The notes under the pieces were generated by a model. That model did no database searches. It had not been told where the DNA came from and saw only the letters and a program-made list of their open reading frames with translations. Positions 1-64,000 of a stretch of DNA of 64,000 bases are shown in pieces. Origin of the DNA: Eledone cirrhosa (Eukaryota); contig OZ024740.1 in the NCBI GenBank assembly GCA_964016885.1, positions 682,001 to 746,000 of the forward strand, given 5' to 3'. The translations under genes and the position numbers were made by a program. The stretch's first letter is position 1, and the number at the start of each line of letters is the position of its first letter.

Positions 1-243
1 GGGGGGGGGACTGATTCTGGCTTGATTTCTACAGCTGGATGCCCTTCCTAACACCAACCTCATTTACAGTGAGTGCTGGTTGCTTTTTTGCCGTGGCGCC
101 TCCACAACCATATGTATATATATATATATATATGTGTGTATCATCATCATCATCGCCCGGTTGCACTCAGGGCCACTTTTTATTAAGTTAATAAGTTGAG
201 GGGCGACGTGAAGGGAGTGGTTTGACAGAGCGGTTCAAAGATG

Positions 244-3200
244 TTATTGCAGGGCTTTTTTGTAGACAGCGTTCCTGGTGTTGCCCGGGTTACCACAAAT
301 GAAGAGATTGTGTGGCCTTCCGACGTGGGAGCATCCAACGTATAGTTGACCATGGGCAAATACCTGCTGTGTTAGGTTTAGGCCAACCACTTGCAGCGAT
401 TGTCCTTGTGCTTTGTTAATGCTCATTGCAAAGCAGAGTTTTATGGGAAACTGCCGTCGCGTAAATTCGTAGGGGACATCAGAGGAACTAAGGCTCATAG
501 GGGTAATTAACTTGGTCACGCCAGCAGCGGGTCTGCTCATAATGGTTGTCTCCAGAATTTGGGTCCTTATTTTTTTTATGATTAAACACGTTCCGTTGCA
601 TAGTTCTGGTGCATCCAGGTTTCTCAGCACACCAACCTTCAGCTTCAGATCATGAGGAGGTAGTTGACTGTTGAGGAATTCAATTGGGTAGATGACGGCG
701 TCGTTCACGTTTTTATTGGTGTCAATCGACTTGAAGGAGACTTCATTTCCGGGAATCTGATCGAGTAGTTTTTGGTTCATCACGTCAACAGTGGCATTGT
801 GTGGTGCCAAAATAGCTCTCCCTTTCAGCCAGGTGTGATCATGGAATCGTGATTCAAGGTCTGGAAATACAGATGACATTAATTCGTCAATGTTTGACAC
901 AAAGTTTCCAAAAGGCAAACGGATATGCTCTTCATCCACTCCAGGTGTAGTTCCATTACCAACTTCCAGTAGATGTTTTGAGAAATCAATGGAGTCTGCG
1001 TCACCATGCACATGCACTCTCATGTTGGTAGTCAGATGTAGTTTGTGGACATACTGCCATACATAGGACGACTTGATGCATGCATTCACTTCGTCAGCTC
1101 TAGTGCCTCTAGTAATAACAGGATGAGTCTGTCGGAATTCGCCAGCCAGCAGTACTGTCGCTCCACCCATGACGCGTGAGTTCCAACGCAAGTCCTTGAG
1201 AGTTCGATCCAGAGCCTCAAAGGCCGCCTTGTGACTCATGGTAGCCTCGTCCCATATGATAAGGCAGCACTCAGAAAGATGTGCTTTAGGGTCGTCACGA
1301 TCTATTCTACATGTAGGATTCTCCTTCTTTGCAATGTCCAAAGGTAATTTCAATGCGGAGTGTGCCGTACAACCGCCATGTAACAGTGTCGCCGCAATAC
1401 CACTGGAGGCGACCGCTAGATCAATCCGCTTGTCTTTTCTTAGCTTCGCAAGCAAAAGGTTGATGAGAAAAAGTTTTTACTGTTCCGCCAGGAGCATCTA
1501 GGAAAAATAGCCGTCCCTCATTTGAATTGACACTGGAGAGAATTTTGTCATATGCCTGTCTCTGGTCATGCAAAAGTCTGGGTTGGTCCTGAGCTACCTG
1601 ATGTGTCATATCGTCGATGTTGTAATTTAACTCATGCATGAACTCCACATCTAAAGCACTGTGAGTGTTTCAAGGTTGTGGCAAACCGAAATCAGATACA
1701 CCGCCAACTCCAAGAGCTTTAAGATGGTTGTCCATGTAGATGAGGCCCTCATTGTACACTGCGTCGTTGAAAGCAAAGCCAGCCACTGGATCTTCTGCTC
1801 GAAGTCTACGGAGGATGTCCTCTGACATGTCCTTATGCGTTTCCCAAAGTTTAAGGGGCTCACTTATGCCGCAGAACAATAGCATTATGCAAAACAGACA
1901 TCTCATTTCTCAAGGCATCTTACATTCAGAAGCCTCTGTCAACGCCACATTCAGGTGGGCATCATCCTCAAGTAGCCCGCGCTACACGCACGCATCCCTG
2001 TAACTGGAACAAATGTGGCCATCGAAAAGTCTTAGGTCGGCAAATGACTTGGGCTCTTTGATTTGATGCAGCAACATTTGCAGGAAAAAGCATTCTTGTT
2101 GCTTCGGATGAACATTGTACACGCGTCCGATGGCATTACTTCTGAAGACACCTACCCAATCCTCAACTTTTTCCCCTTGTCGCTGCGGATGCCATTTTTT
2201 GTTTGACCAAGTGAAGTAGGTACATCGATGTAAAAAAGGGTAACTGCAAACGTATCGACAGAACATAGCTTAAAAAATGCTGTAAGCATCGTCTCAGGTG
2301 GCTGTTCGGCAGCAGCCAATGCGGTTTCCTCAGTGAAATAAACGCATTGACCTTTCTCTAAGTGAACATCCAAGTTAACAACTGCTGGAGAGCACCGGTG
2401 AATTTCAAGCCCAAAAATGCGGCAAGCCGCCATATTGGACGAAATGTATCTTCCCATCATGAGCTGAGTAATTTCGTATTTTGATTCTACGCCATCACTG
2501 AGGCCAACCACCGCCATGTCACCGCCTTTGTTGATGTATTTACAGATGTATTTAATGCTTTTAACAGATGTGCAGGACTCCACATTGATGTGAGCATTAA
2601 AAATTTTAGCAAGCAAAGGGCTGTAAGGCACCACCCAGCTGTTGTCAATATCGTATTCTTTCCCTTTCTTCTTAATCCTAGCCGAAAGGCCGCCAAAATC
2701 GGGAGCACGCCGGCAGTAGATGGGGTAGCCGTCAACCCCAGTGAAGGCTCTGGGGTAGTGTTTGGTGCACTTGTTTCCCTCCATGCATGAATTTTGGCTG
2801 TTAAGGGCACCACAGGGTCCATCTATCATATTAGCCAGCACAATGTTGTAAAGCTGCAAATCAATTTGGGGATCAGGCAACTCTGCACATATAACGCGAT
2901 CAATGTCTGTAGGTCTGATTCGTTCTTTGCACCAAATAAGAATATGTGCTTCTGCCATTCCACAGTATACATCCAAGCATTGAGTTGTCCGTAGATGGCC
3001 TTATCTTTTAGCAAGCACATTAGTTTCTTCAACTTTCCGTGGAAGACTCTGGCTGTAATATCATGCCTGTCACCTGGCCCGTGAATAAATTCTACTTAAT
3101 CTCCACCCAATTAGGATTACATGTGAAGGTAATAAAAAGATCCTGCGACCCAAACTTACGGACATACGCCATGGCATCCTGTGTCCGTTTATGCATGTAC

Positions 3201-4935
3201 CCGCGGTGAGCCACTAAAGCTTGAAGGAAGGATCACCTGATACCCAACATTGGTTGCGTCACCGTTACGCTGCAAAGCATACTTAAGATGAGCGTATTGA
3301 ACCCCTCTTAGTTCTTTTTGATGGGTACGTATGTACAGAAGATGTTCCGCTTCAATCTTTGCGAACATATCAACCAAGAACTGGTTTGTCACCTCTTTAA
3401 ACCTAAGTAGTTGGTTGAATTGACCGTCTCTGATCATGAGTCGGTATGCATAAAACTCCATGCTGGAAACTTTCTTTGGTAAAGCAGCAAGACTTTTCGG
3501 ATCAATTGTCGGAATCTTGAAGTTGTAGCCATCCTCGCCGTAGGGAAAAAGAAGAGGGTACTGCAAGCAATCGTACAACCGATGGGTTTCTGCAACGAAC
3601 GTCAGTCTGTTATTGCGATGCTGAATGATGATGTCACGTGCACCATGATTTTCATCAAACATGATTGCTGCTACCTCGTTGGTAGTTGGAGCGTTGAAAC
3701 ATCCAGGATGCCCGCCCGCAGGTCGTCTGTCAACTCTGATGACCAATTTCATCTCATGTCTAGAGTCCAAAAGCTGCAAAGCACTCTTCAAGTCACGGAC
3801 GTACGGATGGGTTGCATGGAGCATAATTTGAAGTTCCGCAACAATGTTCCCGTCAACAGATGAATTGATCTTGCATCTTTGGGAAACTTCATCATTCCCG
3901 CCCATGAAGAATACCTGGAGGAATTTAGGCTCCTCGCATAGCTGTGAGTGAAGGCTTCCCATTAGGTGGTAACACTGACCTTGAATTTTGTAGGTGTAAA
4001 GTTTTTCTTTCTTTCTTCGTTGTCACAATTGCTGGCGACACCGGTGTTGTTGCTGTTGTTGTTGTTATTTTTGTTGTTTCTGCCATCCCTTACACCAAAT
4101 GATGTCATAGCGAAGCATGAATTGTGTCTCCAAATGCTTTTGCGAAACTTCACTCCGTGGTCAGAGTTACCAATGAGAAGATTTTGCAGCAAATCAGCAT
4201 GATCAGCCAGCGCCTGAAGTCGAACTTTTCCCCCGGAACAGCAAAGACCTAGAGCCTCACCGACCCACTTCTAAGCCCCACAGGACTGACATTCCTTATC
4301 CATTTTTCCAAGAGCCAAATCCGGGTTATTGGTGTAATCATCAGAAGGATTGTAGTTAAAGCCAGCTTTTAAGCAAAAGTGTCCCTTGAAGTAGCAGCAT
4401 TTTCTTGATGTTTACACGTTCTACCTGCCAGCCTTTCTTCCCTTGCCTCCGGAGTCTCGTTGAGACGTGAGTGTTGGCACTGATCGCGCTGGGCAGAAAG
4501 ACGGGCTTCCCTTGCCTCCGGAGTCTCCTCGAGGAGTGAGAGTTGGCGCTGATTGCGGTCAACAGCAAGATGGGCTTCCCTTGCCTCCGGAGTCTCCTCG
4601 AGGAGTGAGAGTTGGCGCTGATTGCGGTCAACAGCAAGATGGGCTTCCCTTGCCTCCGGAGTCTCCTCAAGGAGTGAGAGTTGGCGCTGATTGCGGTCAA
4701 CAGCAAGATGGGCTTCCCTTGCCTCCGGAGTCTCCTCGGGGAGTGAGAGTTGGCGCTGATTGCGGTCAACAGCAAGATGGGCTTCCCTTGCCTCCGGAGT
4801 CTCCTCAAGACGTGAGCGTTGGTCGCGAGTGCGCTGGGCAATAAGACGGGCCTCCCTTGCCTCCGGAGTCTCGTTGAGACGTGAGCGTTGGCGCTGAATG
4901 CACTGGTCAGTAAGACGGGCCTCCCTTGCATCCAA
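244..4935 (-). mobile_element. Decayed autonomous Helitron (Rep/PIF1-helicase ORF broken by stops and frameshifts)
   Basis: Minus-strand fragments in the expected order: 23-aa ETPEAREARL-type repeats (4369-4935); CQSC..CC zinc motif (~4220-4310); Rep with VEWQK / AHILIW (HUH region) and KYICKYINKG (Y2); helicase LDAPGG (Walker A), IIWDEATM, FAMSINKAQGQSL, HGQLYVG. Termini not clearly resolved. Confidence 0.93.
4440..4930 (-). repeat. 69-nt coding tandem repeat (~7 copies of a 23-aa STPR-like unit) at the Helitron N-terminus
   Basis: ORF 4369..4935 repeats ETPEAREAHLAVDRNQRQLSLLE (23 aa). Confidence 0.85.
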
Positions 4936-5302
4936 TGTCTCTTGGAGTTAAAAAAAAAACTGAATGCTTTAACTCGGCCACTACTGTTTTACAACTTTTC
5001 AAAACAGAAATAATATTTTTATGGAAGAAGCAAAATAACAAAGGATATCGATAAAAAACGTACCTGCGCACACACCTCCATTTTTCACAATTTAAGGGCT
5101 TTATTTCGTTTAGAAGAAAATACTGGTCGTTTTCGGTTAGGTATATCGTATAACAATACTATAGAAGCAGTGTAAAAGCTAAAAGGGGAAAAATTAATGT
5201 CCTTGTTTACGTATAATGAATTGGAAATGCTTCACTAAGAGATGGATATAAAAGCATTTTAGATTAAATAGTATAGGGAGGTGTGTAGGATACATACATA
5301 CA

Positions 5303-5908
5303 TGGTGGCTGCCAACTCGTTTTCAAGTACAGCCACTACTTTACATCCATGTAGGAGAACCCCTACCGATGCGTTGAACAAGTGTGACTTTTTAGTCCAG
5401 CCAGCGACTTGAAAACTCTTGTACAAACACTACACTTGTGACAATTATTGACACATAGTGCTGGGCCCATGGTACCATGTGACGACAAGTGCAGAGAGAT
5501 CTCCAGATATAAAGCAATGCCTGTGCCGTGAAGCTTTTATAGTGAGCAAAGGCACTGCACAAAGCCACTCCCACTCTCTTAACCAAGATGATATTTACCA
5601 AAAAGAACAAGTCAACATCATTGGATACCATCAGAGTTGTAGGTGTTATATCAGAGTTTTCCTTCTCCTAGAATTCTGCCTTGACAAAGGCTAAGGGGTC
5701 ATCTCTCCCGGTGATTTTGGATTGCCATTGACTCTTAAGAGCTCCTTTGCCCTTTGACAGGTTTTGTTTTAGTCCTGCAGGATGTCCAAAGTCACCCGCC
5801 TCACCAAGAAACCTTGGTGGGGTTGCCAGTTTAGTCGCCAACGACCCGACCATGAGACAGGTTGTACTGGGATACATGTTACCAGTAGCACCAACTGGTG
5901 ACCTGACA
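5303..5908 (-). mobile_element. Short non-autonomous RTE-like retroelement, copy 1 (5'UTR-like region fused to a zinc-finger 3' end)
   Basis: Near-identical to 6083-6721. Contains AGGAGAAGGAAAACTCTGA (RTE-like 5'UTR motif, from recall) and a degenerate C2H2-like tail; microsatellite flanks. Confidence 0.6.
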
Positions 5909-6040
5909 TACATACATGATGATGGCTGCCCCCTCGTTATCGAGTATGGCCATTGCACAAGAAAAAAAATATAAAATAAAATAAAATAAAATAAAATAAT
6001 AATAATAATAATAAATAAATTAAAAAAAAAAAAAAAAAAG

Positions 6041-6082
<42 letters not shown>

Positions 6083-6086
<4 letters not shown>

Positions 6087-6721
6087 TGGCTGCCAACTCG
6101 TTTTCGAGTACGGCCACTACTTTACATCCATGTAGGATAACCCCTACCGAAGCGCTGAACGAGTGTGACTTTTTAGTCCAGCCAGCGACTTGAAACCTCT
6201 GGTACAAACACTACACCTGTGACAATTATTGACACATAGTGCTAGGCCCATGGTAGGACAATTATTGACACATAGTGCTGGGCCCATGTGAGGACAAGTG
6301 CAGAGAGATCTCCAGATATAAAGCAATGCCTGTGCCGTGAAGCTTTTATAGTGAGCAAAGGCACTGCACAAAGCCAGTCCCACTCTCTTAACCAAGATGC
6401 TATTTACCAAAAAGAAGAACAAGTCAACATCATTGGATACCATCAGGGTTGCAGGTGTTATATCAGAGTTTTCCTTCTCCTAGAATTCTGCCTTGACTAA
6501 GGCTAAAGGGGTCATCTCTCCCGGTGATTTTGGATGGCCATTGACTCTTAAGAGCTCCTTTGCCCTTTGACAGGTTTTGTTTTTAGTCCTGCAGGATGTC
6601 CAAAGTCACCCTCCTCACCAAGAAACCTTGGTGGGGTTGCCAGTTTAGTCGCCAACGACCCGACCATGAGACAGGTTGTACTGGGATACATGTTACCAGT
6701 AGCACCAACTGGTGACCTGAC
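6083..6721 (-). mobile_element. Short non-autonomous RTE-like retroelement, copy 2
   Basis: Direct repeat of 5303-5908; minus frame ends CSVCTRGFKSLAGLKSH, like the C-terminal zinc finger of RTE ORFs. Confidence 0.6.
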
Positions 6722-6956
6722 ATATATATATATACATACATACATACATACATACATACATACATACATACACACATACATACACATACACTCACACATA
6801 TATACACACATACATTAATAACAATAATAATAATAATAATAATAGCAATAATAATAATGACAACAACAATAATAATATACATATTCATATATATATATAC
6901 ACACACACGCACGCATATAAGCATATCTACACACACACACACACACACGATAGCAA

Positions 6957-7615
6957 CTAACAGCGCTGTGATCGAATGTGGCTTTTTAGCCCAGCCAATG
7001 ATCTAAAATGTCTTGCACAGAGTCGGCAACCAAAACATTCACTGGGAATAGTCGGCTGTGGTTGGAGTTCGTGTACTTTTGCATGTCGCTTGAGCCCTCC
7101 TGCTGATTTACATTCTCTACCACATGTTTGGCAAGCATGATGAGTAACATCTCCAACAGCAGCCTGGTAGTCAACCACTGGTCTTACTTTATGACTGCGA
7201 AGATGACTTTCGAGTCCAGCTTTGCTTAGGCAGAGTCTCGCACAGACGCATGTCAGAACCATAGGAGGACCCTCGCCGTCTGGAAGTGCAACAGCAATGC
7301 CCTTCCTCACGTCCCACTTTACTTTCTCGTGTGCGATTCGTGCAATGCCTGTGTGTGACGAATATTTTTAAAGTGAGGAAAGACTGTGCACTGAGCCAAT
7401 CCCACTCTCTGAGCGACAGTAGCTATAACCCGAAAAGAAGAAAATATCAACATCATCGGTAACTACTGAGCCGCAGGTTTTATATCGGAGTTAACCCAGT
7501 TTCCTGAGATGCCTTCTCCTAGAAGAATACCCTGACAAGGGCTAGGGGTTCTTCACTCCCAGTGGTTTAACTGCGCGATCGGGCATCCAGCCCGATTATT
7601 TGTATGTCCCCGCGC
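6957..7615 (-). mobile_element. Related retroelement fragment encoding three C2H2-type zinc fingers
   Basis: ORF 6957..7310: CVCARLCLSKAGLESHLRSH, CQTCGRECKSAGGLKRHAKVH, CRLCARHFRSLAGLKSHIRS. The 7380-7560 segment resembles the 5'UTR-like part of 5303-5908. Confidence 0.55.
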
Positions 7616-7748
7616 AAAAAAAAAAAAAAAATCACTTATTGACACTTATACGTACGACATACACACACGCGCATACATATGCGCGCACACAGCAACACTC
7701 ATACATACAACAAACACACACACACACGCTACTCTACTCACTTACACG

Positions 7749-7785
<37 letters not shown>

Positions 7786-8686
7786 TACCGTCATTACTGA
7801 TACAAGATTACAAGATTATGTCAACTGTTGACTTTCAAGAGTTTGTATAGTTGAAGCCGATCGTATTACAGTCCAGTATTATTATAATTGCTTTACAGCA
7901 TAGAGTTATGGCTCTCCACGGAGTCAACAAAAGAGAGTACCAGTGATGCGCTGGGCCAGTTGGTGGATCCGTGCCAAAAGCAGAAAAATTATTATTAAAG
8001 TTGTTCTTAAGGCCAGGTCGCTGGTGATGGTGATGGCGGCAGCGGTGGTGGTGGCAGTTGATGTTGTTGTTGTGTTGTGTGTGTGTGTGTGTTTTGTTAT
8101 TTTGAGTTACATACATACATACATACACACGATGCTCAGCTTTATATAAGTATCGTGTGTATGTGTGTGTGTGCTATGCAAGTGACGACAGATCAAAGAT
8201 ATATAACACGTGACTGAACGTTAACTAAAGTTTGCTGGTCCCTCTCTGTCTCTCTCTCAGAGAGAGGGAAGAGCGACGGAGAGAGTAAAGCTAAGAAACT
8301 ATAGGGATGTAAAATCGATAGAAAAAGACCGTTTTGGGGCCCTAGAGACCACATTTTTCAATTTAGAGAACCCCGGCATTTCCTCGGCACCTTTTACATT
8401 AATGTGTAAATTTTCATGACAATCAGAGCATTGGTACTACCCTTTTGCCTGTATCCAGACACGACTCAGACAATTTTCGCCCATTTCACATCTAAACTAT
8501 AATAACGGAAGGTCTGTGGGACTGCGTATGGTTTTTTTTTTTATCCCGTTAGTAAAATAAGTTGGATTACTTTGAATAAATAATGAATGAATATTATATA
8601 ATTTATCTACTAAATTTCATAAACAAAAATAATTTCGTAAAAATAAATAATTTTAAATTGACTTCTTTTCAAAGTTGGACTTCCGG

Positions 8687-9190
8687 TATATCGTTGCCAC
8701 CACCACCACCCCTTCAACTACCATATATATAGAAGCAGAGAGTGTGTGATGTCAACACCTCCAGTATACCGTTGCCACCACCACTTCCACTACCATATAT
8801 ATAGAAGCAGAGAGTGTGTGATGTCAACACCTCCAGTATACCGTTGCCACCACCACTTCCACTACCATATATATAGAAGGAGAGAGTGTGTGATGTCAAC
8901 ACCTCCAGTATATCGTTGCCACCACCACTTCCACTACCATATATATAGAAGGAGAGAGTGTGTGATGTCAACACCTCCAGTATATCGTTGCCACCACCAC
9001 TTCCACTACCATATATATAGAAGCAGAGAGTGTGTGATGTCAACACCTCCAGTATATCGTTGCCACCACCACTTCCACTACCATATATATAGAAGGAGAG
9101 AGTGTGTGATGTCAACACCTCCAGTATATCGTTGCCACCACCACTTCCACTACCATATATATAGAAAGAGAGAGTGTGTGATGTCAACAC
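8687..9190. repeat. 72-nt minisatellite, ~7 copies
   Basis: Unit TATATCGTTGCCACCACCACTTCCACTACCATATATATAGAAGGAGAGAGTGTGTGATGTCAACACCTCCAG; explains the repetitive ORFs 8714..9190 and 8746..9207. Confidence 0.95.
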
Positions 9191-9483
9191 TTCCGGCGAT
9201 CACTTAAATAAAAATACTAATTTTCTGTCACTAATTTTCTCCTAATGCAGTTTATATTTAATATCGTCTTTTTTAATGTATCATGGATTACGTTACTGAT
9301 TACATAAGACAGTGTAACAACGTCTTCGTTCAATTTCTGTTTATATTGTCAATTACGATTTTATTTGATGTATCATATCTACATGTATATATACATGCGC
9401 ATAATATCAATATACACACTACACATGCTAGCAGTAAACCACCAAAAGGGTGGTTTTCTGCTAGTTTATATAATATATAATAT

Positions 9484-9740
9484 GATGTGTTGTTTCCTTG
9501 AGCGAGACACTTTATTTCACATTGCTCCAGTTTACTCAGCTGTAGAAATAAGATGATAGGGACTGAGGTCCATATCATTCCACTGTAAAGTGGTCGTGCA
9601 GGTACCATGGCAAAAAAGCACCCAGCACTCACTGTAAATGAGGTTGGTGTTAGGAAGGGCATCCAGCTGTAGAAATCAAGCCAGAATCAGTTCCCGTCCC
9701 ACTCTTGCAAGCAGGGAAAAAGCGGACGTAAAATGAAATG
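9484..9740 (+). mobile_element. 5'-truncated SINE (same family as 11091-11425)
   Basis: Aligns by eye to 11170-11425; 3' tail GCAGGGAAAAAGCGGACGTAAAATG shared with RTE LINE ends. Confidence 0.8.
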
Positions 9741-9947
9741 ATATATATATATATATCATCATCATCATCACTGTTTTACGTCCATTCTTCCACGCTAGCA
9801 TGGGTTAGACAGGTTGTCCTGTTGTGAGCAGTGTCCGGTCGGCTGACCTTGTCTTGCTCAAGGAAACAACACATCACCCGGTCTGAGAATTGAACTCACA
9901 ACCTTTCGATTGCAAGCATAATGCTCTAACCACTAAGCCATGTGCCT

Positions 9948-10017
<70 letters not shown>

Positions 10018-10094
10018 ATATCGGTATTTTTTCTAAACTTCCTCTCTTTCGCCTCTCTCTCTCATACACACACACACATATATTTATATATATA

Positions 10095-10968
10095 CAGTCG
10101 AGTCCGCTTAAGAGTATACCCTCGGGAATGGAAAATAGTATACTCTTAACCGAACTATACTCTTATCCGGACTAAGTAAAAAATATTCCATAGTATTATT
10201 ATTTTGAGTCTTTCAATGATTAATAATCACTTTATTATCGTTTAAAATGCATTTATAAGTGAAAAAATGAAAGTTACACCAAAAAATTCAACAAGAATTA
10301 TTGCAAATTATAGATAAATTAAGCAATATTTCAACATATTGGTATGCAATTTTTATTTCCTAAAAATAGTCCAAAATGCTATTTTGCACTCGATTGCTCT
10401 TAATTTTTTTTTCAATCAATTCCTTCGATCTCAGACGGAGTATAATTTTCAAAATTTTCAAACAATTGCATCATATAGGACCGTACAGTGAACAAAGTAT
10501 TCCTTCCAGAGATCTAAAATATTGATAAATGATTAAAGTTATGTTAGGTACCTATGCACATTCATATTATAAATATAAAAATAATACATACTAACCTTTG
10601 AGTAATGGATAAAGCAGAGCGTTTCAAAGACATTTTTATGACGCAATGAATTATTATTTTTGTATTTGCATATATTAAACTTTAAATTGCTTTTAGAATG
10701 GTTGTATAAATGACATCATCGCATTTCATTTTGAATTGTTTTAAAATGGTTATGTTACATTATAAGCCCAATTTACTTTACCGTATTCATTATAGTCTTA
10801 TTCAGACTAAATTATATAGAAAATATATAAACGGGAATTGATTATGCTATACTCTTAAGCGGAATGTACTCTTATCCGATATACTCTTAAGTCGACCCAT
10901 GCACTGTACAAAACATAGTACATAAATTCGGGAATTGATTATGCTATACTCTTAAGCGGACTCAACTG
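10095..10968. mobile_element. Tc1/mariner-pogo-type MITE
   Basis: TIRs CAGTCGAGTCCGCTTAAGAGTATA / TATACTCTTAAGCGGACTCAACTG, TA on both sides, subterminal TACTCTTA repeats, AT-rich non-coding interior. Confidence 0.88.
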
Positions 10969-11051
10969 TATATATATATATATGTGTGTGTGTGTGTATA
11001 TGAGAGAGAGAGGCGGAAGAGAGGAAGTTTAGAAATGATTTGGAAATAATA

Positions 11052-11090
<39 letters not shown>

Positions 11091-11092
<2 letters not shown>

Positions 11093-11424
11093 AGGCACAT
11101 GGCTTAATGGTTAGAGCATTGGCCTTGCAATCGACGAAAAGTTGTGAGTTCAATTCTCAGACCGGCTCATGTGTTGTTTCCTTCAGCAAGACACTTTATT
11201 TCACATTGCTCCAGTTTACTCAGCTGTAGAAATGAGATGATAGGGACTGGGGTCCCTATCATTCCACTGCAAAGTGATAGTGGAGGTGCCACGGCAAAAA
11301 AGCACCCAGCACTCACTGTAAATGAGGTTGGTGTTAGGAAGGGCATCCAGCTGTAGAAATCAAGCCAGAATCAGTTCCCGTCCCACCCTTGCAAGTAGGG
11401 AAAAAGCGGACATAAAATGGAATG

Positions 11425-11425
<1 letters not shown>
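11091..11425 (+). mobile_element. tRNA-derived SINE with RTE-shared 3' tail (another full copy on - at ~51545-51863, many fragments elsewhere)
   Basis: A-box-like TGGCTTAATGG and B-box-like GAGTTCAATTC; tail matches the 3' end of the RTE at ~17730-17765. Confidence 0.85.
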
Positions 11426-11468
<43 letters not shown>

Positions 11469-11574
11469 TGGCGACCTGAATAGACCTGTTTTTTCTCAAA
11501 GAAGTTTATTTTTTTGTTTCTGCCACTGTTCACTCTACCATATCTTTCTATTTCTTCTTTAATTTCTCATTCTA

Positions 11575-11610
11575 TTTTCTGATGACGGACTAGTGTCTGA
11601 AACGTTAAGA
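11575..11610 (+). ncRNA. Minimal type I hammerhead ribozyme motif (PLE-type)
   Basis: TTTT-CTGATGA-c-GGAC tagt GTCT-GAAA-CG-TT|AAGA; palindromic ACGT stem III; homologous copy on - at 57355-57390. Confidence 0.65.
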
Positions 11611-11814
11611 CTCTTTTCATACTGTATCAAGCTTCAATCTAATATATTTCTTCATTGTACTGTGTCATTTGTTTTGTTTTTTTCTGTTTGCCTTTTGCAT
11701 ACATATATATATATAAAATACAAGTGTATATAAAGGCATATATGGTATACTTGTGTGTAATAAACATATAAATCTCGCAGTGAATGTCTTAAGCCGTCTC
11801 AGTAGCCTTGTGAG

Positions 11815-11865
11815 AATGCTAGACACTCGTGTTTCTGGATTTTTTAATCCATCATCAGTAACATT
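11815..11865 (-). ncRNA. Type I hammerhead ribozyme with intact core
   Basis: Minus strand AATGTTA-CTGATGA-TGGATT aaaa AATCCA-GAAA-CAC ga GTG-TC|TAGCATT: 7-bp stem I, 6-bp stem II, stem III, GUC site (cut between 11822 and 11821). Confidence 0.85.
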
Positions 11866-12025
11866 GCAAAGCTAATAATACCCAGCTGCTGCAGATAGTA
11901 TTCATTTCCAGTTGACAGAATTGTAGCAACATGAAATGACATGCCTTGCTCAAAGTCACAATACATCAATCAGCCAGTCTGGGTGTCAAATCAATGACTT
12001 TATAGTCATCAGCCCATCACCGTAA

Positions 12026-12244
<219 letters not shown>

Positions 12245-12291
12245 TAAAAAGGAGGAAGGGCTTTAAGACCAGTGGGTAGGAGGGAGGCAGT

Positions 12292-12517
12292 GACCACTGG
12301 TCTGAGGAGTTCTTCAGTGTCGACTCCTCAGACTGACCACTGGTCTGGGGAGTTCTTCAGTGTCGACTCCTCAGACTGACCACTGGTCTGAGGAGTCCTT
12401 CAATGTTGACTCCTCAGACTGACCACTGGTCTGAGGAGTTCTTCTGTGTCGACTCCTCAGACTAGTGACCACTGGTCTGAGGAGTCCATCACTGTCGACT
12501 CTTCAGACTAGTGGTCA
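12292..12517. repeat. 43-nt self-complementary minisatellite, 5 copies
   Basis: Unit GACCACTGGTCTGAGGAGTTCTTCAGTGTCGACTCCTCAGACT with internal inverted repeat GTCTGAGGAGT/ACTCCTCAGAC. Confidence 0.9.
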
Positions 12518-12656
12518 TTAAATGCACCTAAAAAACCCAGATGTTAGTGGTAAACTATGTGACAAATTAAATCTACCATTCATATTTATTTGATGTCTGT
12601 CACCTGAGAGTTACAGCTACCTGTGTTGATCATGTTTGATTAACTGAGAAAGAGTA

Positions 12657-12935
12657 AAGAGCGGGTAATATTATAACTAAAGTATGTTGGATTACCTGAG
12701 GTAGACTGAGCAGGTAATATTATAACTAAACTATGTTGGATTACCTGAGGAAGACTGAGCAGGTAATATTATAACTAAACTATGTTGGATTACATGAGGA
12801 AGACTGAGCAGGTAATATTATAACTAAACTATGTTGGATTACCTGAGAAAGACTGAGCAGGTAATATTATAACTAAACTGTTAAATTACCTGAGAAAGTC
12901 TAATGAGCAAGTTCTATTATAACTAAGCTATATCT
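12657..12935. repeat. 49-nt minisatellite, ~5.5 copies
   Basis: Unit GAGCAGGTAATATTATAACTAAACTATGTTGGATTACCTGAGGAAGACT. Confidence 0.9.
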
Positions 12936-13420
12936 GAAAACTTATCAAATAGGTATCTATCTTACTAATGTAATTGGCTGTTTAATTAATTGATTTTTCA
13001 TTATTTTGTTGTGTTAAACACAAATACAATGATGCTTATTAGAATATTTCAAGCCAACCAGAGTCTCTATGTGGTTGTTCAACATGTTAAAAATAACAAC
13101 TGAATCTCCCTCAAATCATACATGCCATTTTAGAGAATAGATACCTTGGATAATGTAGTCCTTCGCATACAAAACTCTAAGATGGTCATGACTAGAATAC
13201 TTATGATCATATATTTGTTTGATAAAGGCAGACCTGGGGTTAAGCAACAGGCTAAGTGAAAAAAAACCTATAGATTTCATTAAAAATATTAAATATTTCA
13301 TTGTCAGCGTATATATTTCTATGGCTTATCATCACTCTCATCAAATGTTTAGCCAATCATGACTGTTCTAACACTAGAAATAGCAAGTGTTATGTTCTTT
13401 CTGATATTTTTCTGTTACAG

Positions 13421-13553
13421 ATCCTGGACAATAGCAGATGTTGAGGCTCTGGATACAGAATTTCACCAAAGTTTGTTGTGGATACAAGATACAGATATCA
13501 CTGAACATGATCTAGTCATGACATTCTCAGTGAATGAAGAGGTTTTCGGACAG
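13421..13553 (+). CDS. HECW2: HECW-type E3 ligase HECT exon ([22 protein letters not shown]...VNEEVFGQ)
   Basis: TTACAG acceptor, CAG|GTAACC donor; HECT N-lobe motif. Confidence 0.93.
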
Positions 13554-14294
13554 GTAACCCTTGTTATTTTTACTCCTTTCTTCATCAAAGTTCATCCCTG
13601 CCCTTCCCCTTATTTTCTGTTTTTACACTGTTTAATGAGGGAGGGAATGGCAGTCGTTTATGGCCCTTTTTAGGGTCATCGAGAGACTGTTTTGCTGAGA
13701 GAGGAAGCTATCTTCAAACACGAGACTTGGCCTGAGTGCTTGAAACAGAATAGACTTTACAAAAGACACCAATGTACTCAGCAGAAATTTCATGGATGCC
13801 TGACTTCATATTTTATCAACCTCGAATTGATGAAAGGCAAAGTTAAACAAATATTGTAAAGCTTTATAACATTCTAACAACTCTGCCAATTCACCTCAAA
13901 TTTATATCGACTTTTGTCAAATTGGACCGAGGAAACATTTCCATAGGGCTTTCCAATTGCTAATACTATCGGTCATAACTCCAGGTAGAAGGAGCAACCT
14001 GAAATAAAGTGTCTTGCTCAAGGACATTACGCATCATTCCGTCCGGGAATCAAACTCACAACCTCTCAGCTATGCGCCTTCACTTTATATATATATACAC
14101 GCACACATACACATTGTTATATTTGCAGAGTATCATATTGTTATAATATTGCCAGAAATAACAATAAAACACACTCGCTGTTTGGTTTGGGTTGGTTTTC
14201 GCCTCTGTATCTTTTATATCTCCATAGTTAATTTATCTGGCAATCAATGTTTATCATTGATTGACCAACAGTTAAAAATACAGATATAAATATA

Positions 14295-15136
14295 CTAGCT
14301 GACGTACCCAGCTTCGCCCGGATAAACAGATGATAAGAGAAGACAGGTAAAAGAGAAAATGACTGTATTGGATGTTTGTCTGGTTACAGTATGAGGCGAG
14401 TCCGTGGTGTCTGTGCGATACAAAAAACAGTAAAAAAAATCTTCCAGATATACCAGATTCTTCGTTGTACCGTTTGTGCATAGTATATGAACAATTCTAG
14501 GTGCTCCCACCTAGAATAGTGACCCTTAGGAGATGGTTCATCTTCTGCCTGACTGTAAAACGTGTATCATTGCATAGACGTGGTTGTTCCACATTTCTCA
14601 AAAGGATGATGGAAGTTCCAATCTTTTATATTATATGTAGATATAGATATAGATAATTAATATAAAAGATGATGCTCAGCCAGTTTATCTTCAACCATCG
14701 CAGCACGCCGTCGCTGCTTGGCTCCAGTGTTTCGTTGGCGTTGTTCAGCCAGTTCCTCTTCATTCATGGCGGCACATCTTTGCCTCTGAAGTTCGGCGTT
14801 CCGATGGCGCTGTTCAGCCCGTTTTTCTTCATTTCTGGCTGCACGCCGTTGCCGCTGTAGTTTACTGTTTGATAAAGTTGAATTGCTTTTACTTTCTGTG
14901 GAACGCTGCACACACGCACACACACATAAACATATGCGCACGTACATACACATGCACACATGGTAATAGTTACAGCGTTCACCTTGCTTCTCTGTTTCTT
15001 ACTCTCCCCTCTCACTCCCTCATTGGCATTATGCATATTAATTTGAGGTGGGCGGAGTCGTTTCAAACCTATGAACCAATGATAATCGAGAATTATGACA
15101 CACGGAATACTGACATTGTTGAAATTAATATATAGA
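14295..15136 (-). mobile_element. Non-autonomous Helitron, copy 1
   Basis: Minus strand starts A|TCTATATATTAA and ends CCGGGCGAAGCTGGG hairpin ...CTAG|T; near-identical copy at 55196-56052. Confidence 0.88.
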
Positions 15137-15399
15137 TATAGATATATATATATAGTCTATGAAAATTTTTTTGTCACACATCTGTGACATCATCAATGGT
15201 ACTATTCTGTTTCTTCCCATTGTATTGTAATGTCTACGCCATTTTTATTTTAGTTACTTATTTATTCTTGTCTTTGTTTTCTATTTGCTGTGTGTGTTCT
15301 TGTTTGAGTCTATTTGTGTTTGTATTCTATATTTGTTCACTAGTGTGTTTATGTGTGTTTGTTATTATTGTACTTGTGTACATACATATATATATATAT

Positions 15400-17770
15400 A
15401 ATACAAATCTACAAATCAAGCGAGCACATAAGCCAGATTGACTTTGCTAGTTATGCAGCGAGACAGACAGATGGTGTCAAATACTAAGGCATACCCTGGG
15501 GAACAATGTACCCCACATCATAGGTTAGTCGCTAGTGACAGCTCAGTAAGCAAGAGGCAAAATGAGACATACGGGAAAGTGTGGAAGTTAAAAGACTTTT
15601 CATTAAAATATAAATTTAGGAAAGCCCTTCAAGATGTGTATGATGAGAAAGAAGATGAATTAGAATTGTATGACATAGATGATAACTGGAATTTCTTACG
15701 TAACCACTTACTGCATGCAACTGAAGAAACTTGTGGCTGGAGCAAAGCTCCGACCAGACAGAGGATGACCTGGTGGTGGAACAATATGGTAGACAGCCAT
15801 TAGAGACAAAAGACTAGCATGGAATGCTTGGAAAAATGGTGGGTGTACAGACCGATACACAGCCATTAAGAGAGAAGCTAGACATCAGTTGTATTTAGCA
15901 CGCAGGGAAGCTGAGCGTAGGAGGTTTGCCAATGTTCTGCGATGGGAAGATCAGAGACGTGCAGTGTTCCGCATTGCAAGGCAGTGTGTCAGTGTAAATC
16001 AGGATGTTGCTGGAGATAAATGTGTCTGGAATGATGCCGGTGTACTTAGTGTCACGAATGATAAAAAAAAGGAGGCCTGGAAATATCATTATGAGAGACT
16101 AATGAATGTGGAGAACGAATGGGAGAGAGAGAAATTACCTTCAATAGATCCGACAGAGGGACCAGCTATTGAGATTGACGAATATAGGGTCCAAGAGGCG
16201 ATTAAGGAAATGTGAAATGGTAAGGCCGCTGGACTGTCAGGGATAGTTGCTGAGATGCTGAAGTCATCAGGAGAAGTAGGCACTAAACTAGTTGCATGCA
16301 TCATCAATCAAGCTATATATGGTGATGTCATACCCAAAGACTGGTGCAGCAGTGTTCTCATGAATTGCTACAAAGGTAATGGGGATGCTCTGGAGAGGAG
16401 CAATTATAGGGACATAAAACTGAAGGATCTGACTATGAAAGTGGCAGAAAGAATATTAACACAACTAATTAGAGAAAGGGTCAAACTAGATGAGATGCAG
16501 TTTGATTTTGTGCCTGGGAAAAGTACAACAGATGCCCTCTTCTTAGTGAGACAACTACAAGAGAGGTTCTTAGAGAAGAATAAGCCACTATACTTAGCTT
16601 TTGTTGACCTAGAGAAGGCCTTTGATAGGGTACCCCAATCAGTCATCTGGTGGTCCCTAAGGCAACTAGGTGTAGAGGAATGGCTTGTGAGGACAGTGCA
16701 AGCTATGTACAGAGGTGCTGTTAGTAAAGTGAAAGTAGGAATGGGGGAATTCCAGATACAAGTAGGAGTACATCAGGGTTCAGTCCTCAGCCCACTCTTG
16801 TTCATTATAGTCCTCCAAACCATAACAGAGGAGTTTAAGACTAGCTGTCCATGGGAACTTCTCTATGCTGAGGATCTGGTACTTATAACAGAATCAGTAG
16901 AGGAACTTGAGAATAAATTCTGGCTATGGAAACAGCAGTTGGAATTAAGAGGACTGAGAGTGAACCTAGCTAAGACAAAAGTGTTGTTAAGTAGAAAAGA
17001 GGGCAAAACTCTGATTCCATCAGGGAAATGGCCATGTTCGATATGTAGAAAAGGAACTGGCATAAATTGTAGAGTGGGATAGCGAGCAAACTAACAGGTA
17101 GGGAAAACTGTATGAAGTTGATGTACAGGGAAATTTGACAGCAGAAGTCGCATTGATAGACACATTTTTCAAATGCAGGTGGGTTCTATAGAAGTGGTTG
17201 ATAGCTTCCGGTAATTAGGTGATCAGCATGGGAGGGGGTGTTCCAAGGCCATAATGTCTAGAATAAGGACTGATTGGAAAAAGTTTAGGGAGCTACTTCC
17301 TCTGTTGACACAGAAGGGTTTCTCCTTGTGTATGAAAGGCCGGTTATATGATGCCTGTGTGAGATGCGTGATGCTGCAACAACTGCAGAGGATATGCGAC
17401 GGCTGGAGAGAAATGAGGCAAGCATGCTCCGTTGGATGTGCAATGTCAATGTGCATGAACAACCGAGCATGGATGTGTTGAGAGAGAAACTGTATAAGAG
17501 GGATAAGTTGTGGTGTGCGGGAGAGGAGACTGAGATGGTATGGACATGTGTTGCGCATGGAGGATGACCGTTGTGTAAAGAAGTGCCAAGAAATCCCAGT
17601 AGAAGGAAGACCACGAAAAACATGGCGGAGATGATGAGAGCAGACTTCAGATCACTGAAGTTCACGGAGAAGATGATAAAGAACCGTGACAAGTGGAGAG
17701 ATGCTGTGCTAAATAGGACCCGTCCAACCCTTGCAAGCAGGGAAAAGCGGACGTAAAATGATGATGATGA
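15400..17770 (+). mobile_element. RTE-clade LINE, 5'-truncated and degenerate
   Basis: RT motifs [29 protein letters not shown]; RTE C-terminus; (ATG)n tail. Confidence 0.92.
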
Positions 17771-17979
17771 TGCCTTAACCCTTAAGCATTTAAACTGGCC
17801 GTAACTGGCTGCTCATACCGATGTTAAGGTATTGTTCTCAAAAAAAATAATATCAAAATGTAGATTCGATATTATGTGAGATAAAGTGTTTACTGTGAAA
17901 ATACAATAGTAAATATAGAGTAATGTAAATATTAAAATGTTAAGGAATAACTTCACTACATCAAAATCCTTTCTTGCAG

Positions 17980-18126
17980 GTTACTGAAAGGGAGTTGAAG
18001 CCCAATGGAAAGAACATACCAGTAACTGAGAAAACTAAGAAAGAATACATAGAAAAAATGGTGAACTGGCGCTTAGAAAGGGGAGTAACAGAGCAAACAG
18101 AATGCCTAATTAAGGGTTTTTATGAG
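17980..18126 (+). CDS. HECW2: HECW-type E3 ligase HECT exon ([17 protein letters not shown]...IKGFYE)
   Basis: TTCTTGCAG acceptor, GAG|GTATGT donor, 49 codons. Confidence 0.94.
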
Positions 18127-18325
18127 GTATGTTGTTTACTACATGATGAGCAATGTTTTCTAATTATGTTCTGATTGGCTTGCTAGTACCAGTAATATAC
18201 TCATGTTCGTGTGTATGTGTGTTTATATATGTATGTTGGTGATACAACAAATAAGCACCCAGTCTCCCCTTGTAGGGTGGTCTTGCCGGTGACACAACAA
18301 AAAACACCTGATCCGCCCTGTAAAA

Positions 18326-20036
18326 TGGTCATGTAGGTGTCATAACACAAACCAGCCCACACTGTAAAGTGGTCATGTAGGTGTCACGACACAAACCACC
18401 CAGCCCCCACTATAAAGTGGTCATGTAGGTGTCATGATACAAACCACCCAGCCCCCACTATAAAGTGGTCATGTAGGTGTCAAAACACAAACTACCCAGC
18501 CCCCACTATAAAGTGGTCATGTAGGTGTCACGACACAAACCACCCAGCCCACACTGTAAATTGATCATGTAGGTGTCACAACACAAACCACCCAGCCCAC
18601 ACTATAAAGTGGTCATGTAGGTGTCATAACACAAACTACCCCGCCCCACTATAAAGTGGTCATGTAGGTGTCATAACCCAAACTACTCAGCCCCCACTAT
18701 AAAGTGGTCGTGTAGGTGTCACGACACAAACCACCCAGCCCCCACTATAAAGTCATGTAGGTGTCACGACACAAACCACCCAGCCCCCACTATAAAGTGG
18801 TCATGTAGGTGTCACAACACAAACCACCCAGCCCACACTATAAAGTGGTCATGTAGGTGTCATAACACAAACTACCCCGCCCCACTATAAAGTGGTCATG
18901 TAGGTGTCATAACCCAAACTACTCAGCCCCCACTATAAAGTGGTCGTGTAGGTGTCACGACACAAACCACCCAGCCCCCACTATAAAGTCATGTAGGTGT
19001 CACGACACAAACCACCCAGCCCCCACTATAAAGTGGTCATGTAGGTGTCACAACACAAACTACCCAGCCCATACTGTAAAGTGGTCATGTAGGTGTCACA
19101 ACACAAACTACCCAGCCCCCACTATAAAGTGGTCATGTAGGTGTCACGACACAAACCACTCAGCCCACACTGTAAAGTGGTCATGTAGGTGTCACAACAC
19201 AAACTACCCAGCCCCCACTATAAAGTGGTCATGTAGGTGTCACAACACAAACTACCCAGCCCCCACTATAAAGTGGTCATGTAGGTGTCACGACACAAAC
19301 CACTCAGCCCACACTGTAAAGTGGTCATGTAGGTGTCACGACACAAACTACCCAGCCTCCACTATAAAGTGGTCATGTAGGTGTCACGACAGAAACCACT
19401 CAGCCCACACTGTAAAGTGGTCATGTAGGTGTCACAACACAAACTACCCAGCCCCCACTATAAAGTGGTCATGTAGGTGTCACGACACAAACTACCCGTA
19501 CCACACTATAAAGTGGTCATGTAGGTGTCACGACATAAACCACCCAGCCCACACTATAAAGTGGTCATGTAGGTGTCATGATACAAACCACCCAGCCCAC
19601 ACTATAAAGTGGTCATGTAGGTGTCATAACACAAACCAGCCCACACTGTAAAGTGGTCATGTAGGTGTCACGACATAAACCACCCAGCCCACACTATAAA
19701 GTGGTCATGTAGGTGTCACGACATAAACCACCCAGCCCACACTATAAAGTGGTCATGTAGGTGTCATGATACAAACCACCCAGCCCACACTATAAAGTGG
19801 TCATGTAGGTGTCATGACACAAACCACCCAGCCCACACTATAAAGTGGTCATGTAGGTGTCATGATACAAACCACCCAGCCCACACTATAAAGTGGTCAT
19901 GTAGGTGTCATGATACAAACCACCCAGTACACACTGTAAAGTGGTCATGTAGGTGTCACGACATAAACCACCCAGCCCACACTATAAAGTGGTCATGTAG
20001 GTGTCACGACACAAACCACCCAGTACACACTGTAAA
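18326..20036. repeat. 48-nt minisatellite, ~35 copies, expanded from the SINE/RTE 3'UTR repeat
   Basis: Unit GTGGTCATGTAGGTGTCACGACACAAACCACCCAGCCCACACTATAAA; continues into the usual SINE/LINE tail to ~20185. Confidence 0.95.
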
Positions 20037-20250
20037 TGTGGTTGGCTTTAGGAAAGGCATCCAGCCAAAGAAACCAACCCCAAATCAGTGTATGAGTAAG
20101 ACATATTCATCTGACCTGGCCTATCTCACAACAGGACAACTCGTCTAACCCATACTAGAATGCAAAATGGACATTAAATGATGATATATATATACGCATA
20201 CACATTTATTTTGATTTACAAATGAGTAAACTCAAAAATAGCAATACAAT

Positions 20251-23200
20251 GATAAACCATGTCTAACACATTATTCCTTCTCTACAGGTGATAGACCATG
20301 TCTAACACACATTATTCCTTCTCTACAGGTGATAGACCATGTCTAACACACATTATTCCTTCTCTACAGGTGATAGACCATGTCTAACACACATTATTCC
20401 TTCTCTACAGGTGATAGACCATGTCTAACACACATTATTCCTTCTCTACAGGTGATAGACCATGTCTAACACACATTCCTTCTCTGCAGGTGATAGACCG
20501 TGTCTAACACACATTCCTTTTCTACAGGTGATAGACCGTGTCTAACACACATTCCTTCTCTACAGGTGATAGACCATGTCTAACACACATTATTCCTTCT
20601 CTACAGGTGATAGACCATGTCTAACACACATTCCTTCTCTACAGGTGATAGACCGTGTCTAACACACATTCCTTCTCTACAGGTGATAGACCATGTCTAA
20701 CACACATTATTCCTTCTCTACAGGCGATAGACCATGTCTAACACACATTCCTTCTCTACAGGTGACAGACCGTGTCTAACACACATTCCTTCTCTACAGG
20801 TGATAGACCATGTCTAACACACATTCCTTCTCTACAGGTGATAGACCATGTCTAACACACATTATTCCTTCTCTACAGGTGATAGACCATGTCTAACACA
20901 CATTCCTTCTCTACAGGTGACAGACCGTGTCTAACACACATTCCTTCTCTACAGGTGATAGACCATGTCTAACACACATTATTCCTTCTCTACAGGTGAT
21001 AAACCATGTCTAACACACATTCCTTCTCTACAGGTGATAGACCATGTCTAACACACATTCCTTCTCTACAGGTGATAGACCATGTCTAACACACATTATT
21101 CCTTCTCTACAGGTGATAGACCATGTCTAACACACATTCCTTCTCTACAGGTGACAGACCGTGTCTAACACACATTCCTTCTCTACAGGTGATAGACCAT
21201 GTCTAACACACATTATTCCTTCTCTACAGGTGATAGACCATGTCTAACACACATTCCTTCTCTACAGGTGATAGACCATGTCTAACACACATTCCTTCTC
21301 TACAGGTGATAAACCATGTCTAACACACATTCCTTCTCTACAGGTGATAGACCATGTCTAACACACATTCCTTCTCTACAGGTAATAGACCATGTCTAAC
21401 ACACATTATTCCTTCTCTACAGGTGATAAACCATGTCTAACACACATTCCTTCTCTACAGGTGATAGACCGTGTCTAACACACATTCCTTCTCTACAGGT
21501 GATAGACCATGTCTAACACACATTATTCCTTCTCTACAGGTGATAGACCATGTCTAACACACATTCCTTCTCTACAGGTGATAGACCATGTCTAACACAC
21601 ATTATTCCTTCTCTACAAGTGATAAACCATGTCTAACACACATTATTCCTTCTCTACAGGTGATAGACCATGTCTAACACACATTCCTTCTCTACAGGTG
21701 ATAGACCATGTCTAACACACATTCCTTCTCTACAGGTGATAGACCATGTCTAACACACATTATTCCTTCTCTACAGGTGATAGACCATGTCTAACACACA
21801 TTCCTTCTCTACAGGTGACAGACCGTGTCTAACACACATTCCTTCTCTACAGGCGATAAACCATGTCTAACACACATTCCTTCTCTACAGGTGACAGACC
21901 GTGTCTAACACACATTCCTTCTCTACAGGTGATAGACCATGTCTAACACACATTATTCCTTCTCTACAGGTGATAGACCATGTCTAACACACATTCCTTC
22001 TCTACAGGTGACAGACCGTGTCTAACACACATTCCTTCTCTACAGGTGATAGACCATGTCTAACACACATTATTCCTTCTCTACAGGTGATAAACCATGT
22101 CTAACACACATTCCTTCTCTACAGGTGATAGACCATGTCTAACACACATTCCTTCTCTACAGGTGATAGACCATGTCTAACACACATTATTCCTTCTCTA
22201 CAGGTGATAAACCATGTCTAACACACATTCCTTCTCTACAGGTGATAGACCATGTCTAACACACATTCCTTCTCTACAGGTGATAGACCATGTCTAACAC
22301 ACATTATTCCTTCTCTACAGGTGATAGACCATGTCTAACACACATTCCTTCTCTACAGGTGATAGACCATGTCTAACACACATTATTCCTTCTCTACAAG
22401 TGATAAACCATGTCTAACACACATTATTCCTTCTCTACAGGTGATAGACCATGTCTAACACACATTATTCCTTCTCTACAGGTGATAGACCATGTCTAAC
22501 ACACATTCCTTCTCTACAGGTGATAGACCATGTCTAACACACATTCCTTCTCTACAGGTGATAGACCATGTCTAACACACATTCCTTCTCTACAGGTGAT
22601 AGACCATGTCTAACACATTATTTCTTCTCTACAGGTGATAAACCATGTCTAACACATATTATTCCTTCTCTACAGGTGATAGACCATGTCTAACACACAT
22701 TATTCCTTCTCTACAGGTGATAGACCATGTCTAACACACATTCCTTCTCTACAGGTGACAGACCGTGTCTAACACACATTCCTTCTCTACAGGTGATAGA
22801 CCATGTCTAACACACATTATTCCTTCTCTACAGGTGATAGACCATGTCTAACACACATTCCTTCTCTACAGGTGATAGACCATGTCTAACACACATTCCT
22901 TCTCTACAGGTGATAAACCATGTCTAACACACATTCCTTCTCTACAGGTGATAGACCATGTCTAACACACATTCCTTCTCTACAGGTGATAGACCATGTC
23001 TAACACACATTATTCCTTCTCTACAGGTGATAAACCATGTCTAACACACATTCCTTCTCTACAGGTGATAGACCGTGTCTAACACACATTCCTTCTCTAC
23101 AGGTGATAGACCATGTCTAACACACATTATTCCTTCTCTACAGGTGATAGACCATGTCTAACACACATTCCTTCTCTACAGGTGATAGACCATGTCTAAC

Positions 23201-25810
23201 ACACATTATTCCTTCTCTACAGGTGATAGACCATGTCTAACACACATTCCTTCTCTACAGGTGATAAACCATGTCTAACACACATTCCTTCTCTACAGGT
23301 GATAGATCATGTCTAACACACATTATTCCTTCTCTACAGGTGATAGACCATGTCTAACACACATTCCTTCTCTACAGGTGACAGACCGTGTCTAACACAC
23401 ATTCCTTCTCTACAGGCGATAGACCATGTCTAACACACATTCCTTCTCTACAGGTGACAGACCGTGTCTAACACACATTCCTTCTCTACAGGTGATAGAC
23501 CATGTCTAACACACATTATTCCTTCTCTACAGGTGATAAACCATGTCTAACACACATTCCTTCTCTACAGGTGATAGACCATGTCTAACACACATTCCTT
23601 CTCTACAGGTGATAGACCATGTCTAACACACATTATTCCTTCTCTACAGGTGATAGACCATGTCTAACACACATTCCTTCTCTACAGGTGACAGACCGTG
23701 TCTAACACACATTCCTTCTCTACAGGTGATAGACCATGTCTAACACACATTATTCCTTCTCTACAGGTGATAAACCATGTCTAACACACATTCCTTCTCT
23801 ACAGGTGATAGACCATGTCTAACACACATTCCTTCTCTACAGGTGATAGACCATGTCTAACACACATTATTCCTTCTCTACAGGTGATAGACCATGTCTA
23901 ACACACATTCCTTCTCTACAGGTGATAGACCATGTCTAACACACATTATTCCTTCTCTACAAGTGATAAACCATGTCTAACACACATTATTCCTTCTCTA
24001 CAGGTGATAGACCATGTCTAACACACATTATTCCTTCTCTACAGGTGATAGACCATGTCTAACACACATTCCTTCTCTACAGGTGATAGACCATGTCTAA
24101 CACACATTCCTTCTCTACAGGTGATAGACCATGTCTAACACATATTATTTCTTCTCTACAGGTGATAGACCATGTCTAACACATATTATTTCTTCTCTAC
24201 AGGTGATAGACCATGTCTAACACACATTCCTTCTCTACAGGTGATAGACCATGTCTAACACATTATTTCTTCTCTACAGGTGATAGACCATGTCTAACAC
24301 ATATTATTCCTTCTCTACAGGTGATAGACCATGTCTAACACACATTATTCCTTCTCTACATTTGATAAACCATGTCTAACACACATTATTCCTTCTCTAC
24401 AGGTGATAGACCATGTCTAACACACATTATTCCTTCTCTACAGGTGATAGACCATGTCTAACACACATTCCTTCTCTACAGGTGATAGACCATGTCTAAC
24501 ACACATTCCTTCTCTACAGGTGATAGACCATGTCTAACACATATTATTTCTTCTCTACAGGTGATAGACCATGTCTAACACATATTATTTTTTCTCTACA
24601 GGTGATAGACCATGTCTAACACATATTATTCCTTCTCTACAGGTGATAGACCATGTCTAACACACATTCCTTCTCTACAGGTGATAAACCATGTCTAACA
24701 CACATTATTCCTTCTCTACAAGTGATAGACCATGTCTAACACATATTATTTCTTCTCTACAGGTGATAGACCATGTCTAACACATATTATTTCTTCTCTA
24801 CAGGGCGGTGGATTGGCAGTATCGGTAGAGGGTCGGACGCCATGCTTTCCAGCATAGTTACGTCCCTTTACGATCTGAGTTCAAATCCCGCCGAGGTTGA
24901 CTTTGCCTTTCATCCTTACGGGGTCGATAAAATAAAGTACCAGTAATGCACTGGGTAATTGCTGGCCTTGTGCCAAAAGTAGAAACAATTATTTCTTCTC
25001 TACAGGTGCTAGACCATGTCTAACACACATTCTTTCTCTACAGGTGATAAACCATGTCTAACACACATTATTCCTTCTCTACAGGTGATAGACCATGTCT
25101 AACACATATTATTTCTACTCTACAGGTGATAGACCATGTCTAACACACATTCCTTCTCTACAGGTGATAGACCATGTCTAACACACATTCTTTCTCTACA
25201 GGTGATAAACCATGTCTAACACACATTATTCCTTCTCTACAGGTGATAGACCATGTCTAACACATATTATTTCTTCTCTACAGGTGATAGACCATGTCTA
25301 ACACACATTCCTTCTCTACAGGTGATAGACCATGTCTAACACACATTATTCCTTCTCTACAGGTGATAGACCATGTCTAACACACATTCCTTCTCTACAG
25401 GTGATAGACCATGTCTAACACACATTATTCCTTCTCTACAGGTGATAGACCATGTCTAACACACATTCCTTCTCTACAGGTGATAGACCATGTCTAACAC
25501 ACATTCCTTCTCTACAGGTGATAAACCATGTCTAACACACATTATTCCTTCTCTACAGGTGATAGACCATGTCTAACACACATTATTCCTTCTCTACAGG
25601 TGATAGACCATGTCTAACACACATCATTCCTTCTCTACAGGTGATAGACCATGTCTAACACATATTCCTTCTCTACAGGTTATAGACCATGTCTAACACA
25701 CATTATTCCTTCTCTACAGGTGATAAACCATGTCTAACACACATTCCTTCTCTACAGGTGATAAACCATGTCTAACACACATTATTCCTTCTCTACAGGT
25801 GATTGACCAT
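20251..25810 (+). repeat. 38/41-nt minisatellite (~135-140 copies) consisting of the exon's 3' splice site
   Basis: Unit GTGATAGACCATGTCTAACACACAT(TAT)TCCTTCTCTACAG; the final copy runs straight into the exon GTGATTGACCATCGT. Confidence 0.97.
24804..24987 (+). mobile_element. tRNA-derived SINE (second family) inserted in the splice-site array
   Basis: 18-nt TSD ATTATTTCTTCTCTACAG (24786-24803 and 24988-25005); A box TGGCAGTATCGG, B box GAGTTCAAATCC; homolog at 59582-59800. Confidence 0.9.
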
Positions 25811-25913
25811 CGTTTAGTTTCTGCCTTTGATGCTCGGGAACTGGAACTTGTAATTGCTGGAACGGTAGAAATTGATATTAATGACTGGAGGAAAAATACT
25901 GAGTATCGCTCAG
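25799..25913 (+). CDS. HECW2: HECW-type E3 ligase HECT exon ([38 protein letters not shown])
   Basis: Acceptor is the last array unit; CAG|GTAGGA donor, phase 1. Confidence 0.94.
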
Positions 25914-26159
25914 GTAGGACTCAACGCTTCTTTACAGTGTTCTTACTGACTGTTGTTGTTTTCATCTATTGCAACTGCAGTGTGATGTGGTGACAGACAT
26001 GTGATGACCACAATGTTTCAGCAAAGCATGTATATGATAAGCTCAGAGAAAATGAAAATTTTTCTGATGAAGTTTAAGGAATACACACTTAGTTGAAACC
26101 TTATGCCCATGTTGTAAGAAAATATATAAATCTATTTATACAATACTAAAAAATGCAGT

Positions 26160-26620
26160 GGTTTGAAGGGATATTTAGGTAACATGGCAGATGCATTTGT
26201 GTGTAAAGTGTGTGTAGAGGGAGCTACAGAGAGAGAGAGAGAGGAGGAGGATATTGAGCTGGATCTTGGGAATGATGTGGAGAGAAAAGTTGTGAAAAGG
26301 TTGGTTTTTTTTTACCTTAGAGACAAACTCTGTGACAGTATCGAGAGTGAAATGTGCATGGAAGAAGTTGTAGAGAGTGAGTGGTGTATTAATGAGGAGG
26401 AGAATGTCACTGAAAGGAAAGGTAGATGCTGCATGTGGAAGGAGTGAGACATGGGGATAAACAAAGGAGGTTGGAGAAAAGGGAAATGAGAATGGTCTGG
26501 GGGAGGAGTATAGCTTAGAGAGAGAAGTAAACAATGAATTGCAGAGACTGATAGGAATAGAATCAGTGATGAATGTTGTGAAAAGAAATAGAACGAGTGG
26601 TAAAAGTGATGTTGTGTGGG
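26160..26620 (+). mobile_element. Highly decayed RTE LINE fragment
   Basis: Residual FVCKVC / FFYLRDKL-type motifs resembling the RTE C-terminal region of the other copies. Confidence 0.5.
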
Positions 26621-26959
26621 AGCGCAATAATTTTCAGCCCTTGAACACGTGGTTTCATTACTGCACCCCACTCCTGGAGTGTGCATATGCAGCACTCCAT
26701 GCACAGAAGCTATGTGTTATTCCCAAAAATCATCCAGTAAAAACAAACACAACCAGGACTGGTGGAGCAAATTGTCAACAGTGTTTAGTCGTAAATATTG
26801 TATTGAATAGGTCTGACTATGACTGGAGGTAGCGGTCCAAGACTGTCGCTGCATTATGTGACTTCCAAAATAGGAATACTGTCAGACTTAGTCTGTATAT
26901 TGTTGTAATATGTGATATTGTTAGATATGTCTCTATAGTAGATATATTCTATTTTCTAG

Positions 26960-27045
26960 GTTATCATGACCAACATCTTGTTATTCAATGGTTTTGGGCA
27001 GCAATTGAAAAATTTGATAATGAAAGAAGGTTACGCCTCTTACAG
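26960..27045 (+). CDS. HECW2: HECW-type E3 ligase HECT exon ([29 protein letters not shown])
   Basis: TTTTCTAG acceptor, CAG|GTAAAT donor. Confidence 0.94.
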
Positions 27046-27645
27046 GTAAATTGTTCCTCATTGTTATTAATCAATCTTTTAGATATGTAGTCACCTGTTC
27101 TTTTCAATCTGACACCATTAATAAACAACTAAATTATGGAGTCTCCCATCACCAACATATGGCATCAAGCAGTTTGATCAACTGTAGCTTTGACATAATT
27201 TTCAGGCAGTATCAGTATGACAGTGTGTAGCAAACTGGACATTTGAAGTACAGATACAGTCTATCTAGCAGACTTCCACACAGTTTCTGTCTACAAAGCT
27301 TGGATCAACCTGATGCTTTCTGTGTTAAAAGATACTTGCTCATGATGTCATACTGTTGTGCCAAACCCAGGACCTTGTCATTGCAAAGCAAACTTCTTAA
27401 CCACTCAGCCATCTTCTAGAAAGATCTAAAATAATACACTATTTTATATTTATAAGTGTGGTTAGTGTTAGGAAGGGCATCCAACTGTAAAAATCCCAGC
27501 CAAATTTCATGGGCCTGCCTGAGTAAGGTACGGCGTGGCCTATCTGGTCAGACTTGTCTTGTGACGTGGATGACCCATTTAACCCATGCAAGCATGGAAA
27601 GGACGTTAAATGGTGATGATAATTATGATGATGATTATATATATA

Positions 27646-27735
27646 CAGGGTGTCCCCAAAAATGTATATACCATTCTAGTAAATATTGCCTGTACAGGTA
27701 ATGAAAGTGTGTGTACATTTGTTGGGGACATCCTG
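27646..27735. mobile_element. ~90-bp Tc1/mariner-type MITE
   Basis: TA-CAGGGTGTCCCCAA ... TTGGGGACATCCTG-TA. Confidence 0.8.
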
Positions 27736-27761
27736 TAAAATCAAAACTAGTAAAGGAATAA

Positions 27762-27968
<207 letters not shown>

Positions 27969-28593
27969 TAAGATATTACATTATTTTACAGTGTCTTTGG
28001 ACAGATTAATACCGAGAGGAATACAACGGTAACATTCAGTTATATCTCTTTACATTCTGAGTTCAAATCCTGCCAAGGCTAACTTTGCCTTCCAGGGTCA
28101 GTCATGTCCTGGGAGAGCGGGGTCGATGTAATCGACTTTCCCCTCCTCTTCACAAATTGTCGACTTTGTGCGTAAATTAGAAATCATTAAAATGTTATGT
28201 TTTGTCCACTCTACTATATGAAGATATCGATAACAGTTTCTGGTTTAGGCACAAGGCCAACAGTTTTGGGAGAGAAGAAAGTTGATTAAATCAACCCCAG
28301 TACATGACTGGTACTTTATTTTACCAACCCCATAAAGATGAAAAGTAAAGCTAACCTCATCGAGATTTGAACTCAGAACATAAAGGGCCATAACTATATG
28401 CCATGACGCATGGTGTCCGACACTCTACTGATTCTGCCAGTTAATAACAAAAGTATTATCAAATTGAATAGAAACCTATCTTCCATTGGTCTCACAAAAC
28501 ATAAGGAGGCCTCAGATGGGGGGGGGGGGGTCTTTAATGAGATGTTTCTATTGCAATAAATTATTGTTAATATATTGTGATTTTTATTCCTAA

Positions 28594-28737
<144 letters not shown>

Positions 28738-30822
28738 AGCTGATTATCTTGAGTCATTTGATGATGATGTGGATGAGGAAGAGGAGGAGTCTAATTACAG
28801 CAACAGTAACTAATTGTCTGTTTAGGGCAACAGCAGCAGCTCTACGTAGCAACACTTGTTGTCTGTATATCTTGCTATAACAGTAAAACTATCTACAATT
28901 GTCTGCTATGTCTCTGGCCGAATGCAACTGCTATTTTGCAGGAAGTCACACACAAATACACACATACACATACATGTGCATCATACATACACATCATATA
29001 TATGAAAGATGTAAGGAAATTGACACTATATATAACTACATTGTTGCCTTGAAACTATGTAGTACAGTAGTTTAACTAGATTTACTGATATACGCATAAA
29101 TAACATAACAAAACTTATATAATATATTCCCTTATTTGGTTTGAAGCACAAAATCAAACCAAGGTTCCCTGTAATCCAATGTGCATCGCATGAATTTATT
29201 TTTGATGCACTGTAGCATATTTCTGTGATATGAGATGGATGTTGGAGACAGATATTTTGCTGGTTGCCTGGGTTGACAAAACAAGAAGTATGCGAGATAT
29301 ATATATAAATATATGATAAAAAAAGGAAAAGCATTGCATAGTAAGCAGCCTTACCATAACACTGGCTTAACAGAAATACTTCTATTGTCTTTGACATTGC
29401 TGCTGTCTAAAAATCATCTCTTCCATTACCAATAACTTAAATGTTGACCCCTCACAGTGCCGCAAATGTGAGGGGTCAAAAGATATTTATAGTGCCGCAA
29501 ATGTGAGGGGTCAAAAGATATTTATTGATGGAAAAAAAAAATGAAGAGAAACAAAAAAAAAGAACACAAAAGAAAATTGCTGTGTAACATTCATAGCTTT
29601 GGGCTCAGTTAACAGAGAAGATAAAGTTTTCTCTTTCTCTTTGTCCATCTATCTATCTCTTTATAAACATGTTTGGGAGAGAAAAAGAAAGTCCCACCTA
29701 TCAACAAACACAAGAGATTTAGATTTTGTATATTTGTCAGAGAAATTTCTATTATCATTGGACAGTGAATGTAATTGATTTAACATGTATGTGTGTGCGT
29801 ATATATATATATATATATCTATATATAACATATACACGTGTGCGTGTATGTGTGTGTATGTAAAAATATTTATAAATATATGTATGTATATAACATATAC
29901 GCACATGTGCATATGTCTGTGTATATATATATACATGTATATACATGTGTATACACACAAACATTTGTTTTGTTTTATTAATCATAATAGGCCTTCCCTT
30001 CCTTTGTCCTGATAAAAATATTATATCAATTATTAAAATAGTGTAGCATCAATGACGGTGCCCCAGCATGGCCTCAGCCTCTTCACTGGAACATGTAAAA
30101 TAAAAAACTGAAAATATAGCAAATTGCTGATAGGAGGGATGAGAAGATTTCTATTTATAAATCATATTCACTTATTATATTTTGCAATTTTTTATAGATA
30201 TGCATGTATGTGTGTGTATATAGTATGTGTGTATATATATATGTGTGTATGTATATAGTATATGTATATATGTGTGTATGTGTATGTATATATATGGATG
30301 TATATATATATATCTGTATGTGTATATATATATATGTATGTATATGTATATATATACATTTATATATATATATATATGTATATGTACATATATATGTATA
30401 TGTGTGTGTATATATGTAAGTATATATACATATGTGTGTATATATGTAAGTATATATACATATGTGTATGTATATATATATATTTATATATATATATATA
30501 CATATATATATCGACATAGTATAAATATTATATGGTGTTATAATATAAAAACTGGACGGTCTTCTTATCCCTGCTCTACACAGTAAAAGAAAGGATTAAA
30601 ATTCACTACACTAAGGGTCACATCCTGGATATTTGACTAGGTTTAAGAATGTTGAGGGTATCTATGTCTGCTCACAACTACATGGTCACATAAAACCATT
30701 AGGGGAAGCTACATACTACCATGTTATCCTGCAACTGAGGCAAAAGAGAAACCAATATATATAACATATACATATGTATAACGTGTGTGTGTGTGTATAT
30801 ATATAACATCTACACATGTATG

Positions 30823-30891
<69 letters not shown>

Positions 30892-33284
30892 TGTATAATG
30901 TGTATATATAGATGTATTAGTTTAAAGAACAAGAGGAACCCAATCTAGTATCATTTTAATCAATATAATCTCCCTTTTGTTTCCCATAATTAAGTCTATT
31001 TATTTACAAAATTTCACTTTTATTTTTCTGTTGACCTACTTCATTTATAAAAGAAAAAAATACTAGGTAAGCTAATAAAATGTCGCCCATACCTCAATTT
31101 CTTTCTTTTTAAGAAGTAGGAGTCATATCTAATAGAATATTTCATTATATTGTATTTCTATTGTTTTTTGGTCAGCTGTTTTTAATGTCTTACCAAGCCA
31201 GCAATCAGTCAGTTTCTCATTAAGTGACAGTGTTTTACAGTGCTTCCTAATTTAAATGCCTGGCATGCTCTTTGGGCATATTGTTGCCTTGACCCCTCAA
31301 ACCAACCTGACCCAATTCAGTACTCCCCACAAATTTCCTGCTCTATATTGAGAAGCTGGTCCCTCCACTTTCCAAATACTTAACAAAAATCTACATGAGA
31401 GAAGAGTAAGAGACGTTATCTATTATATTGACTGTGTATATATAAAGTGAGTATATATATATATATATAATGCTGAACATAGGTGTACATTGGTGAAAAT
31501 GGTTATATCATTTGCTTATATTTCGTGAGAAATATATTATATTTATATTGTTACTCACACAATCACACTCCCACACACACATTATACCATAACAATTGGC
31601 TAGGTTTGTTTGTTCTTTTACTCAATTATCTCCCTGTATATTTTCTGGCATATATATATATATGCACACCTACACACTCACACATATATGCATATATATG
31701 TTTGTAGCTGGGTGATTGTCCAAAAGATATAGAGCACTCTGTTGAAAGAGTTTAAAAGGTTGGGTTTTTTGGGGGGAGGGGGGGATTATTACAACTAGGA
31801 ATATGGCTAACATGAAAATCAAGTAGGTAAAAAAAATCTAGGTATTGTGTAAGGACGTGTATGTATGTATATATATATATATATATATATATAAATACAT
31901 ACATACACACACACATATATGTGTGAGTTGTAAATGTGTGTGTTTGCGTAAACACATATATATTGATACAGTTTATCAGTTGATTTTACTTATTGATATT
32001 GGCTTTATCTGTCAGTGCTCATTAATTTCATGTTTTTCCACATATGACCTTCACCCCTGAAAGTTTCACTAGTGGAATATGAGCCTTTCAAAAGATTTGT
32101 AAGATATGCTACAGATAACACAACAGTTGCTACTTTAGAACAAACCAACAAACAGTACTTCATTCCATTGTAGTGTGTGATTGTGGACACAGTATAGCCT
32201 AATGGTTAGCAATCCTGAGGTTTAGGGTTCAATCTCACTGCTTGGCATCCTGAGCAAATATTAATCTTTAGCACGCTGAATTGTTTTATGGATTGCTTCC
32301 ATTGACACTGCATTAAGGGGAGATTACTCTATTGCCGCCAACAGCATGTTAAAGGTTAATTTACTAAAGCTTCGGGTTGACCCCTAAGCCTTGTATTTTG
32401 TGGAAACTGGAAGCCTGTTAGATTGACTGTACTTGAAATTCAAAGGTCCAGTCTTTTTACATGCTGTGTCACATTGAATCTTACTGACATTAAGATGTCT
32501 GTGGAATACTCAGCCACTTGTACATTAATTTCACATGTAGGTTGTTTCATCGATTGAACAACTGGAACCCTTATCTTTGAAAACCAATGGATGCTGTGTC
32601 TGTGGAATACTCAGCCACTTGCATGTTAATTTCATAAATAAAATTCTCCATTGATCAAACAACTGGAACATGCTTTTTCGAAACCACCAGAGGATGTCCA
32701 TACTACGTCTGCTAATGTATGGCTGTGATCTGAATAAAACTACACTATTTTATTCCATTTTAACCTTATAACACTACGGTAATTATTTTCAGTTTGATTA
32801 AATTATTGTTGTTATTAATTTTGTTTATTGTTAGTGTCCATTCAGTTACCACCCATTATTTTATGTCCATCTCTCTTTTTATATTTCATTAATTTCAAAG
32901 TTTGTTTCTGGTGTACAATTTCGAAAGTTGGTGTAATGATCTGTGCAAAAAAAAAAAAAAAAACGATTTCCCACAAAAATCCCCAGCAAAAAAAATAAAA
33001 ACAAACAAAAAGAAATTATTTTAAGCAAAGCACAAAGTCAACAGCTTTCTCAAAATCTTGGCTGTATTTTCATAATTTGCAAAATGTTTTTATCTTAATT
33101 AGTGGACAATCACAAGAAAATTGATTTATGTCCTAATGGAATGAATAATTAGAATATGTTAATTGATAGAGAGAGAGCTTGGCTTATAGACTTTGTTTTA
33201 AAACAATAAACCTCATACACGCACTTCAATATACAAACATTACCCTTTCAACACGTGCCCATACATATTCAGAAGAATAAAGGT

Positions 33285-33657
33285 GTATTTATATATATAT
33301 ATAATGTGTGTGTGTATTTTATATATATATGTATTTATATATATATATATATGTATTTATATATATATATATATGTATTTATATATATATATATGTATTT
33401 ATATATATATATATGTATTTATATATATATATATGTATTTATATATATATGTATTTATATATATATGTATGTATTTATATATATATATATATATGTGTAT
33501 TTATATATATATGTGTGTATTTATTTATATATATATATATATGTATTTATATATATATATATATGTATTTATATATATATATGTATGTATTTATATATAT
33601 ATATATATGTATGTATTTATATATATATATGTATTTATATATATATATATATGTATT

Positions 33658-33696
<39 letters not shown>

Positions 33697-33860
33697 ATAT
33701 ATGTATTTATATATATATATATATATGTATTTATATATATATATATATATGTATTTATATATATATATATGTATTATATATATATATATATATATGTATT
33801 TATATATATATATATATATATGTATTTATTTATATATATGTACATATATATATATATATG
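33285..33860. repeat. Compound (TA)n microsatellite with recurring TGTATT
   Basis: Direct reading. Similar tracts at 30200-30510, 51920-52240, 56710-56865 generate the spurious Y/I-rich ORFs. Confidence 0.95.
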
Positions 33861-34090
33861 AGAATTATCTGCAGCAAACAAAATGCGCTTTCACATATCC
33901 AGATATGCTGTGATCTATTAGATATATGGAGGGGGAGAGGTTGTAATATCAAATTGTAAAACAAATATCACACATACATACACAGAGACTCACATTCATA
34001 TACACACAGACTCTCACACTCACATACACACACTTGTTATCCCTCAAGCCCCTCTTCATTGTTTTATAACTTTCAATAGCGGTTTATTAA

Positions 34091-34272
34091 CCCTTAAGCA
34101 TTCATGATAATAACTATGTACAATATGGTGATGTATTCATATAGAAACGATTATTAATTGATTAGTTTGTTACCAAATTCAACATTTTAACAAGGCTGGT
34201 TATGGTTTGGTACGGTGTAGTGTGAACAGATAGGTTTTGTTTTTAATTAGTCGTTGTTTGAATGCTAAAGGG
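34091..34272. mobile_element. piggyBac-type MITE
   Basis: TTAA-CCCTTAAGCATTCA ... TGAATGCTAAAGGG-TTAG. Confidence 0.65.
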
Positions 34273-35479
34273 TTAGGGTTAATAATTACTTTTATAATCA
34301 TACAAAAATGACCCTTAAAGGGGTTGAATGCTTCTTTTTTTTTTTTTTTGGCTTTATCCATAGCTTAGAGATACTGCTATACCTGCTCCACCTCACACCA
34401 CAATAAGATGGCATTTCTTCATTTTGACGCATCATTTCAGTTTATTCAAAACAAGAGAAAAAATAAACCAAAAAAAATTCTAAAACTACAATAACAACAA
34501 AAACACTCAATGGAAATTCTCCTCGGACATTTAAAACAAACAAAACAAAAAATATTAATTTATTTTACAAAGTAGTTAAAACAACAACAAACCACATTTT
34601 TGTCTTACTTTTAATTTATTTGTACATTGAAACTTTTTCCCACTCTGCTATATTTTATATTGCCTAGGAATGGGCAGGAACATTAAAACTTACCCAAACT
34701 TTCATTGTTTTTTCTTCTTTTATTTCCCCTTCAGCCTCTTTATTCATCAATATTGCCTTAATTTTTGTTTTTCTTTAGATTTAGCAGTGATTGACAGTAA
34801 TCGGGTGTCAGGCAACGTTTTGTGGCATAGAGTTACGGCCCTTTACCTTTCGTCTTTATAGGGTCGATTTAATTACTGGCCTTGTGCCTTTAGTAGAAAC
34901 CAAAAACCATTATTTAATCAGACATTTTTTTATTTAGTACTTTTTTTTTTTTTTTTTTTTTTTCAAATTCAAAATTTTCCAAGATGGGTGTATATAGGAG
35001 CAAGAATACTGAAATGTGTGTTTATGGTGGATTTTAGGGAGGGCATCCATCTGTAGAACCCATGCCAAAGTCTGGAATGTACAACTGAGACATAATCCTT
35101 CAACTCCGCTAGAAGGGACTCCAAATAAGGACTTGTCCAACCCATGCTAGCATGAAAAGTGAAGGTAAAATGATGGGGTTAATATGTATGTATGATAAGT
35201 CCAGTAAGACAACTTCCCTAGTGGCACAAATAAGAGCATCTAGTCCATTCTGTAAAATAGAGGGGTAGATAGGGCCCCTGAGTCGAGTAAGACAACCTCT
35301 TGTGCTGGTGCAGCCATGTGTGAAAACCTCCTGACCGTCAACAAGCAATCGCACAACAACAACTGCATAAACAGCAATAACACTAACCATGTTAAGTCTG
35401 CGCACGGTAGTGGGGTGGCTGGTGCGGCCATGTGCGAAAACCCCCGAATGTCATCAAGCAATCGCACAACAAGAGTATG

Positions 35480-37485
35480 AAGATGTCGCATCTCAGAGTT
35501 GCCACACTTAATGTTGGCACTCTAACAGAGGGTGACTTGGTGGAACAGCACGGTAGATAGGGCCATTAGAGACAAAAGACTAGCTTGGAAAAATGGTGGC
35601 AGTAGAGACCGATACAGTTGCTAAGAGAGAAGCTAGACATCAGGTGTACTTAGCACGCAGGGAGGCTGAGAGTAGGAGGTTTGACAATGTTCTGCGATGG
35701 GGAAGATCAGAGACATGCGGTGTTCTGCATTGCAAGGCAGTGTGTCAATGCAAATCAGGATGTTGTTGGAGATAAGTGTGTCCGGAATGATGCCGGTGTA
35801 CTTAGTGTCACGAATGATCAAAAAAAGGAGGCCTGGAAATGTCATTATGAGAGACTAATGAATGTGGAGAACAAATGGGAGAGAGAAATTACCTTCAGTA
35901 GATCCGACAGAGGGACCAGCTATTGAGATTAAGGAAATGAAAAATGGTAAGGCCGCTGGACTGTCAGGGATAGTTGTTGAGATGCTGAAGTCATCAGGAG
36001 AAGTAGGCACTAAACTAGTTGCATGCATCATCAATCAAGCTATATATGGTGATGTCATACCCAAAGACTGGTGCAGCAGTGTTCTCATGAATTGCTACAA
36101 AGGTAAAGGGGATGCTCTGGAGGAGCAATTATAGGGGCATAAAGCTGATAGATCAGGTTATGAAAGTGCCAGAGTGAATATTAGCACAACTGATTAGAGA
36201 AAGGGTCAAACTAGATGAGATGCAGTTTGGTTTTGTGCCTGGGAAAAGTACAACAAATGCCCTCTTCTTGGTGAGACAACTACAAGAGAGGTTCTTAGAG
36301 AAGAATAAGCCACTATACTTAGCTTTTGTTGACCTAGAGAAGGCCTTTCATAGGGCACCCCGATCTGTCATCTGGTGGTCCCAAATGAAACTAGGTGTAG
36401 AGGAATGGCTTGTGAGGACAGTGCAAGCTATGTACAGAGGAGCTGTCAGTAAAGTGAGTGTAGGAATGCAGTTTAGTGAGGAATTCCAAATACAAGTATA
36501 ACATCAGGGTTTGGTCCTCAGCCCACACTTGTTCATTATAGTCCTCCAAGCCATAACAGAGGAGTTTAAGACTGGCTGTCTTTGGGAACTTCTCTATGTT
36601 GATGATCTGGTTCTTATAGCAGAATCAGTAGAGGAGCTAGAGAATAAATTCTGGCTATGGAAACAGCAGTTGGAATCAAGAGGACTGAGAGTGAACCTAG
36701 CTAAGACAAAAGTGTTGATAAGTAGAAAAGAGGACAAACCTCTGATTGCATCAGGGAAATGGCCATGTTCGATATGTAGAAAAGGAACTGGCATAAATTC
36801 TATAAAATGTGCGCAATGCAGATCTTGGGTACACAAGAGATGTAGTGGGAGAGCAGGCAAACTAGGTAGGGAAAGTTGACAGTAGTAATTGCAGTGATAG
36901 ACACATCTTTCAAATGCAGGTGGATTCTATAGAAGTGGTTGATAGCTTCCAGTATTTAGGTGATCAGATTAGCATGGGTGGGGGTGTTCCGAGGCCATAG
37001 TATCTAGAATAAGGGTGGGTTGGAAGAAGTTTAGGGAGCTACTTCCTCTGTTGACAAAGAAGAGTTTCTCCCTGCGTACGAAAGGCCGGTTATATGATAC
37101 CTGTGTGAGATGCGTGATGCTGCATGGTAGTGAGACATGGGCAGCAACTGCAAAGCATATGCAACGGCTGGAGAGAAATGAAGCAAGCATGCTCCTTTGG
37201 ATGTGTAATGTCAATGTGCGTGAATGACCAAGCATAGATGTGTTGAGAGAGAAACTGGGTATAAGAGGGATAAGTTGTAGTGTGCGGGAGAGAAGACTGC
37301 GATGGTATGGACATGTGATGTGCAGACCACAAAAAATATGGGCGGATGTGGTGGGAGCAGACCTCAGATTGCTGGAGCTCATGGAGGAGATGACAAAGGA
37401 CCGTGAAAAGTGGAGAGATACTGTGCTGAATAGGACCAGTCCCACCCTTGTAAGCAGGGAAAAGCAGACGTAAAATGATGATGAT
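35480..37485 (+). mobile_element. RTE-clade LINE, internally deleted and degenerate (close relative of 15400-17770)
   Basis: APE N-terminal remnant (LRVATLNVGTL) then RT motifs [14 protein letters not shown]; (ATG)n tail. Confidence 0.9.
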
Positions 37486-38379
37486 ATATATATATATCAT
37501 CATCATCACCATTTAACGTCCATTTTTCCACGCTACCATGGATTAGACGACTTGTCCTGTTGTGAGCAATGCCAGGTCAGATGACTATGTCTTGCTCATA
37601 CAGAACTGATTTTGGCTTGATTTCTACAGCTGGATACTCTTCCTAACACCAACCTCATTTACAGTGGGTACTGGGTGTTTTTAGTCATGACACCTACACA
37701 AAATGTATGTGTGTGTTTAACATATATAAACAGTTGCAGAAACTTCAACTGATTCTGCTACCTTTTTCTTTAGAAAATAAATCTGACATTCAGCTCACAT
37801 GTATTGAGTGCTCATTCAATATGTAAGTATAATATGAAATGAGCAAAAATCCAAACTCCATTTATAATCCAAGGCAGCTAATTAACATATTATTTAGATG
37901 GTGTGGTTTTGAAATTCTCATGAGTATAAAATATATTTATGAAGTTTTAATATTTTGATGTTTAAAATGTTTTAAATGTCATTTAGAATATAGTTTTCAT
38001 TTCACGATAATATATAATGCTTTTTTACCATTTTGTCTGCTTTATAAAATTTCAACAAGTTTCTCATATTTTTACTTCCAGCCACTCATATGCTGGGAGT
38101 AATTTAAAAGCAAGAGATTGAATAAGTGAACTTTGTATAGGAATTCATAGAGTGGAAGGGCAGGTGGAGAGACAGTGCGAAAAGCAATAAAACACAAGTC
38201 AGAATTAAGAGTTCAATTTTACGTATGATTGAAAGAAAGAGTATTATTAAGTCAGAGAAAAACATGTATGTGTTGTGTACACTTATGTGTGTGTATTTGT
38301 GTATGGGATATGTATTAAAAAGTTCAAATTGTAAAAATGTGGAGAATAAAGGAGTTGGAAGTTTGAAAACATTGGTTAA

Positions 38380-38569
38380 CCCTTTAGCATTTAAACCGGC
38401 CACATCCAGCCAGAATTCTCTCACTTCTTTCTGTTCAAACTGACCATAACTAGCCACTCATACCAATGATAAAGTATTGTTCTCAAAATAGATAACATCA
38501 AAAGCTTGTAGCTTTGATAATATGTGAGATAAAGCCTTTACTGCGAAAATACACCTAAATGCTAAAGAG
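38380..38569. mobile_element. piggyBac-type MITE (truncated relative at ~17779-17903)
   Basis: TTAA-CCCTTTAGCATTTA ... TAAATGCTAAAGAG-TTAA. Confidence 0.72.
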
Positions 38570-41383
38570 TTAAACAGGAGAGATAATAAGAACACAAAGA
38601 TAAGGAGAAACCAAGACAACTTGAGGATTACTTCACATGCATTTCTTCAGATTTGTTACATCACAACACATAGCAAGAATCATACCTTGCCAAAGGTCAA
38701 TAATGGACTACTTCACTATAATTACTCACATATATATATATATATATACTACCTTACAGAGTGAACTGGGTGTATTTTATCGTGACACCAGCACTATAAA
38801 GGTTGTCGTGCACAGCCAGGCTGTAGAATCTTCTCTACCATATATATATGTGTGTGTGAGTAACCCATGGAAGAATTGATACTAAATAGAAATGATGATA
38901 TAATGTACGTGTCGATACACAGTAAAAAGGTTATCTGTCGGATAGGATCGATACGTGTCCTCTGCTGTTCGTTGTTTTGAATAACAGGTATTCAGCAGAG
39001 TGTGCGCGCGAAATAGGGTCAGTCAAGCAGAGGTCGGCGGCCGAAATAGTTCTTTTAATTGTGGGAGTGGGGTGGCGTTAGCTGTCAAACCATTGTATTA
39101 TCTGTCTGTGCTGGTTTCTGTATTCGCAGTGTTGAATAGTGTATTCATGTGGTGGTAGTATTTCCTGCCTGTTTGGTGAATGCTACTGTGTGTTTGTCTC
39201 GCTTGTGTGTGTGTGCATGTGTTGTTGCCTCGTTTGTCTGTATTAGCAGTGTAGTATATATTTGTATGGTGGAATGCTACTGTGTGTGTGTGTGCGTGTG
39301 TTGTTGTCTCGCTTGTGTGTGTGTGTGCATGTGTTGTTGTCTCGCTTGTGTGTGTGTGTGCGTGTGTTGTTGCCTCGTTTGTTTAAACCAACCACCTCAT
39401 TTCGCTTCTCTGAGATCGGTTATTTATTTGTGGCCCTAGGCGTTTGATCCAAAGTGCTTCCAGTTGATGGATGTGAATCCAAAATATAGGGACAATTAAA
39501 TCTCTCCCAAGGTAACTCTATCTCGTGTTATTATTTTTATTTTTTACGCACTTTCCTACGTTCTACACACTATATATCTCATTCTACATTCACTTACATC
39601 TCTCTCCACCACTGGATCTTGTTACCCAGAGAATTACCCACCTGCATTGTTGAGGCTTCCAAAACGACCTAAAGAATATATATATATATATAAAGAGATG
39701 CAGGGTGTTCAAAGTTGTGAGAACTTATGGAAGATGTAGTGAAGGCTGACCATGTGAAGAAAATGTTTACAGTGAAATGAAATGAGGATGTAGTAGATAG
39801 TAATGAAGAGACAGAGAAGTCTCAACCCCATCTACCAGTATGGCCCTGACACCCCTGTCCATCTCCCTCCATCTTAATACCTTCATCACCAACTAGGCTT
39901 CCCCCCATTTTAGTTCTCCCCGGTCCAACCTGTACCACCTCTCGATTGATCAGAGCGATTGTCCCACCTATGCCAGGGTGGAAAGATGTGTGCATCCCAC
40001 TGACACACACACATCCCCAGTTTACCTTCCTTCTCAGCCTAGGCTAGCACGGAAAGCTAGACATATCCCAAGATTACTGTTATTCTCTTCGAGGCCTCTC
40101 TCACAACCTGGAGCTTGTTCTCCCACCAGCAAATCATGTACTTCTCTTCACACTGACTTTCATCATCCACAGACTGAAGACATAACTAGTGTCCTTGTGT
40201 TATACTGGGGTAGTACAAGTGCCATGATAAAAATCTCCCTGTTCACTCTCTAAAGTGGTAGTGCTGGTACCACAATAAAATACTTCCAGTACACTATGAA
40301 ATGTGGTTAGTGTTTTTAAATACCAAGCCAAAATTGGAGCGTATGTGCTATATGTGGTCACCTGACCTGTCTAGCCTCAGAACGTGACAGCATAGAAAAT
40401 AGACATTAACGAGGGATTATTATAATGATAATGTATTTTAATGATTTGTACAGTTATTAATCAGAGTTTTGTAAAGACAAAGACACATAACTAATCTTTC
40501 AAATGACCATCGTAAGTGGAGTCTTGGCCATGTTCAATTTAAAAGGAAGTTCATTATTAATTACTGACAAGTCAGGTTCCTATTGAGAAAGCTAGATCAT
40601 GTGAAGGAAGTCAAAATATTGCTGCTAAAACAGCTATTTGTAGATTTGGATAAAAAAAAAAAAAGACCTTTTTCGTCACAGATAACCATGGGATTTCCAC
40701 CTAGAAAGTTTCCCTCTGAAGCACAAGTCTGAACAAGGTTGTTTGTGGAAGGCCAGCAGTCATCTGTACATACCAGTTTCTCCTCTCCACATCGATGTTC
40801 CCCAAAAGAAAAGCAAAGTCCAATACAGCTTGGCACAAGTGACATCACAACCTATTTCTACAGCTGAATAAAATGGAGCAACATAAAATAATGTGTCTTG
40901 CTCAAAGACACAACACATTACCCTGACTGAGAATCGAACTTACAATCTCATGATTGCAAGCCCAATGCTCTAACCACTAAGCCATGCAGCTTCAAATGAT
41001 GTAGTCTGTAGATGAGATAACTCTGCTCAGGTATCTATCTATATATTACTAAAACTCTGTGATTGCTTGCTTGCTTGTCTGTAATGTAATACAGCCAAAA
41101 GGGCGCATAATGGAAAAATGCTTTGAAAGAAAGTTGACTCTGAAATGAGGATACAAATGGAATAGAACAAGTTTCGCATAAATTGGAGCACGGGTTCCCG
41201 AGATATGAGTTTTTTTCCGAGTACCTTCATAAACAGAGAGAGAAATAGATAGTGGTTGTAAGAGAGAGAGGAGACAGAAGGAGAATGGAAGAGAGAGAGA
41301 GAGAGCTGGTGGTGGTGTTGTGTATATATGTGTGTGTGTCTATGACCAGTGTATAAAGATCAAAGACACCCACATATATATAC

Positions 41384-41436
<53 letters not shown>

Positions 41437-41438
<2 letters not shown>

Positions 41439-41866
41439 GGAGGTGAGTTTTATTGTAGTACAATAAAGCAATGCAGATATCGGATAAGAAGCACTTTACA
41501 GTTTGTGGGACTGGAGTATACATAATATATAAGAACAAAAGATGGTTAAAGGAGTTCCATGTATTTTATTATGCGCATTTCAAAAACAAATATCATCATG
41601 CAATAATATTTGTGTTTTCATCAGATAAAACAGGAGGACATGATATGAAGGCTAAAAAACACTTGTGGATAGTTCAGTTTTAAATCAACATATCATATAA
41701 ATATGTTGATTTAAAACTGAACTATCCACAAGTGTTTTTTAGCCTTCATATCATGTCCTCCTGTTTTATCTGATGAAAACACAAATATTATTGCATGATG
41801 ATATTTGTTTTTGAAATGCGCATACATGGAACTCCTTTAACCATTTTTTGTTCTTATATATTATAT
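41437..41866. mobile_element. Palindromic hammerhead-bearing element (arms ~170 bp, 7-nt spacer 41694-41700)
   Basis: Inverted repeat read directly; (TA)n flanks; homologous to 51163-51490. Confidence 0.85.
41564..41630 (-). ncRNA. Type I hammerhead motif with long stem II
   Basis: TTTTAT-CTGATGA-[~15-bp stem II]-GAAA-TGCGCA-TA|ATAAAA; palindromic stem III. The mirror + copy has lost the 3' strand of stem I by an 8-nt deletion. Confidence 0.78.
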
Positions 41867-44800
41867 ATATATATATATGTATACACACACACTTTTTTAT
41901 ATATATATATATACACACGTATATGTATGGCCCTTCCAGTTTCATTTCCCATTATATACATGTCTGTGCATATTTTAATTATTTAAAAATTATTTTTAAG
42001 TGAACATGATTTTTAAAAAAAATTTTGAATTGAACGTTACCCGTGAGGTCACGGGTGGTCTAGTTATTTATAATGTTCAATGTAAGGGAGACAACTCTGT
42101 CAAGGCTAACTATCAATAACAAGAGACAAGTCTTAAATAACCTTTTTGATGCCAACCTAACTGAAACTGCCCATTTTTATGATAAAAACTGTCCCATAAA
42201 ACTCTTCATTCATATATTAAAGCTTTCCATCATAATGAAAACGTTACTTTATTAAATCCCTCCAAATTTTTGATTATTATCAAAATTAATTTAAACATAC
42301 ATGTATGGTAACAAAAGGGATAAATATTATATCTGTGTGTGTGTAAACAACATATGAAATGATTTGAAGCATTGAATGTGTAAATAATTCATAAAATTGT
42401 AGAAACTTAAATGCTGAAATAGCTGTAAAACACAAAGAGTCAGGTTAAACAAAGCCTCTTAATGAACGAAAGAGCATTCAGAGAAGAAGAGATGAAAGGA
42501 ATAGAGCAAATAGCATATGATGAAATATGGGAGAGATAATGTGAGTGATAGAGAATATAATGTTGTATGGAAAAGTAAGAATGGGATAACAAGGGAGAAA
42601 ATAAAGTTGAATGACAAAAAAAAAAAAAAGTAACCATAACATTGGGACCTCTTCAGCTTCCTTGTAGCCACATGATCTCATATGTATTTAAGGCTAGCCT
42701 GCACAACAGAATCATCATCATCATCAGCAGTCGTAACTGAACATTACTTATGAGAATGAATAATGTTTTCCCAGAAAGAGGACAACAGACGTGATGTATG
42801 TCTGACATGAAAATGAAAGCCTCAGATTTTTTATGAGAACATAAAAGTGACAAGACTTTTTGCTTGTCACTTTGATAAATAATCTTAGAAAGGTCACTTC
42901 AGATCACACCTGAAATAAACCAAGTTGTTATTACATGTTTTCTTACTTACCTGACTAACTTCAACAAAACTCTCTCTAGAATATTCTAAGAGTAAATTGA
43001 CATTACCAATAATACAGAATTAATATTTTCAACTTCTGATGTTTGTAATTGTTATATGTATAAGAGAACATTTAAAGAATTCTTGGAGTGAGAAAAATGT
43101 TACTGCTTGTAGCAAAAATTTACCTAATTATTTCAATAGAATTTATCCAAACATTGGTAAGTTTTGTTATTTTGTTTGCTTTAATTCTTACCATCTTGTA
43201 ATGACTTAGCAGAAACTGTCTAAAAAAACGAGTTTGTTAATTCAAATGTTTATAGTATATTTACTGGTAAACAGATCATTTTGAACATTTGCAGCATTAG
43301 AGGAAAGACTTTAATATTTAATGTTATGCAGTCATAATATTGTTTTGTACTCTTCAAGAGTGTCTTGCTAATGCAGTTTGATGCAGTATAGGATGTTAAG
43401 AGTTAATTGACAACAAATTTGCAGTTGTTAGAATGTAGAACAAGAGGACTTGCTACATTTGTCCTAGCTCACTGCACTTGAGTTCAAAATCTGCTGAAGT
43501 CAACATCTTTAGGTATTGCTAGAATAAAAGTATCAGTCCAGGCTGGTTAGTTGCCAGAATCATTAGACTATTTTGTGAAGTACCAGTCTCCCTTCTCCAC
43601 ATCACCAATGTTGTCCAAGGGAAACATAAAGGTCCAATATAGCTTGGCACTAGTGACATTGCAACATACACATACATTATATATACACTATATATGATAT
43701 TGTGCAAGTGAGAGGCAATGACCAATACTGCTTGGTATCAGTGATGTCACAACTCCTTTCTACAGCTGAGTGAACTGGAGCAATATAAAATAAATTATCT
43801 TTCTCGTGGACACAACACATTGCCCAGTTCAGCAATCTGACTCACAACCTCACAATTGTAAGCCCAATACTCTAAACACTAAGTTATGTACTTGTAAATC
43901 AATTATAAAGTCCCCTCTTCTTCATTTAATCGTCTGTACCCTTCCTCTAACATTTTGTATTGTTATAAACCAATTTGTACTTGCTATAAACCAATTATAC
44001 AGTCCTCTCTCCTACACTTAGATCTACATCTACTCAGGGTAACTTTTACAATACAACTGAACAGAGAAAAAAAAATAATAATGAAAATGATTGTATACAG
44101 TGCTCAGGTGCACTATAACTCACAAAGGTGCATGTATGAGTTATTATATATACACAGACACTTACGTGTGTATGGAGGGGGAATATCAGGTGTAGTGTTG
44201 GCGAATTTTGGGAATCATGGAAGTTTTGAAGGATGCAGTGTCCCAACAGCTAACAACTGATGCAGGTAGTTTGTTCCATGCTTCAGCAACTTGAGCATGA
44301 AAAAATGTTTCCAAAAGTCATGGAGCTGTACTGTTTTCTGATTTTGTAAACATGCTCACGGGTGTTAGACACGTGGAATTCAAAAATGCAAGGACTTAAG
44401 TGTTTTAGCAATAGAAAGCAACCCCAGTAATTTAATTAATACTGCAATCTATTGATAGGGTTACCTTTAAAGGATATATTGAATTTTATAAATCTCTTTC
44501 TTCACTGATTTGGTTAAATCCAATCAACTACAGACAATCAATGTTGAGCATTTACCACCAGATATACAGCAATTTGTTCACCAGAAACGCTTCTTGGAAG
44601 GTAAGTCATCAATTACCACATTTTCATTAAAGTGACACTCACACACACACACTCCACTTGCACACATCCACATACATACACATGCACACATACCCTACTA
44701 TTTCTACAATGCAACCCCTATTATTTCTATGATGTAACCCCTATTATTTCTACAATGCAACCACTATTATTTCTACATTATGGGCTGTATGTATGTTTAC

Positions 44801-45742
44801 ATATAGGGAAGCAAATATGTCCTTCCCAAACCAATATCAACAACATACATTTCTATCAGCAAATATTCCAAAACTAACCTTATTTTTCTCTTTGCTGACA
44901 TCCTATTTTTATCAAAAGACATGTATCTTACACCCAAATTCATCTTTAATATAGAAAATTGTTGAAGTTATTCTTCATAAATTTAAGATAGTTGATTCAG
45001 CTGTAATAAAAGAATTTGAAAAATATCCGGCCATTATAGTCACCAAAGGTGGGAACCAGCAGGAGGGCACTTTTACAACCCCTAAAACACTCCTTAAACA
45101 CCCCACCACCTCCAAACTCCACTCCCAATCAATTATCTTGCTCTTACCATTCACTATTTTATGTATATATATAATTCCTCTAAATCTTCATCAACACTCC
45201 TTCACTCCCACACTCATTAACCACTCCCCTCCCAGATACGCTCAAATCTCTTATATATAGAGTCACACATCACAACACAACCTGAGATCAGTTTGACAAT
45301 CACCACTGCCACCGCCACCGATGAATGAGAGTTCTCCAAGAAGTTAACTAGGAATCTTTTAAAAAATCTCCCCACCGAAGTTAACAAAGAACTTACTAGA
45401 TCTACAAAACCAAATTGTAAAATTATAATATAAAATTAAATTAAATTGTTTAGAACTACAAGTGACGTCATTCTTTTCCTTTTTTTAAATATATATATAT
45501 ATATACTATGGCGTGAAGGCGTGTGGCTGAGTGGTAAGAGAATTGGATTCGCAATTGTGAAGATGTGAGTTCGATTCCTGGATCATGCAATGCGTTATGT
45601 CCTTGAACAAGACACTTTATTTTGTGTTGCTCCTTCTACCTGGAGTTGCGACCGATAGAGAGTATTAGCAATTGGAAAAACCAATGGAAACAGTGTTTCC
45701 TCGGTCCGATTTGACAAAAGTCAATCGACTGTCACATATACT

Positions 45743-45942
45743 ATAAGGATAAGGAACAAGGATCAGTGTTACATCATAACATATTGAATAACATATTACA
45801 TATGTTTCACTATCAATCAGCTCATTATTATAGATTGAAAGAGTCAGGTTCAATCTACAATAGGTCTTGCCTCGAGCTGATTGATAGTGAAACATATGTA
45901 ATATGTTATGATGCAACACTGAATCCTTGTTCCTTATCCTAT
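45743..45942. repeat. Inverted repeat containing the 3' half of a hammerhead (GAAA-CATATG-TA)
   Basis: Arms ~45743-45823 and 45874-45942; homologous to 49600-49845. Confidence 0.7.
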
Positions 45943-46477
45943 GTTCTGCACGAGCATCGAGTGCTCAACTGGCATACCGCCTATGGACGCAAATTTCTTG
46001 CAACTATACAACTATATAATGACGTATTATATTCGCTTTTTTTCCACTCATTGCCAGGGAACGTCTCTACGAACCACCTAAATAGAATATTAGTCTACGA
46101 CTCCATTTATACCATAAATGTGGTTTTGTCTTTGAGTGTAATTGTTCTCACCGCTCCAAATAATGACGTATTATCTTCGCTTTTTTTCCGTTCATTGCCA
46201 GGGAACGTCTCCACGAACCAAAGTATCATCTTCCTGTTTTCCTTCGGTTGCAACGTTTTTCGAAATATTTACTTCTGCGTTCTCAGATTGATTTTTTTTA
46301 GTTTCAGAAGATCCCGTTAAGGGTGAAAGCAGCTATTCTTTGTTTAAATTTTAATCTGTTATTTTAATAAATATTTGCTCTATGGTTCTTATATATTTGA
46401 TATATATTTATCCTTATCGAGCCCTCTTTGGATTTTAGTCTTCAAATTTATTATTATTACTATTATTATTATTATTA

Positions 46478-47553
46478 CAGTTGCATTTATCTTGCTTTAT
46501 GTTCATACGATTTATCACCAAGTCACAACCAGTGACCTCAAGAGACAACAAGGTCCGCCATGTTCAAGAAAGAACATACATACACACACATGCATCTTTA
46601 GGTGTTTAGACTTGTTATGTACTTATATTGACAGAATCTTCCTTAGTATATGGGCAGTTCCCATTAGTACTATCTTTTGTATTTCTCCTATACGCGGGTT
46701 TCCTGGGATTTGCGATAAGTAATCATTAGACCCCTTAGGTATCATTCCTAGAGCACCTACAACCACTGGTATTGTTTTAGTTCTCAATTTCCACATTTTT
46801 CCAATTTCTATCTCCAGGTCTTGCTCAATTTTTCAAATGTTTTTATAGATACATTCTTGTCTATTGGAACGGACATATCAATTAGCAGGCATACCCTCTT
46901 TTTAAAGTCCTTCAGTATTATATCAGGTCTATTTGCATCTATTTTTCGGTCTGTTTGGATGCTAAAGTTCCACAAGATTGAGATGTGATCTTTTTCAAGT
47001 ATGGGAGGTGGTTGATGCTCCCACCAATTCTTTTGATGGGGCAGGTCAAAATGCTTACACATTATCCAATGTATGTATTGTGCAGCTCTGTCATGCCTGT
47101 TTAGGTATTCGGTTGGAGCTATAGGACTGCACATTGAAATTATATGATCAATGGTCTCTGGTTGTTTTTTACATACACGGCATAATGGGTTGCATCCATT
47201 TTTTATTATGTTGGCTTGGTAATTTTTTGTTTGCAGACACTGATCTTGTGCTGATATAATCAGTCCTTCAGTCTCCGATTTCAGTCCAGAGGATGCCAAC
47301 CCCTGATGGGTTAAAGTTTTGTCAACATCAGGATTGTTAGCTCTTTCTGGGTATTTTCCTTACAGAGGCTTTTCTTGCCATTTCTTAGCCAGTTTCTGTA
47401 GCCGTTCTTTCTTTGCAGTTACTTTTACCTGCTTTGCTTTTTCTGTGTTTTCCATTTCAGCAGTACATGCGACTTCTGAAATTTGTAGTCCATTACTGTA
47501 TCTTTGTGCATCTTTTGTAATGGAGTATGATCTTTTGATGCATTCGTGCTTCA
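46478..47553 (-). mobile_element. R4/Dong-type non-LTR retrotransposon 3' fragment (restriction-like endonuclease)
   Basis: ETEGLIISAQDQ, CRVC..ETIDHIISMC (CCHC), RHD, NRPDIILKD; bounded by (TAA)n on both sides. Confidence 0.85.
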
Positions 47554-47554
47554 A

Positions 47555-47601
<47 letters not shown>

Positions 47602-47829
47602 TATTATTATTATATATATCATCATCATCATCATCATCAACGTTTAACGTCCGTGTTCCACGCTTGCATGGGTTTGGACGGGGGTAGTCCCACTTGAGGC
47701 AAGAGTGATTGTCTTGCTCGCATAGGACTGTCTGGCAGGTTTTCTACAGTTGGATGCCCTTCCTAGTGTGTCTGTGTGTATATGTATATATATATAAATA
47801 TATAAATATATATATATCATCATCATTTT

Positions 47830-48320
47830 ACATCAACTTTTCCCTGCACAGCATCTCTCCTTTCGTCACGGTCCTTTGTCATCTCCTCCGTGAGCTTCAG
47901 CGATCTGAGGTCAGCTCTCACCACCTCCGCCTATGTTTTTTGTGATCTTCCTTTACTGTGTCTTCCTTCTACTGGGATTTTTTGGCAATTCTTTACCCAA
48001 CGGTCATCTCCCATGCGCATCACATGTCCATACCAACGCACTCTACAGCCTATCCTTCTTATACACAGTTTCTATCTCAATTCGTCTATGCTTGGTCGTT
48101 CACACACATTGACATTGCACATCCAACGGAGCATGCTTGCTTAATTTCTCTCCCGCCGTCACATATCCTCCACAGTTGCTGCTCATGTCTCACTACTATG
48201 CAGTATCGCGCATCTCACACAGGCATCATATAACTGGTCTTTTGTACGCAGGGAGAAATCCTTCTTTGTCAACAGAAGAAGCAGCTCCCTAGACTTCTTC
48301 CAGCCTGTCCTTATTCTAGA
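47830..48320 (-). mobile_element. RTE LINE 3' fragment interrupted by a Helitron
   Basis: Reverse complement of the RTE C-terminal region seen at 37000-37430. Confidence 0.85.
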
Positions 48321-49488
48321 CTAGTATTAAAGCCCGGCGTTGCTCGGGGTCATTAAGTTACCAAAGTTAGGTTGCACCACCCATTTTATAGCAGCACTTT
48401 TTTGTCTGCCAGGCACTGGGTGAATGAATTGCAGACAGGGAAGCAGGAGCTGCGCCAGCAGTGACAATTGTAGTTTCGCCTATGGATATTATCTCTGTGC
48501 AAAAAAGTGTTGAAATTTATTGTTTCACAGTACTTGCGCAACACGTGCGTAGACGATGCCAGCCGAACAACAGAGCTGCGATGGAGTTGTTCTGCATGGT
48601 TGTCTGTGTGTTTTCTAAATTTAAGACAGTAGGGAGGGTTGTGATATGAGGGAGAGTTAGCTGTTGTTTCTAGCAGGTTTAGTGACCTCATAGAGGATAT
48701 GTGTTTTCTAAATTTAAGACAGTAGGGAGTGGTGTGATATGGGGGAGAGTTAGCTGCTGTTTCTAGCAGGTTTAGTGACCTCATAGAAGATAAGTTTTCT
48801 AAATTTAAGACAGTAGGGAGGGGCGTGGTATGGGGGAGAGTTAACTGCTGTTTCTAGCAGGTTTAGTGACCTCATAGAGGATATTATTGTTTATCATTAT
48901 CTATAAAAGGCAGATTGTTGTTGTTGTTGTTGAAGTGAGTGTGTGTTTCTATGCGTTTGGAAAAGAGGTTTTAAAAAAGATTTATCGCTTGTTGTTGAAT
49001 AAATGTATCTGTTGCTTTTGAATAATTGTCGTTTCGTATGAAATGTAATAATTGTTTCTACTTTTTTGGCACAAGGCCAGCAATTAACCAGTACATTACT
49101 GGTACTTTAATCAGTAAGTTTGAAGTATAAAAGAGAAAGTAGCAAAATGTGTGGGTTGTAGATAGAGGTACGCAGATGATATGAGAGAGTAAAATGGACA
49201 GTATCACCATCAAGCTTGGAAAGAGAAAGTAGCAGAAGTATGAAGTTGTATAGATTTTGAATGGTAGTGGAAAGAGTTTAGCAGTTTAAATGACAGAGAA
49301 AAATCGTAAAATATTGAGTTTTATCTATTTTTTGCGTAATTGTGGGTGAAATTGAAAAAATTAGATGTGCCAAAACGCAATCGATGCTATTTCGAATACT
49401 GAATTGTAAATTTCAATTGAAGAAATTCTATATCGTAGATTTCTATAAGAAAGGAGCATGACCACACACTGAGCTTTATAGATTATGA
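48321..49488 (-). mobile_element. Non-autonomous Helitron (second family) with three ~94-nt internal repeats
   Basis: Minus 5' TCATAATCTATAAAG; 3' hairpin CCCGAGCAACGCCGGG then CTAG; host RTE sequence TTCTAGA|TACTAT resumes without a TSD. Confidence 0.88.
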
Positions 49489-49497
49489 TACTATATG

Positions 49498-49528
<31 letters not shown>

Positions 49529-49837
49529 CATCATCATCGTTTAACGTCTATCTTCCATGCTAGCATGGGTTATATATATATATATATTCTCTCAAAGAGA
49601 ATTTGCTTCAAAATCACTAGAGGAACTTGCGAATCACTGAGGAACTTGCGAATCCAGAGTCAGGTTCGATCCACAGATCGCACTTTGAGCTGTTCGCTGG
49701 AGAAACAATCGTAATATGTAATAAATTGTGTTCTGATGCATCACTGATTCTTCATTTTTCATTCTATCATACTCTGCTCTGAAGGAGTATAGAGTGCTCA
49801 ACCAGCATACTGCCTATGGATGCATCCTAGCAACCAT

Positions 49838-49881
<44 letters not shown>

Positions 49882-49965
49882 AAAATATATGACCCCGACG
49901 GCATAGCTCAAACCATTTCGACTGGCTATTTCTGGATTAGATATGTATTTATATATATATATATA

Positions 49966-51140
49966 AAGGGTCTCAAAGTCAACCTGACAAAGACTAAGGT
50001 CCTTGTAAGTAGACGAGAAAACAGAACCCAGCTCCCCTCAGGGAAATGGCCTTGCTCAGTATGTAGGAAAGGTGTAGGTAGGAACTCCATTCTCTGCCCC
50101 AAATGTAAACAATGGGTACACAAGAGATGTAACGGGATCTCAGGAAGCTTAATTAAGAATGTAGGCTTCACATGTAGCAGCTGTACTGGGACAACAAGCA
50201 GCAAACAGCCACAGAAAACAAGCACCACCAAACTCTGGGAGGACCCTGTAGAAACAGTAGACAGCTTCTGCTACCTAGGTGACCGAATTAGCAGCGGAGG
50301 TGGGTGTTTGGAAAGTACAATAACTAGGGTAAGAATGGGATGGAAGAAGTTCAGGGAGCTACTGCCGCTGCTAGCTGCAAAATGCTTTTCCCTCAAAATG
50401 AAAGGCAGACTGTATGATGCGTGTATCCGAACAGCGATGTTGCATGGTAGTGAGACCTGGGCGCTGAAGGTGGAAGACTTACGCAGATTAGAAAGAAACG
50501 AAGCCTGCATGCTCCGATGTATGTGTAATAACAAAGCATAAACGAATTGAGAGAGAGACTGAGCATAAGAGGAATCAGATGCTGTGTGCAGGAGAGGCGG
50601 TTGCATTGGTATGGACATGTGATGCGTATGAAGGATGATAGCTGCATAGAAAAGTGCAGAGCACTAGAATTCGCTGGAAACCGCGGAGTGGGGAAACCCA
50701 AGAAGACCTGGGATGAGGTGATAAAAGCCGACCTTACCCAATTACACTTATCAAAGGCGATGACACACGACCATGACTTCTGGCGTCATGCAGTAATACA
50801 GAAGACCTGACCCCCCACGGGTACAAGCCAAAGCTGAAGCATATAGACAATATGCACCCACACCCTCCCACTACAAAGTGGTCGTGGAGGTGCCACAGCA
50901 AAAAAAGCACTCAGCCCACACTGTAAAGTGGATGTGTAGGCGCCATGGAAAAAAGCACCCAGCACTCACTGTAAATGAGGTTGGTGTTAGGAAGAGCATC
51001 CAGCTGTAGAAATCAAGCCAGAATCAGTTCCTGTATGAGCAAGGCATGGTCAGCTGACCGGACACTGCCCACAACAGGACAACCCGTCTAACCCATGCTA
51101 GCGTGGAAGAATGGACGTAAAACGGTGATGATGATGATGA
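49966..51140 (+). mobile_element. RTE LINE 3' fragment plus 3'UTR
   Basis: GLKVNLTKTK, GWKKFRELLPLL, MLHGSETW, RRLHWYGHV; (GAT)n tail. Confidence 0.88.
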
Positions 51141-51162
51141 TATATATATATATATATATATG

Positions 51163-51490
51163 TAGGAGGTGAGTTATATTGTAGAACAATAAAATTATGC
51201 ATATACCAGATAAGTAGCACTCAACAGTTGATAGAACTGGAGTATATATAGAAGAAATTAAAAGATGGTTAAAAAGGTTCCATATATTTTATTATACGCA
51301 TTTCAAAAACAAATATTATATGTTGACTCGACACTTTCTTGTTCACAAGTGTTTTTAGGCATCATATCATGTTACCTTATTTTATCTGATGAGAACGCAA
51401 TTATCGTCCCAGGATGATATTTGTTTTTGAAATACGCATAATAAAATATATGGAACTTTTTTAACCATCTTTTAATTTCTTCTATATATA
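51163..51490. mobile_element. Fold-back hammerhead-bearing element, same family as 41437-41866
   Basis: Same terminus AGGAGGTGAGTT; left arm truncated inside stem II; (TA)n flanks. Confidence 0.8.
51378..51448 (+). ncRNA. Type I hammerhead motif
   Basis: TATTTTAT-CTGATGA-GAACGCAATTATCGTC ccag GATGATATTTGTTTTT-GAAA-TACGCA-TA|ATAAAATA; 8-bp stem I. Confidence 0.78.
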
Positions 51491-51936
51491 TATATATCTA
51501 TATATATATATGTATATATATATATCATCATCATCATCATCATTTTACGTCTGCTTTTTCCTGCTTGCAAGGGTGGGACGGGAACTGATTCTGGCTTGAT
51601 TTCTACAGCTGGATGCCCTTCCTAACACCAACCTCATTTACAGTGAGTGCTGGGTGCTTATTTCCCGTGGCACCTCCACGACCACTTTGCAGTGGAATGA
51701 TAGGGACCCCAGTCCTATCATCTCATTTCTACAGCTGAGTAAACTGGAGCAATGTGAAATAAAGTGTCTTGCTCAAGGAAACAACACATCACCCGGTCTG
51801 AGAATTGAACACACAACCTTTTGATTGCAAGCCCAATGCTCTAACCACTAAGCCATGTGCCTCCTAATATATGTATATATATGTATCATCATCGTTTAAC
51901 GTCCATCTTCCACGCTAGCATATATATATATATGTG

Positions 51937-51967
<31 letters not shown>

Positions 51968-52122
51968 GTATATATATAAATACATATGTATATATATATA
52001 TATATATGTATATAAATATATGTATATATATATGTATATATATATATGTATATATATATATGTTTGTGTATATATATATGTGTGTATATATGTATATATG
52101 TGTATATATATGTATATATATA

Positions 52123-52163
<41 letters not shown>

Positions 52164-52242
52164 ATATATATATATATATATGTATGTATATATATATGTG
52201 TGTATATATATATGTATGTTTATATATATATGTATCTATATA

Positions 52243-55146
52243 TTCCCTCCCCCATGAAGAATGCAACTCTCAACATAGACTCATAATTAGCGACCTCATA
52301 GTCAGGACGAGACGTACTCGACAACAGAGGAGGACTAGCCTCAGGAGAAAAATATGGAAGTTAAAAGACCCCACAGCCAGTAATAAATTTAAAAGCATAT
52401 TACTTGATGCTTTTGATAGTAAGGAAGAGCAATTAGAGTCGTACAATATAGAGGAACAGTGGGAATTCCTGAAAGCTAACCTGCTGAAGGCGACAGATGA
52501 AACCTGTGGCTGGAGCAGACCTATAGGCAGGAGGAGAGCAACATGGTGGTGGAACAGTAAGGTGGAGGGGTCAATCAAGGCCAAAAAGCAGGCTTGGAAA
52601 GCATGGCGGGATGGAGGAAGTAGAGAAGACTATCAAGTGGCCAGGAGGGAAGCTAGGAGCCAAGTGTACTTCGCAAGATGGGGAACAGAGGAAAGAAAGT
52701 TCAAGCATGTTCTACAACGTGAGGACCAAAAACTTGAGGTGTTCAGGATTGCTAGGCAATGTGTCAAGGAAAACAATGATATTGTCGGGGAGAAGTGTGT
52801 CCTTAATGATGATGGTGTACTTGCCATCACTGACGTTGATAAGAAGGTAGCTTGGAAGTGTCACTACGAAAGGCTACTAAATGAGGAGAATAATTGGGAG
52901 AAAGACAGTCTCCCCCACATCGACCCAATAGAGGGACGAGCAGTGCTAGTTGAAGGTAGTATAATAAGTAAGGCGATCAAAGACATGAAGACAGGCAAGG
53001 CGGCCGGGCCTTCGGAAATAGTTGCTGAAATGCTGAAAGCATCTGGAACGGAGGGACACACTATGGTCACCCGGATAGTAAACCAAGTCATACAGAATGA
53101 GGTGGTTCCGAAGGACTGGCGCAGCAGCAACATCATTAACTGCTACAAGGGTAAAGGTGATGCCCTAGATAGGGGAAACTATACAGGCATTAAATTAATT
53201 GACCAGGTCATGAAGGTCACAGAAAAAGTAATAGCGCAACTAATCAGAGAGCGAATTGATCTAGACGAAATGCAGTTCGGGTTTGTGTCAGGTAAAAGTA
53301 CAACAGGTGCTCTCCTCATTGTACGACAACTACAAGAGAAGTACCTAGCTAAAAGTAAACCCCTATACTTAGCTTTTGTTGACTTGGAGAAAGCCTTTGA
53401 CAGAGTACCCCGCTCGATTATCTGGTGGGCTCTTAGAAAACTAGGTGTTGATGAATGGCTTGTGAGAGCTATACAAGCCATGTATAAAGAAACAGTCAGC
53501 AAGGTTAGAATTAACAACGAATATAGTGAAGCGTTTAGCGTAAAAGTTGGTGTTCATCAGGGCTCCGTCCTTAGCCCCCTACTATTTATTATTGCCCTTC
53601 AGGCTATAACAGAGGAGTTCAAGACCGTATGAATATATATATATATATCTGTGTATATGCAGATGATCTAACGCTCATAGCTGAATCAATGGCTGAACTA
53701 GAGAAGAAATTCCAAACATGGAAGCATGGCCTAGAATCAAAAGGCCTTAAAGTTAACTTGTCTAAGACTAAAGTTCTAGTTTGTAAGAAGGAAAACATGG
53801 CACCGGTCCCATCTGGGAAATGGCCATGCTCAGTGTGTAGGAAAGGAGTAGGCAGAAACTCCATTTTATGTCCCAAATGCAAAGTATGGGTGCATAAAAA
53901 AAAAAGATGTAGTGGGATCACAGGTAAGCTAACTAAGAATATAGATTTTATATGTGGCCGGTGCTCTGGTGCAATAAGTAGCAGCAAGTGCCCACTGAAT
54001 ACTACCTCATTCCATTGCACAGATGGTTCTATAGAAACATTGGACAGCTTCCGTTACCTGAGTGACAAAATCAGCAGTGGGGGAGGGTGCTCCGAAAGTA
54101 CAGTAGCTAGAGTCAGAACGGGATGGAAAAAGTTCAGAGAGCTTATACCACTATTGGCCACTAAAGGGTTCTCTCTAAAAACGAAAGGCAGGCTGTATGA
54201 TGCCTGCATACGAACAGCAATGTTACATGGCAGTGAGACCTGGGCATTGTGTGCAGAGGATATACGCAGACTGGAGAGAAACGAAGCTTGCATGCTCCGC
54301 TGGATGTGTAATAGTAATATACGTCCACGGGAAAGCATAAATAGACTAAGTGAGAAATTAAGAATAAAAGGGATCAGATGCTGTTTATTTGAGAGAAGAC
54401 TACGTTGGTACGGTCACGTGATGCGCATGAAAGACAACAGCTGTATAAAAAAGTCCAGGGTGATAAAAATAGACGGTAGCCACGGAGTAGGCAGACCCAG
54501 AAAAACCTGGGACGACTTGATAAATTACGACCTCACACACTTACACCTCTCCAAGACAATGTCACTGGACCGAGATCTTTGGCGCTACACAGTTATACAG
54601 AAGACCTGCCTTGCCTAAGTACAAAGCGAAACCTACAGTCAGTAGGCACCTCTAACAAAATACACCCCCCGTCCCACTACTCCCACCCCATCCACACCAC
54701 CCCCTTAAATGTGAAGTTATGTTGGTACCACAACCTCCAGTCCGAAACAAATGAGGTTGTGTAGGTGTCACGACAAAAAAACACACAGTCCACGCTGTAA
54801 TGTGGCCGTGTAGGTAACATGGTAAAAACCTCCCAGTACACACGGTAAACGTGGTTGGTGTTGGGAAGGGCACCCAGCCGTAGAAAACCCGCCAGACGTG
54901 TAGGTGTCATGACAAAAAACACACAGTCCACGCTGTAATGTGGCCGTGTAGGTAACACGGTAAAATCCTCCCAGTCCACACTGTAAACGTGGTTGGTGTT
55001 AGGAAGGGCATCCAGCCGTAGAAAACCCGCCAGACAGTCCTATACGAGTAGGATAACCAATCTTGCCTCAAGTGGGAAAACTCCCGTCCAAACCCATGCA
55101 AGCATGGAAGATGGACGTTAAACGACGATGATGATGATGATGATGA
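52243..55146 (+). mobile_element. RTE-clade LINE, 5'-truncated, RT largely open
   Basis: ORFs 52046..53632 (non-microsatellite part) and 53629..54618: [25 protein letters not shown] short TA-rich tract replaces ~7 codons just before YADD; repeated 3'UTR and (GAT)n tail. Confidence 0.93.
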
Positions 55147-55195
55147 TATATGTAAGTATGTTTTGAAACAGTGAGCAAGTTTGAAATTATATATA

Positions 55196-56052
55196 CTAGC
55201 TGACGTACCCAGCTTCGCCCGGGTAAACAGATGATAAGAGAAGGCAGGTAAAAGAGAAAATGACTGTATTGAATATTTGTCTGGTTACAGTATGAGGCGA
55301 GTCCATGGTGTCTGTGTGATACAAAAAACAGTAAAAAAAACTTCCAGATATACCAGATTCTTCGTTGTATCGTTTGTGCATAGTATATGAACAATTCTCG
55401 GTGCTCCCACCTAGAATAGTGACCTCTAGGAGATGGTTCATCTTCTGCCTGACTGTAAAACGTGTATCATTGCATAGACATGGTTGTTCCACGTTTCTCA
55501 AAAGGATGATGGAAGTTCCAATCTTTTATATTATATGTAGATATAGATATAGATAATTAATATAAAAGATGATGCTCAGCCAGTTTATCTTCAACCATCG
55601 CAGCACGCCGTCGCTGCTTGGCTCCAGTGCTTCGTTGGCGTTGTTCAGCCAGCTCCTCTTCATTCATGGCGGCACATCTTTGCCTCTGAAGTTCGGCGTT
55701 CCGATGGCGCTGTTCAGCCCGTTTTTCTTCATTTCTGGCTGCACGCCGTTGCCGCTGTAGTTTACTGTTTGATAAAGTCGAATTGCTTTTACTTTCTGTG
55801 GAACGCTGCACGCACGCACACACACATAAACATACTCGCACGTACATACACACACACACATGGTAATAGTTACGGCGTTCACTTTGCCTCTCTGTTTCTT
55901 ACTCTCCCCTCTCACTCCCTCATTGGAATTATGCATATTAATTTAAGTTTGGCGTCGTTGAGGTGGGCGGAGTCGTTTTGAAATCTATGAACCAATGATA
56001 ATCGAGAATTATGACACACAGAATAATGACATTGTTGAAATTAATATATAGA
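55196..56052 (-). mobile_element. Non-autonomous Helitron, copy 2 of 14295-15136
   Basis: Same A|TC and hairpin-CTAG|T ends; carries helicase remnant (MRNVEQPCLCNDTRF..LEVTILGG) and an Arg/Glu repeat remnant. Confidence 0.88.
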
Positions 56053-56376
56053 TAAGCTTTCACTGTATTTTTGACTAAAGAAATTTTTAGCCTTATAGTG
56101 GGGTTTAGAACCCTCAGAGAAATGGAAAAAGCTGAGTATTGACGTACATGGGAGTCGAACCCACAACTTTGGTTATCCAGACCACTGTGCTACTATTACA
56201 CCAACACATCACCCATCTGATGTGTTGGTGTAATGGTAGCACAGTGGTCTGGATAACCAAAGTTGTGGGTTCGACTCCCATGTACGTCAATACTCAGCTT
56301 TTTCCATTTCTCTGAGGGTTCTAAACCCCACTATAAGGCTAAAAATTTCTTTAGTCAAAAATACAGTGAAAGCTTA
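56053..56376. repeat. 159-bp-arm palindrome of a tRNA-like unit (6-nt spacer)
   Basis: 56053-56211 is the reverse complement of 56218-56376 with about one mismatch. Confidence 0.92.
56219..56289 (+). pseudogene. tRNA-like sequence (pseudo-tRNA or SINE head), mirrored on - at 56140-56210
   Basis: Cloverleaf GATGTGT/GTACGTC, D arm GTGT/GCAC, T arm GTGGG-TTCGACT-CCCAT, loop CTGGATA (atypical), followed by TTTTT. Confidence 0.6.
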
Positions 56377-56389
56377 TATTTCTAATTAA

Positions 56390-56431
<42 letters not shown>

Positions 56432-56706
56432 TCATCATCATCATCATCATCATTTTAACGTCCGCTTTTCCCTGCTTGCAAGGGTGGGACGGGAACCTCA
56501 TTTACAGTGAGTGCTGGGTGCTTTTTTCCGTGGTGCCAACACGTCCACTTTACAGTGTGGGTTGGGTGCTTTTTTGCCGTGGCTCCTCCACGACCACTTT
56601 GGAGTGGGAGGGTGTGGGTGCATATTGTATATATGCTTCAGCTTCGGCTTGTACCCGTGGGGGATCGGGTCTTCTGTATTACTACGTGACACCAGAGGTT
56701 ACGGTC

Positions 56707-56756
<50 letters not shown>

Positions 56757-56757
56757 G

Positions 56758-56843
<86 letters not shown>

Positions 56844-57130
56844 TATATGTATATATGTATATATGTATCCACCGCAAGGTGGTCGTGGAGGTGCCACGGC
56901 AAAAAAGCACCTAGCCCACACTGTAAAGTGGACGTGTAGGCGCCACGAAAAAGCACCCAGCACTCACTGTAAATGAGGTTGGTGTTAGGAAGGGCATCCA
57001 GCTGTAGAAATCAAGCCAGATCAGTTCCTGTATGAGCAAGGCATGGTCAGCCGACCAGACACTGCCCACAACAGGACAACCCGTCTAACCCATGCTAGCG
57101 TGGAAGAACGGACGTAAAACGGTGATGATG

Positions 57131-57235
<105 letters not shown>

Positions 57236-57354
57236 ATATATATATGTATATATGTATGTATATGTATGTAAAAGGGAAATAAAAATAACAACACAATCGG
57301 TACAGTATATGGAAGGAATATATTAGGTGAACGCTTGATATAGCAGGAAGAGGG

Positions 57355-57390
57355 TCTTAACGTTTCAAACGCAGGTCCATCATCAGAAGA
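57355..57390 (-). ncRNA. Minimal type I hammerhead motif (family of 11575-11610)
   Basis: TCTT-CTGATGA-t-GGAC ctgc GTTT-GAAA-CG-TT|AAGA; flanks align with 11560-11700. Confidence 0.68.
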
Positions 57391-57575
57391 AAGAATGAGA
57401 AATAAGATAGATTGAGGGGACGGGAGGGCTGGAATTGGAAAAAAATGTCTTTAAATAAAAATAACAGATTATATATATACGGGTCTTACTGGTTCCTATT
57501 ACCCACTCTACTACCCTAAGTATTGAGTACTTTGGTGCGTTATGGTCCACCTGGTTCCTTACCACATTTCCTTCG

Positions 57576-57602
<27 letters not shown>

Positions 57603-57608
<6 letters not shown>

Positions 57609-57989
57609 AAAGTAAGTCCATAGAATCATTAGATAAAATATATACAGTATTTCTTCTTCCAATCAGCATAATCAACCATACAAAAATCATTTAAACGAGG
57701 CTATGTTTATGTACACGCTTTCTTCTAACTTTGATTTTGAACCTATTATGTATGGTTAACTGTATGTCTAGTCAATTTCTACAGGCTATCAGAAATACTA
57801 GGTAAATTTTCTGTGGCTGTGAATCGCGGATAAATAGCTATCATTTATTTATATATTATTTCTTCATAGGTATATTTTAAACTTATAGCCTCGTTTAAAT
57901 GATTTTTTGTATGGTTGATTATGCTGATTGGGAGAAGAAATACTGTATATATTTTATCTGATGATTCTATGGACTTACTTTCGTATATA
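57603..57989. repeat. Inverted repeat, ~100-bp arms with ~180-bp spacer, in (TA)n
   Basis: 57603-57704 versus 57885-57989. Confidence 0.85.
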
Positions 57990-58442
57990 GTGCTCTGATT
58001 GTTGATTATTTAATTAATTAATTCGTCATTGAGCCACACCGTGAATGGTTGCCAAAAACGTATATATATATATATATATGGCTCTGTCTAGTTTATGTGT
58101 ATGTAAACTTCTAAATTTTATATATATAATATATATAAATTCAGGAATAACAACAACACCCAAACAAACAACACTGACCTAAGAGAAGTATAAATAAGTA
58201 AATAAAATAAGATAAATAAATACATACACAAGCACAATAACAACAAGCACATAAACACACACTAGTCACCCAGCAAACATAACACTATACACACTAGTCA
58301 CACAACACACATAACACTATACACACACGCAAACGCATGCGCAAAGAAGACAAAATAAAATAAACAAACAAGCAAATAAATATATAGACAGACTGAATAA
58401 AAAATGGCGTAGACATACAACACAACAGGAGGAAAATATAAC

Positions 58443-58492
58443 ACCACTGACGATGTTGCAGATGTGCAACGAAAGATTTATGTAAATTATGT
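58443..58492 (+). ncRNA. Degenerate hammerhead motif
   Basis: CTGACGA-t-GTTGCA gatg TGCAAC-GAAA-GATTTA tg TAAATT; cleavage triplet and stem I lost. Homolog on - at ~15155-15200. Confidence 0.5.
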
Positions 58493-58748
58493 AAACTATA
58501 TATATGTGTTTGTGTCTATATTGTATCTGTATTATTTTTGACCGTCGGTCAGTCAATGGCAACATTGAGGACCGAGTAAGTTAGATTACAGATATAAAAG
58601 ACAGCGAGAAGCGAAAACCAACCAAACAGTGAGTGTGTTCTGTTATTAATTCTGGCAATATTACACAAATATGACCCTCCCCAAGTATAACAATATTTGT
58701 TTCGACACGATTTCATATAAAAAACCTCGCTAAACTAATTCATCGCCG

Positions 58749-58787
<39 letters not shown>

Positions 58788-58859
58788 TGTTCCAGCCTGC
58801 ATACTGAGGTGTTGGTATACAACCAACATAAACTCAAAAAATATATATATATACATATA

Positions 58860-58926
<67 letters not shown>

Positions 58927-59581
58927 TGTTCGTCTTTAGATGGATTTTATTCCTTCCATATGGTTCACCCACAACATGATGGTGGAGGATATTTGAAGCC
59001 GTAAGTCTTTCCTTTAATCTCTTTATCCTTGTATGTGTGTGTGTTTGTCTGTCTATCTGTGTGTGTGTGTGTATCCATGCCTATGTTACTTTAAAGCCCT
59101 CATGCTTCTCGAAATTCGCCAAAACTACACCTGATATCCCCCTTCCATACACATGCACACATGTGTATATCATGACTCATGCACTGTTCATTTTCCTGAC
59201 GTTTGTACATTATCCTATGTACTATACATACACTTTTGATAAGTAGTAGTGCACCTGAGCACTGTACACAATATTTTCATTATTATTTATGTCCTGTAAC
59301 TTAACATTTTGACAAAAACAGAGATCAGTAACATAGGTACTGGGCTTAACTTGATAAACTAAATCCCTTTGAGGCAATGCTCCAGCATGGCCATAGTCTC
59401 TAATGGATAAAACCAGTAAAAGAATGAAAGATAAGAATTCACACTTACACACACACACACTCCACACTCAACTTAGCATAATGGTTAACATGCTTGCCCA
59501 GTATTTGGGAGATACACAGTACATTTCTCCTCAATGGCTACTGTTCATTATTTCCATCTCTTGACATAAGCTATTATTTAA

Positions 59582-59800
59582 AGGTGGATTGGCAGTATCG
59601 GTAGAGGGTCGGACGCCATGTTTTGCAGCATAGAGTTACGGCTCTTTATGATCTGAGCTCAAATCCCGCCGAGGTTAACTTTGCCTTTCATCCTTATGGG
59701 GTCGATAAAATAAAGTACCAGTCACGCACTGGGGTCGATCTAATCGACTTTCCCCTCCCCCAAATTACTGGCCTTGTGCCTATATAAGAAACCATTATTT
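59582..59800 (+). mobile_element. tRNA-derived SINE (family of 24804-24987)
   Basis: Same head GGTGGATTGGCAGTATCGGTAGAGGGTCGGAC; flanking ATTATTTAAAG duplication. Confidence 0.85.
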
Positions 59801-59923
59801 AAAGCAATCAACTGTTGTTACAGCTATTTTCTACATTTGGGATTTCCGTATTTAAAAATTTTAAATCACCCGGTGCTTCAAGAATTCCTAAGATATATAT
59901 ATATATATCATCATCATCATCAT

Positions 59924-59969
<46 letters not shown>

Positions 59970-59973
<4 letters not shown>

Positions 59974-60250
59974 ATGAAATGACAGGAGGCTGGATTTGTG
60001 TAAATCCTTGAAAGGTTTATTATACTATGATCATTTCAATGACCGGGTTCCGTATGAATCCGGTGATATCATCAGGTATTCGAAATATAATACGTGAATG
60101 TAATAGATTTTACCTATTACATTCACGTATTATATTTCGAATACCTGATGATATCACCGGATTCATACGGAACCCGGTCATTGAAATGATCATAGTATAA
60201 TAAACCTTTCAAGGATTTACACAAATCCAGCCTCCTGTCATTTCATTATA
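59970..60250. mobile_element. Palindromic hammerhead-bearing element (137-bp arms, 7-nt spacer)
   Basis: Arms appear perfectly complementary; unique tail to ~60395; (TA)n flanks. Confidence 0.88.
60141..60198 (+). ncRNA. Type I hammerhead motif (mirror on - at 60022-60079)
   Basis: ATAC-CTGATGA-TATCACCGGATTC atacg GAACCCGGTCATT-GAAA-TGATCA-TA|GTAT. Confidence 0.72.
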
Positions 60251-60392
60251 ATATTTAACTCCGTAATAGCACCACCAACTACAAAAACAAAGACGGTTGA
60301 ACTGCTTTACGTTGAGTACTCTCTATATTATTGCATTACGATTGACCATACGGAATAGACCAGCTCTATACAGTGGTGAACCTCAAACCTGA

Positions 60393-60429
<37 letters not shown>

Positions 60430-60439
<10 letters not shown>

Positions 60440-60857
60440 TCACAAGAATCAAAGCTATGTTCAAAGTATTTATTCACTTACAATTGTTTCATCCAAACCT
60501 AGGCTTGGAGTCTTCGGAGCATTTTTCAATGTTTGTACATATAATTGACCTCCTTTCCAACGCAGGAGACATACAGATACATATATATATATTGATGTAC
60601 AGTGGAGTGACATATATTATACTATACTATTTTTGAATTTGAATTGCTGTACAAAAATAGTATAGTATAATATATGTCACTCCACTGTACATCAATATAT
60701 ACATATGCATCTGTATGTCTCCTGCGTTGGAAAGGAGGTCAATTATATGTACAAACATTGAAAAATGCTCCGAAGACTCCAAGCCTAGGTTTGGATGAAA
60801 CAATTGTAAGTGAATAAATGCTTTGAACATAGCTTTGATTCTTGTGAATTCTATATA
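60430..60857. mobile_element. Palindromic hammerhead-bearing element (~205-bp arms, 16-nt spacer)
   Basis: 60430-60635 versus 60652-60857, a few mismatches; (TA)n flank. Confidence 0.88.
60766..60812 (+). ncRNA. Type I hammerhead motif with U4C core variant (mirror on - at 60475-60521)
   Basis: TGCT-CCGAAGA-c-TCCAAGC ctag GTTTGGA-t-GAAA-CAATTG-TA|AGTG. Confidence 0.62.
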
Positions 60858-61050
60858 ACTGCTCTGTAGAACAACTGATGTTATTACATTGAGCTATTTA
60901 TCTTACTGGTAATAAGGTAGTAATAAATTACTGACCTTCACTGTTTAAGGTTTAAAATATACATAACTACAAAAAGTTTAATATATACATAATCATAAAT
61001 AGTATCCTTAATATTATATATATATCTATAAAATAAATATATATATATAT

Positions 61051-62962
61051 AGGAAAAGGTATGACCCCGACGGTAGAGCTGAAGCCGTTTCGACAGCTAT
61101 TTCTGGACTAAATTAGAATTTTTAGCCTGGTAAATAAATAGCCGAACTTGTCAAGGGGTAGTTCCTTATATGGGAAGATTGTAGTTGTCAAGAGGATTGG
61201 TCAAAATTTGTTGTAAACACAAATAAATCTATCATGGCATTTGGTGGGAGGTAGGGCTGGCTGAACTTGCCTGTAGAACAATAAGGGAGTGAGTAAAGCC
61301 AGTCAGGCATTGAAAGTGAAATCTATACAGTAGATTCTAAGGATAGTGTATGAAAAGTCGAAACATTGTTCTGGAGAAAAAGGAGGAGGGGAGTTTAAAG
61401 AATAGGTAAGTCAAGTGGGAGTAGGAGACAATGAAAAAAAATATATATAAAAAATTAGATAGAGAGAAATGAATAAAAAAACAAAAACAGTAAAGTCTAG
61501 AAATAGCTGCTATAATTAGTAGGTGTTGCTTGTACAGAAAAGCTATAGAAAAATTTTATAAGTAGGGGTGGGGGTACTGAGGCTACAGAGGACCGATAGG
61601 CTGCATCGGGGTAAGCGAAAGGGGAAAAACAGACGAGGAAGAAGATCGGGGGTGGAAGGAAGTGATAGGATGAGACGGGGGTAAGAAGAAAACATAGAGG
61701 AAAAGAAACGAGGTACGTCTATCTATGTAAGCTGGGGTTTACCCTTACTTATTCGGCAAGTGTGTGGGGGGGGGGGGGGTATCAGCCCTTGTCTACCCTC
61801 CCGGGTCGTTATGGGGTTTGAGGGCGAGGTAAGTCCTACGCAATCTGTGCTTGCATGCGGTTACCAGTTCGTCTTTCTTGTTTAGGAGTTGGTCCTTCGA
61901 AAACAGCATTTGTAATGTTTCCTCCGAGCATAAGTTACACGGACGGCGTCCTCTCATGTAAGAGTTAGCTCTGGACAGTAAGCTCCAAGTGAGATTGTAG
62001 GTTATATTATTATCTTTGAGGTCCCAGATGTGGCCCGAAAGTGTAGTGGCATGTCACCGGACCAGTTTTCGGAAAGTATGTCGGTGTTGGTAGAGCCGGG
62101 TCTTGAAGTCACAAGCAGTTAATCCAATATAAGCTTTTTTGGAGGTGTCCGTCCTCACGTTGCACTGGTATATCACGTTACGTTCTCGGCATCTGTTGTT
62201 GAGGGGGCACATAGATCTATCAGGGTAGTTACACCTCCTGGTCGGCTCTCCACTGATGTCTAGGTTGTTTCTTCCATAGGGGTTGAGTTTTTGTTGTTTG
62301 AGGAGACGATGTTTTGTGCGAAGTTAGGTGTGGTGCTGTAGGAGAGTTTGATGGTGTTTTTGTTGATTATGTTGTGGTAGCGGTGTTGTAGTGGGAAGTG
62401 TTTTTCGAGGAGCCTAAAGAAGATTTTCCCGATAGGTGTTGCCACCTCGGCATTGTGGGGAGGATTGAACCACGTTATGTTGCGTGAGCGGCGGTGTCGC
62501 CTGCTGGTTCCGCTAAGGGAAGCTGGATAAAAGGATATTTCCTCCCAGAAGCCACTCCGCTTGAGGGCCTGGTTGTAATGAGGCACATGTTCGTCGAATA
62601 TCTGCTCATTAGCGGACAAACGAGATATGCGGAGGGAGATGTTTTTAACCAAGTTATTGGTGATGTTTCTAGGATGGTTAGAGCGACAGTGGATGTAGTG
62701 TAGGTTGTTGTTTGGTTTCCAGTATGGGTAGTACAGATCATTTTCGAGGTTAAGGGTAACGTCCAGGAAATTTACTCGGGTTAGGGACGTTTGTAGGGTG
62801 ATTTTAAATCCCCAGTCCCAGAAGAAGCTGATTACTTGTTTACGGACCCGATCTGTACTACTGGGGTTGTACCCTTTGAGAATGAGGATCCCATCATCTC
62901 GGTACAATCCACCGCTGAATGCAGGAAACATTTCGGTGAGTTTAAATAGTAGGAATAATCCC
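61051..62962 (-). mobile_element. Penelope-like element: 3' RT, GIY-YIG endonuclease and terminal (pLTR) region
   Basis: YRDDG, VNFLDVTL, WFNPP; then CPLNNRC..NVIYQC..YIG..CNLC; frameshift and stop present. Confidence 0.9.
61064..61159 (-). ncRNA. Degenerate hammerhead in the PLE terminal region
   Basis: ACCCC-TTGACAA (two changes from CTGACGA)-long stem II-GAAA-CGG..CCG-TC|GGGGT; partial second copy at ~49880-49940. Confidence 0.65.
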
Positions 62963-64000
62963 CGACCGCACTGAACCCTTAGACCCACGGACTCCCTACT
63001 TCACACTGAAGGACAACAAATCCGACTTCGACCGCAAACCATTCATCAGGCTTATAAACCCAACGAAGTCGGACATAGGGAGAATCAGTAAAAAAAAAAT
63101 CCTAGATCGCGTTATACCAAAAGTTAAGCAAAACGCGAGACTTAGCCTATGGGTCAGGACCCAGGAAGTAATCTCATGGTTCAGCAATATGGAGGACAAA
63201 CGAGACACAAAATTCATCCAGTTTGAGATAGAGAGTTACTATGCATCTATTACCTTACCGCTCCTTACGGCCGCCTTGGACTTTGCCGAAACACTCACAC
63301 CCATCACTGAACAGGAAAGAAATATCATTCTCCACGCCAGGAAGACAGTCCTAATTTTCGACAACTTTAAGTGGATAAAGAGAACTCCCAACTCCTCCTT
63401 CGACGTCAGTATCGGCGCGACGGATTCGGCCGAGGTCACAGATCTTATAGGATTATTCATACTATTTAAACTCGCCGAAATGTTTCCTGCATTCGGCGGT
63501 GGATTGTACCGAGATGATGGGATCCTCACCCTCAAAGGGTACGACCCCAGTAGTACAGATCGGGTCCGTAAACAAGTAATCAGCTTCTTCTGGGACTGGG
63601 GATTTAAAATCACCCTACAAACGTCCCTAACCCGAGTAAATTTCCTGGACGTTACCCGTAACCTCGAAAATGATCTGTACTACCCATACTGGAAACCAAA
63701 CAACAACCTACACTACATCCACTGTCGCTCTAACCATCCTAGAAACATCACCAATAACTTGGTTAAAAACATCTCCCTCCGCATATCTCGTTTGTCCGCT
63801 AATGAGCAGATATTCGACGAACATGTGCCTCATTACAACCAGGCTCTCAGGCGGAGTGGCTTCCGGGAGGAAATATCCTTTTATCCAGCTTCCCTTAGCG
63901 GAACCAGCAGGCGACACCGCCGCTCACGCAACGTAACATGGTTCAATCCTCCACACAATGCCGAGGTGGCAACACCTATCGGGAAAATCTTCTTTAGGTT
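62963..64000 (+). mobile_element. Penelope-like RT fragment, inverted relative to 61051-62962 (runs off the window)
   Basis: FITLKDNK, RLINP, FEIESYYASI, YRDDG; ~63450-64000 is the near-identical reverse complement of ~62410-62962. Confidence 0.9.

What the first reader, a model, noticed from the sequence alone, without database searches (positions are those of the whole stretch)
20251..25913. About 135-140 tandem copies of the exon's own 3' splice site: a decoy or ratchet acceptor array
Seen: every 38/41-nt unit has a CTAAC branch point (A at -21 or -24), a pyrimidine tract, CAG, then GTGATAGACCAT, the first four codons (VIDH) of the real exon GTGATTGACCAT. Only the last acceptor (25798/25799) opens the HECT frame. 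Any earlier intact unit reads V-I-D-H-V-TAA or a close variant, a stop at codon 6 that removes the catalytic C-lobe and should trigger NMD. Each junction CAG|GTGA also regenerates a 5'-splice-like site, the AG|GT signature of recursive splicing, and a GT after nt 12 would define an in-frame 12-nt microexon. Known: acceptor anatomy, recursive splicing, NMD. Inference: the array may tune HECW dosage by copy number, be removed in recursive steps, or titrate SF1/U2AF. Alternatively, exon definition simply ignores it. A neutral slippage origin is plausible, but the splicing problem it poses is real.
Basis: partly seen in the sequence, partly recalled or inferred. Interest (0 to 1): 0.9.

Follow-up and report, generated by a model that had tools for sequence, protein, structure and literature searches.

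The report
Repeated splice acceptor in HECW gene
The signal that ends one intron of an animal ubiquitin-ligase gene is repeated 137 times in a row; the cell likely splices only at the last copy, as in repeats of this kind known from lancelets and humans, and most of the extra copies carry one letter change that is predicted to fold over and hide part of the signal.

Summary
Observation confirmed. At 20250-25798, 137 units (mostly 38 or 41 nt) copy the last ~29 nt of a HECW intron plus 12 exon-like bases. 132 keep the AG, and only the last opens the HECT frame. The array is single-locus, holds a SINE with an 18-nt target duplication, and grew from a 9/11-nt intron-exon microhomology.

It is a large member of a known kind: amphioxus 'mirages', human F7/CBS junction repeats. 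A spliced contig from this species has exactly the length of the normal 18126-to-25799 mRNA (inferred from length, not read). Two other organisms' contigs join these exons directly. Recursive splicing, microexon use and dosage control have no support.

The scan found this before on other DNA of this genome. I confirmed two Beclin-1 acceptor arrays (248 and ~53 copies). Minisatellites are dense here (76 in 864 kb), so chance origin suffices.

New here: one A>G change in 113 of 136 units is the most stabilising of 123 possible changes. It is predicted to bury each decoy's branch point in a hairpin, while the real acceptor's unit lacks it. This is post hoc, 21 decoys stay open, and the 51-nt Beclin-1 array has no hairpin.

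The parts
12097..12195 (+). HECW coding exon (HECT profile 40-71)
   Evidence: Pfam HECT; boundaries
13421..13553 (+). HECW coding exon (HECT 76-119)
17980..18126 (+). Upstream exon; phase-0 donor GAG|GTATGT at 18126
   Evidence: Pfam HECT 122-168; contigs of X21, X5 and X18 cover exactly 17977-18128
18127..25798 (+). 7,672-nt intron that holds the arrays
18321..20042 (+). Unrelated 48-nt minisatellite, 36 copies, not on a splice site
20250..25798 (+). Acceptor minisatellite ('mirage'): 137 units, 132 with CAG
20250..20260 (+). Intronic seed TGATAAACCAT, 9 of 11 identical to exon bases 25800-25810; 5' edge of the array
20288..20308 (+). Example of the predicted 21-nt hairpin of G7-type units (113 of 136), which pairs the exon-like start with the CTAAC branch motif
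   Evidence: RNA folding, -7.4 kcal/mol per unit against -1.0 for A7 units; prediction only
24804..24987 (+). Dispersed SINE-like element inserted into the array, with an 18-nt target-site duplication
   Evidence: 76 hits of 120 nt or more in 864 kb (one is itself), best other copy 98.4%
25720..25757 (+). Penultimate unit, A7 type with an open branch point; the most likely leaky decoy (would give a 156-nt exon with TAA at 25773-25775)
   Evidence: use not observed
25758..25798 (+). Last unit = the functional 3' splice site (A7 type, no hairpin)
25799..25913 (+). Real 115-nt exon (HECT 170-206), donor CAG|GTAGGA
26960..27045 (+). HECW coding exon
27855..27967 (+). HECW coding exon (HECT 238-269)
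28626..29485 (+). Last exon: coding to the stop at 28737 (HTCFN catalytic-cysteine motif, role recalled), then 3' UTR at least to the 35-nt tandem repeat at 29456

Best explanation
This is a minisatellite of 137 copies of the 3' splice site of one HECW intron, which likely arose by a chance short duplication and is likely tolerated because splicing picks the last copy, the one joined to the whole exon. Shown: the array, its single locus, the seed microhomology, the SINE insertion, block duplications of unit types, and direct exon-to-exon joining in two other organisms. Inferred origin: slippage or unequal exchange between intronic TGATAAACCAT and exonic TGATTGACCAT made the first GTGATAAACCAT unit, and ordinary minisatellite turnover amplified it. 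Inferred use of the last acceptor in this species: contig length arithmetic. Inferred mechanism of choice: exon definition from the only strong nearby donor (25913) and the purine-rich real exon limits candidates to the last ~5 acceptors and favours the nearest. A predicted hairpin shuts the branch point of 113 of 136 units, including the three of those five that lie further upstream. Stray products would carry a stop at codon 6 and would likely be removed by NMD.
For: Own-species contig X21 record 9 (3,440 nt, depth 24.3, 0 mismatches) covers only 17977-18128, so it is spliced, and has 1,174 nt after base 18126. The canonical path 25799-25913 + 26960-27045 + 27855-27967 + 28626 onward reaches 1,174 nt at 29485, which is exactly where a k=31 contig must end at the 35-nt repeat starting at 29456 (k=31 assumed from the tool text and recall). 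In X5 and X18, 18126 joins 25799 with adjacent record positions, and the loose end reads the real exon. Seed and A7-type edge units. Longest repeated run of unit types is 10, against at most 7 in 500 shuffles. The array has 0 GA[AG] triplets against 3.5-10.9 per 100 nt in five of six exons, 6.1 in the real exon. 5 of 137 acceptors give an exon of 300 nt or less. 76 arrays in 864 kb, and two more acceptor arrays in Beclin-1. Precedents: PMC3087553, PMC3902484, PMC1557585, PMC2630376.
Against: The own-species junction is inferred from length and was not read letter by letter. It rests on one sample. Contigs drop rare forms and NMD would hide decoy products. Whether organisms A and B have the array is unknown, so their junctions only fix the ancestral splice. 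The penultimate acceptor also has an open branch point (0.75 against 0.64 for the last) and gives a normal-sized exon, so the choice between the last two is unexplained by anything measured. The real acceptor's last 8 nt are predicted less accessible (0.07-0.15) than the decoys' (~0.5). The sweep of the single most stabilising change is unexpected under pure neutrality. In IFI6 (6-16) and CBS intron 13, nearby pseudo-sites are used (PMC1557585 introduction).
Confidence: 0.72

Rival explanations
1. Self-silencing array: the array was mildly harmful, and the A7>G unit spread, or let the array grow, because its hairpin hides the decoy branch points, while the real acceptor's unit kept A7.
For: A7>G ranks first of 123 single changes for stabilising the last unit (-1.0 to -7.4 kcal/mol) and is in 113 of 136 units. 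Median P(CTAAC unpaired) is 0.05-0.07 in G7 units against 0.43-0.53 in A7 units across three window sizes; the last unit ranks 2, 3 and 7 of 136. No general hairpin bias was seen in 49 local minisatellites (median z 0.14; 17 against 21 of 38 informative edge-versus-consensus pairs), so a DNA-level drive is not evident. Yeast cryptic 3' splice sites are enriched in stems (10.1101/2022.07.22.501175, passages).
Against: The test is post hoc: about 1/41 if only transitions count, and about 12% that one of the 5 common substitutions ranks first (hand estimate). Edge units keeping the ancestral state is normal in tandem arrays (PMC3087553). 21 decoys with AG remain A7, the penultimate among them. 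The Beclin-1 51-nt array has 246 of 248 AG and no predicted structure. With DNA parameters the unit is not unusually folded (z -0.33). No structure probing exists.
Confidence: 0.13
2. Dosage rheostat: a regulated share of transcripts uses upstream acceptors and goes to NMD, so copy number tunes HECW output.
For: 131 decoys keep AG and all lead to an early stop. Two alternative 3' splice sites can be bound at once, and this inhibits splicing in vitro (PMC5389562, abstract). Only 1 of 8 core positions is mutated against 16 of 41 overall (p about 0.09 by hand, not significant).
Against: The one own-species contig runs unbroken across the junction by length. A stop at codon 6 needs no design. AG itself is lost in 5 units by two different changes. 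Similar arrays sit in unrelated genes. No conservation was shown.
Confidence: 0.07
3. Recursive (ratchet) removal: donor 18126 splices to an array acceptor, and the regenerated GAG|GTGATA is then used to reach 25799.
For: It would give the same mature mRNA, so contigs cannot exclude it. The junction scores 7 of 9 against the donor consensus, the same count as three real donors here. Tandem AGGT dual-specific sites are used in human UBC (PMC10809524, abstract).
Against: AG|GT is inherited from the exon start and occurs at 4 of 7 acceptors of this gene in the window. The site has +3G and lacks +5G, while all five real donors scored have +3A. The GT is predicted paired (CAGGT unpaired 0.01-0.03). 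Ratchet points are conserved, lie mostly in long introns and need a defined RS-exon (PMC8605326, passages). The intron is 7.7 kb, or about 2.1 kb without the array.
Confidence: 0.05
4. Assembly artefact that inflates the copy number.
For: Long tandem arrays are hard to assemble, and no read spanning the array was seen.
Against: 29 distinct unit sequences, block-duplicated runs and a SINE with an 18-nt target duplication. A DNA contig spans the last 25 nt of the last unit, the exon and the next intron with 1 mismatch, and summed contig depth is 183.6 in the bin holding the last unit against 10.5 in the next (not a copy number, and the run may be the assembly's own sample).
Confidence: 0.03

Closest known systems
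Amphioxus 'mirage' minisatellites (BflGb6, BflGb9, Adh3, troponin C, PGBD5; PMC3087553 section 16 read, PMC3902484 passages read)
   Same: Tandem copies of an intron-exon boundary. BflGb6 repeats the 3' end of an intron plus the start of the next exon, as here. Many units keep AG/GT, regular splicing is reported unaffected, and edge units escape homogenisation.
   Different: 137 copies against 3-7 in the globin and PGBD5 cases read. Different phylum. Internal SINE. A predicted branch-point hairpin in most decoys. The original Adh3 paper was not held, so its copy numbers were not seen.
Human CBS 844ins68 (PMC2630376, passage read)
   Same: Duplication of an intron-end/exon-start junction; splicing strongly favours the distal site and yields normal mRNA.
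   Different: Two copies only. The passage calls the sites 'donor' although the paper it cites concerns 3' splice sites. That regulatory paper (Romano 2002) was seen only as a reference.
Human donor-side junction VNTRs: F7 intron 7, CBS intron 13, 6-16 (IFI6), lamin B2, PDGF (PMC1557585 abstract, introduction and discussion read)
   Same: A minisatellite reiterates a splice site; the copy joined to the real exon is used, and in some genes the one or two nearest pseudo-sites as well.
   Different: 5' rather than 3' splice sites; 5-25 copies.
Drosophila ratchet points / RS-exons (PMC8605326, passages read) and UBC dual-specific sites (PMC10809524, abstract read)
   Same: AG|GT juxtaposition; tandem AGGT sites in UBC.
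   Different: Ratchet points are conserved sites in long introns with a generally strong donor. UBC sites lie in coding repeats and give in-frame isoforms. Here the donor-like site lacks +5G, is predicted paired, and every unit carries a stop.
Beclin-1 acceptor arrays in the same genome (G000:C20:7206575-7219121 and 7227949-7231266)
   Same: Acceptor plus exon-start units running up to a real exon; 246 of 248 AG in the 51-nt array.
   Different: No predicted structure over the branch zone. I did not test their splicing.

Membership tests
Mirage / exon-intron-junction minisatellite | Tandem units that span an exon-intron boundary | tested here: met
   Each unit is ~26-29 intron nt plus 12 exon-like nt; the array ends at 25798|25799
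Mirage / exon-intron-junction minisatellite | Many units keep the splice signal | tested here: met
   132 of 137 CAG; 136 of 137 CTAAC
Mirage / exon-intron-junction minisatellite | Regular splicing persists | tested here: met
   By exact contig length in this species; junction letters not read; minor forms not visible
Mirage / exon-intron-junction minisatellite | Tandem turnover: variant units, block duplication, distinct edge units | tested here: met
   Repeated run of 10 unit types against at most 7 in 500 shuffles; both edges A7
Mirage / exon-intron-junction minisatellite | Length polymorphism or somatic instability | not testable with these tools
   Only contigs were served; the read tool does not take long repeats
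Recursive splicing ratchet point | Juxtaposed AG|GT | tested here: met
   CAG|GT at most junctions, but also at 4 of 7 real acceptors of this gene
Recursive splicing ratchet point | Strong regenerated donor | tested here: inconclusive
   7 of 9 consensus matches, +3G without +5G, predicted paired; no trained splice-site model was available
Recursive splicing ratchet point | Splicing intermediates or lariats at the site | not testable with these tools
   No raw or nascent reads were served
Recursive splicing ratchet point | Conservation across species | not tested
   No intron sequence of related organisms was obtained
12-nt microexon | Usable donor after nt 12 and inclusion in mRNA | tested here: not met
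   CAT|GTCTAA matches 4 of 9; contig length leaves no room for 12 extra nt
HECW (NEDL) HECT ligases | HECT domain preceded by the HECW1_helix domain | tested here: met
   PF00632 in 6 of 6 exons scanned, 4 over the curated cut-off; both PF18436 hits of the genome lie 28-30 kb upstream of the window on the same strand

The most novel reading that the evidence does not exclude
A splice-site minisatellite that silenced itself. One point change that folds each decoy's branch point into a hairpin was selected and swept 83% of the array through repeat turnover, leaving the working acceptor open. RNA structure would then decide which splice-site repeats can grow.
Probability: 0.13. Interest if true: 0.7.

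Novelty: new member of a known kind. Interest (0 to 1): 0.36.

Why it matters
As ordinary tolerated repeat DNA it still shows that a spliceosome can pass 131 near-identical intact acceptors within 5.5 kb and use the last, far beyond the 2-25 copies in the cases read. This argues against first-AG scanning from the donor and for exon-anchored choice. The locus has built-in controls for a direct test of how 3' splice sites are chosen: open A7 units, hairpin G7 units and AG-less units. If the hairpin variant was selected, it would be an example of RNA structure evolving inside a minisatellite to protect splicing. The basic arrangement is known and recurs in this genome, which limits the surprise.

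Tried and rejected
No RNA holder listed: one search names no run on record as RNA and serves no raw reads. That X21, X5 and X18 are transcript data is my inference from contigs that cover exons only.

In one search, X21 gave no cover of exons 25799-25913, 27855-27967 or most of the last exon, although it holds 0.99 of the words of 28628-29520. The DNA run X24 also had a hole at 28614-28715. The tool leaves records out by a filter, so the hole is uninformative, but I could not read X21's downstream exons directly. X21's loose end at 18128 was not among the rows shown.

X5 and X18 showed no intron cover near the acceptor, so relatives' intron state is unknown.

The 12-nt microexon was rejected. 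Selection to keep the splice signals was not significant (about 0.09 by hand). A general DNA-hairpin drive of minisatellite growth was not seen (49 of the 76 arrays, those with 8 or more copies and period up to 80; 56 edge pairs after dropping HECW, identical and over-20%-different edges).

The fasciclin array named in earlier notes was not located: 1 of the 6 contigs with PF02469 hits was fetched, and its arrays were not examined at exon ends. Six arrays upstream in this gene (C1:619752-680606) were viewed at both ends and none runs into an exon, although one has an acceptor-like unit.

The PDB search could not name the subfamily: best hits were SMURF, ITCH and WWP; Pfam PF18436 did.

Papers not held. 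Searches for a cephalopod report listed 1 and 4 papers, none on this topic by title and abstract start; searches gave no paper on hairpin-masked splice-site minisatellites by listing. The library lacks most subscription journals. No supplements were read.
Full report
WHAT IS THERE. The window is C1:682001-746000 of a 3.0-Gb animal genome. Earlier scan notes call it octopod; I did not test that. It holds the last seven exons of a HECT ligase on the + strand: six were scanned and all six match Pfam HECT in order. Both HECW1_helix hits of the genome lie just upstream on the same strand, so the gene is HECW-type. The intron 18127-25798 holds a 48-nt array (18321-20042) and the array in question. 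That array has 137 acceptor-ending units: 75 of 38 nt, 59 of 41 nt, 2 of 39 nt and one of 202 nt. 132 end in CAG and 136 carry CTAAC. Of the 131 upstream acceptors with AG, 130 meet TAA at codon 6 and one stops inside a SINE. Only 25798|25799 continues the HECT frame. A unit 20-mer has 83 exact hits in the genome, all here.

IS IT REAL. There are 29 distinct unit sequences. The order of unit types has a repeated run of 10, against at most 7 in 500 shuffles. A 184-nt dispersed element sits at 24804-24987 with an 18-nt target-site duplication; it has 76 hits of 120 nt or more in 864 kb, itself included, the best other at 98.4%. A DNA contig runs from 25774 through the exon with one mismatch, and summed contig depth piles up on the last unit (not a copy number, and possibly the assembly's own sample). 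No read spanning the whole array was seen.

ORIGIN (inferred). The 5' edge reads TGATAAACCAT and the exon, from its second base, reads TGATTGACCAT: 9 of 11 alike. A slip or unequal exchange inside the shared TGAT gives exactly the GTGATAAACCAT (A7) unit. That type is found at both ends and in 23 of 136 units. The majority GTGATAGAC (G7) type is then most simply one later A>G change. A7 being ancestral rests on the two edges, not on an outgroup.

IS THE PLACE SURPRISING. In 864 kb sampled around this gene, Beclin-1 and a fasciclin gene there are 76 arrays (period 25-160, 5 or more copies), 30 of them with 20 or more copies and 7 with 100 or more, covering 20% of the bases. The sample was chosen near such arrays and is biased. 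With 150,000-250,000 acceptors assumed, the window's density or a tenth of it predicts 53-879 arrays seeded on an acceptor. Following earlier notes, I confirmed two acceptor arrays in Beclin-1: 51 nt x 248 with 246 AG, and 62 nt x ~53, both ending at real exons. Chance origin is enough.

WHICH ACCEPTOR IS USED. Only contigs were available. In runs X5 and X18, from two other organisms, 18126 joins 25799 directly: record positions are adjacent and the loose end reads the real exon. In X21, from the same organism code as the DNA runs that hold the stretch, one 3,440-nt contig with no mismatch covers only 17977-18128, while DNA run X23 goes on into the intron, so the contig is spliced. It has 1,174 nt after base 18126. 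The canonical exons give 314 nt plus 860 nt of the last exon, ending at 29485. That is precisely where a k=31 contig must stop, because 31-mers repeat from 29456. An extra 12, 38 or 41 nt would not fit. This is strong but indirect: the junction letters were not displayed, and the limits are given under Tried and rejected. Contigs drop rare forms, and NMD would hide decoy products.

HOW THE LAST ONE IS PICKED (inferred). The only strong nearby donor found is 25913, and 5 of 137 acceptors make an exon of 300 nt or less with it. The array has no GA[AG] triplet, while the real exon has 6.1 per 100 nt; reading these as enhancer-like is from general knowledge. Exon-anchored definition therefore favours the nearest acceptor. 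CBS 844ins68 behaves this way with two copies (PMC2630376, passage), and F7 does so for donors (PMC1557585).

THE HAIRPIN. G7 units are predicted to fold their first 21 nt into a hairpin of -7.4 kcal/mol per unit against -1.0 for A7 units; 0.6-2% of dinucleotide shuffles do as well. The stem takes in the CTAAC motif: median unpaired probability 0.05-0.07 in 113 G7 units, 0.43-0.53 in 23 A7 units, and 0.58-0.69 in the last unit. A7>G is the most stabilising of all 123 single changes. No genome-wide bias towards folded majority units appeared in 49 arrays. Against a role: the test is post hoc; 21 decoys with AG stay open, the penultimate included; the real acceptor's AG region is predicted less open than the decoys'; edge units normally stay ancestral (PMC3087553); and the Beclin-1 51-mer has no structure at all. 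I give selection for masking 0.13. The hairpin may reduce competition even if it spread by drift.

Microexon: the donor matches 4 of 9 and the contig has no room for it. Recursive splicing: AG|GT is the exon's own start and occurs at 4 of 7 acceptors here. The junction scores 7 of 9 by count but has +3G without +5G and is predicted paired. Ratchet points are conserved sites mostly in long introns (PMC8605326). It cannot be excluded without nascent reads. Dosage or factor titration: two acceptors can be bound at once and inhibit splicing in vitro (PMC5389562, abstract), so a cost is plausible, but nothing here shows regulation. The splice signals are not significantly spared by mutation: 1 of 8 core positions hit against 16 of 41 overall (about 0.09 by hand).

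COMPARISON. It works like, and is a member of, the exon-intron-junction minisatellites called mirages in amphioxus (PMC3087553 section 16; PMC3902484 passages). Four of the five defining features were met; length polymorphism was untestable. It is larger than the cases read. No cephalopod report appeared in two searches of a library that lacks most subscription journals. The scan had already noted the same kind in USP10, ECM29, fasciclin and Beclin-1 of this genome; those notes led me to the mirage papers, which I then read.

VERDICT. Real; a new, large member of a known kind; most likely tolerated (0.72). Interest 0.36: a clean natural test of 3' splice-site choice, with one untested twist, the branch-point hairpin.

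Noticed in passing
window:12659-12931: 49-nt x 5.6 array whose unit holds a donor-like GAGCAG|GTAATA, not next to any HECT exon found
   Followed up: no
window:18321-20042: 48-nt x 36 array in the same intron; similar 47-49-nt units form arrays at C20:7223902, 7436797, 7466111 and C1:881859, so a dispersed repeat seems to seed minisatellites repeatedly
   Followed up: partly
window:247-4947: Degenerate reading frames on the minus strand that look like a Helitron Rep/helicase (recalled, no search), with a 69-nt coding repeat at 4437-4933
   Followed up: no
window:15500-17700 and 35500-37450: Two broken LINE-type reverse-transcriptase remnants (recalled resemblance, no search)
   Followed up: no
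G000:C1:664630-667013 (L015): 41-nt x 58 array with an acceptor-like unit (CTCAC, pyrimidines, CAG|G) inside the HECW gene that does not run into an exon; a natural control for decoy use
   Followed up: partly
G000:C1:673824-680606 (L014): 27-nt x 252 array ending about 70 nt before the acceptor of an upstream HECW exon, without including it
   Followed up: partly
G000:C1:833931-876177 and 923096-946000: Very long arrays: 52 nt x ~800 (41 kb) and 70 nt x at least 327
   Followed up: no
G000:C20:7425944-7426887 and 7446219-7447560: 45-nt arrays made of the head of the same SINE-like element that is inserted in the acceptor array
   Followed up: no
window:12195/12196: Unusual donor AGA|GTCAGT of the first HECT exon in the window
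   Followed up: no
window:29456-29525: Perfect 35-nt tandem duplication in the 3' UTR; used here to fix the contig end
   Followed up: yes
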